Below, piece by piece: positions 1 through 64,000 of a DNA stretch of 64,000 nt. How positions within the stretch are numbered: position 1 is the stretch's first letter; each line of letters begins with the position of its first letter. Source of the stretch: Tubulanus polymorphus (Eukaryota > Animalia > Nemertea). Both the position numbers and the translations under genes were made by a program. The stretch is from NCBI RefSeq assembly GCF_964204645.1, contig NC_134033.1, positions 12,718,655 through 12,782,654 on the forward strand, given 5' to 3'. The notes beneath the pieces were generated by a model. It made no database searches. It was not told the origin of the DNA and saw nothing but the letters and a program-made list of their open reading frames with translations.

Positions 1-310
1 TAAACATGTATTTATAAGACAGCCATACGACCATATTTCATTGCATTTTAGTCTCTAAAGTTCCCTAAATGCTAAATGCTTTGAGATAGTCCAGAAATTT
101 CAGAATGTCCCTCTCCTAGAACCCCCCGACCCGTATCAAGTGATGATCTGGCGATCACCGTGCATGCTCCGGCAGCGTTTCGACCGCTGGTCATCATCTA
201 ATGATTCGGTCCACTCGATCAATCCATCGGCTTAACCATTGACTAACCGTTGCCCCCCCCCCCGACTAACCATTACGGTCATCCCTCCCCTTATAGCGTA
301 TTTGACTTAC

Positions 311-1803
311 GGCCATCGCCTACAGCGCGGAATTCGTAACGTTTATTCGCGTGCTCAGGTTCGAAGACAAAATAGTTACTAAAGCTGTCCCGTCGTAAGC
401 GACTCCAATTACTGCCGATAGTATCGTCTGCCAAACGGTATTCTAATATCACACCGCTAGATAAGTGGGTAATACTTCCATCAGTGCGTCGTTTAGAACC
501 TGTTTAATAAAGAAAGCTTCATTGAGAAATAACCTGCCAGCAATATCATCTCAGTTGAGATAACCATAAAGCGCTTCGGATGGGCCGATCATATATAGGC
601 TACAGTCGGCAGTAAAGTTCACTCAATGAAAAGTTATTACCAATCAAGACCGATTCTGAGATTTCAACCCAGTCGTGGAAAAGTATCCGCTCTGAAACTG
701 GATCCCGGGCTGATTCGTGTGTTGAAACATAACATTACTAATAGGCTCAGCCTTTTTTCCGACGTATAATGGAATCAAATGAAATGAAATGGTCGACCTA
801 AAATATCGACGTCAATTTATATCTGGGACTTTTCAGTGCGTCGACTGTGAGACTAACCGGACGTTTGGAGAGTGACTGGTCGCCTCGCGGTGCTTCCCCC
901 GGAAGGCAGTCGTTGTTCACCTTTTATTCGTAGTTTCAATTTCCTACTCATGTCGTTGAGGTAGCTACATTTCCAATAGACTGCAGAATCACTTTCAGTC
1001 AGGTTGTCGATTATCAGTTTGACTTCTCTGACCAAACCGGCCTCTCGGACGCACTCGATTCGATAACGTTTGTCTTTGTCAGTATAGTAACAGCCTTTCG
1101 AAACCGGTCTCGAATTGGAGTTCCAAGATAAGGATTGTAGGTGTTGTTCTTCTTTATTTGCGGGGCTCAAGGAACAGATTAGCTCAACGCTATCTCCCAA
1201 ATGCAATTCCGTATCGGGACTAATTGAAGCTTCTAGACTCAGCGATGTCACGATATCCACTGAAAAAAATGATATAGTGTATATGTTTCCCATTTAGAAC
1301 AATGTTGTCTAACCATACAGTAGTGTTCGGTTGGAATATAGCTCGCGAGTTTCGAAGAAAAAAAACAATTGAAAATTAACGATCAAATATTTAACTCAGT
1401 TTTTATTTCCGAAGAGAATCAACGACTTGTGCGTTCCCATCGCAGCTTTTTCGATTTCAGTTTCATAAACGATCTTTTCAATTCTAATTCAGTTCCAAAA
1501 TGAATGCCAATAGGCACAAACGATGTATAGGCTGATGTAAAATTCGGATTTATATTTATTAGAAAATATTTTTTCATGCACAGTCTTACGTATATCCAAT
1601 GACGCGATAGATAGCTGTATATCATACTTAATTACATAAAAATACGTGAGAATGCTCCTATTTTTCTAATAAAATGTGACTAAAATTTCATTCTGAGAGT
1701 ATTGCACATCTGTAAACTTACGAAAGATCAACCACGCCGTCAACAGAGCTATGACGTATGAACGATGGTGCAGCTTCGGAGGGTATAAGTTAACAGAGCG
1801 CAT
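311..1803 (-). CDS. Ig-domain/FN3-like cell-surface or secreted protein, 3'-partial (continues past the left edge)
   Basis: Exon 1803-1722 encodes a signal peptide (MRSVNLY...LLTAWLIF). Exon 1259-921 is an Ig domain (VELICSL...LSW...LIIDNLTESDSAVYWKC). Exon 499-311 is FN3-like (ILEYR...W...YEFRAV). All are GT-AG and phase 1. A possible intervening exon at 797-641 is not open. Confidence 0.7.
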
Positions 1804-2539
1804 TCTTTGCCGAATATAAAATATTACACATACACGTACCAAGTAGCTCGATGGTATGAAAATTCCCATTTCGATCACCTCATTTGTGACGGAGCAGGGT
1901 TGAGGCAAACAAAACGATGAGGAAATAAATTATCAAATAAACACGATTTAAATGGTCTATTTAATCATCGCTTATTCCTTGTATTTCGTTGTAATGTATC
2001 GAACGAGGAAGTTATCATTCCTATCAATAAACTGATAAAAGTTTCTTTCTATTTGACCAAACTGTACGTGATTCATTCCATTATCTGTAACATCTCATTA
2101 AGCAAACAATCAAACGATTAATGTCTTTGTCAGCAGATATATTTAGGATCGTGATTTGAATGCTGTTTTTTGTCGCATTGACCCCGAAATGGCCGTCGAT
2201 TGTCACTGCGTCAACAGTATATGATACGCCACGCTCCATCCTCGCTTACCAGGGTTTGAATGCCTCCTACCAACGCTCATGCCAACCAAACCCTGGCCGC
2301 GCCCCAGTTTCTACATCAGTCCGAAATATTCTCCATTGTTTTGACTTTGCGTGGCTTCTGGTCCAACGAGGATTATCCGACCCCGAGCGTTTGTCGAAGA
2401 TTCAGCATCCCCGTGTCTCTCTGGTTGCAAGACATTAACGATCTTACTAAATCCCCTAAAACTCTGTTCTAAAAAAACTATTCAAAAACTGGTTCTCACT
2501 ATCATTATCATTATCTCCTCATTATCATTATTCTACAAA

Positions 2540-2760
2540 AAGAAAATCCGACCCTGAGGAAGAACTTCACCAAACTTTGTATAAGTTCCTACAACTTAAA
2601 AATTCAATAAGGCTGGCTTGCCTCTCTAACAATTTCTCACCCATCTTCGATTTTGCCCCAGAAGATGAGCAGCACTTCATTCTTTTCTGCCCCAAGACAA
2701 CCTTAAAGATCTGTTCTCTTTTCAATTATCTTACCCCCCATCTGTTGGCCTAATTGACTC
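2540..2760 (+). mobile_element. Decayed non-LTR retrotransposon 3' fragment
   Basis: Translates in part to EDEQHFILFCP, the typical LINE ORF2 C-terminal motif. Reading frame is broken. Confidence 0.45.
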
Positions 2761-3730
2761 GCTGTTTTGTTTTATGATGTCGTATGGTCAGGGTGATACA
2801 AAAGCCGCTAAGTAAGTTATTGATTTCACAAATTTGTGTACTGCTAGCAGGCATGGACGGATCCAGCCATTGACTATATTCCTTAAAATTATTGCTCTCT
2901 GATGCCGGTGGCAAAGCTCATTAAAGGGGGTTCGGGGTTCCTGCCAAAAAGAAATTTGAAAATTGACTCTTTTTCTTGTATTTAAATGCATTCTGGACCT
3001 GTTAGATTAGGTACTTTTAGAACATATGTTATTCACATTTTCTGACTATGTTCTGGAATGCAGTGGAGTTGCTTGTCAAAGCCGCCACCCTCTGGGCAGA
3101 ACACTAAGCCCCATAATGTATTAATAACTCTTGCAACTTGTCAACTGAATGTAGTGTGTTTGCGTGAGCATCACTGGGAGGATATCAAAGCCTGGCAAGC
3201 GAAAATGACCTCGCTAAGAACCTCTGTGACAGAAATTGTTCGCTGGTGAGGGAGAGAGGGAATGTGAGTGGAAAGTGGGAAGCAAGAGATGATAGTGTGG
3301 GAATGGAGAATGGGCCTAAAGGGAGAGTGGAGCGGCCAAGCGATAACGTCTTAGTTAATATTGTATATCCATTTCAAAATGTGTCTTCTATGCTCTGTAT
3401 CAAAGGAGCTCATGTATTAAAAAAATATCAATTATTTATGATTGTTTGTGATATAAGTATTGCATTATGGTTTACGAAAGCTAGATGTCACTAAATATTG
3501 CTGGGTGTTTATTGTTCGTTCCCGGTCGTTCGTCACCTTCCTGTACAGTACTTGCGCAACGAAATTCCTCCAGGGGCGACTACAACCAAGACTACATCGA
3601 TACGAGCTGAGCGGGTTCAAAATATTAAAGAGTGGTGAATAGAATTAAGAGACGAGTTTATCAGTTTTATTTTACTTGAGTTCACTTTTCTTTGTTAAAT
3701 TTATAGTGAAAACCGTAGTTTGTGGTAAAG

Positions 3731-3897
3731 ACCGTTAGGTGCTGCCGCTATGGTCATCGTTAGCGGATATTTCGTACACTAATATCAATCGACTGTGGCA
3801 ATCAGGGGACAGTGGTAGCACCTCGATTGCCGGAGTCGATAGAGGTTAGTGTACGAAACATCCGCTAACGATGAGCATAGCGACAGCACCTGACGAT
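3731..3897. mobile_element. Palindromic MITE-like repeat, copy 1
   Basis: Long inverted arms (aggtgctgccgctatg...catagcgacagcacct). A second copy lies at 8365-8530. Confidence 0.7.
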
Positions 3898-4384
3898 AGA
3901 CTGTAATAGTGCATCCACGGTTCGCCAAGCCAGTCTGCAATGGATTCTTGTCAGTCGTCAAAGTCGCTATTTGTGTTAAAACACGGATATATCGATGGGA
4001 ACGATGATTGCATCCGCGTGTGACTCGTTTGGGGTCGTGTCTAAGGGTCTGTCCGAATGGCAGGTACCGCTGGCGGTCTTAAAGATTCATGAATCTAGTT
4101 GCCGACACAGAGAAATATTTCAATACTGTTCATACGCAGTTCAAAGGAACTAATTTCATTCTAGTTACTTGAGACGATAGGACAAACTTCACCGAGCCTC
4201 GATTCATCAAATTCATACGAACGTTTTTATTATGCCACAATTCATCGATTTGAGCCCGGGTTCAAAATATGAAAGACGTTATTTCGGAAAGTGGTGAACA
4301 AAATCAAAGACAAAATCAGTTTCAGTGAGATACGTTCATTTTCAACGTGACAATACTTTATTCATTCAATTGAAACAAAAACAA

Positions 4385-6052
4385 CTAGCAATTCATTTCA
4401 TCTTTCCTGCCGATGCTCACAGAATCCGTTCCTTCGATTTGTTTACCGAATTCGTCCGCGCAGAAGCAGGCTGATCCGCGACACTGTACGGGGTTATAGT
4501 TGCCATTGTCGGCGCAGTCAAATGAAAGCCCGACCATACCAGTTCTCAGAAATTCAGCTTGATCTCTCGCGCATCCTGAAAGATAGACGTATTTCATTAT
4601 CTTAAGAATACCAGTACCGAAAAAAACGGAGGCAGATGTGCTCCAGGATTCATTAGATAGGCGGTGACTATTTTGTAGTTAAGATAAAGATAAGATGAAT
4701 GTTTATTCTCCTGACTTGAGTTAAGTATAAGTCAATTCTGAGAGTACATCCTATAGTTTGTAATACATACGACAAGTGGCGCCCTCTGTCTCCCAGGCGT
4801 TCATTCTGTGGTTAGTCTCAGTTCCATCCTTTCTCAAACATGTACATCTATACGAAAACGGGCCAAGAGCCGTGAAATTTAAAAATGAAGTCTTCATCTT
4901 AAAATATGACAACAAAGATGTCATCGGTGTGAAAATATTAGCTGCACATAATGGCCCATCACCCTCGCTTGCCAGCGGGGTTTGGTTTCAACCGGTGTAT
5001 CTCGGTTTCGGGAATGGCTAGGATTGATAGATATAGGGAAATCTTACACGGATCCTCGACAACGCATTCTGGAGTAAGATCCATCCTCTTCACAGTTCGG
5101 TACGCTTACGCCCAACATATTCTGCTGTGCCAGTTTCAACATCTCGGCTCGTTCATCGAGGCACTTGTCTGCATAATACAACAACGAAACGCATTAACGA
5201 CACCAGACTCAAGTTTCAAGAATGAGTTGAAATCTATTGATGATTATATCGTTAAATCACTGTGTTTTTTGATATAGTGAGGATATTCTGTTCCTGGTAC
5301 CTTATCTACTAAAGGCCCGGACACACTGGGCGATTTCGTTGGCCGACGAAATCGCCCAGTGTGTCCGCGGCTTAACGACAAAGCTGGGGTGCCTAGTAGG
5401 ATGACTTCAAATTCCCCGTTTGATATTTTCTTTCAGAATGTAACATATTGTACTTACAAGCGCAAACGCCTTTTTCCGGGTGGCATTTTGTGTTACCGTA
5501 GCATTTCCCAATAATCGAAGCTCCTAAAAGCCTGGTTGCGCATGTCTCTCCAATTTCTGAATGTGCAAAATATTGTGAGATTCAGTTAATTTGATGAGCA
5601 ACTTTAACCGAAAAAAGCTACCGAAAAATACGTAATATCAGATGGATGATTTACATGAAAATCCATCATACTTACATAAAAATCGAAAGAAAAACTTGAA
5701 ACAGAAAGTTGGTCCTAAGATGGGAGAGGAGATATATGAAAAGGGAACGGGGCGTTGGGAATTACAAACGATTGAACAGAGAGTGGGTGGGAGTGGGTAA
5801 TAGCTGGAACGTGAATGAACCACAAGTTTGCCGTATACATATTGAAGCAGGGAAGCCGTTGCTATATACGGACTTACCTAGACTCTTAACGCAAGTGTCG
5901 CAACAGCCACAGAAGCTGGACTTTTCGACGAGTTCCTGGCGAGGACCGCAGCCATTTATCGTCGGGCACTTGACCGTGTCGCAGTAGTTCGGCGGGCAGA
6001 CGATACCGTAACAAGAAACCAGTACGCTGCTTAATATTATCAGAAACTTCAT
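4385..6052 (-). CDS. Secreted Cys-rich protein: fungal-protease-inhibitor-1-like N-terminal domain plus two thyroglobulin type-1 repeats
   Basis: Five phase-compatible exons at about 6052-5878, 5556-5458, 5168-5048, 4847-4771 and 4575-4385. Signal peptide MKFLIILSSVLVSCYG. N-domain IVC..NYC...CGCCDTCV. TY motifs PNCEEDGSYSRMRCRGSVCTC and DCADNGNYNPVQCRGSACFCAD. Confidence 0.85.
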
Positions 6053-6812
6053 TTTTGCTCTGAAAATAGATTTGAAGAATAGTTCATTAGAAAACGTAAA
6101 AACCGATTGATTTCTTTGCGTCGTATTTCGCCAGTGATATTTTCGAATTTCCGTTCAAGAAACGTTCGTTTCGACAAAAAAACACTCACAGGGAAATTCT
6201 GCAATAAAATGAATTCAGAAAAGAGATTCACAAGTTTGTGTACGTGTTTTCTGAAAAAAAGCCTGTTATGTCTAAAACGAGCTGCGCCTATCGGATCTAA
6301 TCAACGAGCAGCAAACATGATAGGGATTGTAACAAAATCGGAAATCTACAGTATTTGCGATGTAAATATTTCATCTTTATCTGACGATTGAAATCATTGA
6401 TAGCAAATACATATTTTGTTTTACAACATAGAGATTGTATATGTGTCCGGTAGAAATTTGGAATAATTTTTCATGCAGTTCAATCAACAGCTTGAATTTG
6501 GTATGGACTAAATAAAGGCTTTTTGAAATTTCTAGAATGTGCCGAAATCGATATCGAATCAATATGTATCTAGATTGTGGGTACGAACAATACACCATAG
6601 TGACATGATTTGGTTTCAGACATGATGATGAAGATTCCTATTCAAAAATTTAAAAAGTTAACTTTCGAGTGCTGATGAATGTGGTTGAATGATGACGGCG
6701 TTTGCAAAAAAAATAGAAAACGTTTAATAAATGTAAGAACACTAAGAAAGTCCCGGCCAGGACGCTGTCGTGAGGGCGGTCAAATCAGGGCACAGTTTAT
6801 GATGATTGTCTG

Positions 6813-7916
6813 TCATTCATTTCGAAGAACAATTACCATAAACATCTTTCGAAGCTGATTTCGAAAGCGACGCCTCGAAGCGCAGTAGATATAGAAATTA
6901 CAAGACGCTACGATCATTCGTATCAAATTCTGTATCGGATAAATATACGTTGTTTTATTGTGTTTGCCTTTATAGAAACGTACGATATTCATTATGGCTC
7001 CTCTCAGAGAAAAAGTACGTTTCACTAGAAATAAACATGAAATGAGAACTAATGTCAGCGTTAAACTACGGTCGCTGCTGCTGCTGCTGCTGCTGCTACT
7101 GCTAAAAGTTTGATTATTTCTAGACATGGTTTTTCTCGCTTCTCCTGCGCGTCTCAACGTGAAAATCAACCGGATAGTTATAAGAATCATTGTCACTGTC
7201 GGTAGGAAATGTATTAACGGAGCCCGCACGAAAGTGGAATAATATTTCAGATAGACATTTCTGCCAAACGCCGTTAGCTTCTGAGTCCATCTGCCGTGCC
7301 CGGTGCATGGGTTACGGTACCGACGAGTTGTGTACCTTAACATATTTCTGCTACTGATGTCGGTCAAAGAAAATATCACGACTAAACTGACGTAGATACG
7401 ACTTCTCTCCATTCTTATAATTCGTACCGCATTTAGAGGCCAACAAACTACAATATATCTGTCTATAGCTATTAGTAATGTTGTTAGATCAGAAACACTC
7501 GCGAATATGAATTGAATAAATTGCGTGTACGAATAAATACGTTTCATGTCGTGATTGAATGCAGCGGTCATGTCCAGTAACAAGGTGTGAGTATAAAGCT
7601 GATACTGAAACTCAATGACCACATAAGATAGACACGTGAATAGATCGGCAACAGCCATGCATCTCAAATAGAATATACTGGTGTTAGTCGAGCGTTCTTT
7701 AGTAAGGATGATAAACGACAAAACATTCGCAAAGACGCCAGAAACAGAAACACTAAAAATGACGTAATTCATGACTTGTAGATAGAGGTTTTCGTGTAAC
7801 GGTTTGAAATCTGCATGATGAATGTATCTACACCGAGGATGAGGTCTAAACCCTCCTCTTTCAGTTGTGACGTCTGATACATTGAGGTTAAGCACGATCG
7901 ATAATGTATTTCGCAT
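6813..7916 (-). CDS. Class A (rhodopsin-like) GPCR, FMRFamide/myosuppressin/sex-peptide-receptor-like orphan
   Basis: 367-aa single-exon ORF with seven hydrophobic segments, TM1 GVFANVLS, TM2 MAVADL, TM3 AIDRYIVVCWPL, TM7 SCNFYIYC and helix 8 RRFR. Confidence 0.88.
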   Translation of the reverse strand: MRNTLSIVLNLNVSDVTTERGGFRPHPRCRYIHHADFKPLHENLYLQVMNYVIFSVSVSGVFANVLSFIILTKERSTNTSIFYLRCMAVADLFTCLSYVVIEFQYQLYTHTLLLDMTAAFNHDMKRIYSYTQFIQFIFASVSDLTTLLIAIDRYIVVCWPLNAVRIIRMERSRIYVSLVVIFSLTDISSRNMLRYTTRRYRNPCTGHGRWTQKLTAFGRNVYLKYYSTFVRAPLIHFLPTVTMILITIRLIFTLRRAGEARKTMSRNNQTFSSSSSSSSSSDRSLTLTLVLISCLFLVKRTFSLRGAIMNIVRFYKGKHNKTTYIYPIQNLIRMIVASCNFYIYCASRRRFRNQLRKMFMVIVLRNE

Positions 7917-8364
7917 TCCAATTAAGTATACACCAGAAGAGAGAAAGTTACAATATGATAGAAATGAAAATAGAGAATGATGAAGGCAGATATAGGCGGC
8001 TGGATGAAACTTATATAGCTACAGTGCTGACTAGTAAGATCAGGACAGTCCCGGATATCAGTGAATTCCATATCCAATTAGCAAACACTCTGGCTGATAT
8101 TTTAGCAGCGGTTTTTTCTACGGGGTTTAGATTTCTAATTGAGAAACACGTGAAATTACGTTTGATAAAATTCATATCAAAAAGAATATGCTGATCTTCA
8201 TAATGATATATTCAAAATATATCACATAGTGATTTGACATATTTCCAAACGAAATCTTCCTCGCGTAGCTCCAACGTGGTTCGTTAACTCGACGTAAAAT
8301 GATTACTGTGAAGTTTTTATCAGACGTACCTAATCCGAGTAAAAGCCCTAGTTTGAAGTAAAGA

Positions 8365-8530
8365 CCGTCAAGTGCTGCCGCTATGCTCATCGTTAGCGGA
8401 TTGTTTGTACACTAATGTCAATCGACTGTGGCAATCAGCGGACAGCGGTAGCACCTCGCCTGCCGGAGTCGATTGATGTTAGTGTATAAAAATTACGCTA
8501 ACTATGAGCATAGCGGCAGCACCTTACGGT
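8365..8530. mobile_element. Palindromic MITE-like repeat, copy 2
   Basis: Aligns by eye to 3731-3897. Confidence 0.7.
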
Positions 8531-9639
8531 ATAGTTAGTAGTACACTACGATTCGCCCGTGTCCCGCGCGAAGGCGGTCTGTCAACCAGAAAATAAAGGC
8601 CCATCTTAAGAGTTAAAACTCAAAGAATCATTAAATTAGTTACCGCAGAGAAATATTTCACGGCCATACTGTTTTTACAAAGTTCTACCCACTTACTTAC
8701 TTACTTACTGGACCAGACCGATGTGACTCCAACTTTGAGACGGAGGCGACCGTGTGAAATAACGGCCTCGATTTATCAAATTTATACGAACGTTTTTATC
8801 AGAAACAACTGTAGAATATGGCTATAAATTTTCCGTCGAAATCTATAGCGACCACGGCGACTAAAGTTACGGGAGATAAGAGATAAGGAAATTGAGTGCC
8901 ACACGGCGTGTGGCGTTTATCAAAAACTCGTTTTACGATCAGACGACTCGCCGTGCGTTTGAAATTGGTTTCAACTTACTTTGACCCTACGTAATCAAAA
9001 TTTGGAGTTGTTGACTTCGAATATAACTGAAACTAATTGAAATTGAACTGATATGTACAACTCTAGCCATATCCAATAAACTGACTCTGGCCGGTCTTTG
9101 CGCACGCTTTATGGTACCGAAGTCCCTAATAAAAAAGAAATGGGCCCATGTAAAATTATCTTTATCGTGCGTCTAGCTCTGTACAGAACATACTTTCACA
9201 AACGCACTTAAATATATAGAATATGCTTCCAAATAGATGAACGAGGTATTATTATACATACGTGTATAGAGGCCTGCTTGTTTTCCAAGTGCGTCGAGTA
9301 TTTGCGACGTAGAAACTACGCACTATTTATGCATGCGTAGGCGTGTCTTAAAAAAAAATTCATTATCAGAACACAGTAGGCCTAGGCCCTACATAACGTT
9401 AAGTCCTTTAAACCATGTGTTTATATACGCATACCTCTATAAGACATAAGCCCTACCGTTGTAATAGAAATCTAGAATATCCCTCTCGGATGCGTTATAG
9501 TCTAGTCCGGTACGTGTAATGATGAGTAAGCGCTGAACTAAATATTTTGTATTGACGCTAGTGGAATTTATGGTAGCAATTCAAAACGCAACTAACTACC
9601 AGCATAGTTATAAATAGATCAAGTTTTAAACACAAGAGT

Positions 9640-10255
9640 GATTATTATGATCGTATAACTGAATTTATTTGACGAATTACACACGCGGGCTGATGACCTT
9701 TGAATGACAAATGGAATGTAGGCGACATAAATTAAGTCGACCTGATTAGGAGAATATCCGATCGTGAAGTTCCGTGTTGAAAGTCCAATCCCTGGACCGT
9801 GTGCCGTATGTACGGGTTCTATCAATCCGCTGTCTCAGTCTGTATCCACCCTCTCATAGACAATCAACAGACTATAGCCATCCTGACAAAAATGATCTTC
9901 AAACCTGTCAGCAATTCAATTACCCTACGCCACTGACTGACATCCGGCATCAGTAGAATAAGTTAAATACCAGTAATTACCATGCTTGTATAACAGTATA
10001 ACTGAATTTATATGGCGACTTATACACGAACTGATGACCCCTAAATGACAAATGGAATGTACATATAGATTAAGTCGACCCGATTAGGATATATCCGAGT
10101 GAAATTCCGTCGGACTCCGGCGCTAAGTCCAGTCCCCACTGGTGCAGGTATCAATGATCTGCTGTCTGTCATCAATCGGCTGTCTGCCATCCTTAGACAA
10201 TCGACAGACTATCGTCATCCTGACAAAAATGACCGTCAACACTTCATCAGCTTTT
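9640..10255. repeat. Diverged tandem duplication, about 340-bp period
   Basis: ctgatgacc...aatgacaaatggaatgta...ttaagtcgacc...catcctgacaaaaatga occurs twice, near 9690 and 10031. Confidence 0.7.
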
Positions 10256-11580
10256 AAGTGGGCAGCTCAAAAACCGATCGCCAAACCCTCGCCAGCTCTC
10301 AGAGCGGCCTGGGTCACCTTTTAATTGAAAATGAAATAAATTTTTTACCTGACCCTATTGAGACGTCCTCGGCAAAATATATATTTCAACGAGGCGATAA
10401 TCTTCAACTTCAAAAACAATTTTTTATTGTTTTCTTAAATTTCACATAGCAACGTAAGCGATATTTCATACACATTTCACCGTTAGCAGCAGTCGTTCAC
10501 ATACATTGACAAATACTGTATTTTATGTACGTACGTCTTAACGAGGCTAAACTAAGATATATAACTATACTTTCTAAATCTAACCGTTTAACAATAAAAT
10601 AAATAAACATTAATAACATTATTGAATATCATATCGTACATATATGTGTATATGTAAAGGTATAAAATACACTGAAGGAAGATGAAGGAAGATTTTATTC
10701 ATGCTTGGAAGTGAAGTATACTATGGACCTGTTTCTGACCACGTTCTGGGTAACGGGACAGTATGATCCACCGTTGAGTCGCGTCAACTTATGAGATTAA
10801 AATACGAACTTTCGGATTGAGTAGACGCCCTTGACCTTGGTGATAGCGCGCGCGTAGGAATCGTTGAGGCGTGACAAAACTTATAAGCCACGACCACGCG
10901 CATTTTGCTAGGGATAAATTTGGTTCGTGCTAGTTTAGGCCCGGACCTGTTTAACCAATTCGTCTCCATGTGATCGCGGCTATTTTGTTTGATCATGGAC
11001 TCTTCGTTGTAGAGTCCATGGTTTGACCATCGATATTGGGTTGTGACGACAACGAAAGCACATGGATGCAAGATCTCTTGTACCTGTTTCACCGAGGAGG
11101 CCACCCATTTGTCAATTACAATGGATAAAAGGAGTATTGTTTTCTAAGTTCAGAGTATTCGTTTTCTAGTACTGGCATTCTTAGCAATAAACATTATCTT
11201 TTTATCGGAAGGAAAATATCTACACTGGTATCGTTTGGACAATAGTCACACCCGCCACCACAATTTAGAAGGCATTATATCAGCAGCCTGGACCCACCCC
11301 CTGGAACGTTTAATGATTTATCAATAATCATTTGTCTATTTGGACCCCCACAACATAGTCACCGGGACTCAGCGTCGAGTTAAGTGTTAACTCAAAGAAA
11401 ATGAATTAATTTCAGATCAAGAGTTAACTCTAAGCCTCAACTGTGGAACTGGGTCCAGAGATAACTCTAACTTACAAGTGTAAAACTGGATCCAGCAGTC
11501 AACCAATTTATGGTCTTCACGCAATCAGGACCTCAGACAAAAGTGAACAACAAATACACTACACAAATGCCAGTAAGTTA

Positions 11581-11803
11581 GGCCAAAAAAAAATTGATAC
11601 CTTGTTTCTCCGCTCTGCTGAGCTTAAATTTTGATCCGGCCGGCCGCCTATCTACCCTATACATTACTCTTTTTTTTAAATCGTGATCAATTTCACCATA
11701 ACAGACCCGGCCGCTATAGAAATGAACTGTTTATAAATTTTATCATATTTTACAAAAATGACCCGGCCGCTGCGGAGAAACAAGGTATCATTTTTGTTTA
11801 GCC
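11581..11803. mobile_element. PIF/Harbinger-type MITE
   Basis: TIRs GG(C/T)..aaa..tgataccttgtttctccgc, flanked on both sides by TTA. A near-identical inverted copy lies at 26877-27096. Confidence 0.85.
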
Positions 11804-13543
11804 TTAGCGATATATGCTATCAATGTCACCATAAGCGCCAGATGCTAGAGATATTTCATCAACGCACTTTTTAAGGTCATAATTCAAGACTTCGTACGGC
11901 AAATGGTGAAATTTTGTAGGGTGTTTCCAGACTGTAGATAGAAACTTGCATTATACATGATATCGAAGTAGAATTGAAATTGTTTACACATAATACAATT
12001 TACATACACATACAGCAATAAAAACAGGACTCAAGTTTCTGTGCATGCAAGTACGCGAATTAATTTCCACAGCCAGCAGAATGAACCAGGACTTGCAGAC
12101 AGTCGTGTACCCCGGAGTGTTACGAAGCTTAGCAGAATAGCATTACACGATTTTAAACGAAAAATCAAAAATATATTTCCAAATTCCGAGAAAACGAAGG
12201 TTGCATACATATGTATCAGCTATAACACCATATTTACTCACAGTAAGAAAATAAAAGAAATGAAAAAAATAAATTGTGGCTTTAGTAGAAAAAAAACATT
12301 CATAATATTTGTATAGACGATATAATATATGATAGTAATACAGTTAAATAAACACTGCTTAATCTGGATTGGACTTTTTATTTAACCTAATTTGGACAAT
12401 ATCTATCTACAGTCGACTTATTGTAGAAAACGAAACACAAAACTTAAGTCCAAAAGTGGTCTTAAATCCCTAGATTCGTCCCAAGTTTTTAGATTGGCTT
12501 TTGAACTGAATAAGTCTAATACAGGTCTTCAATCTAAGCGATGGCTGTGCAACTGGTGGCTGGATACAGTTTCACAGTCGTGACTTAGGTTCAAAAGCGG
12601 TGTTGAACCTTAACATTGGTTTTAAGTTGTTAGATTGGCTATAGAACTAAGGACGTGAGACTGGTCATAAGTCTGAGCTATGACTCTGCAACTGAAGCCG
12701 GTTCTACAGTTGCGTATGAGCCTTAAGATTATAAGTTGAACTTGTGTAGTTTCTTTCCACTTTTTAACTGGTACTCACAACCGCGGAACTTGTCAGTCCT
12801 CGTCACATGATGATCCGGATTAAGCAGGTTTTACAATTTAACATGCTGCGGAAACCTTTCAACATTTTAAATATAATAACACTTTATAATTCGAATATAA
12901 ATATAATATATATATATATATAAATTGCATAGAGATTGGGAAGTGGAAACATGATTTTAACATATTGGTTCCACAGTAGACAACAGTGCGGCCATTAGAT
13001 ATTAAAATCAAGTTGGAGAAGCACTGAACGAGAGGTTCTGGAAAGGGTGAGAAAATCCACCAGTTTTACAAATTGAACAACATCTGAAAGTCTGTATCAA
13101 TTCAATATTGATGATATTTGAATATCGATTCAAAATTTCATACAAAGTGGATTCGTTCATTAATTTGTTCAAAGAATAGTTCATCCATGAGGAATCCCTT
13201 CGAAAATAGAATTTCTAAATTCAGGGACAGTTCCTGACAATCAGGGGACAGTCAACTACAGTATTTTCAGAGATAGTTCCTGACAGTCAGGGGACACAGA
13301 CAGTCAGGAGACACGAAACCGTTATTTAGGATCTGTCCTTGCTTTTGATCTTGTATTATATACATACATGTACACAGCAGCATTATCCATTAAAATATAA
13401 TATATCTATTCCTTAGCTTGGAAATATTGACCAGTTAAATATATTCCCAATAAGATACATCACGATTGTATTCTTTTGATTGCGATGTTAACATGAATTA
13501 TTTTACTTTGGCTGTTTTACACCTCGGATTCTAAGCTGGGATT

Positions 13544-16500
13544 TTACAACGTGATGAGGTTTTGTTTATTGACCAATTCGACGTACAGCTTTCCCGGTCG
13601 TACCAGATCTTTCTTGTCCTTCGGTTTACCTTCCAGTCCGACTGATAAGACGTAGCCTTCCTTATCTTCGACCCCGGTGAAAGCGTGACGTCCCATGAAC
13701 TCGTCCAACAAAGTGTTTCGGTTCCAGACCTGTAGCGAACAAAATCAAATGATTCTGCAACATGGCGCGTGTGATTAGCTATAGAAACAAAGTCAGCTTA
13801 GTTAGCTTGGTAATAGAACTAACTAAAATAAGCATAGACTGGTAATTGGACATAAAATTGGTTGTACAAACAAAATCAGCTTCTACTGGTCTTAAGTAGA
13901 ACCAAAATGAGCTAAGACTGGTCTTAAGCTATGAGATTGGTATAGAAACAAAATGAGCTTGAGAATGATCCTAAGTTGGGCTAAAGAAACTAAATTGGCT
14001 TATGATGCACTGGTCTTGAAATCGACACTATCTTACCTGTACCCCTGGGCTAACTTCTGAATATGGAATGGAAATGGGCTCACGAAAGAAGGAATCAGCC
14101 CCCCGATTGAGAACTGAGATGACAGAGGAGTGCGGAGTGTTACATTCAGTTTCACGTAACTGGCTCGGCCTTGGACTGAATGAAAACTTACGGTGACTAT
14201 AATCGGTGATTTGATTGGGTTTTTCCGGTAGAAAATCGCCGACTGATCCCACACTGGATTTAACGTGTCCTTACAAACATTCGTCGATACTTTCTGCCCT
14301 TCGCACTCAATAATACAATACGGGTCAGCTCCTACAAACACATACAACACATATTTAACGCAAGCCATTCCTGAAAAGATTTTGACAACGAATCATGAAA
14401 TCGAAGTTTGAAGCAGACTCGAGATCATAGTGTCAAATTAAGCACATTCCCAATAGATTTTTTAGTCAGTATGGTAGTAATCAGTAGAATAATTATTGAA
14501 TACTTTCAATACGTCATTTTCTACTATGACCAGCCTTAATATGGACAAAGAGTTTGTAAAAATACACATTTTGTGAGCAAGTATCACTTAACTCTTATAT
14601 GCAAATAATTTGACTGAGAAGTAAGGTACTTGAAAATGAAGATCAATTTTACGGTCCAAATCGATTTTGAATGAGAACCAATGATGATTTTAAGTTTGGG
14701 ACGAGTCTGGATAAGAATCGAACACAGTCAGGGAACGAGGGGTAACGTTTATAAAACAAACATTTAACATTACAAAAACGTACAAACCCTTCAAACCGGG
14801 TAAGGAGATTAAACACGTAAAATTCACCCAACCGCAAATTTGTTACGTACAACCATAATTGACTTTTTAATGAATTAACTTGACACAATCATGTAAGTAA
14901 ATGAACCATCCCCATTACAACGAATCATTCGAACATTAAGGTCTCAAATAAAATGTCCTTAAATTTCTTAATTCTAATGGAGTACCGGCACACCAGCTAT
15001 CCCGTCAGATGGCGCCTTTTAGATATCAGACAAACTCGATCAAAATTTGTTCATTTTCATCAAGTAATTTTCATCTCAGTTTTCCGTCTTCCAGTCCAAA
15101 AATCAGGCAAATAATTTACGAATCTAAATAAACTCAGATTAATCTCAAGAGTTTATATGTGGCACAATTACCGTACATCATGCATAGAATGTGAGAAATT
15201 ATTGTTAGTTGAGTTTGAAAAGAAATCCAGCATCGATGTCACACTGTACAGTAGTGAACCTGGTAGATAATGGCGGAATTTTGCTTGCCCCAGTAGCGTT
15301 GCCGGTAACCCATTGCGGGAAATTCACATAAATTCATTGTTAATCATTATCAAAGTATAATCGGAACTACTGCTTTTAACAATACACTCGAATTCAGTCT
15401 CACCTTTCTTGAACACTGCAAATTTCATAGAATGAAAAACGAAGTCGTTAAATAAACTAAATGAGTTGAAATGTAACAGCGTGTATATATGTAAATGTAT
15501 ATATACTGGTTACATCTAACTATATAAAACAAGCAACAGAAAAAAAAAGTGTGAACGTATAAAAATAAATACCCTATTGATAAAAATGATGAAAACAACA
15601 AGCTAGAAATATCTCCTCTGGTCGGTTTTCTATAGCATAACTAGAGGCAAAATGGGATTGGTGTCTACAAAGGACAGCTTTGGCCATCTGGGCCCGGTTT
15701 CATAGACCGAGTATCAAAGTTATCCCTAGGGGTAAATCCTCAATCTGGGTGACAACCACCATAGTTACAATGAGAAACCATGGTTATAACAGACAAATTT
15801 CAAAATGTTCCCAGGGACTATTTTTCTACCAAATCTATGAAACCCAGCCCAGTGTTTAAGGGTTTGAATCCTATCATATTAGTTTTGATGGGTTTCAAAG
15901 GGGTGATTTCTGGGTTGAGACTTAAGACCAAGTTAAGTATAATTTGTCCTTCTAAGTACCAACTGGCGGTATTAAGTTTGGATAGGTATTAATGAGATTG
16001 ATTCTCCTATGAGACTTTAGACCGAGTCGAGGTTTTTCTCCAATCGAACAAATTCAGATCGGTTTTAATCGAGAATAAGCCAATGTTGGAATTGAAATTT
16101 TACTAAATCCCCAGTTCCACAGGTGTGGGTTATGATTTGACTAAGAATCAACTCATTGAAAATGAATTCATGTAATTCTAGTTGAATTCAACGAAGAACC
16201 GCGGAACTGGGTCCTGGTCTAGGCCTAGTTCATATAAACATTCCGACAGAGGAGATTAAAAAAAAACAGAGATCGGTTTTATAGACCGGTTTTAACGATA
16301 AGCCTAGCGTTAATTCAGCTATAAATCAATTGGTTTTGGGCAGGTTTCGATTGAACATACTCCAGTTTCAGAATAGCTATTCCGGATTACAAACTCTCTA
16401 CCGGCCGTTTCTATCGGATTTACGGATAATACTTTTCCGGAATAGGTACAGCGTATTCTGGTCGAAACAAACGTGCCAGAAAATTCCGGAATCGGTAGAG

Positions 16501-19500
16501 GCCGATCGAAACCTGCCTTTCAGTGAAAACAGGTTTATAAAACCAGTCCGAATGGTCTAATTCTCTAGTGCGATATACAACATGCAGCCACAGCATCGCT
16601 TTACTTACCGCCATCTTCATAAAAAAACAACACAATAAACAAGACATTAGTATGAACAACAATTCTAATGACTGATTCAACTATGAAAATTTGATAATTC
16701 GATGCAGGTTCAGGTGCATTCGTAGCTTTCTGTGTCGAGGGAGAAATCAATGCGAAATCATTGATATCATGCTTTTAAATGCAAGGTAAAATTGTAATTG
16801 CTTTCGGGCCAGTCGCTCGCAGGAAGTTTGTTAAAAACAGTGTTTGAATACACTATAAGGATGAAATCTAGCAAGTTAACTCCTAACTTGTTCGAGTGCT
16901 TAGCCGGCAACCATTAACAGGCATGATAACTCAGTATGACTACTGCAAGAGACTGCTATACCAGTTGCCATTGTGAGATATTTCATAGTTCCAGGGCTAC
17001 TTTGAGATATCTCATAATCATTTATATAAGATACCACATAGTTCCAGAGGTAAGCTGATTGCAATTTTGAGACATCTCATTGTTCCAGTGTTAAACCAGT
17101 TGCTTATACAAGACATCTCATTATAATCACTTATATGAGATATCTCATTGATGTGGAGCTAAGCTCATGCCAATTTTGTGCTACACATGCTGCCATTCTG
17201 AGATATCTCGAGATTCTGAGATATCTCTAGTTTCAGTGCTATACCAGATGCCAAACACTGCTTGCTTAAAATCCGACATCCTTCGAACACTGGCCACATG
17301 CGGATGCAAACTTTACCGACCTCCTATCGTATCCTGACGAGCCAAACCTTCCGCTTTCTTCACGACGATTTTCGACACGAGTTCTGGATATTTCGCAAGA
17401 CAGAAACAAGCGCTACGCGGCGGTACATCGCGAATAGCCTCCCTTTAAATGAACGAATGCAACAAATGAATATGAAAGAATCGGCAGAATATGAAAAAGA
17501 GAAACAGAGAGAGGAAATGACCGTTGTATAGTAAAGACTACTTAATCTGAATCACTAGGGCACGCAGACAATAGATGTGCATCAAGAACTTTATTCTGCA
17601 TAGATTTAAGGCCAAGTAAACTTATGAAGGATTCATTTTTGATACACTAGGCATAAAGGTATCTTTTAATCCAGAGGGTGCACAGTCATGGCTGAGATTT
17701 AAGATTAGTCAAAGCCCATCCTAGTTCTATAGCTAATCTAACAACTTAACACCAGTCTTAAGATTTAAGACCACTTTTAGACTTAAAAAATTTCCAGGGG
17801 CTTTATAGATTTAGGTCCCAGGTTAAACGAAAATGTAAGCGCTGGTCTCAGAGGATCAACTGATCCTCAGCGGATCAACTGATCCTCAGCGGATCAACTG
17901 ATCCAGGAGGATCTATTTTCACTTACTTGGCGTGATTGCTGCTTCCGGTGTAAAGACGCAATAAGAACTTCCCGGTTTCCCCCGGGGCGAACGTGGCCGG
18001 AATGATCACGTAGCGCCCCCTAGTGAGTTTATAACGTAAGAAGATGCTGCGACTGTTTTTGAACGAAGACGATTTGACGATTTCCGGCAATTTGTGCACG
18101 CGATATTCGCGATTCAGCTCCACCTGGTGACAAAACGAGAATCAAAGTATATTGTATAGTTCACTTCATTAAGAACAAGGGGGTCCTGAGTTATAGAATA
18201 GTATTCACTTCATTCCGTAAGTTGCCAGCTACTCAAAACCATTCACTACAAATCCTTCTTCATATTCGACTTACTTTTAAAATCGAGAATCCGATCGTTA
18301 ATTTCTCGTTGGTTTGACTGCGTTCGCTTTTCTGCATCAGCGAAAACAAGCATTCGTCGAAATCTTCGGTAACGTCGAATATAAACTGAAAATCAAATAA
18401 AAACAAAGGTGAACGGTTTAAATTCGGGCTGTGATGTTTCGACAAATGTTTCGACTTAATTCTATGAGCAATTTTCAAAACTGAACAGTATTGAGTTCAG
18501 TGCATCTACACCGCAGTGCAGTGTATGTGGTGTATATCTCTATTGAAAGATGTCAGCAAACAGTGAAATATTAGTAATAGTAAGACATTCATAACTAATG
18601 ATACACCGCACCGCGGTGTAGACGCACTAGATCGGTATCCTCATTGCTCAACACGCCAAGGTGGAATTTCTTAGAATTTTGAAATTATCTCCAGGATGTC
18701 TGCACTGAAAGGGGTGCCAAAAATGTTTCCGCCAAAAATGTATAAGCGTTTGAATTCTAACCTGTGGATTATTGAGGAACGTATCTTTGTTGTTCAGACA
18801 TCCGCCGTTTAATTGCGGTCCCTTCCATTCGCTGTCGAATCTCGCGTCGCGGTACGTTTTACGAATGCTGAAAAACGACGTGTTGACGATTCTACAAATC
18901 GAGATGTTCTTGAAGTGTTTGCAGAAATCGTCCAGCGTCATCCTACGAGAAAAAATACAAAATCTCGATTCAGCAATATAACGGTGAGACGAACGTGTTT
19001 GATACCAAGTACATGATATCTCGTAGTTCCGGTTCAGCCATCATTGCCACTATCGCTATACTAGACCTTGACAAATAACAACAGAGCCAAGTAACAATTT
19101 CACGCTGCTTACCAGAATTCGCCATCTTCTTCGAAAGTTAAACCCATTTTTTCGCGGTCTTTTTGACTGATTTTCTGCCAGTGGGGATCGCTGCAAAAGA
19201 TGCAAACCAGAAAACATGTATCAGAAACAAGGAAAATAATGCGTATTTTGTACGTACTGTTACCATAATCAAAAACAGCAAATTTAACGTCACTAGATAA
19301 ACTGGACGAATAAAGATGCCACCGAGAACCTTTTAAGCATGCTAAATTTATGCAAATTTATGCATAGTAAGGTTTGTGCTTGTACTGTATATGTTGTTTT
19401 GTGTAAACGGGTTGGTCTGTAGATTAACAAATTAACTTTATTTTTCAATCAGAAAACTGCTACGGTATATTTCTAAAGAATTGAATTAATCAATTTGGAA

Positions 19501-22500
19501 ACTGACACAAGGAACATTACTGAAATAGTGCCTGAAATAAGGAGCTACCAGAAAGTTTCATATCTCGGATAACCAGGCCTCGAATATTCTATTACAAATA
19601 ATGATATTAATAAATATTATGATAAAAATAATCCACACAATTGAAATAAAAAGTGCGAAATAAAACTGATGATCGATGATACTTTACTTAAGAAAACATT
19701 AGTCGTGTGAATCAAGCAGAAACTAACTACGTAAAAACAAATGTCTTTAAATACTACGATTAGTGTTGAAGCCTCTAAAGAAAAGGTTAATGACCTGGAC
19801 TGATCTATAGCAGACAGACTGTGTATATCAGTATCTGTGAAACTGTCTGGCGATGTGAGTAAGTGTCTATTTATGTGCATCAAATGAGCAATTTTTGCTA
19901 ATATACATTCATTTGTTCTTCGTATGTTTTGCGAGCTACAAACACCGAGGGACCTCATTCCGTCTTCGATTCACTAGTACTTGATCGACAATTTTTACCG
20001 AAATCCTTCACAATCTCCAAGAATTGAGGATGTTATTTGAGGCCGTGCATACGTGAAATTGTTTATACGAATTTGGTTCATTGCATAATAATAACAATAG
20101 TGAACGGAATCCGAGGTTTCCTTGTTATTTCTTTCTTCATTTTTGTGAATTGCAACAACAAGCATTTTTACCCGCATTCATACCTACATATATAACAATA
20201 ATGATAATTGTGGATATTGAAATAGTGTTGAATTATTACAATCAACCCGACTTAATGCGGGAAAACGTCGATGAATATTTGCGACTATATATGTGAGACA
20301 TTCGGTGAACGGTTTGAATTGCGGTGTATTAGATATTTTTTTAGAGAAAAACCACCAAACACTTTCCACGTATTATAACCATTAGATAAATTATACTATA
20401 TATTTTACCATTAGAGACCAATTCGTGAAAACAAAAAGTAAAATTCCGGCATACAATCGTACGTACGTCAACGTCGAGGGTTGGAAAAATAGAATTTTAC
20501 TTTTTATGACCCAAAATCGGCCGCTTCAATATAAATCATACATAAATATAGAGCACGATTTTGAGTGTGATTAATATACAATCACCAACTGAGGAGTTAA
20601 AATATCACAATCACGCCGAATATGATAAAGCAATGCCGACCCGACTCAACTGCCAGCTACCCCCCACCAGGTGGCGCATTTTAAGGGGCCTGATGCGGCG
20701 TTTGTTACCACCCTGGTCCTGGTTTTCTAGATTGGTATCAACTTAAACCTGTGGCCTAACTCGATTGAAAATGCGTTAACCGTTGGGTTTTGAAGATAAC
20801 AACAGTCTGGGATCATTTATTAATTACGTACGCATAAAATTGGAATTTTTCAACCCCCCTCCCCCTTTGTACGCAAAATCTGCCATTTTTTCATATACAT
20901 TAAACATTACAGTACGCAATTGCAATGACCCCTCCCCCTCCCCTAATGCATACGTAATAAATGAATGATTGGCAGAGTAGGGCAGTTTCATATTAAAGCC
21001 ACCTGGTGGATGGTAGATTGCCGCAGTAAGTTCGTCGGGTCCTCATTGCGCCGTCGTTAATACCCCTTCGCGAAATCTCCAGTCCATCGACTCTTCGACG
21101 AGGTCGCCGCTGGCATCGGCGCCGTCGATTTGAACGTCGGCAGAATTTTATCGGGCGAGATTTCGAAGAAAGCGCCTTCGGTCTCGGTCGGAGGAATGAC
21201 TTCTTCTTTAAACGGATTCGTGTCGGCGAGGTCGTTCGTCTCGCCTTCTGCGTCGTCTTCGAACGGGTTTTTACCGGTCGCGGTTTCTTCGTCTTCGAAC
21301 GGGTTTTTACCGGTCGCGGTTTCTTCGTCTTCGAACGGGTTTTTTACCGAGTGTCGAAGGTCCATTTTTGAAATCAGTGTCAGACGCGCGTTGTTTTTCG
21401 ATCGTGTCAGCCGGCGTCGTGCGTTCAGTCGTGAGGCTGTAAGGTTTTATATTCGATCAAATCTTAAAACACTCGGAAGATTTCAGAAATGATTTAAAAA
21501 AAGTTGCGTCGAGCAAAAGGAAATGTTTAGTTTTTAAAGATGTTTTAGTTAATGGATGCATAAAGGTCATATCAAGAGTAATATAGTAGGCTCCGCCTTA
21601 CCTTGGAGTAATCATTAAATGATTACTCCAAGGCCTTACGCAGTAGCATCGGGACTGAAAATATTTCAAAGGATCAGAGAACTGATGGGTTGCGTTGGGA
21701 CTGCTGTAAATATTGAGTTGAGAATCTGGGAACTCATCAGCATTGGGACTGATTTCACTGACTTGAGAGTAGCTTGTGGACTGTTTAATGAAATATGGTT
21801 TTGTTTACCAAGGGTGGAGGATCAGTATTTTAGTGGTCTAAGTTGAGCAGATGAAAAGTTGGTAATAAGGGAAAAGTGAAAGTCTTTCTGCTAGATTATA
21901 CATAAATTCATCTCTGCCTGAAATGTTTTGAGTTTACCGGTACCGACTTAGGCAGAGTCAATTTGTTTTAACACAAGACCCCTGTTTCAAAGACAAGCAT
22001 GAATGGAAGTTAATCCAAAATGTTGAGGATACTCAGTGGGCCTATAGGTCAACTGCTTAATTGATTCAAGATAGATTTAAAGAAGAATTCAAAAGTGACC
22101 TTTTTTAAAAACTGGGCCCAAAAGAGTTTACTTTAATACCTGATCTAAGTAAAAACAGGTGTCAGATTCCAAACAGAAAAGTAACTCAACCCGATGAACT
22201 AGTTTCCTTCCATTTTGTTTCTTTAAATGAAACTTGATTTTTTTCTCTCAGTACGTTGACTTGAGAATATGAAACCAAACTTTTTAAGTTATTGCGAAGC
22301 TCTTGAATAACTAACAAATTGCTTATGAATAGGAGGAGAATTATATCAAGTTCAGTCAAGTAAGCACTCTTAAGCCAGTTCTACTGACTTTATTTTTTCT
22401 TGAATACTTTTTTCACAGAAAGGAAACTGATTCCGCGAGTTGATGGTTTTACCTGTGACCGTCACCACCGTTAGAAGAGCGAGGAGGAACCGAGTAACTA

Positions 22501-25500
22501 GAGGAGTATATACCGCCTCCGGGTACCCAGTCCTCCAGACTCGTGCTAGTGCCTCGACTCTGTTCAACGCTACAGCGAAACAAACATCGATACAAAACAA
22601 TCGGTTAAATCATCGTTTTAGAAGTTAATCATCACTAAAATGATTCGTAGCTTTCTTCTTACACCAGAAAATTATTAAACACCGATATCCGATTAGATCA
22701 CCACCTTTCAACATCATATAAAAAATCCCACATTGAGAATAAAATGAGTCCGAAATGTTTGTTTTAGCTAATGTTTATTCGATTGACTTTATCCCTATAG
22801 TCATTATCAGGAATACTGCCGAAATATTTCTCGAGCCAATATATTATTCCATGTTTCGACTAAACCCTAATAGTCATCATCAGGAATATAATCAGCAATC
22901 TTCAGGAGTTTTCTTGAAGATTGGATATAATCAAAATGTCGAATCAGCTCAAGGAAACATTTGAGACTCTTTTTATCTATGAGTGGGATTTCTAATTATC
23001 TTCACAACGTGGGCGGAAATTTCATTAATCGTTACCTCAATACATATTTAGGAAAAGTCTTTGGAACTGATGATAAGAAATTTTTGCTGATTTAAATATT
23101 TGCTGATTTTCAGAAGTGATCAATTTTTGACAAAATCAAGGGGTTCATAATCAAGATACAATAGATGACATAGCGTTAACCTTTGCCAGCTCGAAAATGA
23201 AAAAAATTGGTCATCACAATTTCCCACTTGACGAACTGACAATCGGTTATAAAGATCTGGTCGTGAAGTTTGTTGTAAAGTGGTTCATACTCGCACAAAA
23301 TAATCATTTCAACGACACTGACAAAATTGTTGTATACAATAATATATAATACATCTTGCAGTTGAACCGAAATTTTAAGTAAAAAATTAAGTGAAAAAAG
23401 TGTCACAAATATTGCAAAAGCCCAACGGCAAATTTCCTAGGTTTTTTAAGATCTCCTAGTCGGCCCGGTTCAGCGGCAAAAACGGAGGAAATTTGGCGAA
23501 AAGTGGCGATGACCCTCGGGCACGCCCAAAAAGTACGTCCCATTATTGCTTTTAACTTCAAGTCTGAACAAGTATCAATACTTTAGAGCGGGAGGTAGTG
23601 GAAAGAGAAGAGATATTTTTTTCGGTACATACTTTTTGAACGCTGCACTTAAATCATGCATACGGTTATGATGATGATAATAATGGAAATTGAAAGCACA
23701 CGAATGAAGGATGGCTAATTTTCAGATAGTTATGTTGAAGCATGATATAGTGACTGTGATACTGTCTGACACTGAGGAATAAGTAAAAAACTCTATTTTT
23801 AGTATATTTATCGAATATACATGTAAAAAAACATAAATTTACGCGTATGCAATATCATGGCAATTATTATATTCATCATCCTGTATTTTTGCGGATTCAT
23901 GACTAAGATCTTAAACCAGTCTAAGTTTATTCAAAACAAAAGATAGCTAGTTAAGACTTACGTAAATCTACATACACAAGTCAAGATCTGAATTAAGGGG
24001 ACAAATCGTTTTCTGCACTACATTGAGAAATGTAACTAAAGATACGTAACAAACTATGCATGCACCGAGCTCTTTTGGGGAAACTTTAAGCCATAGGGGC
24101 CGGCTTATGAGGGGCCAAGAACTTTATACTGGGGGTTCAGTAACCAGTTCCACAGTTGAGAATCTGGGTTCAATATTTACACTCAAAAGTCAAATTCGAG
24201 TTAGATTTCAACCGTAGGCTCGGCTACCACCACTAATCCTGTTGAACCCACACAGCACAGATCAGTTGAATGACAATTTATTTATTATGATATGATTCAA
24301 ATATTGCGTCAAAACTTTCAAAAAGCAGACCTCAGAACTGCAAAAACGCAAAGATTGACAGGAAATGAATATCAGACTGGCAGCTCGAGCTCAATGCGTG
24401 CATAGCGTCTAAACTCCAATAAAAGCGACATCTAATGGTATTATATATTTGGTTATATGATTATAGTCTCTATACCTCCTCAAAATGTATCATATTTAAC
24501 TTATAAAATCTGAAAACACAAGATACGACTTACAGAGAAAATCATTATTATCATTATATTATTATTATCATAAAATCATTACTTATTATAACGATGAATG
24601 GGACTCAACAAATAGAGACAAGTAAATTATGATGACTTCTCCGATTACGTCTTGAGCAAGTTTGACTGTATTAGTCAATCGAGTTTGAGCCCTGTAGTCA
24701 AAAATTTGTCAGTTTGAGCCCTGAAAACTGTTGTCAAATAAAATCAGGCCAAAGTATTTGATCTCTGAAAAATCTTTCCTGGATTGATCCAAAGTTTGAG
24801 GGTCTTACGTATGTCCAACAATTTTACATGTAGCAAGTGCGAGGTAGGTAAACCCTTAGCTGAGAAAGGATATTTCACTCTTTTAGCCTAGAACTGGAGA
24901 GCCACACTTCACAAGGACTCCAGTTGTATCAATAGACTACTTGAAATAAAGTAACACGAGTCTTCAACAGAAAAATAAATCAAACGATCTGTCAAAATTC
25001 AGTCGTTAAAAATTCCAGCAGTGGTATGTACATAGCCTAGTGGGCTATTTACTTTCATATTCCATAATTCATGCCATTTATGTAACTTCAAGCACTGTGT
25101 TTAGAAAGGTTTAAATTTGAAATGTGTATATTTTATGTACAACACCATTAAACTGTTTTAAACAGCCTGAGTGAAGATGACCAATGCGGGACATGGAATC
25201 AGCGATTCAGTGACCACAGATTCAGAAACCTCAGCCATATTGCCCAGGGCCCGTATCATCTTTAACCTGGGGGTTGACTCAATTCCATTTCAATTGAGTT
25301 AACCCCCGGGTTTATACCAGTCTTTAAAACCAGCCCAGTGAAGCAAAAATTTTGAACTGTCCTACTAGTTTGTGTTGTAAATATCTACCGGCGCGATGAG
25401 GACATTTTCCGACTTAGTCAATTTTCCAAATTGTCAGGACAGAACCCACAGAACCAGGTCTGAGGTACAGTGTGAATGGTGAATATTTTGCAATGAAAAC

Positions 25501-28500
25501 TGCTCTGTATACAGTGTGTTTGTGTATGAATATCATGTCTAAATCACCAACGCGATGAAATGATGAATTACGGATGAATTACATTCTAATCAAATTAACA
25601 ATCGACTGACTAAAACGAAAACATTGCAATTAATAAATTAATGAAATTAGATTGCCTCCACGCAACCTTCACCTCATGCAATGTGTCATTAAGTGGGGTA
25701 TAAGTTACAGACACTTCTAAATCTATTTTAGGGATTTTCAGACGCTTATTTAGTCGTGAATTGGGGAAGTTTAGTTAACATTACCGCTTGCATTAGAATT
25801 AGGGAGTTTCACATTACGTGTTACGCTTCTAGACGATATAAGAAACTTTCTAAAACCTACCCGTCGCTGAAGGCGCCCTTCCATTCACCTTCGCCCCACG
25901 GGTTTCGACATCGAATCATGCGTATTTTCTCCTGGTTGAATATGCCGAGTAAACCGGTGCCGTCGAGCGGCACGCGTTTAACGGCCGTGATACCGTACGC
26001 GTGACCCTTCACGAGACCCATATCTGTCTGCGCTTCCATTTCTTCGGCAGACGCCGCCTGTGTGTCAGGGAAAACGAGAAATAATACCATATTGACGTAT
26101 GCAAATTAGTACAGGCATCAGCCTGGACCCTGCGCACCCTTAAGATATTTGTCCACAATTAAGTTCTCAACATCACTGCAGACATTGAATATGAACTAAA
26201 AACACAAGGCACGAGACATTTTATCAGCACGCTTTGAAAAACTGGCCATCCACAGTTTACATGTGTTCAGTAAATTACGTGAGACATTTCTAATGGACGA
26301 ACAAATGAACTCAAAACGAAAGACATTGAACATTTTATCAGCACACTTTAAAATAAATAATCAATCCATTCATGCCTACACTGCATTAACGCAGCCTTTA
26401 CATTTGGCCCCAGATTTTTCATTTTATTGAATTCGGCAAATCAGAATCCGGTTGATTTTATTCATTTATATACGTACGGGTATAGCGGCCGCCATCAGCG
26501 ATTTGTGTTCCATTTCTTTATACATCATCTCGAAGAGCTCGGATCGAGCGGTCTCGTCGGTGGCGTAGTGACCGGCGACCAGATCGAGCGGCTCGGCGAC
26601 GCCCGACGTGAAATCGACGAGAGCCTCGGACAGATCGCCGCCGTCCAGCGCTTCGTAACATCCGAATAATCTACGGAAGAAAATGAGAGAATTTCGGAAA
26701 TCGAGCGACTGCAATTTGAGCGTTGAACCCGGTTTAAAACCCTTTAAGTGCTGACCAAAAAATTCTGGAGATAATTTGAAAATGTAGAGAGTGCAGCCAA
26801 TCCCACTGGCCTTCATTGCAGGACCGAGTATGCTAGCTCTGTTAGCTCTCCCCTTGGTATCATTCTTTCAGACTTAGGCTAAACAAAAATGATACCTTGT
26901 TTCTCCGCAGCGGCCGGGTCATTTTTGTAAAATATGATAAAATTTGTAAACAGTTCACTTCTATAGCGGCCGGGTCTGTTATGGTAAAATTGATCACGAT
27001 TTTAAAAAAAGTAACGTATAGGGTAGATAGGCGACCGGCCGGGTCAACATTTAAGCTCAGCAGAGCGGAGAAACAAGGTATCAATTTTTTTTAGCCTTAT
27101 ACAACTTTTTCTTACGCTTTTGAGAAATTGAACGTGAAACGAGATCGGACGCTGAAATGATGTACTCACTTAGCGTAGGCTTTCTCCAGCAGAGCGCTCC
27201 AGAATTCGTTACGACTTTGCGAATGACAGAAGATCAATTCGTTGTTCAACGTCGGCAGAAAGTCGTCGACGACGACGTCGATCCATTCTCCGTAACGCCA
27301 GAATCGAAAGTGGAAAATACCGGCGTAATTCTCCGGCTTCTCGTCGTCCCATTCCTGCGACTTGTGATCAGGTATTACCTGTGGTATAAACAAATCACGT
27401 TTAATTTCGATGTATTAAATTAGGCAGCCAGAAAAATTCACCCCAATCAGTCGCTTGCCGGTTCAGACTGGTTGGGAGATTGTTTGAATGAACCAGAACC
27501 TAATTTCCAATTATGTAGGCCTACTTCGATTTAAAAAAAATTCTGTAAATTAGACCGCCGATCACGCAACTATATCTGTACTTCGATTTCCGATTTCAAA
27601 ATCAAACCCCCCGGTTTCGCTCCCGACAGGTGTGGTGGGTCTGTAAGGGTCACTCAATCAAAAAATCAACGAAATTTACTAACCAAATAAACAACAGGGA
27701 CAATCCCTATTTCAAGATCAAAACCAGTGCTGACTTATTTATACCCGAAAGTGCTCGGTAAGCGAGGTGATTTACTTCCAGAACCAGTAAGCATTCACAC
27801 ACAATTGTTTGACCAGTGCTCAAATTTGACATGGACCTCGTTTGACGTTTTTTAGCTGGGTCAAATATGGCCAGGGTCAAAAAGGCTCCACGCGATCAGC
27901 ACTTTACGGATTTTGCTTGAAAAGTAAGTTACACTAATGAAAAGGGGCTTTACTTAAGAGAAGCATGCAGTGAACTCTTTATCCTTAAATCTGAAAGAAA
28001 ACGCGAGGCTGCTTACCTGATGCCAAATCTCTTTATACAACGTCAGACAAGAGCACGACGCAACAAACCAACAATTACCCAATCGACCTTGATGCACGTC
28101 ACCCGAGCTGACTCCTTCGACGAACAATTTCGGATTCGGACTGATATCCTAAATCATACAACCGATAAAATTCAGTTAATAGTTAACAGATATTTCTAGA
28201 CAGAAAAAGGTTAGGCCCTAAATTGACTTCACAGAAAGGAAGACAGCTTCAAAAAAAACATTTCATTACTCTTTGACAAGTTTTGCCCATTTCCAGTAAG
28301 GTAGTAATTTCAACAAATTTCTTATTACTTATCCCCGATTTTTAGCATAATTCCCTGAGTTTTTTAAAGAAAAGAAAATCCCCGACTTTTTCCTGATTTC
28401 CGGGTAAGTGGTCGCCGTGTAGCCTAGTATGAGTCAAAACGCAGTCTAAAAGTTACCAGAAATGCTTAAAACACAAATCGGTCGCAATAGAAAAGGATAT

Positions 28501-30502
28501 TAACTTTTTCATAGTTTCAATGATAGAACATATACATTGTAGACTATAGTTGGCTTAAATTGACGAATTTCAAATTGAACATGTGAATACACAATATCGA
28601 GTCGCGTCGAAGACAGATGTTTAATAAATATACGGAGTATCGATCCGAACATGACTGGACTGCGGAAACCCCCCTCAACAATTATAAAGCCACAAAACTA
28701 ATCTATAAATTCACTCGACGCTCCTAGTCTGTACTGTATAATATAGGTTATTTATTGTAAATCACTTATTCGCAGATGTCGCGAAAAAGATCGTTTCTCA
28801 CAACTATAGGATCAATACGAGACTGTACGCTTTACTTTATTCTCGTGAAAATAAATCCGATACTCAATACTACAGTAGTCATAGTTAAAGCCCAACCGTT
28901 CCAACCGTGTTCCAAATGTGTTCCAACCGTTGCATGAATTCCAAATTCCCAAGTTTTTCCCAAGCCTCATAGGTGTTTTTTCAATTTTTCCAAATGGAAA
29001 TGGAGCCTTTGTAAGTAAGGCTCTTTTTAAGTACTCGATGTACGTATCTGGCTCCTGGAATTCTGAAAAAATAATCAAATCTAAAAAAAAAATATATTTT
29101 TAAAATCTTTTTTAGTCCTCCATGTTTTCATGACAATTTTTCCAAAAATATTTTTTTTGATACGTCCATCTTGATTTTCAACCCAGATATTTACAAAGGT
29201 TATTTATGCTCATCTTAATTTTCGATCTCGCCATTTGCCAAAAAATTAGTTATTTTTATTTCTCCCATCATTTGAATCAAATTCATAACAATTTTCACTC
29301 TTTTTTATTTTTTCTGGAGTCCTTCCGAGGTTTTATGTGAATAATACCCAAATGATACAAAAATTTTATCTTCGTTTTTTCCTGTTCCATTCATGAATTA
29401 CCAACACCCAAAATGGAAAATTTCCAAGCCTAAATGAATTTTAGCGATTTTCTATTCAATATCTCCGAATTTGAATAATGTTTACAATATGCGATAAAAA
29501 TATTTTAAAATAACGAAATGAAAATTAGGACGACTCCATTTTTTTCACCGCTCCAGCGGTATTAGAGTTATGGTATCCTGCGTATTACATAAATTCTGAT
29601 ATACTGTGACAGATGTAACGACAATTACCAATGAAACAAAGACAAATGCACAACAGCTTCGAAAACCGAACAAAACAAAAATTCTCTGCACGATTCAAAT
29701 CTATAATTGCTAAACATTTACATCATATTCCATATAATTCTCATCTGTGTGTGTGGATGAGATTGACACATTTTATTATGACTAATTCAGGATTTGAGTT
29801 GAGTAACTTTAATTCCACCAAGAACAGACATGAAAAATTTTTTTTTGTGTTTTCATCATGATTTTTCATATAAAGAAAAATATTTTCCCTCAATATTTTT
29901 GTTCACATTTTTTATCTAATGATCTTCATTTTGTCCATCATTTGAATTCAACACCTCACAATTTTCAGTCCATTTAATATTTTAATTCTACGCAGTCCTT
30001 CTGAAATCTTACGATATTACATTTCATATTTCTTGCAACCATGATCCAGTTGTCATGCTATGCCGCACGCAGAGGGCCAGCAGGATGCAATAAACATGGA
30101 AATCGCAAAGATTAAGCTTATGCCTGCAAAACCTTAAACTTACAAAAAACCACTTTCCACTGGCGATTGCTACAGAGTATATCTCCTCTCTAAGAAGATA
30201 ATAATGCTGATATGACCATAAAAAAGCAGGACCAGGTGAACGAAATGAAAATAATTTGATGAAAATAATTTTCCTGAAAAATGGGCTTGGCTGGCACGAA
30301 ACTGAATAAAAGACGTTGGACCTACCTTTGGACGCTTCCACACGACGCCGGCGAGTTTTCCTTTCGTATAAAACAAACTCTTGTCGTCCGGAGGGAACTC
30401 GCTGTCGATGAATAGATGTCCGCTTTCCTGCGATTGTTTCTTCAGTTTGTGAAACTCCTGCGCTTTAAACGGCCGAGGCGATTCGAATAATCCGAACACC
30501 AT
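13544..30502 (-). CDS. CAPN5: Calpain-5 (TRA-3-like; CysPc, domain III, C2)
   Basis: Exons (approximate): 30502-30326, 28148-28017 (QGRLGNCW catalytic Cys), 27378-27170, 26671-26479, 26058-25861 (GHAY His, RNPWG Asn), 19190-19113, 18942-18762, 18386-18276, 18123-17928, 17442-17321, 14331-14191, 13729-13544. C-terminal C2 domain (GADPYCII...NPVWD...DEFMG) and no penta-EF hand. Confidence 0.95.
17852..17908. repeat. 19-bp tandem repeat x3
   Basis: Unit cggatcaactgatcctcag; each unit is internally palindromic. Confidence 0.8.
20638..21040. mobile_element. MITE-like element with a second MITE nested at about 20809-20970
   Basis: Outer imperfect IR cccgac..actgc..ctacc..ccaccaggtggc. Inner IR atcatttattaattacgta...tacgtaataaatgaatgat. 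Confidence 0.55.
21057..22569 (-). CDS. Candidate alternative calpain-5 exons (117-nt exon plus NPF-repeat terminal exon)
   Basis: Exon 22569-22453 is open in phase 2-2 and matches the calpain donor at 25861. Exon 21436-21057 has a cag acceptor and encodes four NPF-acidic motifs. Confidence 0.55.
26877..27096. mobile_element. PIF/Harbinger-type MITE (inverted copy of 11581-11803)
   Basis: Same TIRs, with TTA on both sides. Confidence 0.85.
27405..27690 (+). repeat. Dispersed repeat family (other copies about 49684-49880 + and 63688-63930 -)
   Basis: Shared blocks gcttgccggttcagactggttgg and actatatctgtacttcgatttccgattt. Confidence 0.7.
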
Positions 30503-31812
30503 GTTTTACTTTTTAACCCTGAAATATAATTTTAAAAAGAAAATCATTAAATCGAGTGGATAGGGTAGAAATTTGGTCCTTCTACAGATCAGTCATGACC
30601 TGTAGATGGAAATTTCAAATAAGTGTCTGCATCACTTTCATATTACCCTCCCCCAAATACAATTTTTTACTATCTAGACCTGGGATACTTCAACTTCTCC
30701 GTTGTGGGTTTTTATTTCAAATAGTAAGATACAGTCTCTTTACAAAGAGCACTTCTCAACATCATTGCGCAACTTCAAATACATGATCGAAAAACATGAG
30801 ACAAATCCCGAGCCAGTCAGACAAAAAAACAGAACCTTCAACAATCAAATTGAATTTCGATTCAACAAGATTGAACCCGTCCGCGGCCGGTCGGTCGGTG
30901 TGTACTGTGTGTGCCTGTGGGGCCACACCCACGACAAGAATTTAATGACAGTAAATAATTAGGTGAGGTTTAACTATAACTGTATATAGAGGACCTAAAG
31001 TGGTTGTTTCATTATCAAACTGACACAAACCTCAGTCACAATCCTCGTAAAATACTAATAAATGTCAGACTTTATTTGACAGATTCCTTCTTAAATTTTT
31101 ATTTCCGGGTTAATCGCGCTAACTACCGCGCGAGACCGTCATACGTTTCATGGTTTGACGGATGCGAACGAGTACGTATGTAATCTAACTATTTATCGCA
31201 ATGGTCCGACGTATTTTCAAATGGGATGCAGCGGGCCGCAAAATTCCGAGACGTCCACACGAACTATCCGGATCCCTTTCGCCTTTTCGACTCTTAGCCG
31301 TATATTGAACCTTTGATGAAAACGAAAGACAATAATAAATAAATTTCTAATTTTGATATAAAATAGCAGTAGTGTACACTGGCTAATTAGTGTTTAGTGT
31401 TCAGGTGTGGTGAGAACCCAAAAAATAGAGTCAGAACAAGTAGAGGTTTAAGTCTGAAATATTGCCTTGAACGAGAAGTTTATTATTCAAAATTTCGACT
31501 GCATCCAAATAGTCACATCTAATGTTGTAACAAAACTATGAGATACACACACGATCCAGCAGAACACACTACGTGATACAAACTAGGGCAGTACCCGTAA
31601 TATACATACAGTTACATACTAAATAAATCTCTATTGGACCCTATTTTTTAATAGTGTGGAGTTTAAATTATTGCAAATTCTACATGCAGTATAAGAACCA
31701 TAGGGCCAGAATAGGGCCAGCCCGGTAGCAGCGACAGTCGACAGCCTAGTATAGTTCTAATTAACCTTATCATAATCTGCTTGTTATAATCCTGTTTTAT
31801 CAAACACATTAA

Positions 31813-32008
31813 AGCCCAACGCACACGGCAAAACATTTGTTTCGCCGAAACAGAAAACACGTTTTTCAGAAAACGTTTTTTGCTCGTGAAAAACGTTTTT
31901 CAGTTCGGCGTTTTGTGTTTTGCATCCCCCGCACACGGCATAACAAAAAACATCGAACACGTTTTTTCAGGAGGAAAAAACTTTTTTCGGTACTGTGTGC
32001 GTTGGGCT
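31813..32008. mobile_element. MITE with TTAA target duplication (Kolobok/piggyBac-like target)
   Basis: TTAA|agcccaacgcaca...tgtgcgttgggct|TTAA. Confidence 0.75.
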
Positions 32009-33084
32009 TTAAGGTTCATATTTTGAAAATTAATTAACACTAATAATAGTGTGTAATATGTAATATGACGAAAATCTTGTGTACAATAAATAATGCACTT
32101 GTAAAGACTAATTCTCTTCCAAGGAATACCATTTCTGATAAACTGTATTGGCTTTCAATCTAATAATCTCAACATTAAACATTATAATGTACTATTTTTA
32201 GAAATGATAAATAACATAAATTTTTCTTGTAACGTACATTCATAAACATGTACAATAACGCGTATTTGTTTAGAAAGCTAAATCCTATACAGTCAAGCCC
32301 CGATATACCGCCCACATCGGTAATTAGGGATTTTGTTTATTGCTCATCTTCATGTCTTCAGATCATGGTTTTCCAAGACTCAACCTATCGGATTATTGAA
32401 CCTCACGACAGGACAAACTTTGTAGTGTTGCCTGCGTTCTGTACTCAGCCAGCAGGACTCGGGTCCACTTGTCACTCCGTAGTGATAGTGAATTCAACAA
32501 CATCCTGCCTTATTCCGCTGAGTCACCCACTCCTTCGGGGATATGGAGAGTACAGCGGTTAAAGGGTTTAATTTTAACTAGTTGCAAGATAAAATACAGA
32601 TGTTCCGTCCTCAGAAAAATCCTGGCATTAGACAGCGCAGCGGACTATTAGGGAGATATACTGGGGGTTGACTGTATTAGTATATACAATTCAAGTAGGT
32701 ATACATAAATAAATCAATAATAGATAGAAATATAATAACACATCATATCACAGCATGTCACGATCACATCACTGATTTGCTGCCATTTTTATACCAATAC
32801 AAAGGGGCAAAAAACAAGTACTCATGATGAGGTATCTTCTGTGTGGCTAAATACGGAGTGAAGGTTCAATAAGCATTCGAGCTCAGTAAATAAAATTATC
32901 ACCACAGAAATCAAATTCTGCCTTACACAGTAGCAGTTGAGAATAATCAGGAAAATAGAAGGTTTTGTTCAAATTCAAATTCCCAAGATTTTATCCCGAT
33001 TTTCAAGAAAATAGTCAGAATTTGCCGTAGAATAAATCCAGAATCTCCTGATCTTTGACAGATCTGTCAGAAACCGTGTATATT

Positions 33085-36000
33085 TTACGAACTGCTCGCC
33101 GCCAGTATGCTAGCGTACATTTTTCCGCCAGTTCCGAGCGCTTGTTTCAGATGATCGGGGACACCCGTCGTCTGGCCAGCCGCTGCACCCAACAACGCAC
33201 CTAACGCTGCTCCTCGATGACAGCATTCACCTGAAACAATAAGAAATATTTTCAGATAACTTTGTATACTTATAAGGAGACCCTGCTCACATAACTACAT
33301 TTAGCAGGGAGGGATCCAAGGGGACTTGAGACCACTTGTATAAATAAGTCCATCGATCTTTTTTGAGCGCCCTTATTCATTGTGTGAACAAAGATAATGT
33401 GCCTTTCAGTGTGGAGGAAAGCATCGACTGCCTTTGCAGACATCAAAGTTTTCTTTTGAAACTTGACAAGTTCTTCGAAATCAACCTTCAGCACAGGAGT
33501 ACATCTAATATCGCCTATTTTAGACATCAGAGTCCTGTTCCACAGTTCAGAGTTAAGATTTGACTCTGAGTTGACTCATTGAAAGTGAACTAAATTTAAC
33601 TCAGAGTTAACTCTAACTCACGACTCTATGGAACTGGGTCCAGGGTCCTGTTCGACAGTTCAGAGTTAAGATTTGACTCTGAGTTAACTCATCGAAAATG
33701 AACTAACTTTAACTCAGAGTTAACTCTAACTCACAACCGTGGAATTGGATCCTGAGTGCCATTTTCGGATGTAACAAGTCCTTCAAAATTGGCCTCTGTA
33801 TCCGGTCCTGTTTAGAGTGAAATATTCATAAAACGTACCTCCAACATTAGCGTTCATTAAGAGTCCGGCCTCGCAGTTGTCATGGAATGTCAGCGCTAAC
33901 AGTAACATCGAACTCATAGCGCCTTTAATGTAGCACGGCAATCCGAGGTCGGCGACAGCTTCCTGATACGCTTCAATCTGCTCTTCAGACCCCGTTTCAA
34001 ACCTTATGTAGAACACACAAATTTGTTAATCAATTAAACATGGCTGCTATATGACAACATCGACAATGGGATACCAGCAACGCTAGTGGATCAATTTCTA
34101 GTAAAATAGAAACCATTAACTGAGTGAGAAAGCAAATTTTATATCCATCTGATGACTTGATAATTTTCGAATTTGGAAGCCTAAAAATCAAGTTCATATT
34201 TCATTGAAAATTAACTGATCTTCACTACGAATGACCAAATGTGCTGTGGCGCCATCTTGTGAGTGTAAAAGATGGCTGCTATGTATCTAAAAATTTCAAC
34301 AATTAAAGATGACTGCTATCTGACATTTATGTCAATTCAATATGGCGGCTATATATGTTTAATTACCAATATTCGATAATTCTCAAACTCAAATTTGTTA
34401 TTTCGAGCAACTCTTATTTCCTAAAAAAGAATTCTACCCCGCTCCTTCAAGTAAAACGAATGACATAAACGAAATTAGTCACTTACTCGAGAACCATTTT
34501 ATTGTAGTTGATGATTTTCTTCGTCACAGTTTGGTCGTACAACCCGGAAGAGAGAACTTGCGTGATCGAGTCTTTCAGATTTTTACCGTTGCACACGTCT
34601 CGTAGCATGCGAGCGTACGCCTCGAGGTACGGTACCAACGTCTTAACGGGATGCGTCAACTTGACGAAGTCGACCACGTTTTTAACGCATTCGTTCTCCT
34701 CCAGGTGGCTGTAGTGTACGATCCAAGGTACGGCCATGACGAACGCACCGATGGACGGAAGTTGACCGTCTTCCGGTTTGCCTAGCATATCATTCGACCT
34801 GATTGAAAAATTTGAGAAACAAAAATATAATGACGTTCCACATTTAACAAGCAAATTGAATGGGAATTAATAGAAATAGGCTCGTAGACGACTTAAGAAA
34901 CGATGACTGTACAGTAGACTCTGCCTCGAATAAGATGGCTAAAGTGAGACGATGACCTGCCCAGTTAAGACTTTAATAGTAAACTCCACATGCCCCAGAC
35001 ACAATTTCAAAAATCTTCAATTCATGCCGATCTGACCATCCCATAATTTGCTGCTTTCTTGGCAGTCAATATAGGCCTATCAGTCCTACAAATGCAGAAT
35101 CTACTGTATTTGTAGTTCATGTATTCTGAGTTTGATTCACATTATGAATAAGGTACACAGTCGAAAACACTGCCGTATTTTATGACATTTTTTACACGAG
35201 ATTGAAAAATAAATCTATAGAATCTGATTCTACCTGGTTTCGGCAAATGTCAGAAGTTCTGCGGCCGCTTTCGGAGGCGAAGAACACATCGACCAATCTT
35301 TGAAGAACAGACGATGAAAAGACTCGGCGTACGTGTCGTTGTGCGTTCCGGGAGTCGTCATGAATTCGACGTAGTCGGCCATGACCGCCGCGCGAGTCTC
35401 GGCAGACGGATTCTGACCGGCGGCGTCGACTCGTCGTAACGTCTGCAGAACTCGCAACGAACACAAACTGTTCAAAGTGCTATCACCAGCAGCCATACCT
35501 GTCAATAAACAACTACTTAATCAGTTTCAGGATTGGCACTCCGGTACAAATCTAGCCTACTGCCGTTGAAAATCGGTACTTGAAAATAGATTGTATCGAA
35601 TATAAAAAGAGCGAGAATCATCCTTATTTCAAGATCAAGAACACCCAAATAAATCCATATTTTTCCAGTAAAAATTGAAAATAAAAGTTGGCAGGCAGTT
35701 CAATCTTTCAAAACTGTCACCAAACTTATGTTAACGTTGTCCCACTCTTAAGCAGTTTACCTTGATGATAATGCGTTCCACGGTCATTACTCTGCCAGTA
35801 TTTCAACTTATCGTGTAGAATGATGTTGCCGATGATGGGAGCGGATGGTTTAGAAGCACCGTGTCGTCCGGAACCATCTGCAAAACAAGAATTTCTTATT
35901 CAACGAGCTGTAACCGTATTAATTGATTGATACCTGGGTTGAAAGTCTAACTATCTAATAAGTGGATTTTTAGCTAGATTGTGACATTCATCACTAACTG

Positions 36001-36496
36001 GGTTAAGTGTCTTTGACTGTCATGGCTTTAGACCTGTCTAAGACCAAGTCTGTTCCCGATCTAACAATGTTTAAACATAAATTTGATGCCAAATTCAGAC
36101 TACTTACCTAAGTCTTGACTATAGAACTAGCCTCAGGTTATGACCCTTAATAAAATCTGGGTCATGGACCTTGACCAATAACTAGTTCATGAGACCTTAG
36201 CTTTAACCAATAAATAGGTTGTAACCTTAACCCTGTTCTAATGCGGCGGAAAAACCTTTTTCAACAAATGACAAAAGGCTCTTACTCCGAATACAGATGA
36301 ATAAATCGATTCAATTCTTACCAGTAGCCGATAAGGATAAGATACAGGAAGGGTGACGTATGCACGGTGGTCTGTAAGTTGTGATCCAACCGTTGTATAA
36401 ACGTTTAATATCCGGAGGCCGATAAAACCAATGAACCGGCATCGATAGACTATCAGCTACGAGCATTCCCCATATCGCTTCAATCTTAGTTGCCAT
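33085..36496 (-). CDS. ADP-ribosylglycohydrolase family protein (DraG/crystallin-J1-like fold)
   Basis: Six exons at about 36496-36322, 35877-35761, 35498-35234, 34798-34495, 34002-33839 and 33230-33085. Motifs WGMLVADSLSMPVHWFY, HYHQGMAAGDSTLN, HNDTYAE and NANVGGECCHRGAALGALLGA. Confidence 0.85.
33531..33752. repeat. Two tandem copies of a ~110-bp palindromic MITE-like repeat
   Basis: gtcctgttccacagttcagagttaag...ctctaactcac..tggaactgggtcc twice. Related sequences occur near 11360-11457 and 16110-16215. Confidence 0.7.
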
Positions 36497-36722
36497 CGCT
36501 GCACTGCGTTATTCCCAATACCGTACGAGGCAACTGCAGAAGAAATAGATATATTACATAACAGATGTCAGCGACATGGATGGCAATAAAGTGTCGGCAA
36601 CATGTTTTAACCTGTCAGCAGGGCCGTCGGAAGGAAAATTTCTGTGGGGCAGCAATTATATTCATGAACTGATAAAGCTGTATTACAGCGAAGGCGTGAA
36701 GCCCAGGTCTAGGGGTCCTCCC

Positions 36723-36845
36723 TAGTTAGTTACCTAACTAGTTTCACAGTCGGATATTTTCACAAACCACATATAACCGTTGGTATAAGCCCATCTGATT
36801 ATAAAAAGCTTACCACCAACGATTAGCTGATTAGGTAACTAACTA
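36723..36845. mobile_element. Short MITE with 15-bp TIR
   Basis: tagttagttacctaa...ttaggtaactaacta. A longer copy lies at 59043-60039. Confidence 0.75.
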
Positions 36846-37599
36846 CTGAAATGAAAGATATGTCAGTGGTAAGTTGTAATGGCACCTCTGAGGAAAGTTT
36901 GTTATTTTGTAGGATTTTACATTTTTTGAATAAATAAATTCTGGATTTTAAAATTCTTTTATTTTTAGTGGGTTTTTTATCGTATTGAGATTTGAGACTG
37001 AGACTATTATGCAATGCAAATTGCAATGCTGAAATTATTGTAAACATTTTTTGGGGATGACATTACCTTCAAGGAACCAAGGAGCAAATACGAATTTTTA
37101 ATACGAATCTCAGAATAAAACGAAACAGGTTAAACTGCAGCTATGCAGCATGTCCCGTGAGAGGACCTGGGGCCTGTGACGGGACAAGGATGTCCCGTCA
37201 CAGGCCGCGATGGAAAATGAAAACTTTGCATTTCGTAGACGAAATGTCGAAAGAAACTGCACTCGATTGGTTACTATATACACTCAAAATAATGTTAAGA
37301 ACATGTTAATAATCGAAATTTGTTCGTAATTTTATTATTTCAGATCAATGATATCATCAAATCGAAACATTAAATGTAATAATGAAGATCGGATCAAGAG
37401 AAGACAGAACCACAGCTATCGAAATTTCAATTTTTAGTGTATAGACTGACTCATACTATCGAAAATAAAGTGAATGTATCTTGACAATTTTGGTGCCAAT
37501 GGTGTTAGTAACCGTTTGTTAAGCGTTACACTGCAAACAAAAGTAAAAGTGGAGGGGGCAACTTAATGGCCCTAGATCACTCTCGAGAGAGAATTCAAA

Positions 37600-38772
37600 G
37601 TGAGGGACCCGATTCAACACACTGTCCCGTGAGAAGACCCGATTCAACTTACTGTCCCGTGAGAGGACCCGATTTCAAATACTGTCCCGTGAGAGGACCC
37701 GATTCAACACACTGTCCCGTGAGAGGGCCCGATTTTAAATACTTTCCCGTGGGAGGACTCGATTCAACACACTGTCCCGTGAGAGGACCTGATTCAACAC
37801 ACTGTCCCGTGAGAGGACCCGATTTCAAATAATGTCCCGTGAGAGGGCCCGATTCAACACACTGTCCCGTGAGAGGACCCGATTTTAAATACTGTCCCGT
37901 GAGAGGACCCGGTTCAACACACTGTTCCGTGAGAGGGCCCGATTTTAAATACTGTCCCGTGAGAGGATCCGATTTTGAATACTGTCCCGTGATAGGGCCC
38001 GGTTTCAAATAATGTCCCGTGAGAGGGCCCGATTCAACTCACTGTCCCGTGAGAGGGCCCGATTTTAAATACTGTCCCGTGAGAGGACCCGATTTTGAAT
38101 ACTGTCCCGTGAGAGGGCCCGGTTTCAAATAATGTCCCGTGAGAGGGCCCGATTCAACACACTGTCCCGTGAGAGGACCCGATTTTAAATACTGTCCCGT
38201 GAGAGGACCCGGTTCAACACACTGTTCCGTGAGAAGACCCGATTCAACACACTGTCCCGTGAGAGGACCCGATTTTAAATACTGTCCCGTGAGAGGACCC
38301 GATTTTAAATACTGTCCCGTGAGAGGACCCGGTTCAACACACTGTCCCGTGAGAAGACCCGATTCAACACACTGTCCCGTGAGAGGACCCGATTTTAAAT
38401 ACTGTCCCGTGAGAGGACCCGGTTCAACACACTGTCCCGTGAGAAGACCCGATTCAACACACTGTCCCGTGAGAGGACCCGATTTTAAATACTGTCCCGT
38501 GAGAAGACCCGATTCAACACACTGTCCCGTGAGAGGACCCGATTTTAAATACTGTCCCGTGAGAGGACCCGATTTTAAATACTGTCCCGTGAGAAGACCC
38601 GATTCAACACACTGTCCCGTGAGAGGACCCGATTTTAAATACTGTCCCGTGAGAAGACCCGGTTCAACACACTGTCCCGTGAGAGGACCCGATTTTAAAT
38701 ACTGTCCCGTGAGAAGACCCGGTTCAACACACTGTCCCGTGAGAGGACCCGATTTTAAATACTGTCCCGTGA
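37600..38772 (+). repeat. 30-bp minisatellite, about 39 units (left arm)
   Basis: Unit actgtcccgtgagaggacccgatt(caacac/ttaaat). Confidence 0.97.
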
Positions 38773-38848
38773 GCCAAAAGTTGTTGAATGAGTATCTTTA
38801 TGACGAATAGTGAATATTGGTGGAATATTTCTCTATTTTGATTTGTAG

Positions 38849-41318
38849 GTGTCCGGCGAACGACAGGACCAAGACGACGACGTGGACAATGATATTTCAA
38901 ACGTGAGTCAAAAGTTGTTGAATAAATATCTTTATGACAAATAGTGAATATTGTTGGAATATTTCTCTATTTTGATTTATAGGTGTCCGGCGAACGACAG
39001 GACCAAGACGACGACGTGGACGATGATATTTCAAACGTGGGCCAAAAGTTGTTGCATGAAAACTTCAATGTACAATATGAAAAAATGATCAAATATTGAA
39101 AAAAAATATATTTTACTGTATGAAATTACAGGTTTCCGCAGAAGACGGCTGGCTTAGATTGTATGACGACGTCTTTGATATACAAAATCTCACCGAGGCA
39201 GAACAGATTAAAATCAGTATGAAGTTATCACTCAAAGAGTCACATCTCCGTCAGAGTGCAGAGAAAAGGCTTCAATCTCTAGTTTCCGAATCCAATCTGA
39301 ATATTGTGTCGGTCGCGGATGACGGAAGCTGCTTTTTTTGCAGCTGTTGTCGAACAATTGAGGCGAGAAAACGTTGACATAACAGCACATGAGCTACGAT
39401 TAATGGCTGTTTCATACCTTTCTGAAAATAGACATTGCGCTGTAAGTAAATTAAAAACCCATTGATATATCAAGACAGACTACAATAAATATTATATACA
39501 CATATTATGGTTTGCTTCGCTGGATGGGGCTGATAAGGCCGACTTTCTGGAGTCTCATCTGACATGGCCATTATATCTTAATAAAATGAGACAAAGAACC
39601 ACCTGGGCCGATGCTTTAGTTGTCCGTGCCACAGCTGACTGTTAAGGGAGACCAATGGTACTATATACCAGTTCAGAGCAGTCAAACATCAATATGATAG
39701 ATCCTGTCGAATGTAAAAATGCTGAACCCATCTTACTAGGGCATATTCAAGATATTCACTACGTTGCCCTAGTAAAAAGGAGCTATATCCCAAGACGACG
39801 CGTGTCAGTCGAGAGTGTCAGAGGGTAACCTTGCGGCCTAACCCACGGAAGACGGTAAGTTGATAGTATATGCCACCCCTTCTGACTATTTGGCAAAAAT
39901 AATACAGCCATCAGAAGCCTTGTTCATGTCAGCTAAGGGTTAATTAATTGAATTAGCGTCAAAGCGTCAAAGTGACAGTTACCTCTGAGAACCGCAGAAA
40001 AAAAGAAGACGGGTTGTCGATAAAGGAATCTACTGCGTTTGCAAGAAACCAGATGATGGAAGGTAAAGCTTAATTATATCATATAAGATCAGGCTGTTGT
40101 TTTAAGATTCAGTCGTCATTGTCGAAAAAATCTTTTACCTTCACTTTCACTTTCACTTACCTTCACTTTCAAAATTTTCTGCATTTGCATTTTAGGAAGT
40201 ATTTGCAATGCGATGAATGTAGTGGGTGGTTCCATCCGAAATGTATTGGTCTGAACGAAGATACTGTGGAGAAAATTGACTATAGATGCGAAACGTGTTT
40301 TCAGGTAAGCGATGAACTAAAAAAATATTTTGATCGAATAAGCTATGCCTATATCCTTGCTATGCTATCCTTTTATACAATGTGATTGCATTCTTTTTAT
40401 ATAGGTACCTAAACGATTCATTAAGAGTCAGGTATGGAATCCGATACATAATGCATACGAAACTGTTGCCATCTTCCACTAAAAAGCAATGAATCAAATG
40501 TTTTTCTTTTCGCAGCTTGGCGCGGTTGAATATCACGTTTCTCGTATAATTAATGCCGAGATAAAAGACAAGAGGTAAATATTGTACCTTAGTAGAAATC
40601 TCGCCAGTTTGTTGAATTTTTCAAACTTTTGTTGATAATATACAATCTTTGGTTTCAGAAGGCCGGAATTCAGGAGACATTTGGACTTGATTAACAAAGA
40701 CCATGAAAGAGCCGAAAAAGAACTGAAAGGATATGGCTATGGGCTTTTAACTGATGAGGTAAGCATTGATAACAGAAAATATGAAATGCGTACAAATAAA
40801 TGAGCTTTCTTTCGATCATCGTAATATTCAATATTTTAAAGGGCCATGCATATCTCTATAGTGTAATGAAATCATACGTCAGCCCTACCTTTGCGGACAA
40901 ATCGTAAGTATATACATGAATCAGACGTGAAGTTTTTTTACTATATTTCGAAATGATAATCAATTCATTTCAATTACAGGAAACCATATTCAACTCGCTA
41001 CATGACCCTCCGACAACATCATTCTAAAATGCTGAATTCAGTTTTTAAAGAAGGAAAGACGTAAGTTCATTCTCATCTTCTATTGCTAATTTCTTAAAAG
41101 AATTTCATCCATGTTATATTCATTGTATTAAAATATTTTTCAGGTCAGCAGTAACGTATGTTAATGACGTTTTGCTTAAAGAGGCCATTTGTTTATTGGT
41201 GTCAACCTACCGAAATATCACATACAACGAGGCTGATATTCTTGGAAGAAGAACAGAGGCCAAAAAACTAAAAGATGTACAACGACTAATGTCCAAATAC
41301 TTCTTGCCAGATTATTGA
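38849..41318 (+). pseudogene. Spliced cargo gene: UIM-like + OTU deubiquitinase (disabled) + NLS + PHD finger + PWWP3A/MUM1-C-like domain
   Basis: Exons 38849-38902, 38983-39036, 39132-39441, 39520-39854, 39998-40062, 40196-40304, 40405-40431, 40516-40574, 40659-40758, 40842-40903, 40980-41060, 41144-41318. OTU motifs DDGSCFF, TWAD and LGHIQDIHY. PHD YCVCKKPDDGRKYLQCDECSGWFHPKCIG...YRCETC. Frameshifts and a stop occur in the OTU exons. Confidence 0.85.
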
Positions 41319-42245
41319 AGAGTGAAGCAGTTTTCGATTCTTAAATGGGAGCTGTTGTAGATTGGTTATCCCGTAATGATTGTATTCTATGGAATAAGTT
41401 TTCTTGTTGCGATGAATTTTTGGATTGCTAGAGATGGTCTTTGCTGAATTTTGGTAATGGTTTTAATAGGAACCAGATTGTGACATGGATGTTTGAATTG
41501 TTGAAATGCTGTCCAGTCTTCTAATAGATGTGTGTAGTATATAGCCTATAGAAGTTCTTTGCAATGATGTTTCAGAAGTTATGAATGATGGTTGAAAGAT
41601 TCCAGCCGGGGCCGAGATGGTATTGTAAATTGTTGTTAATTAGTGGATCGTTTTATCTGCCTGGTTTGTTGTCGATGTCTTATGCTGTGTACTACTTCGT
41701 GTTAAATATTATTTTTGTATTGTGTCTTAACAGACAAGGGCGTTTTCTGTCATCCAATATGAAATGATAATTTTTGGTTCAAATTATAATACATCTATCC
41801 GGAATTGGGAAATATTGCTGAAGAGTAAAAGGGGAAATATGAAAGAATTGATGATAACCTTTTTTACCGTGTAAAGTAATAATTAATAATCAAATGATAA
41901 GTAATAATTTAGTTTGGCGACAAAGATTTAGTAATCTAAAATGCTAAATTGATTTCGAATTCCAACGTATGTTGTTTATGTTCAAATATGAATAATATAG
42001 TCTTCGAATGTAATATGGTTTACAGATTTTGATAAATAAATAACTGAACATAATTTCACATATATACGATTTGTTTTATGTTTTAAGGGGACATAGCCAA
42101 TTTGGCTTTTAGTACGTACATCCAGCCATCATTGTACGCATATTGTTGAAATAATAATTTCTTGTTGTAATTTTTATATATGGCAAAAATGCATTATCAT
42201 TATGAGCATGGGACTCAACATTGACAAAGTGGACAATTTCATTAG

Positions 42246-43950
42246 TCCTCTCACGGGACAGTGTGTTGAACCGAGTCCTCTCACGTGACATTCTTTGAAA
42301 CCAGGTCCTCTCACGGAACAGTAAGTTGATTCGGGTCCTCTCACGGGACAGTGTGTTGAATCGGGTCCTCTCACGGGACAGTATGTTGAATCGGGTCCTC
42401 TCACGGGACATTATTTAAAAGCGGGCCCTCTCACGGGACAGTGTGTTGAATCGGGTCCTCTCACGGGACAGAGTGTTGAATCGGGCCCTCTCACGTGACA
42501 TTATTTGAAACCAGGTCCTCTCACGGAACAGTAAGTTGATTCGGGTCCTCTCACGGGACAGTGTGTTGAATCGGGTCCTCTCACGGGACAGTATGTTGAA
42601 TCGGGTCCTCTCACGGGACATTATTTAAAAGCGGGCCCTCTCACGGGACAGTGTGTTGAATCGGGTCCTCTCACGGGACAGAGTGTTGAATCGGGCCCTC
42701 TCACGTGACATTATTTGAAACCAGGTCCTCTCACGGGACAGTATGTTGAACCGAGTCCTCTCACGTGACATTCTTTGAAACCAGGTCCTCTCACGGGACA
42801 GTAAGTTGATTCGGGTCCTCTCACGGGACAGTGTGTTGAATCGGGTCCTCTCACGGGACAGTATTTAAAATAGGGTCCTCTAACGGGACAGTATTTAAAA
42901 TCGGGTCCTCTCACGGGACAGTGTGTTGAACCGGGTCCTCTCACGTGACATTATTTGAAACCAGGTCCTCTCACGGAACAGTAAGTTGATCCGGGTCCTC
43001 TCACGGGACATTATTTGAAACCAGGTCCTCTCACGGGACAGTGTGTTGAATCGGGTCCTCTCACGGGACAGTATTTAAAATCGGGTTCCTTCGCGGGACA
43101 GTATTTAAAATAGGGTCCTCTCGCGGGACAGTGTGTTGAATCGGGTCCTCTCACGGGACAGTATTTAAAATCGGGTTCCTTCGCGGGACAGTATTTAAAA
43201 TAGGGTCCTTTCACGGGACAGTGTGTTGAACCGGGTCCTCTAACGGGACAGTATTCAAAATCGGGTCCTCTCACGGGACAGTGTGTTGAATCGGGTCCTC
43301 TCACGGGACAGTATTTAAAATACGGTCCTCTAACGAGACAGTATTCAAAATCGGGTCCTCTCACGGGACAGTGTGTTGAATCGGGCCCTCTCACGTGACA
43401 TTATTTGAAACCAGGTCCTCTCACGGGACAGTAAGTTGATTCGGGTCCTCTCACGGGACAGTGTGTTGAATCGGGTCCTCTCACGGGACAGTATTTAAAA
43501 TCGGGTTCCTTCGCGGGACAGTATTTAAAATAGGGCCCTCTCACGGGACAGTGTGTTGAATCGGGTCCTCTCACGGGACAGTATTTAAAATCGGGTTCCT
43601 TCGCGGGACAGTATTTAAAATCGGGTCCTCTCACGGGACAGTGTGTTGAATCGGGTCCTCTCACGGACAGTATTTAAAATCGGGTTCCTTCGCGGGACAG
43701 TATTTAAAATAGGGTCCTCTCACGGGACAGTGTGTTGAATCGGGTCCTCTCACGGGACAGTATTTAAAATCGGGTTCCTTCGCGGGACAGTATTTAAAAT
43801 AGGGTCGTCTAACGGGACAGTATTCAAAATCGGGTCCTCTCACGGAACAGTGTGTTTAATCGGGTCCTCTCACGGGACAGTATTTAAAATCGGGTCCTCT
43901 CACGGGACATTGTGTTGAATCGGGACCTCTCACGGGACGGTAACTTGAAT
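42246..43950 (-). repeat. 30-bp minisatellite, about 57 units (right arm, inverted relative to the left arm)
   Basis: Unit tcgggtcctctcacgggacagt(gtgttgaa/atttaaaa), the reverse complement of the left-arm unit. Confidence 0.97.
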
Positions 43951-45377
43951 CGCGGGTTCCGTTGTAAAATCCTGCGTGAAAAACGTGCATTCATATCCCC
44001 TATTGTCCCCCTGGCCCTGCAGTAAATTAGAATTTTTCGGTAGGCCCTTATGTATTTATAAATGAAATCAAAATGGAAAATGTAATAATTACAATCGATA
44101 GTTGAATTTATTTATTCATAATCGTTATAGGCAGAATACATAAGAATATATAAGGGACTCGAAACCGCTAGCATTGGAATCGACGTTTCATGTAAGAATT
44201 CTACATTTGTCCCGTGAGAGGACCCATGTCCCGTCACAGGCCCGGGTCCTCTCACGGGACGCTGCAGTTAAACTCATATGAATAAAACGCTTTCGACCCG
44301 GAAATAACTTAGCATTGCGTAACACCGACAAATCGTCATATGGCGTCACAAGCCCCGAGGCTTGTCATGCCATATTGGGGCCTGACACGCCATGTAGTAA
44401 ACATAAAATAAAAATCAAATCCTATGCAGGAGATGAAACGTCGACTACGTCTCGCGGCTTTACTTCCGAAGTTGAAATATTGGATATTTATTTGTCATAG
44501 ATTATTTACAACGTACTATATATACATAATAAGACCTAGATATTGCATCGCATATATGAAAATTATTTGATGCCGTGATGAATTAAAAAATTAGACCAAA
44601 TCAAATTTGATTATGACAAGATAAAAACGATTTTACTTAAAATCAAATTTGATTTGACGTGATAAATTCGCCTTCCTCCAGCGATGGGAAACTTCGTGTG
44701 CTCCGGCGGCGTCGAGGGTTAAAAAGTCTGGACTCCGGCGTTCAAGGTTTATTTAATTCTGTGTTTATTATTTGAGGACTGTAACCTTTTAAATCGAACT
44801 CAGTTTCTTCATGCTTTTGTCATTTCAGCAGGTTAGGACCCAGACGAACGATCGACTGACGCTCGAAGAGTACGAGCTGTACCTTAAAAACTGACCGGAG
44901 CCGACTGACTGGAGCCGACCGCAACAGACTGAAAAAAACCAGGCGGCGCTAAATTCGAGGGTCGGGAATCGAGTAATTTATTTTATATGGCCTTGTTCTA
45001 CGGTAGGTTCGGCTGGCTACTGGCGCGTATTCAAAGTAAATCCATTCAACAATAGAGACACAATAGCGGTTTTTCAGAGTTGTTGATAACGCTCACATGC
45101 CCTATTGAATACGTCACCGGCTAACCACGGTGTAGTACAAGCATAGACCATTCACCTCTGCACACTCACACTGTGAACATGCTACCGTGGATTCTCCTCC
45201 TGGCGATTTTCGCTGCGCTCCCGCTCCTGTTCCTGCTTCCTGAGGAACGACGTCTTTATGTTTTATGTGTTACTGTTCGTCTCCGTGCTGTCCTGTACTG
45301 TTTCGTGTTCATTAATCCGTTCTATTTTTCAGGATTTAACCCGTTTTATTTTTCAGGGTCGAATTTCAACATTTGCT

Positions 45378-46000
45378 GGAACAAAACTAATGTCCGAAAG
45401 CGTCGGCTCTCCTTCGCCGGTCATGTGTCGAGGATGTCAGACAAAGAGTCGGTCAGGAAATGGCTGCCCTCTACACGCCCTCATACGGAACACGAAAACC
45501 AGGATGACGAGGCCTCACTCTCCCCACATATCAACAGAGTGTGCTTGGTGATGTCAATGACAGGCAAGTCAGTCGGATTGCACGGGTTAAAAGTGGAGTG
45601 GTAAAGCTGGACTGTCTACTAGTATTCATTGATTCCTTTTAAGGGATTGCTTCGGGCAGGGATTAATTTCCCTGTCTTCCTTTGAGTGTTAGTATTCATT
45701 GATTCTGCGTGGGTCGCTTCGGGCAGGCTAAGTCTTGTCTTCCTTTGAGTGCTAGTGCGGGCAATCCAGTTGCGCTACCCTATTTTTGGCTTGGGCAATT
45801 TGATAGGTTTGTCAGTTACTGACATCACCTAGCACACCCTGTTGGTAAATGGTGAAAGTAAGGCATCGTCATCCTGATTTTCGCGTTCTGTGTGAGGGCG
45901 TGTAGAGGGCAGTATATTCCTGGCTGGCTCTTTGTCTGGTGTTCTGGGCATGTGACCAGCGACGGAGAGCTGAAAAGCTTTCGGACATTAGTTTTGTTCC
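45378..46000. repeat. Inverted pair of ~140-bp LINE-derived fragments
   Basis: 45378-45515 (RKRRLSFAGHVSRM, RTE-like ORF2 C-terminus) and its reverse complement at about 45860-46000. Confidence 0.7.
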
Positions 46001-49000
46001 GGACCAGGTTTTCATCGCTCTTCTCTTTTTTTTCATTTCAGGACTCCCAAGATGAAGAAGAAGATGCTGAAGGCGACTACAGAAGATGACGAAAAAAGAA
46101 CACTGAACTCAGTAATATTGAAAGTTAAGTTGATACACATGTAAATTACGATGCGTGATACGGAAAGGATAGTGTAACTACAGAATATCGTTCTTTTACT
46201 CATTTCAGGTTAACCCAGAAAGGCCCATCTAAAATCTACCCGCTAGAAGTGCCAAGAGAAGACTCCACGTTGAATGAACCAAACACCGAAAGACCTGCCG
46301 CAACCAAACCTGGCAGTCTCATCCTGCATGGCAACAGGAATGCATACATACATAAAGCTAAGTTGATTTTTTATATCTGGGGTAGATCGATAGGCACTGG
46401 TGAGGATACAGACGCTGGTCAAGCTCACCATCTCCGCACTACTTTATTGAAGCTCTATGGCCGGTATATTGTTAAAAGTAAATTAAAATATAGCTAGGGC
46501 AATGATTGCTTGAATATTTACAATATTAGACGAAATGATTGAGTGAGGTCCCTTGAATATTCTTTGGTCTGATAATTAAAATGTAGATTAGTCAGTTGTT
46601 GATTAAAAGATTTTTTAAGTATGTACAATTAAGGTAAATTCAATATCTTATGTGAAATTTTCCGAATGTACCGTAGATATTTCAGCCCTCATATGGCTTG
46701 TTTAACTGACAATCAAGATATAGATAGGACAATTTACTAACTTACCAATCGCTTAGATATTAGCAATCATTCAATATCTTATAATGTTTATCGAGAAATT
46801 CTTCAGGTGTAGATATTTTAGGGCCCCACATACATTTAGGCTGGCTTTACTTGTAAAGATATATATCAATTAAACTTTATCGTCGGTTAATAGATTTTTT
46901 TACAAATAATATATTGATACATATGTCATTTATAAACATTGGGGCACTTTACAGTATATATTATATGCTGCTTTACCCATTGCATTAATGAATTCCTGGG
47001 GGAAAGATGTATAAAATAGTGTCTAGGGCTCAATCGAGATCGGGTGTAATATATATGGGGAAAACTAAGGACTGCAGGTTAGAAACTGTGATTGGGTCTC
47101 AGCACTTTGATAAATCTAAAATAAAAAAAAGCTTCAATTGATTCAAATCATTCCCCACAGCCATACTCTGTGCCTTGTTTTGGGCTATGATTGTTGTTTA
47201 ACTGACAATCATCATATATCTATAGCTAGGACAAATTGCTCATTAACCAATGGCTTAGATATCCACAATTAAGATGAATTTATTATTTCATGTAAGATCA
47301 AAAACTATTTATATGCTATGTATGAAATAATTTATATCTGAATGATACAGGTCCATTATGAATATCATTAAACTGACAATTTAGATATGGCTGATATATG
47401 TATATTTGAGCATATCTGTATAATAAGTGTATCAGTCTCATCGACTGATCAGTATTTACATCTCCAACTGCCGTACTTACGGCGACTGATCATGCTCTTC
47501 AATATTGCCAAAATTTACCAAAACCTTACTGATTCAAATGATATCTAAAAGCCATACTGTGTGTCAAGTGACGCATAATAGATATTGTTTATTAACTGAC
47601 CATTAGAATATAGCTAAGATGAATTACTCATTAACGTATTACTTAGATATCTACAATTAAGGTTAATTCAATGGTTATGTGAAATTATTTTTTATTGAAG
47701 TCCATTGACATTTAAAATGTAGCTGATACATGTGTATCTGAGCAAATTAATTATTTATCTGTATCTAAAGTGAACCTATGGTGTCGTCATACAGCTGTAT
47801 TAGTTTTGATACATATTGCCAAATTCATTTAATGCAGATTTACTTCCGATTGAAGGGAGATAAAACAAATCTGTAAATGCACAAATACATTCCTGAATTT
47901 GGAAGGGAGAATACTTCAATTTCACTGTGTATGTCAGATTGAGAGCCTTAATCTGACAGGATATCCTAAACTTAGGTCTTATTCCTCTTGCTAATAGCTC
48001 TTTTACTAACCCCTCTCCTTCAAACTATATTCCAGCATCATGTCTTGCACCGCACCATGGAGGTCCGGTCATAACAAGGTCTTTCGATCCTTATACACAG
48101 TGTACTGTAAAAGATATAAAAGAAATAAAGATTACATAGCAATTCGGCTCTAAGGGAATTTCTAATTTACCACTAAAAATGTGCTTTTATCTTAAGTTCT
48201 GATGAATTCAAATAGTGATGAATTCACCACATCTGAAATTCTACTCGTGTAGATTTTCAGGCTCCATATAAATATAAATATTGTTGACTGACAATTAAGA
48301 TGTAGCTAGTATGATGACTTATTAACGGATCGCTTAGATATCTAGAAAATTAGTTAAAATTAATTCAATATAATGAATATAACTGAAAATTATTTAAAAA
48401 ATAGCGCAGTGGATGAGACAACTGTATCATGCAATGTTGTCTGCATCTAACTGGGCCACTTGTGTGAGGGATCTGTTGAATCAGTTAGGTTTTGGGGAAT
48501 TCTGGGTTCGTTAAGCTAGGTATCAAAAGCTCTGATGCTAAATTAGCAGTGGAAATAATGATGAATTCAAATTTATATTGGATCTGAAATTCTTCTCGTG
48601 TAGAAATTTCAAGCCCCATATAAAATATTGTCCGAGACAATTTTAATTATAGCTAGGACATTAATTGATTTATTAGGTATCTACAATAAAGATTAACTCA
48701 GCATCTTCATATAAGGTAAAAGTGCTCAAATCCAAACCATATGGGTTGATAAGACAACTGTATAATTAACTATTGGTTTAGGCCTATACCCTATACGGGG
48801 TGTGTTTTAACTATGTCTCTTGTGCGTGGGATTTATTGAATCATTAATGCTTTGCAGAATTCTGGATTTGTCAAGGTGTGGGGTGATTCAAGGTTTCTTA
48901 AATCTGTAGAACCATATTACTTGTAGGATCAGTGTGCTCAATGCTGGCAGCCCACTCACTCTTGTTAGTTATCATAATTACAAGATCACTGTATATATTT

Positions 49001-49883
49001 TACGTGCAATATTTAGAATTACTGAAATGGATGAGAATACCATTCACTGGGCACAGATGTCACCATCTGTGGGTAGAAAACATATCTCTTAAAGTTTATT
49101 AATTGACGATGAAGTTAATTTGATAATATGAACATGGTTCAGCTGACAATCGAAATGTATATAGGGGGCAATATTACTAGCAGGTTTGCACTATATGATG
49201 GGCCTGGGTTTTAATGAAAGCCTACTGACCACTGGGTGTTTAGCACCCAAGAAAGAAAACCATCAAGAATTTCTGAAGATAGAAGAAGAGAAACTACAGT
49301 ACAAAAACAATTTGAACAGATTGATTATGCATTATTAAATTTTCCGTAACTCTGGTATTCCTCAAGATAGCTAGAGATGCTTGAGTCGAATTGTTGTTGA
49401 ACTATAATAATCAATATCAGATATCTAGAATGAATATAGATGAATTACAATATGAATTGAATTTCATATAAATATTGTTTAATAATTGACTATTATCAAA
49501 ATCTACTTACCGGTCCACATTGCTCATCTATACTAGTGAATGAATTGACACGTTAATTATGATCAGTGATATTCGAAAGGATTTTCTGCTCACAAGATTT
49601 TGCTCTTTTTCAGCTATACTATTAATAAACTGGTCATAAAATGTACAAAGTGATCTTCAACCTTGTAATATAGATATTCCAAATCTCGATGTATTAAAAT
49701 AGGCAGTCAACTTAATTGACCTCAATCAGTTGCTTGCCGGTTCAGACTGGTTGGAAGATTAATTGAATGAACCGGAACCGGATTTTCCAATTATGTGCTT
49801 GGTTTTAAAGAAAACAAAATTTATGTAAAATCGACCCCCGATCACACAACTATATCTGTACTTCGATTTCCGATTTTGAATAT

Positions 49884-50112
49884 AAAACTAGACAAAATTA
49901 TTCAACCTTGTAAACTTTCGGACTATTTACATGAAAAAGAAGAGCAAAGAATTGTAAAAACTAGACAAAATTATTCAACCTTGTAAACTTTCGGACTATT
50001 TACATGAAAAAGAAGAGCAAAGAATTGTAAAAACTAGACAAAATTATTCAACCTTGTAAACTTTCGGACTATTTACACGGAAAAAAACGACAAAAAATAT
50101 GTAAAATTAGAC
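49884..50112. repeat. 73-bp tandem repeat, about 3 units
   Basis: ctagacaaaattattcaaccttgtaaactttcggactattt starts at 49888, 49961 and 50034. Confidence 0.92.
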
Positions 50113-50119
50113 AACCAAC

Positions 50120-52990
50120 TTAGGAGACCCTCGCCAATAATGAACCCGGCAATCATAAAAGGTAACTTAACATAGATGGAATTATTGCGATAAATTCTAA
50201 TTTCAAAAATTTGTCATTACAGGATAACTTCTTTTAATCATTGCAGCTAGATTTCAACTATATGAAAAACCCAGATTGAGATCAACTACTTGTCCAAAAT
50301 CGACCAACTGGAACAGCGAACAGATGAGGCAAACAGAATCGAACTCATTTACCAACCAACTAATAAGATAATTGCCGATAACGAACCCAGCAATCATAAA
50401 AGGTAACTTGATATACATGAAATTATTACGATTAATTCTTATTGAAATATTTTGTCATTACAGAATATCTTCTTTTAATCATTGCAGCTAAATATCAACT
50501 ATGCGAAAAAAACCCAGTTTGAGAACAACTACTCGTCAAAAATCGACCAACTTGAACGGCGCACAGCCAACTAGGATCGACCTCATTAACCAATCAACTA
50601 ATAAGATAATCGCCAACAAAGAAACCGGCAATCATAAAAGGTAACTTGATATACTTGGAATTATTACGATTAATTCTTATTGAAATATTTTGTCATTAAA
50701 GGATATCTTCTTTTGATCATTGCAGCTAAATTTCAACTATGAGAAAAAAACCCAGCTTGAGAACAACTACTCGCCCAAAATCAACCAACTTGAACAGCGC
50801 ACAGATGGGGCCAACAGAATCGAACTCATTAACGCACAAACTTTAGATGATCCACACACCGATAACGAACCAAGCAATCAAATAAGGTAACTTGATATAC
50901 ATGAAATTATTACGATTAATTCTTATTGAAAAAATCTTCTTTTGATCATTGCAGCTAAATTTCAACTATGCGAAAAACCCAGTTTGAGATCAACTACTCG
51001 TCAAAAATCGACCAACATGAGCGGCGCACAGCCAACTAGGATCAAACTTATGTACCAACCAACTAATGAGATAATTGCCGAACCCAGCAATCACTAACTT
51101 TAACAGCGCACAGCCAACTAGGATAGAACTCATTAACCAAACAACTAATAAGATAATCGCCAATAATGAAACCGGCAATCATAAAAGGTAACTTGATATA
51201 CATGGAATTATTACGATTAATTCTGTCATTGTCATTAAAGGATATCTTCTTTTGATCATTGCAGCTTAATTTCAACTATGAAAAAAAACCCAGCTTGAGA
51301 TCAACTACTCGCCCAAAATCGACCAACTTGAACAGAACACAGGTGGGGCCAACAGAATCGAACTCATTAACGCACAAACTTTAGATGATCCCCACCGATA
51401 ATGAACCAAGCAATCAAAGAAGGCAACTTGTTATACATGAAATTATTACGATTAATTCTTATTGAAAAATTTTGTCATTACAGAATATCTTCTTTTAATC
51501 ATTGCAGCTAAATTTCAACTGCGAAAAAACCCAGTTTGAGAACAACTACTCGTCAAAAATCGACCAACTTGAACGGCGCACAGCCAAAGGATCAAACTCA
51601 TTTACCAACCAACTTATAAGATAATTGCCGATAACGAACCCAACAATCATAAAAGGTAACTTGATATACATGAAATTATTACGATTAAATCTTATTGAAA
51701 TATTTGGTCATTACAGGATATCTTCTTTTAATTATTGCAGCTAAATATCAACTATGCGAAAAAACCCAGTTTGAGAACAACTACTTGTCAAAAATCGACC
51801 AACACACAGGTGGCGCAAACCAAATCGAACTTATTAACGCACAAACTTTAGATGATCGACACGGATAACGAACCAAGCAATCATAAAAGGTAACTTGATA
51901 TACATGAAATTATTACGATTAATTCTTATTGAAATATTTGGTCATTACAGGATATCTTCTTTTAATCATTGCAGCTAAATATCAACTATGCGAAAAAACC
52001 CAGCTTGAGATCAACTACTCGTCCAAAATTGACCAACTTGAAGAGCGCACAGCCAACTAGGATCGAACTCATTAACCAATCAACTAACAAGATAACCGCC
52101 AATAATGAAACCGGCAATCATAAAAGGTAACTTGATATACATGGAATTATTATGATTGATTTTTATTGAAATATTTTGTCATTAAAGGATATCTTCTTTT
52201 GATCATTGCAGCTAAATTTCAACTATGCGAAAAAACCCAGTTTGAGAACAACTACTCGCCCAAAATCGACCAACTTGAACAGCGCACAGATGGGGCCAAC
52301 AGAATCGAACTCATTAACGCACAAACTTTAGATGATCTACACCGATAGCCAACCAAGCAATCAAAAAAGGTAACTTGATGTACATGAAATTATTACGATT
52401 AATTCTTATTAAAAAATTTTGTCATTAAAGGATATCTTCTTTTGATCATTGCAGCTAAATTTCAACTATGCGAAAAAACCCAGTTTGAGAACAACTACTT
52501 GTCAAAAATCGACCAACTTGAACAGCACACAGGTGGCGCCAACCAAATCGAACTCATTAACGCACAAACTTTAGATTATCCACACCGATAACGAACCAAG
52601 CAATCAAAAAAGGTAACTTCATATACATGAAATTATTACGATTAATTCTTATTGAAATATTTGGTCATTACAGGATATCTTCTTCTAATTATTGCAGCTA
52701 AATATCAACTATGAGAAAAAACCCAGCTTGAGATCAACTACTCGTCCAAAATCGACCAACTTGAACAGCGCCAGATGAGGCCAACAGAATCGAACTCATT
52801 AACCCACCAACTTTAGATGATCCACACCGATAATGAACCAAGCAATCATAAAAGGTAACTTAATATACATGGAATTATTACGATTAATTCTTATTGAAAT
52901 ATTTTGTCATTACAGGATATCTTCTTTTAATTATTGCAGCTAAATATCAACTATGAGAAAAAACCCAGCTTGAGATCAACAACTCATCAG
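50120..52990 (+). repeat. ~240-bp tandem repeat, about 12 units, each an exon-intron-like cassette
   Basis: Each unit has aag|gtaact, a ~86-nt AT-rich stretch and tcttcttt(t)aatcattgcag|ctaaat. Confidence 0.9.
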
Positions 52991-55900
52991 AAAATCTACA
53001 AGTAGATGAATACTGATTGACCCATTTGCTGATGAAAAATGCAGAAGCCCAGATTAGAAGTTGAGGAGCCAGCAACGGATTGATCACTCAACGATGGATT
53101 CTTCTACAAACGGTGGTTGATTTCTATAAAATATTTTATCAGGAGCAGCAGAGACTATAGTGAATCATATAAACACTGATTCGAGCGACAAAGCTAATGG
53201 ATTATCTCATAAACACTGATTCAGGAAAAGTACTGTTTTAAAGCAGCAAAGACAATAGTGTATCTTATTAGGAGCAGCATTAACAATAGCGCATCTTATA
53301 AACACTGAGATCCAGGAGCGGCAAAGACAATAGCGGATTTTTGTCGTAAAGTATTGATTTTTTTACTTATCACCCTTTTTCAACCAGTCTGATATAGTGT
53401 TGTAAAGGAAATTATTTTATAATGCTTAATGCAATGTGAGAGTCTAATAAAAGCTAAGCTCCATTAATTCACAATATTGATATTCGATCCTTGGTTGATA
53501 GAGAAGTCAAGTTAGGTTAGTCACTAGGAGTCAATTGGTCGCGCTGAGCGCCTTGTTTGGGCTCGCAGGTCTGTTGAGTTAACTCCTAAACTGAGATATA
53601 GTTTCAACATGATATTGTGAGTTTTAACTTTACCATAGTTAAACATAGTCAACTATGGCTATTTGTCCGTGTAGGTATCACATAGTTAGGAAACATAGAA
53701 CATGACGTTAGGCCAGTGTTGATGTACAAATATTAAGTATTTGCTGAATTGTAGATGTATTAATTTGATGGATATATATTTTCGAAGGCCCGTGTAACTG
53801 ATTTCACAAGTGAATCATATATGTCGATTTTCACATCGAGTTTTGACTTTGAGCCTCGATCAATCTGTTTAATGATCATATAGCTACGTATTTGAAATCA
53901 GAAGCTTTATTTGAAAGGAGACCATTATTTACATTTGAGAGGTAAAGCTAGGAATAACAAGGCATAAAGTTATAGATAGGACTTATTTTGAATATTTTAA
54001 CATTGTTTATAGCTGTTTGAACTTCCGTTATTGTAATGGGTAAATCCATATCACGAGATGGCTCTCGTGAATAATCACTTAGCTTCAAATCGGGTGTATA
54101 ATGATTATAAAGGAGTGGCAGTGAATCGGTAGCGCTTTTTTAAAATGGGCCCAGAAACTTTACAGTGAAAAAATGCCTGCAGTTGTAAATAGAGGAGTAT
54201 AAATAATACATAATACAAACTACAAGTACATAAATTAATCAAAAATTAAATTTAAAAAAACCAATGAATAATAAGTAGTAAATAATACAAAATACAAGTA
54301 CATACATAAATAGATAATATTAAAAATAGATAAAAATAATAAACAACAATAGAAACAAACAATAAATTAATATTCTATTTACATGAAAAGGCATTTTTTC
54401 AAATATTTATCAACAAGGTTCTTCATTCATCGAACAACCTTCCCTAAGTATAGCGAAAACCCAAGATCTTTTCTGTTGTTGTTTTAAGCATTCTATCGGA
54501 CTCAGTTATTGTAATGAACAAAACAAATAACCATAAACCTTAACTAAATCGAACACACTTAAAAAAAATAACTGATATGATAGAATGCTTTGAATAACTG
54601 TGATGAAAGATCGACCCTCCTTAGAACTAGCTGCGCTCAGTCACTGCTGTGACTGTTTATTGTTATACAGGGAGGGGGGGGGGTAGACTTACTATCTAAA
54701 ATCTCGCACATACATTTTACTTTTATAAAGAATGTAAAACAGCTATAAACTTAAGTTATTGATGTTATTGATTAGTTACCGATTGTATAATGATGTTGAT
54801 GTTTTTTAAGCTGCCAGAAAAAAACATCAGAATACTTAGTATTTAATGCCAAGGTGCTTGGACATCTTTAAGACAAGGCAAAGTAGGCAAAATTCTAGTT
54901 TTCTAGTGAAAGTAATGATTAGTTGATACTTAGTTTCCAGAGTGAATCTGTATGTTCCATCTCTAGTTTTAATGCTCTATGTTGGAGACTGTTATTGTAA
55001 CACATAACGCATGTTTGGAAATTAGGAACTTGCATGATGATTCCTCGATTAAGATATTATTGTTGTGTGAATAAAACGATGTACATTTTCATCATTCATG
55101 TTGAAACTTTTTAGCAGTTAATTTTTATAGCAACAATTCCACTGTGGTGCTTTTCAGTGGTTCATGAAATACTGACTTAATTAAGGCCCTGTCGAAAATA
55201 GCAGGAGCATAGAATAGAAGGAGCTGTTTCTTGATAAGGCTAACGTGAGGATTCAGTGCTAATTGGTCAATTGTCCTAGCTTTGTTTTGATCTAATCAGT
55301 TAAACCGCGTCTGTATGGGGCCTGTAATATCTGGACAAGAATTTCTGATCTTTATGTATTGTTGTATTTATATCTACTATCAAGTTGAATAAAACGATTA
55401 AGAAGTTAAGGCCCTTATGGAAAAAAGAGTAGCAAAATAGAGGAGCAATCTCTTGATAAATGAGGATATATGGGTTCTGAAATATCTGCACAAGAAGCAC
55501 CTTAAAAAGTTAGTTATTGAATCTTAACTTAATTGTAGCGAAGCCATTAGTTATTAGTAATTCCCCTAGCTCTATTCAAATTGACAGTTGAACAATATTT
55601 ATATACTCGATTTATATACTCTTGTTGAATGCATAGAAGAAAATACCTCCAAAATACTTTGCATTAAATGTAACACTTGAGAAAATAACCAATTTGATAA
55701 TGTCTTGAAACCTCTTAAAGACAAGGCAAAGCTGGCAAAACTAGTTATCTTGGAAAATAATGTAAATGAAAATTAAATCAAACACTGTTTATTTAATCTA
55801 ATCTTAAGCTTTCCAGATTGAATTTGTGGTTTTTATCTCCGGTTATAATGTTTTTATGTTGGAGACTTTTTTGAAATACAGGTCACGTTTTTGTATATGA

Positions 55901-57119
55901 CTGGCACTTCCTCCAGTCATTTAGGTATAATTGTTGTTGTAGAGATAAAACGACATGTTCATGTCAATTGTTCATAAAACATTGATTCATTAAGGTCCTA
56001 TCGAATAAAAGTTGAGCTTTTTCTTGATGTCCTCAATCGATGTCATTTGAAAAGTTGACATGATAGATTCATATTTCATGAAATATAACAAAGTGTCGGT
56101 TATATTGACCTCATGTATTATTGTCAAATTCATAATCTTAGACTTTCAGACTAGTCCAATTTTCGTTTTTTTTATGTATGACAGTTTATAATTCTTTGTT
56201 TATTTTTGTTATTTTCCTATTGATGCAAATTGTATGAATCAGCTGTAGTGGAAATGTATCGTAGATAAAGACTTCTAAATACCTTACATGTAACTTTGTA
56301 TAGAAATAAAATTACTATTAAAATTTGGGAAAAAATAAGCTAAAAGTAAATAATATGATATGTGAAAATAAAATGATGTAAGTATGTAAATCAGATTGAT
56401 TACTTAATCCTTCGTTTCCAGAGTATTTGGCCAGGTTTATCTCACGGTTTAAGAGTCCATGGTTGTGGGCCATAGACGTTTCTGTTTTAGAGTCTATGGT
56501 TGGACCATGGGCGTATAAACTCTCGTTTATAGTTAATACGCATATGGTGGTTGGACTAGTTGTTTTTGTAAGTCCCTGTTTACGGTATAATTCCTCGAGC
56601 ACAAACCTGGCATTTTGTATAATTGTTGTATGTTGTGTGCTTTTATGTTGAACTGTTTTTCGAATACAGTTCACCCATTTGTTAACGAAGAACTGATAAT
56701 TCCTCGAATACAAAGCAAAGTTTGCAAAATTTCGGTTTTCTTGTAAAAAATAATGTTAATGAAATGAAATTAGAAATTGATTATTTGAGTGAATTTGTGG
56801 TTTTATGTCCAGCTTTAATGTTTATATGTTGGAGATATGTTTTGCAGTTTTTTGTATTAACAGAAATCTTTCTTATTTTGTCATTTGCTGAATAGTTGAT
56901 ATGATAGAATACTTCATATTTTATGAAATAACCAAGTGTCACTTATGCCTGGTGACTCCATGAATTGTCAAATTAATAGTCTTAAACATTCAGACTAGTC
57001 CCCATTGTCGGTGTTTTGTGGATCAAAGTTTACAATTCTTTGTGTAATTTTGTTATTTTCCTATTGATTCAAATTTTATGAATCACTTGCAGTGGAAATG
57101 TTTTTGGTGAATAAGAATG

Positions 57120-57290
57120 TGCTAAAAATGATACCTTGTTTTTCCTGATCGGCTGGGTCATTTCATAATCAATGAAATCAATGAAATCAATGAAATTTGA
57201 TATTTCTATCTGTCGGGTCTGTTGTGTTTAGCTTGATCATGATTTCAAAAAACGATAGATAGGCGGCCGACCGGGTCAACTTTTAAGAGC
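57120..57290. mobile_element. Degenerate copy of the Harbinger-type MITE
   Basis: gctaaaaatgataccttgttt...gatagataggcggccgaccgggtcaac. Confidence 0.6.
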
Positions 57291-58863
57291 AGAAATGTAA
57301 ATCAGATTGATTCATTAAATCTTACGCTTTCCAGAGTATCTGGCCAGGTGTATTTCTGGTTTTAGTGCGGGGAGCCATGGACTCTCACAGTTTAGAGTCC
57401 ATGGTTGTGGGCCATAGACGTTTCTGTTTTAGAGTCTATGGTTGGATCATGGATGTATAAACTCTAGTTTATGGTTTATATGTCCATGGTTGGACTGTTT
57501 TTGAAATACAGTCCATGCGTTCGAGGAGCTTACATTACTCGAGCACAAACCTGGCATTTTGAATAATTGTTGCATGAGAATAAATATCGTTTGAAATTCT
57601 TGTTTAGTTAATTAGCTACTCTGAACTTTGTTAGTTCACCAGTCAGTGATTTGTAATTATCTTAAAATCCACCTCCTTTTTCAACCCTATATTCCTACGA
57701 ACACGGTGCGGAGACGAAGATGTCCGGAAAACACGATAATGCGATTATATTCATGGCCATACAGCTTACCACTTTATACCGGACGCACTTCATGACACGT
57801 CTTGACCGGTTAGAAGCACCGTTGAGCTGCCGAAGAAGTGAAATTAGCAATCTTTTTGATTCCATCAGGGCTGGATCCAGACCCTATTAGCCGTATTGCC
57901 CAATACAGTCTAACATTTAAAGTGCCCTACGAAATTCCTCGGCAATATTTTTTGACGGCATATATATTTCACCACCCGCTAATTTGATATGTCCACTGAT
58001 GATCGGTTTGATTTTTATATGCAGAAACAGAGTCCTGAATAGTATTCTTTGCCTTTAGGGGCACCCACGTATCCATCAGGGGCGGATCCAGGCCGTATTG
58101 CCCAATACGGTCTAAAGTGCCCTTCGAAATTCCTCGGAAATATTTTTTGATGATTTCACCATCCGCTAATTTGATGTGTCCACTGATGATCGGTTTTATT
58201 TTTATATAACTCAGAAGCAGAGGCTGGGAGCACCCAGTATCCTGTGATAGCACTTTTTAGTCCGAAAGTTTATTTTCCTTCTTTTGTGTTACACATGAGA
58301 TTGTTCTCTTTGTAAAAAAACATCGTTTTTATTTTCTTCATGCTTTGGCGGGTAGCCGATGACCTCCTGGTGGTCTCTTATAGAGAACTGGAGACTACTA
58401 CATGCATCTGTAAATTTAGTGAAAGTACCGGTACTGTCGATCTATTTAGATCTATTATTCAATGTTGTCGATCTATTCAATCCGTGGGTCCCTATATCGG
58501 GCCTCTATTGCACAGCCTCTATTGGCTTTTCCAAGCATCCAGCCGCGTGTAAATTCTTTGTAATCATCATTTGATTTATACTGCATATTTTATACATGGC
58601 GAAATTGTATAATATTATTATATACGTTAAGATAGAGCAGAATTCGTTTCCCATTGGAATACCAGAATGATATTATCTCGTTCAGGTTTTACACGCCGTA
58701 TTATGGACTCCGTGACGCCGTGTCGGGTATGGCGTGACAAGCCCCGGGGCCTGTGACGCCATGTCTGCTGATTCTTAAGATGGACTACTTCCGCATTTTT
58801 CGTGAACTATATTGAATGAATTGAATTGATTGCTGTGAGGGAGGAATTTAGTAATAAATAAAT

Positions 58864-60348
58864 ATGTGGTATGAAATCTTACCGAGCGCCGGCATCGTGT
58901 TCACGTTGCTGTATATACCGACCTGGAGTAACTGGATTATCAATCGACTCACTATAGGCAAGGTAAGCGTTTAATCACGACGACCAACATCGGTCCATCA
59001 CGCGTGGTCTGTCTGGAAATCACTCAAACGTCTATCCAACCCTAGTTAGTTACCTTATTTTATTGAGCTTTTATGATCAGATGTGCTTATGAAAATACTC
59101 AATCGTGAAAACAAAGACAGGTTACAGGTTGGGCTAGGCCAAATTGGTCTGGCATGTATCAATGATAATGTGACCACCATCTTTTGATCGAGGGAGGAAG
59201 ATATACCAATTTGCCGAGAAAGTAGAGACTGTGCCAACACTAATACCATTGAAGATGAGTTTCATTTTGTAATAGAATGCTCACGACTAAACGAAATTAG
59301 ATACGATCTAAACAGAGCAGTGAGTTGTATATAAACCCAGATGCCCAAAATTGGGACGACCAAACCAAATTCAAAACACTTCTCACGGATAAAAAACTAC
59401 ATGGTCCAATTGGGGAATACATATTCGAGGCTTTGAAATCCTAGATTATGGTTGTTAATAAGGAACCACTGTTATCCCTCTTATTGTTGTTATTGATGTA
59501 AAATGTTTATGCTTTGTAAATACTACTTGTAAATACAACTCTGTACATCTCAACCCGAAATTGTGTAATTAGTACAATAAAGAGACTGTTGAAATTGAAC
59601 TTAAAATTTAAATTGTGACAAGCACAGGGACTTGACACGAAAGGCCCGGTATCCTAGGTACTATATATAAAAAGAATTTTTATACAAAGTTCCTAGGATA
59701 CTGAGGGCAAAATCCTTTTGTGTCATGTATGTCCCTGTGGTGACAAGCTTCAAATTTCTCAATTAAGATAACCCACCCTGCCCCTGGGCCTGGGGCCTAT
59801 AACCGAGATGACCAATTTACCGAAATGAACGCTAGTATTTCATGTCATGATTGTGTTATCTCAGTAATCTCAAGGTCCACGGCGTGCTACGCACCCATGG
59901 AAATCAAAAAGCTGTGAGTTCTCTGCGTAGCCTATTAGTTCCTGGTCAGTAACCCGTCTGTGGTTTAGTTTCACGATCGGATATTTTCAAGCCCATCTGA
60001 TTATAAAAAGCTTACCACCAACGATTAGGTAACTAACTAATTAGTTCCCGAAAGCTGACATTCATAGATATTTTGCATGTTTTTTTTTTTATGAAGGATT
60101 CCATCAGATTTTGGGATATCGATCAGCGTGATTATAGAAGTTACTGGCGAGATCGTAGAATTACCGGAGACGAATACAAAATACAGGTAAGACTAAAATA
60201 ATATCCTCGCTGAACATTGTTTCTAACAATTCATAGAAGTTGACATTTCAGATCATTTGTTGTATTTATAGTATGCTGATTGTATTTTCTGTTTTGTTAT
60301 TTTCGACAGGGACTCGAAGGATTGCCCGAAATGCCAAAAGACAAATAG
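58864..60348 (+). CDS. NDUFA1: NADH dehydrogenase [ubiquinone] 1 alpha subcomplex subunit 1 (MWFE)
   Basis: Exons 58864-58962, 60097-60186 and 60310-60348 (phase 0) give 75 aa: MWYEILPSAGIVFTLLYIPTWSNWIINRLTIGK-DSIRFWDIDQRDYRSYWRDRRITGDEYKIQ-GLEGLPEMPKDK. AATAAA at about 60465. Missed by the ORF track. Confidence 0.92.
59130..59600 (+). mobile_element. LINE 3' fragment in NDUFA1 intron 1
   Basis: ICRESRDCANTNTIEDEFHFVIECSRLNEIRYDL, followed by an AATAAA-containing tail near 59576. Confidence 0.65.
59623..59739. mobile_element. MITE with 8-bp TSD (hAT- or P-like)
   Basis: GTGACAAG|cacagggac...gtccctgtg|GTGACAAG. Confidence 0.8.
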
Positions 60349-61778
60349 ATCGTATTCGTAGTTAGATATTTTCGAAGACCCATTCAGGACATGGAACTGT
60401 AGTTAGATTAGCAGCACGTTTTTCGCTAACTCGAGTTTGTTACTGTTGTGTATAAATATGATAAAATAAATGAATTAAAGTAATTTAGTGAAAATTTATC
60501 GTCGTTTGAAATCAGATCGGTAGTTTTGGTTCGAAGGTATTTCATTGCTCAGATCATAAACAAATGGATATCAGCTACAGAAATATGAAGAATCTGTGAA
60601 AAATCATGAAATGTGTGAGAAATTCAAGAAGAGTGTCTCAAATTTTGATGCGTAATACAGTAGAACCTCGTTATATAACGAACTCTGGATACAACTATTC
60701 TTCTTTTTTTTCTAACATACAGTGACGAATCTGTGGCAACGACGAAGATCTTCTCGTGTCTTTGACTTCAAGAATAGTAAACCGGATAGACGAAATTTAC
60801 ACGATGAAATATACGAAAATATCGTCTTCATTTATTTACATTTCAACAAAACGAATCCAACGTTAGAAAATATCAACAAATTGTAGAAAGTTATATTCAC
60901 ATTATTTACATATCTTGAAATATTCGGAAATATCGAACACGCCGCATATATATTTGTTCTATATTCTAGTTATACTCCTATGTACATGCGATTCAGGGTC
61001 GGATCCAGGATCAGGGGATTCCCAGGTTTCAGCTGTACGTGTAGCAACCGCCGAAAAATATCTAGAAGCCTCCAGATGCATGTAACCAGTGAAATATAAC
61101 ATTCAGCGACGTAGGAATTGCTACTGTTCCATTCTTCACAATGATTTGGAATGGCATTGTTAGAAGAACATTTTTTCAGAGGGGGGAATTCAGACACCCT
61201 GGATCCGCCCCGCTTCGCGTAATCTATTTACACTGTTTCGAAATAAGTAATTAATTATCACCGGGTTGTCCGCCATATCATCCCACGCGAGCGGGTTCCC
61301 TTTCGATCGTGGGGTCAGCCACGCCGCGTACAAAATACATCCTCCCGGCAGAGATTCGAACCTGATGGAATCGAGACTGCCACAGTGTGCCGTGGCAGTC
61401 TCGGTGTCATCAGGTCCGAATCCCAGCCGAGGTAGCATACGGTTAAGACGACTGCCCCTTATAATCCATCACCCGTACCATTACATCACTAGTACTTTAT
61501 CAGAAGCGAAACATATCGTACAGTCAGAATACATCGAAAACTTCAGATATATCATATATTAATTTTGAGATCATTCGTTATCCAAACCAGTAGCGGGGAA
61601 GGGGCTTGCTTATTGTTACATGTAATCATAATCAAGTATTAGTCCAAACTAAGGTACGACACGTCAGAGGTCTGCAAGCAGCTGTATAGGCCAGGCCATC
61701 CTTTTTGATGGATGACGACGATTTATGTAATTATTGATGAAGCGCGAAATGCTCATGGCGCCGTATTCGAAACAGCCG

Positions 61779-63202
61779 CTAACGGGCTAAATTGAGATCA
61801 CACGGGTTCGAAACCGAATTGCCAACCACTTTTAGCACACCGAAATACGTAAACGGTTCGGTGAGGATGAGAGTTTTGGCGGCGTATGAATCTCTCAGAC
61901 GAACTCCGATACGCGTTCTATTTGCGAGCCTGATTTTCTTATATATGCACACAGAATTGATTCGTCTGCCGTAGTATGCTTGTCTTTTTGCTACCGAACT
62001 AGAAATACACGAAAAAGGTGCATTTTTACAAATACAATCATTACCCCTCTGCAATACACGCTTGGTATCGGCCATACCTGCTCTGCGCCTTGGTCGTTCT
62101 CACTATTCTCGCTGAACCTCGTTGTCCGGGTCTCAGACGCACTATCTGATGAGCTGGAAGACTTAAAGTATAAGATACTAAAAATATTAAGACTACGCGA
62201 CGTTTTGAGATGTTCGTCGACTTTTCCCACGTAGTTGAAACAACATAATGTCTTGTATTCCTGAAGATGCCTATTAGGATATAGTCGAAACGTTGAAATA
62301 AACTACTATCTCGAAGTTACATTTTCGGACTTTTTCTTATCATTGTGAGATTCTCACTACATCGTGTCAACACGGATATAGTGTTCTATCAATCGTGGCC
62401 ATGATGTTTTATATTAGTAGTACTTTGCACCAGCAACATTTTTACTTATCAACTATGAGAGACTGGTTTTGAAATGATTTACAGTCTTTCTGAAGTCTGT
62501 CAAATTGTTTCCCGAATCTGTGCAAAAAGTCGATCTCTTGTGTTTGAAACCCACCTTCCGTCGCCTTCTAAGTACGACACGTTGGCATAGACAATGTATT
62601 GTCCGGGATAGCGAATTTGCACCATGTCGGTCCTAACGTCATATCCAAATTTGGTGGACACCTCTTTACGGACAAATTTCCACGGCAACAAAACCCCTAA
62701 TGTGACAAAATGAAAAAAGGGTTCAAAATTTACGTTAAATGAACCGAGGGGCTCTTCACGGATGGGGTCTCTACTCGTACATACCGTAGTTGAGCGTTTT
62801 CTCACACAATTCCCTGTTTTTACCTATAGCTAAATTACACCTATCCGTATTACCAAATACCCTGAATCCAGATTCCTTGAATAGAAAAATCATATATATC
62901 TTATGCGACCGGCCGGGTCAACTTTGAAGCTCAGCCGAAATAAGAAACAAGGTATCAACTTTTTAGCCTAAATGGAATGGCGATGTCTTTGAATATAGGT
63001 CTTGATCGAGCTGTGAGACTTTTGCTAAATTATGTGACGAGTTTAAGGTAACCATCCACTAAATGAACAACCGCATGTACATGTAAAAAAGAAGAACTTA
63101 CGCGAACGTTACGCTTGTGGCGACGTCTTAAATGTGTTGGTGACGGCTGTAAAATTCCCCGTCCCGTTTCCCGCGGCCGCGCCGCCGTTACTGATGGCAA
63201 AC
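61779..63202 (-). CDS. TNF-superfamily ligand (eiger/EDA-like), 5'-partial
   Basis: Exons 63202-63102 (furin-like RRRHKR), 62696-62555 (LPW...IRYPGQYIVYANVSY), 62161-62078 and 61998-61779 (...TYFGVLKV). The junction across 62700-63100 is uncertain. Confidence 0.75.
62905..62968. mobile_element. Truncated Harbinger-type MITE end
   Basis: gcgaccggccgggtcaac...gaaacaaggtatcaactttttagcc|TAA, matching the end of 26877-27096. Confidence 0.75.
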
Positions 63203-64000
63203 CTTCAGTGACAGAAAGAAAATATCACATTGTAAAAACGAAAAAATCATCCAAAGCATTCACGTTTAGTTCGTCGTATTGTAAAATCTAGCAGAATATT
63301 ATCAGTATAGAACTCAGTAAACATTGATGAATTTTCCATAGGTTTCCCATATAAGACTCATCTTCAAGAAAAGCGCGATAGACGACAATAAGACAATATG
63401 TCGTAAAGATCGACTAATTGGAATAAACTCAATTTCAGTTTTTGCTGATAATGAATAAATCATGTTTTTTATTCACAAATATAAATATAAATGTATAACG
63501 TATATAAATATACAGTGAGAATAAAATTATATACATTTAAACAGCGCAACGGCTTCCAATATATACATGTATACAAATGTAATCGAACATCTTAATTGCG
63601 TTATCTACATGAACTTATATTCATCAAATCTACGAGAAATGTAAATCACAGTAGACAAATGAGATATTTTTTTTCTTTTTGATAGATTATTTGGTTCATT
63701 CATTTTGATTTGATTTGGATTTTGAACCCCTTACAAACCCACCACACCAGCCAGAAACGGAAAAGGGGGCTTGATTTTAAAATCGGAAATCGAAGGATAA
63801 GTTGTGTAATTAACGGTCGATAATAATTACAGAATTTTCTTTTTAAGAAAAATTCATAATTGTAAATTTCGGTTACGGTTCGTTTGAACAATCTCCCAAC
63901 AGCCTAAAACATTAAGGTTGGGGGTGATTATAACACACAAAGTCCCTATCATATTTCTTTTTTTGACTGCAACGATTTCTCCGACGTTTTAAATCGGTCC

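Follow-up and report, generated by a model that had tools for sequence, protein, structure and literature searches.

A probable young, non-autonomous DNA transposon family with opposed 30-bp arrays and a relic gene in the nemertean Tubulanus polymorphus

The window analysed here, a 64,000-nucleotide stretch of the Tubulanus polymorphus genome, harbours an element of 7,159 bp (window 37122-44280), which starts with GAAACAGG and finishes with CTCATATG. Two identical 8-bp copies of AATAAAAC border the element (37114..37121 and 44281..44288). The left tip, GAAACAG (37122..37128, plus strand), is not complementary to the right tip, which reads CATATGA from its own end, and the inverted repeat starts 7 nt inside both of these non-matching tips. 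GAAACAG is kept in about 24 left termini, including those of copies that are 77-85% identical. It adjoins the outer inverted-repeat block GTTAAACTGCAGC (37129..37141, plus strand), and a tip together with the block was recovered at 53 termini, compared to 1 in the control. On the opposite side, the block GCTGCAGTTAAAC and the tip TCATATG (44261..44280, minus strand) are likewise conserved across the family termini.

The inverted ends have in common GTT[A/T]AACTGCAGC, GTCCCGTGAGAGGACC and GGCCTGTGACGGGAC. Comparison of the ends and folding revealed a left-specific 10-nt insert, TATGCAGCAT (37142..37151, plus strand), which pairs with the preceding CTGCA in a small stem of 5 bp. Next follows (37152..37167, plus strand) GTCCCGTGAGAGGACC, the terminal copy of a 16-nt motif found amplified in the arrays. 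The left hairpin comprises GGCCTGTGACGGGAC, the loop AAGGAT and GTCCCGTCACAGGCC (37171..37206, plus strand; -30.3 kcal/mol for 37122-37215, z = -6.95), and its right counterpart consists of GTCCCGTGAGAGGACCC, an 18-nt loop and GGGTCCTCTCACGGGAC (44209..44260, minus strand; -21.7 kcal/mol, z = -6.0). As single-stranded DNA, both ends fold to 15-17-bp hairpins, a result matched by none of 200 shuffles. An earlier note on this DNA had described matching inverted ends with hairpins and a left end longer by 10 nt, and all of these features are present. The adjacent subterminal regions are non-repetitive (37207..37599, plus strand; 43953..44208, minus strand) and show 95-100% identity among 15 left and 16 right ends, respectively.

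Further inside, separated from the ends by roughly 480 bp (left) and 330 bp (right) of unique sequence, lie two arrays of 30-bp units in opposite orientation, as noticed before. The left array (37600..38773, plus strand) spans 1,174 bp with about 39 units (TRF scores 1531 and 1631), and the right array (42245..43952, minus strand) contains 57.0 units according to repeat analysis; the two are approximately 86% complementary. Each left-array unit combines a constant part of about 20 bp, which includes the terminal motif, with about 10 bp alternating between ATTCAACACA and ATTTTAAATA, and higher-order periods of 60 and 90 bp are apparent. Array lengths differ widely among the family copies, with 13-73 motif copies in the left arm and 0-98 in the right arm of the other elements.

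The arrays enclose a gene on the plus strand, which had been proposed to comprise 12 exons. Its eight 3' exons are backed by spliced contigs; the 5' half has four breaks in its reading frame. The 5' part includes a 134-bp tandem duplication (38768..39054) of 2.1 copies, each of which bears a small acidic exon (38849-38902 and 38983-39036) and an intron; the number of units varies among family copies. An exon at 39132..39441 codes for a UIM-like helix and an OTU-like Cys box (DDGSCFF) and is disrupted by a +1 frameshift in a T7 run (39333-39339). The remaining OTU-like region with the His box IHYVAL (39484..39854) is interrupted by in-frame TAA codons at 39643-39645 and 39826-39828. The next exon (39965..40062) harbours an in-frame TGA (39986-39988), a basic KKRRR stretch and the first half of a PHD finger, and is delimited by GT..AG joints (39853>39964 and 40060>40194). 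The second PHD exon (40196..40304) is identified by a Pfam match and a spliced joint. Six further exons joined by GT..AG (40405..41318; 40405-40431, 40516-40574, 40659-40758, 40842-40903, 40980-41060 and 41144-41318) encode an all-helical orphan C-terminal domain and end with a stop codon at 41316-41318. The 3' untranslated region and spacer (41319..42244, plus strand) contain no notable ORF, and an X4 contig spans 41275-42138. All eight 3' introns appear as GT..AG joints in RNA-like contigs (run X4), in agreement with the predicted splicing, and the splice donor 39854/39855 is used in spliced contigs. The public 218-aa model P0001 (LOC141915504) includes the six C-terminal exons.

This UIM/OTU-like, PHD and helical-domain gene is a relic, yet it is transcribed and spliced. 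In its 5' half, one frameshift and three stops have accumulated; all of these but one stop are found in every copy that retains the region. The T7-run frameshift is identical in all 7 copies holding the exon, and no indel at this run is listed among the reads of another individual. The first TAA is common to all copies, and the second is replaced by TAC in a single copy. The PHD finger is genuine (Pfam PF00628 in the exon 40197-40304, E = 1.2e-8, 35.3 bits against a cut-off of 24), but its reading frame lacks a usable start codon; the TGA precedes it, and no ATG is present before exon 10. The boxes DDGSCFF and IHYVAL were recognized by eye; searched one by one against Pfam and PDB, the OTU-like pieces gave no match. 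An OTU deubiquitinase with an intact catalytic frame was therefore rejected on account of the +1 shift, the two TAA stops and the lack of a profile match for the single pieces. The UIM-like helix has the UIMs of PSMD4/S5a as its top four PDB hits, all of them weak (E = 0.024-0.47). Since the 5' half was disabled when the present copies spread, the gene appears to ride along and not to be needed in cis for movement. Paralogues of the gene occur in other repeats of the same genome, and it hence resembles a transposon-borne accessory gene in decay more than a host gene captured recently. Residual coding use of the PHD and C-terminal part is possible, given 228 open 3' codons to set against the four breaks in the 5' half.

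The genome census yielded 15 complete copies and approximately 53 termini. Each of these 15 copies is flanked by an 8-bp target-site duplication (TSD), of which 13 are perfect and two match at 7/8 positions, and the 8-mer is different each time. The target profile reads V-A-W-W-W-W-W-N, with mostly A at position 2 and A or T at position 7. GTT[A/T]AAC and the adjoining 7 nt on its outer side do not vary among the copies, while the next 8 nt are locus-specific and duplicated. Moreover, the right-hand GTTAAAC reads GTTTAAC in several elements, such that no direct repeat exists in those. The ends of the element had previously been placed at 37135 and 44267, and the TSD had been read as TAA, TTAAA or GTTAAAC, with a genome-wide inspection of the ends recommended to define its length. 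This inspection moves the ends to 37122 and 44280 and returns a TSD of 8 bp that differs at every copy; GTTAAAC, which is contained in the outer inverted-repeat block, lies within the element in 15/15 complete copies. PIF/Harbinger and piggyBac elements, which generate 3-bp TAA/TTA or 4-bp TTAA duplications, are out, because the TTAAA string belongs to the conserved element. Defined inverted-repeat ends and a fixed-length TSD that differs between insertions are the hallmarks of a class II TIR transposon, and the family displays both. The sharp ends and the separate 8-bp duplication of each insertion point to a DDE-type transposase whose staggered cuts lie 8 bp apart.

The earlier note combined the ends at 37135-44267 and a TAA, TTAAA or GTTAAAC duplication with a chromatin/ubiquitin gene that may counteract silencing. 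GTTAAAC indeed adjoins both inverted repeats in the studied copy, the PHD finger is real and the internal gene is transcribed and spliced. Yet, with the family-wide constancy of GTT[A/T]AAC and its outer 7 nt, the GTTTAAC variants, a UIM/OTU-like part that was broken before the copies spread and a PHD frame devoid of a start, this version is refuted as to the boundaries and, with a working cargo, extremely improbable.

The eight gene-bearing copies share 99.1-99.8% identity between the arrays (near 99.5%). Another seven copies consist of arrays without the gene and have equally clean TSDs, and deletion derivatives are as short as 0.8 kb. The longest copy measures 13.8 kb, and its extra length comes from a nested gag-type retroelement and not from a transposase. 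At one locus, an end fragment is bordered by a duplicated 43-nt flank sequence, the kind of trace that abortive gap repair leaves. In an independent Illumina run of another individual, the read depth is equivalent to about 7-9 copies. Among 328 read observations, which are summed over 8 sites and are not independent reads, none carries an allele private to the studied copy, where about 41 would be expected if this copy were present. The absence of private alleles is consistent with an insertion polymorphism, an argument weakened by the possible origin of the other individual from a diverged population; overall, insertion polymorphism of the family is probable. Taken together, we assign a probability of about 0.78 to the reading that 37122-44280 is a single copy belonging to a DNA transposon family that is young, non-autonomous and of the cut-and-paste type. 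The prior description of a DNA transposon without transposase and with a foldback-like layout is supported, and the element proves to be genuine, present in multiple copies and active in the recent past; placement in a superfamily was not achieved.

No ORF of sufficient length for a transposase exists in the element, in agreement with the earlier observation, and none of the family copies contains an ORF >100 aa outside the arrays. A search for an autonomous partner with the same termini was negative, as every terminus detected belongs to this gene-poor family. Transposase domains of the hAT, P, MULE, KDZ/Zisupton and Merlin types are all absent from the family copies, and the genomic hits lie outside. 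Merlin, which combines an 8-9-bp TSD with an IS1595-type transposase, was dismissed, as none of 46 genomic PF12762 hits is linked to the family.

Movement by a hAT transposase is an unlikely but plausible option. hAT transposases are abundant in the genome (88 PF05699 hits, some in open frames >700 aa), the 8-bp TSD fits, and the subterminal reiteration of short motifs, typical of hAT elements, resembles Ac or hobo. Yet, of these 88 domain hits, none maps to a copy or to the C8 relative. Furthermore, hAT tips follow YARNG and hAT targets the pattern nTnnnnAn, from which the tips GAAACAG and CATATGA and the profile V-A-W-W-W-W-W-N depart. P and Zisupton elements also produce 8-bp TSDs, with a range of 7-8 bp for P/Galileo, and Galileo features long, internally repetitive TIRs with THAP sites. 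Both transposase types are encoded in the genome, but the 24 P-type hits (PF21787) are not linked to family copies, the 20 KDZ hits (PF18758) all lie outside the copies, and neither domain is found beside a gene paralogue or in the C8 relative. The sole terminus-like match near a P-like gene, at C12:11199095, amounts to a 13-mer without tip or further similarity and was rejected. A P/Galileo-like or KDZ/Zisupton-like non-autonomous element is accordingly unlikely.

Mutator elements generate TSDs of 9 bp, with a range of 8-11 bp, at the edge of which 8 bp falls. An affiliation with the Mutator/Rehavkus/Foldback group would account for the inverted, repetitive arms, which also characterize FB and Phantom, and the genome is rich in MULE domains (75 PF10551 hits). 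In addition, Rehavkus has both a PHD finger and, close to the TIR, a minisatellite (PMC6446971). Such an affiliation is rather unlikely, however: the TSD is 8 bp in 15/15 copies as opposed to 9 bp in Rehavkus and FB, the PHD finger here sits in a separate relic gene and not in a transposase, and MULE domains are missing from all copies as well as from the large C8 relative.

Autonomy of the element would imply that the PHD and C-terminal protein, or the 218-aa model, suffices for movement as a transposase or recruiting factor that has escaped recognition. At the 3' end, 228 codons run through eight exons without a stop and are expressed, paralogues are present in other repeats, and the C-terminal domain has no relative outside T. 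polymorphus among 1.84 billion representatives. Against this, the domain of about 170 aa is all-helical in a low-confidence model (pLDDT 45) without an evident acidic catalytic core, its frame has no start codon, and the seven gene-less copies have equally clean TSDs, which renders autonomy very improbable. It is quite unlikely, finally, that the family is mobilised by a transposase that belongs to none of the described superfamilies or to a very divergent lineage within one, with intact UIM/OTU/PHD relatives forming a transposon-borne chromatin/ubiquitin module. If true, a novel transposase with such intact modules would hint at a general anti-silencing accessory function.

For the non-autonomous family favoured here, we propose that a transposase given in trans would recognise the conserved tips, the GTTWAACTGCAGC block and the 16-nt motif. 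The motif, found once per end, would have been multiplied into both arrays in an orientation that is constant relative to each end. By analogy with Galileo, where transposase binding sites reside inside repetitive long TIRs (PMC3688188), the arrays might provide many extra putative binding sites, which would help to attract transposase and to bring the two ends of a long element together. Unequal exchange may expand and contract the arrays.

To our knowledge, nemertean mobile elements are almost undescribed. With about 99.5% identity and probable insertion polymorphism, the family is young enough to be studied as a live system, and it represents an unusually clear case of a terminal recognition motif copied into kilobase arrays on both arms. 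It bears on the reason for the repetitive arms of foldback-type transposons and on the way in which satellites arise from transposons. The corrected limits and the 8-bp TSD are required for the repeat library of the T. polymorphus genome, and LOC141915504, annotated as a 218-aa protein-coding gene, deserves a flag as transposon-derived. The idea of an anti-silencing cargo is tempered, since the gene is broken in this family.

Several known systems share features with the Tubulanus family. Pack-MULEs, KI-MULEs with a ULP1 protease and Helitron/Helentron OTU genes likewise combine a DNA transposon with an intron-containing gene that has a deubiquitinase-like protease fold; in contrast to these carriers, the protease-like part is inactivated here. 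hAT elements with subterminal repeats (Ac/Ds, hobo) are alike in the 8-bp TSD, the reiterated short motifs and the many internally deleted non-autonomous copies, yet tips and target pattern do not fit, and the Tubulanus arrays exceed theirs in size by one to two orders of magnitude. Galileo (P superfamily, Drosophila) and its relatives Kepler and Newton are also cut-and-paste elements with long inverted arms containing tandem repeats, and their copies are mostly non-autonomous and structurally very variable, as here. Galileo encodes a THAP/P transposase and creates a 7-bp TSD. Its arm repeats carry additional transposase-binding sites (PMC3688188). The Tubulanus family differs by an 8-bp TSD, the lack of a linked P-type gene, an inverted repeat 7 nt inside non-matching tips and unique sequence between arrays and ends.

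Rehavkus, a Mutator-related element of arthropods and annelids, resembles the family in its PHD finger, its minisatellite next to the TIR and its spiralian or arthropod host, but features a 9-bp TSD, a single ORF with the PHD inside the transposase and a minisatellite that precedes the 3' TIR alone (PMC6446971). The Tubulanus family, in comparison, has an 8-bp TSD, no transposase and arrays on both arms. Foldback (FB, Drosophila), sea-urchin TU, Tetris (D. virilis) and Tm1 (Meloidogyne) all possess inverted arms of short tandem repeats with variable length, as observed here. FB and Tm1 are Mutator-related and produce 9-bp TSDs, and the FB repeats extend nearly to the tips. Tetris is reported to show that arm arrays of this kind can seed satellites (PMC4079207). 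Unlike FB and Tm1, the Tubulanus family generates an 8-bp TSD, and its repeat unit copies the terminal hairpin motif.

The element extends from position 37122 to 44280 of the window (7,159 bp) and is flanked by an 8-bp target site duplication (TSD), AATAAAAC, at positions 37114-37121 and 44281-44288. This delimitation is based on 15 complete copies, in which the 8 nt outside the tips, the outermost 7 nt of the element, are duplicated and locus-specific: the flanking repeats are identical in 13 copies, match at 7/8 positions in two, and differ at each locus. The earlier note had confined the element to positions 37135-44267 and had read the TSD as TAA, TTAAA or GTTAAAC. These boundaries proved wrong, since outside GTTAAAC another 7 nt are conserved in every one of the near-identical ends that a sequence search retrieved from the window's own genome (approximately 15 left and 16 right ends). 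GTTAAAC thus lies inside every copy as a component of the inverted repeat, and its right-hand version reads GTTTAAC in several copies. All left ends begin with GAAACAGGTTAAACTGCAGC, and all right ends terminate with GCTGCAGTT[A/T]AACTCATATG. The two tips are unlike each other (GAAACAG versus CATATGA), and both are kept even in copies with an overall identity of only 77-85%. A degenerate 20-mer covering the tip and the adjoining block of the inverted repeat found 53 termini, compared to a single one for the reversed control, and the TSDs have an AT-rich centre (V-A-W-W-W-W-W-N). The 13-mer GTTWAACTGCAGC also occurs without transposon tips, seven times at C6:1.12-1.66 Mb and six times at C12:5.33-5.42 Mb, on one strand and at a spacing of 10-160 kb; these runs are probably contained in some unrelated unit that is dispersed or tandemly duplicated.

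The outline drawn from the sequence at the outset, opposed 30-bp arrays, hairpin ends and a left end longer by 10 nt, was borne out by Tandem Repeats Finder, folding and a comparison of the ends. The left array (positions 37600-38773) has a period of 30, on which higher-order periods of 60 and 90 are superimposed; the right array (positions 42245-43952) comprises 57.0 copies of the 30-bp unit; the arrays are mutually inverted and approximately 86% complementary across 1.17 kb. Three blocks are common to both ends, GTT[A/T]AACTGCAGC, the 16-nt motif GTCCCGTGAGAGGACC and GGCCTGTGACGGGAC, while the additional 10 nt, TATGCAGCAT, are found only in the left end. As single-stranded DNA, both ends fold into long hairpins (-30.3 kcal/mol, z = -6.95 on the left; -21.7 kcal/mol, z = -6.0 on the right), and no shuffled sequence performed equally well. 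The stems differ in make-up: the left one consists of GGCCTGTGACGGGAC and its complement, the right one of the array motif and its complement. Relative to each end, the array motif has the orientation of the terminal copy, and across the family its number per arm ranges from 13 to 73 on the left and from 0 to 98 on the right.

The copies measure between 779 bp and 13.8 kb. Eight contain the internal gene region, where they are 99.1-99.8% identical, and seven consist of arrays and a short spacer; the interiors of the short copies hold nothing else. Two long copies considered as autonomous elements were rejected, as the 9.6-kb copy is explained by longer arrays alone and the 13.8-kb copy by a nested insert of 7.65 kb. 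This insert (L061 and L062; C2:9,098,300-9,105,960 approximately) is lodged within an intron of the relic gene in the 13.8-kb copy and is probably a retroelement, because its ORFs are an acidic one of 678 aa and a gag-like one of 355 aa that includes a CCHC knuckle. Truncated right ends were likewise dismissed as the ends of a second family, given that their interiors are mutually unrelated. At locus L058 (C4:15,075,135-15,075,218) a right end is reduced to 84 nt, bordered on both sides by the same 43 nt of flanking DNA, TSD included, with a GAATT microhomology at the joint. This structure looks like the expected leftover of abortive gap repair after excision. The ends are sharp and conserved, some copies are internally deleted derivatives, and one locus retains a repair remnant; together with the 8-bp signature of a staggered cut, these features show a DDE-type cut-and-paste mechanism.

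The presence of the window copy in a second animal was assessed using X5, a run of Illumina DNA reads from another sample and another study. The inner region is covered approximately 50-65 fold in X5, against a genome-wide depth of approximately 7.2 fold (1,934 million letters over 268 Mb), which corresponds to some 7-9 copies. At eight sites in unique sequence the window copy bears alleles not shared by the seven others (38888, 39040, 39433, 39955 (a 4-nt insert), 39962, 40336, 40465 and 40482). None of these alleles was found in X5 at any of the eight sites, in a total of 328 read observations, which are not independent reads because the sites lie close together; approximately 41 observations were expected if the copy were present. 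Since no X5 read has its private alleles, the window copy, as assembled, is probably absent from the X5 animal. This absence fits an insertion polymorphism but does not prove it, as identity is only 95-99% for half of the X5 reads, and the animal's population of origin may be a diverged one.

The gene between the arrays had been regarded as a chromatin/ubiquitin cargo gene that may counter silencing, a reading of which the PHD finger and the spliced 3' part stand, while the functional cargo was over-read in view of four frame breaks and an OTU assignment devoid of Pfam or PDB matches. In run X4, which has the properties of RNA data, the contigs splice out exactly the predicted introns with GT..AG ends, at positions 39855-39964, 40063-40195, 40305-40404, 40432-40515, 40575-40658, 40759-40841, 40904-40979 and 41061-41143; another X4 contig reaches position 42138 at the 3' end of the gene. 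The exons were searched singly, and the only joined sequence used was the public model P0001 (LOC141915504). The exon at 40197-40304 encodes a PHD finger (PF00628, E = 1.2e-8), and the exon at 39132-39338 shows a weak likeness to the ubiquitin-interacting motifs (UIMs) of PSMD4 (E = 0.024). The OTU reading has as its sole basis the motifs DDGSCFF and IHYVAL; four pieces of this region, searched singly, yielded no Pfam or PDB match for an OTU domain, and PDB matches of one piece to LRP4/6 YWTD repeats were judged spurious.

The reading frame is interrupted by an additional T in a T7 run at 39333-39339, by TAA at 39643-39645 and 39826-39828, and by TGA at 39986-39988 within the spliced exon 39965-40062. 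All of these breaks are invariant among the copies except the third, which reads TAC in one copy, and no indel at the T7 run is listed among the X5 reads. The gene in the window family was disabled already before the burst of copies. Between 39989 and the stop codon (41316-41318), 228 codons in eight exons are open, and the earliest in-frame ATG lies in exon 40842-40903. The public model (218 aa) begins out of frame in the small acidic exons, leaves out the exons for OTU and PHD, and has a helical C-terminal domain at its end. Relatives of this domain or its exon outside the species were found neither among 1.84 billion representatives, nor in a collection of 5.8 billion sequences, nor in the ESM Atlas; the sole true match was the species' own model, and a second match was a low-complexity artefact. 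A single-sequence structure model of the domain (pLDDT 45) was too poor for a fold search. An Rfam search returned no match. A 134-bp unit, containing an 18-codon acidic exon and its intron, is tandemly duplicated at 38768-39054 and varies in number among the element copies; the last array unit runs into its donor-like GTGAG.

An older relative of the gene on contig C8 (C8:7,477,000-7,499,905) has exons that are 94-98% identical, the first and last searched exons, namely the OTU exon and the final one, being 17.8 kb apart. Compact paralogues are located at C4:6,892,245-6,894,241 (53-56%) and C11:10,329,691-10,331,881 (43%), and five further paralogues (49%) are identical to one another. Rather than having been captured just once, the gene type is thus a recurrent component of repeats in this genome. 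On its right, the C8 relative is flanked (L050:1778-2450; C8:7,499,906 onward) by a decayed transposon gene with the motifs DFSENY and GHGKGAADGIGG, and within 700 bp beyond it follows another array of the same 30-bp unit, which identifies the locus as a nest of elements.

No copy provides room for a transposase, and every tip-bearing locus is a member of the window element's family. A whole-genome Pfam scan retrieved 20 KDZ, 75 MULE, 88 hAT, 24 P-type RNaseH and 46 Merlin domains, none of which lies between any two termini, within the C8 relative or next to one of the gene's paralogues. Nor did the ends classed as diverged or orphan (L016-L060) yield a transposase. A 13-mer match at C12:11199095, located 4.4 kb from a P-like gene, was dropped, because it shows neither the tip nor any further similarity. 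A C2H2 zinc-finger gene is situated just inside three diverged ends (L016:2191-3431, L051:2207-3284 and L023:528-905); its N-terminal region contains ..SSYIKLPF..NVQNFDDKCFLW.. and resembles that of protein-primed polymerase B genes. Because its junctions differ, the gene was set aside as another mobile element that repeatedly and independently landed in the arrays. An ORF at window positions 45173-45604, ending in ..NVRKRRLSFAGHVSRMSDKESVRK, is found again next to partial left-end fragments in L024 and L026; it belongs to another repeat family, possibly as the tail of a non-LTR element.

A transposase supplied from elsewhere would recognise the 16-nt motif as well as the conserved tips and the adjoining GTTWAACTGCAGC block, and the arrays would serve as reiterated binding sites for this enzyme, with the motif oriented like the terminal copy. 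The hairpins could, more speculatively, play a role in single-stranded intermediates or in the pairing of the ends. In Galileo, the THAP domain binds sites within the tandem repeats of the long terminal inverted repeats (TIRs), and such sites have been proposed to confer specificity and to compensate for the disadvantage of being a long element (PMC3688188).

By architecture, the nearest known systems are Galileo, Foldback (FB)/TU/Tetris/Tm1 and Rehavkus; by the TSD length of 8 bp, the closest are hAT, P, Zisupton and Merlin, along with some of the Mutator elements. Rehavkus and FB produce a TSD of 9 bp, in contrast to the 8 bp of the window family. hAT elements have characteristic tip and target patterns, which the window family does not show. 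As these patterns and the Rehavkus/FB TSD do not apply and no defining transposase is tied to the family, it is filed as a non-autonomous, foldback-like TIR family with no superfamily assigned. The family is of interest for repeat biology and nemertean genomics; it is real, but constitutes a variant of an already known kind of element rather than one new in kind.
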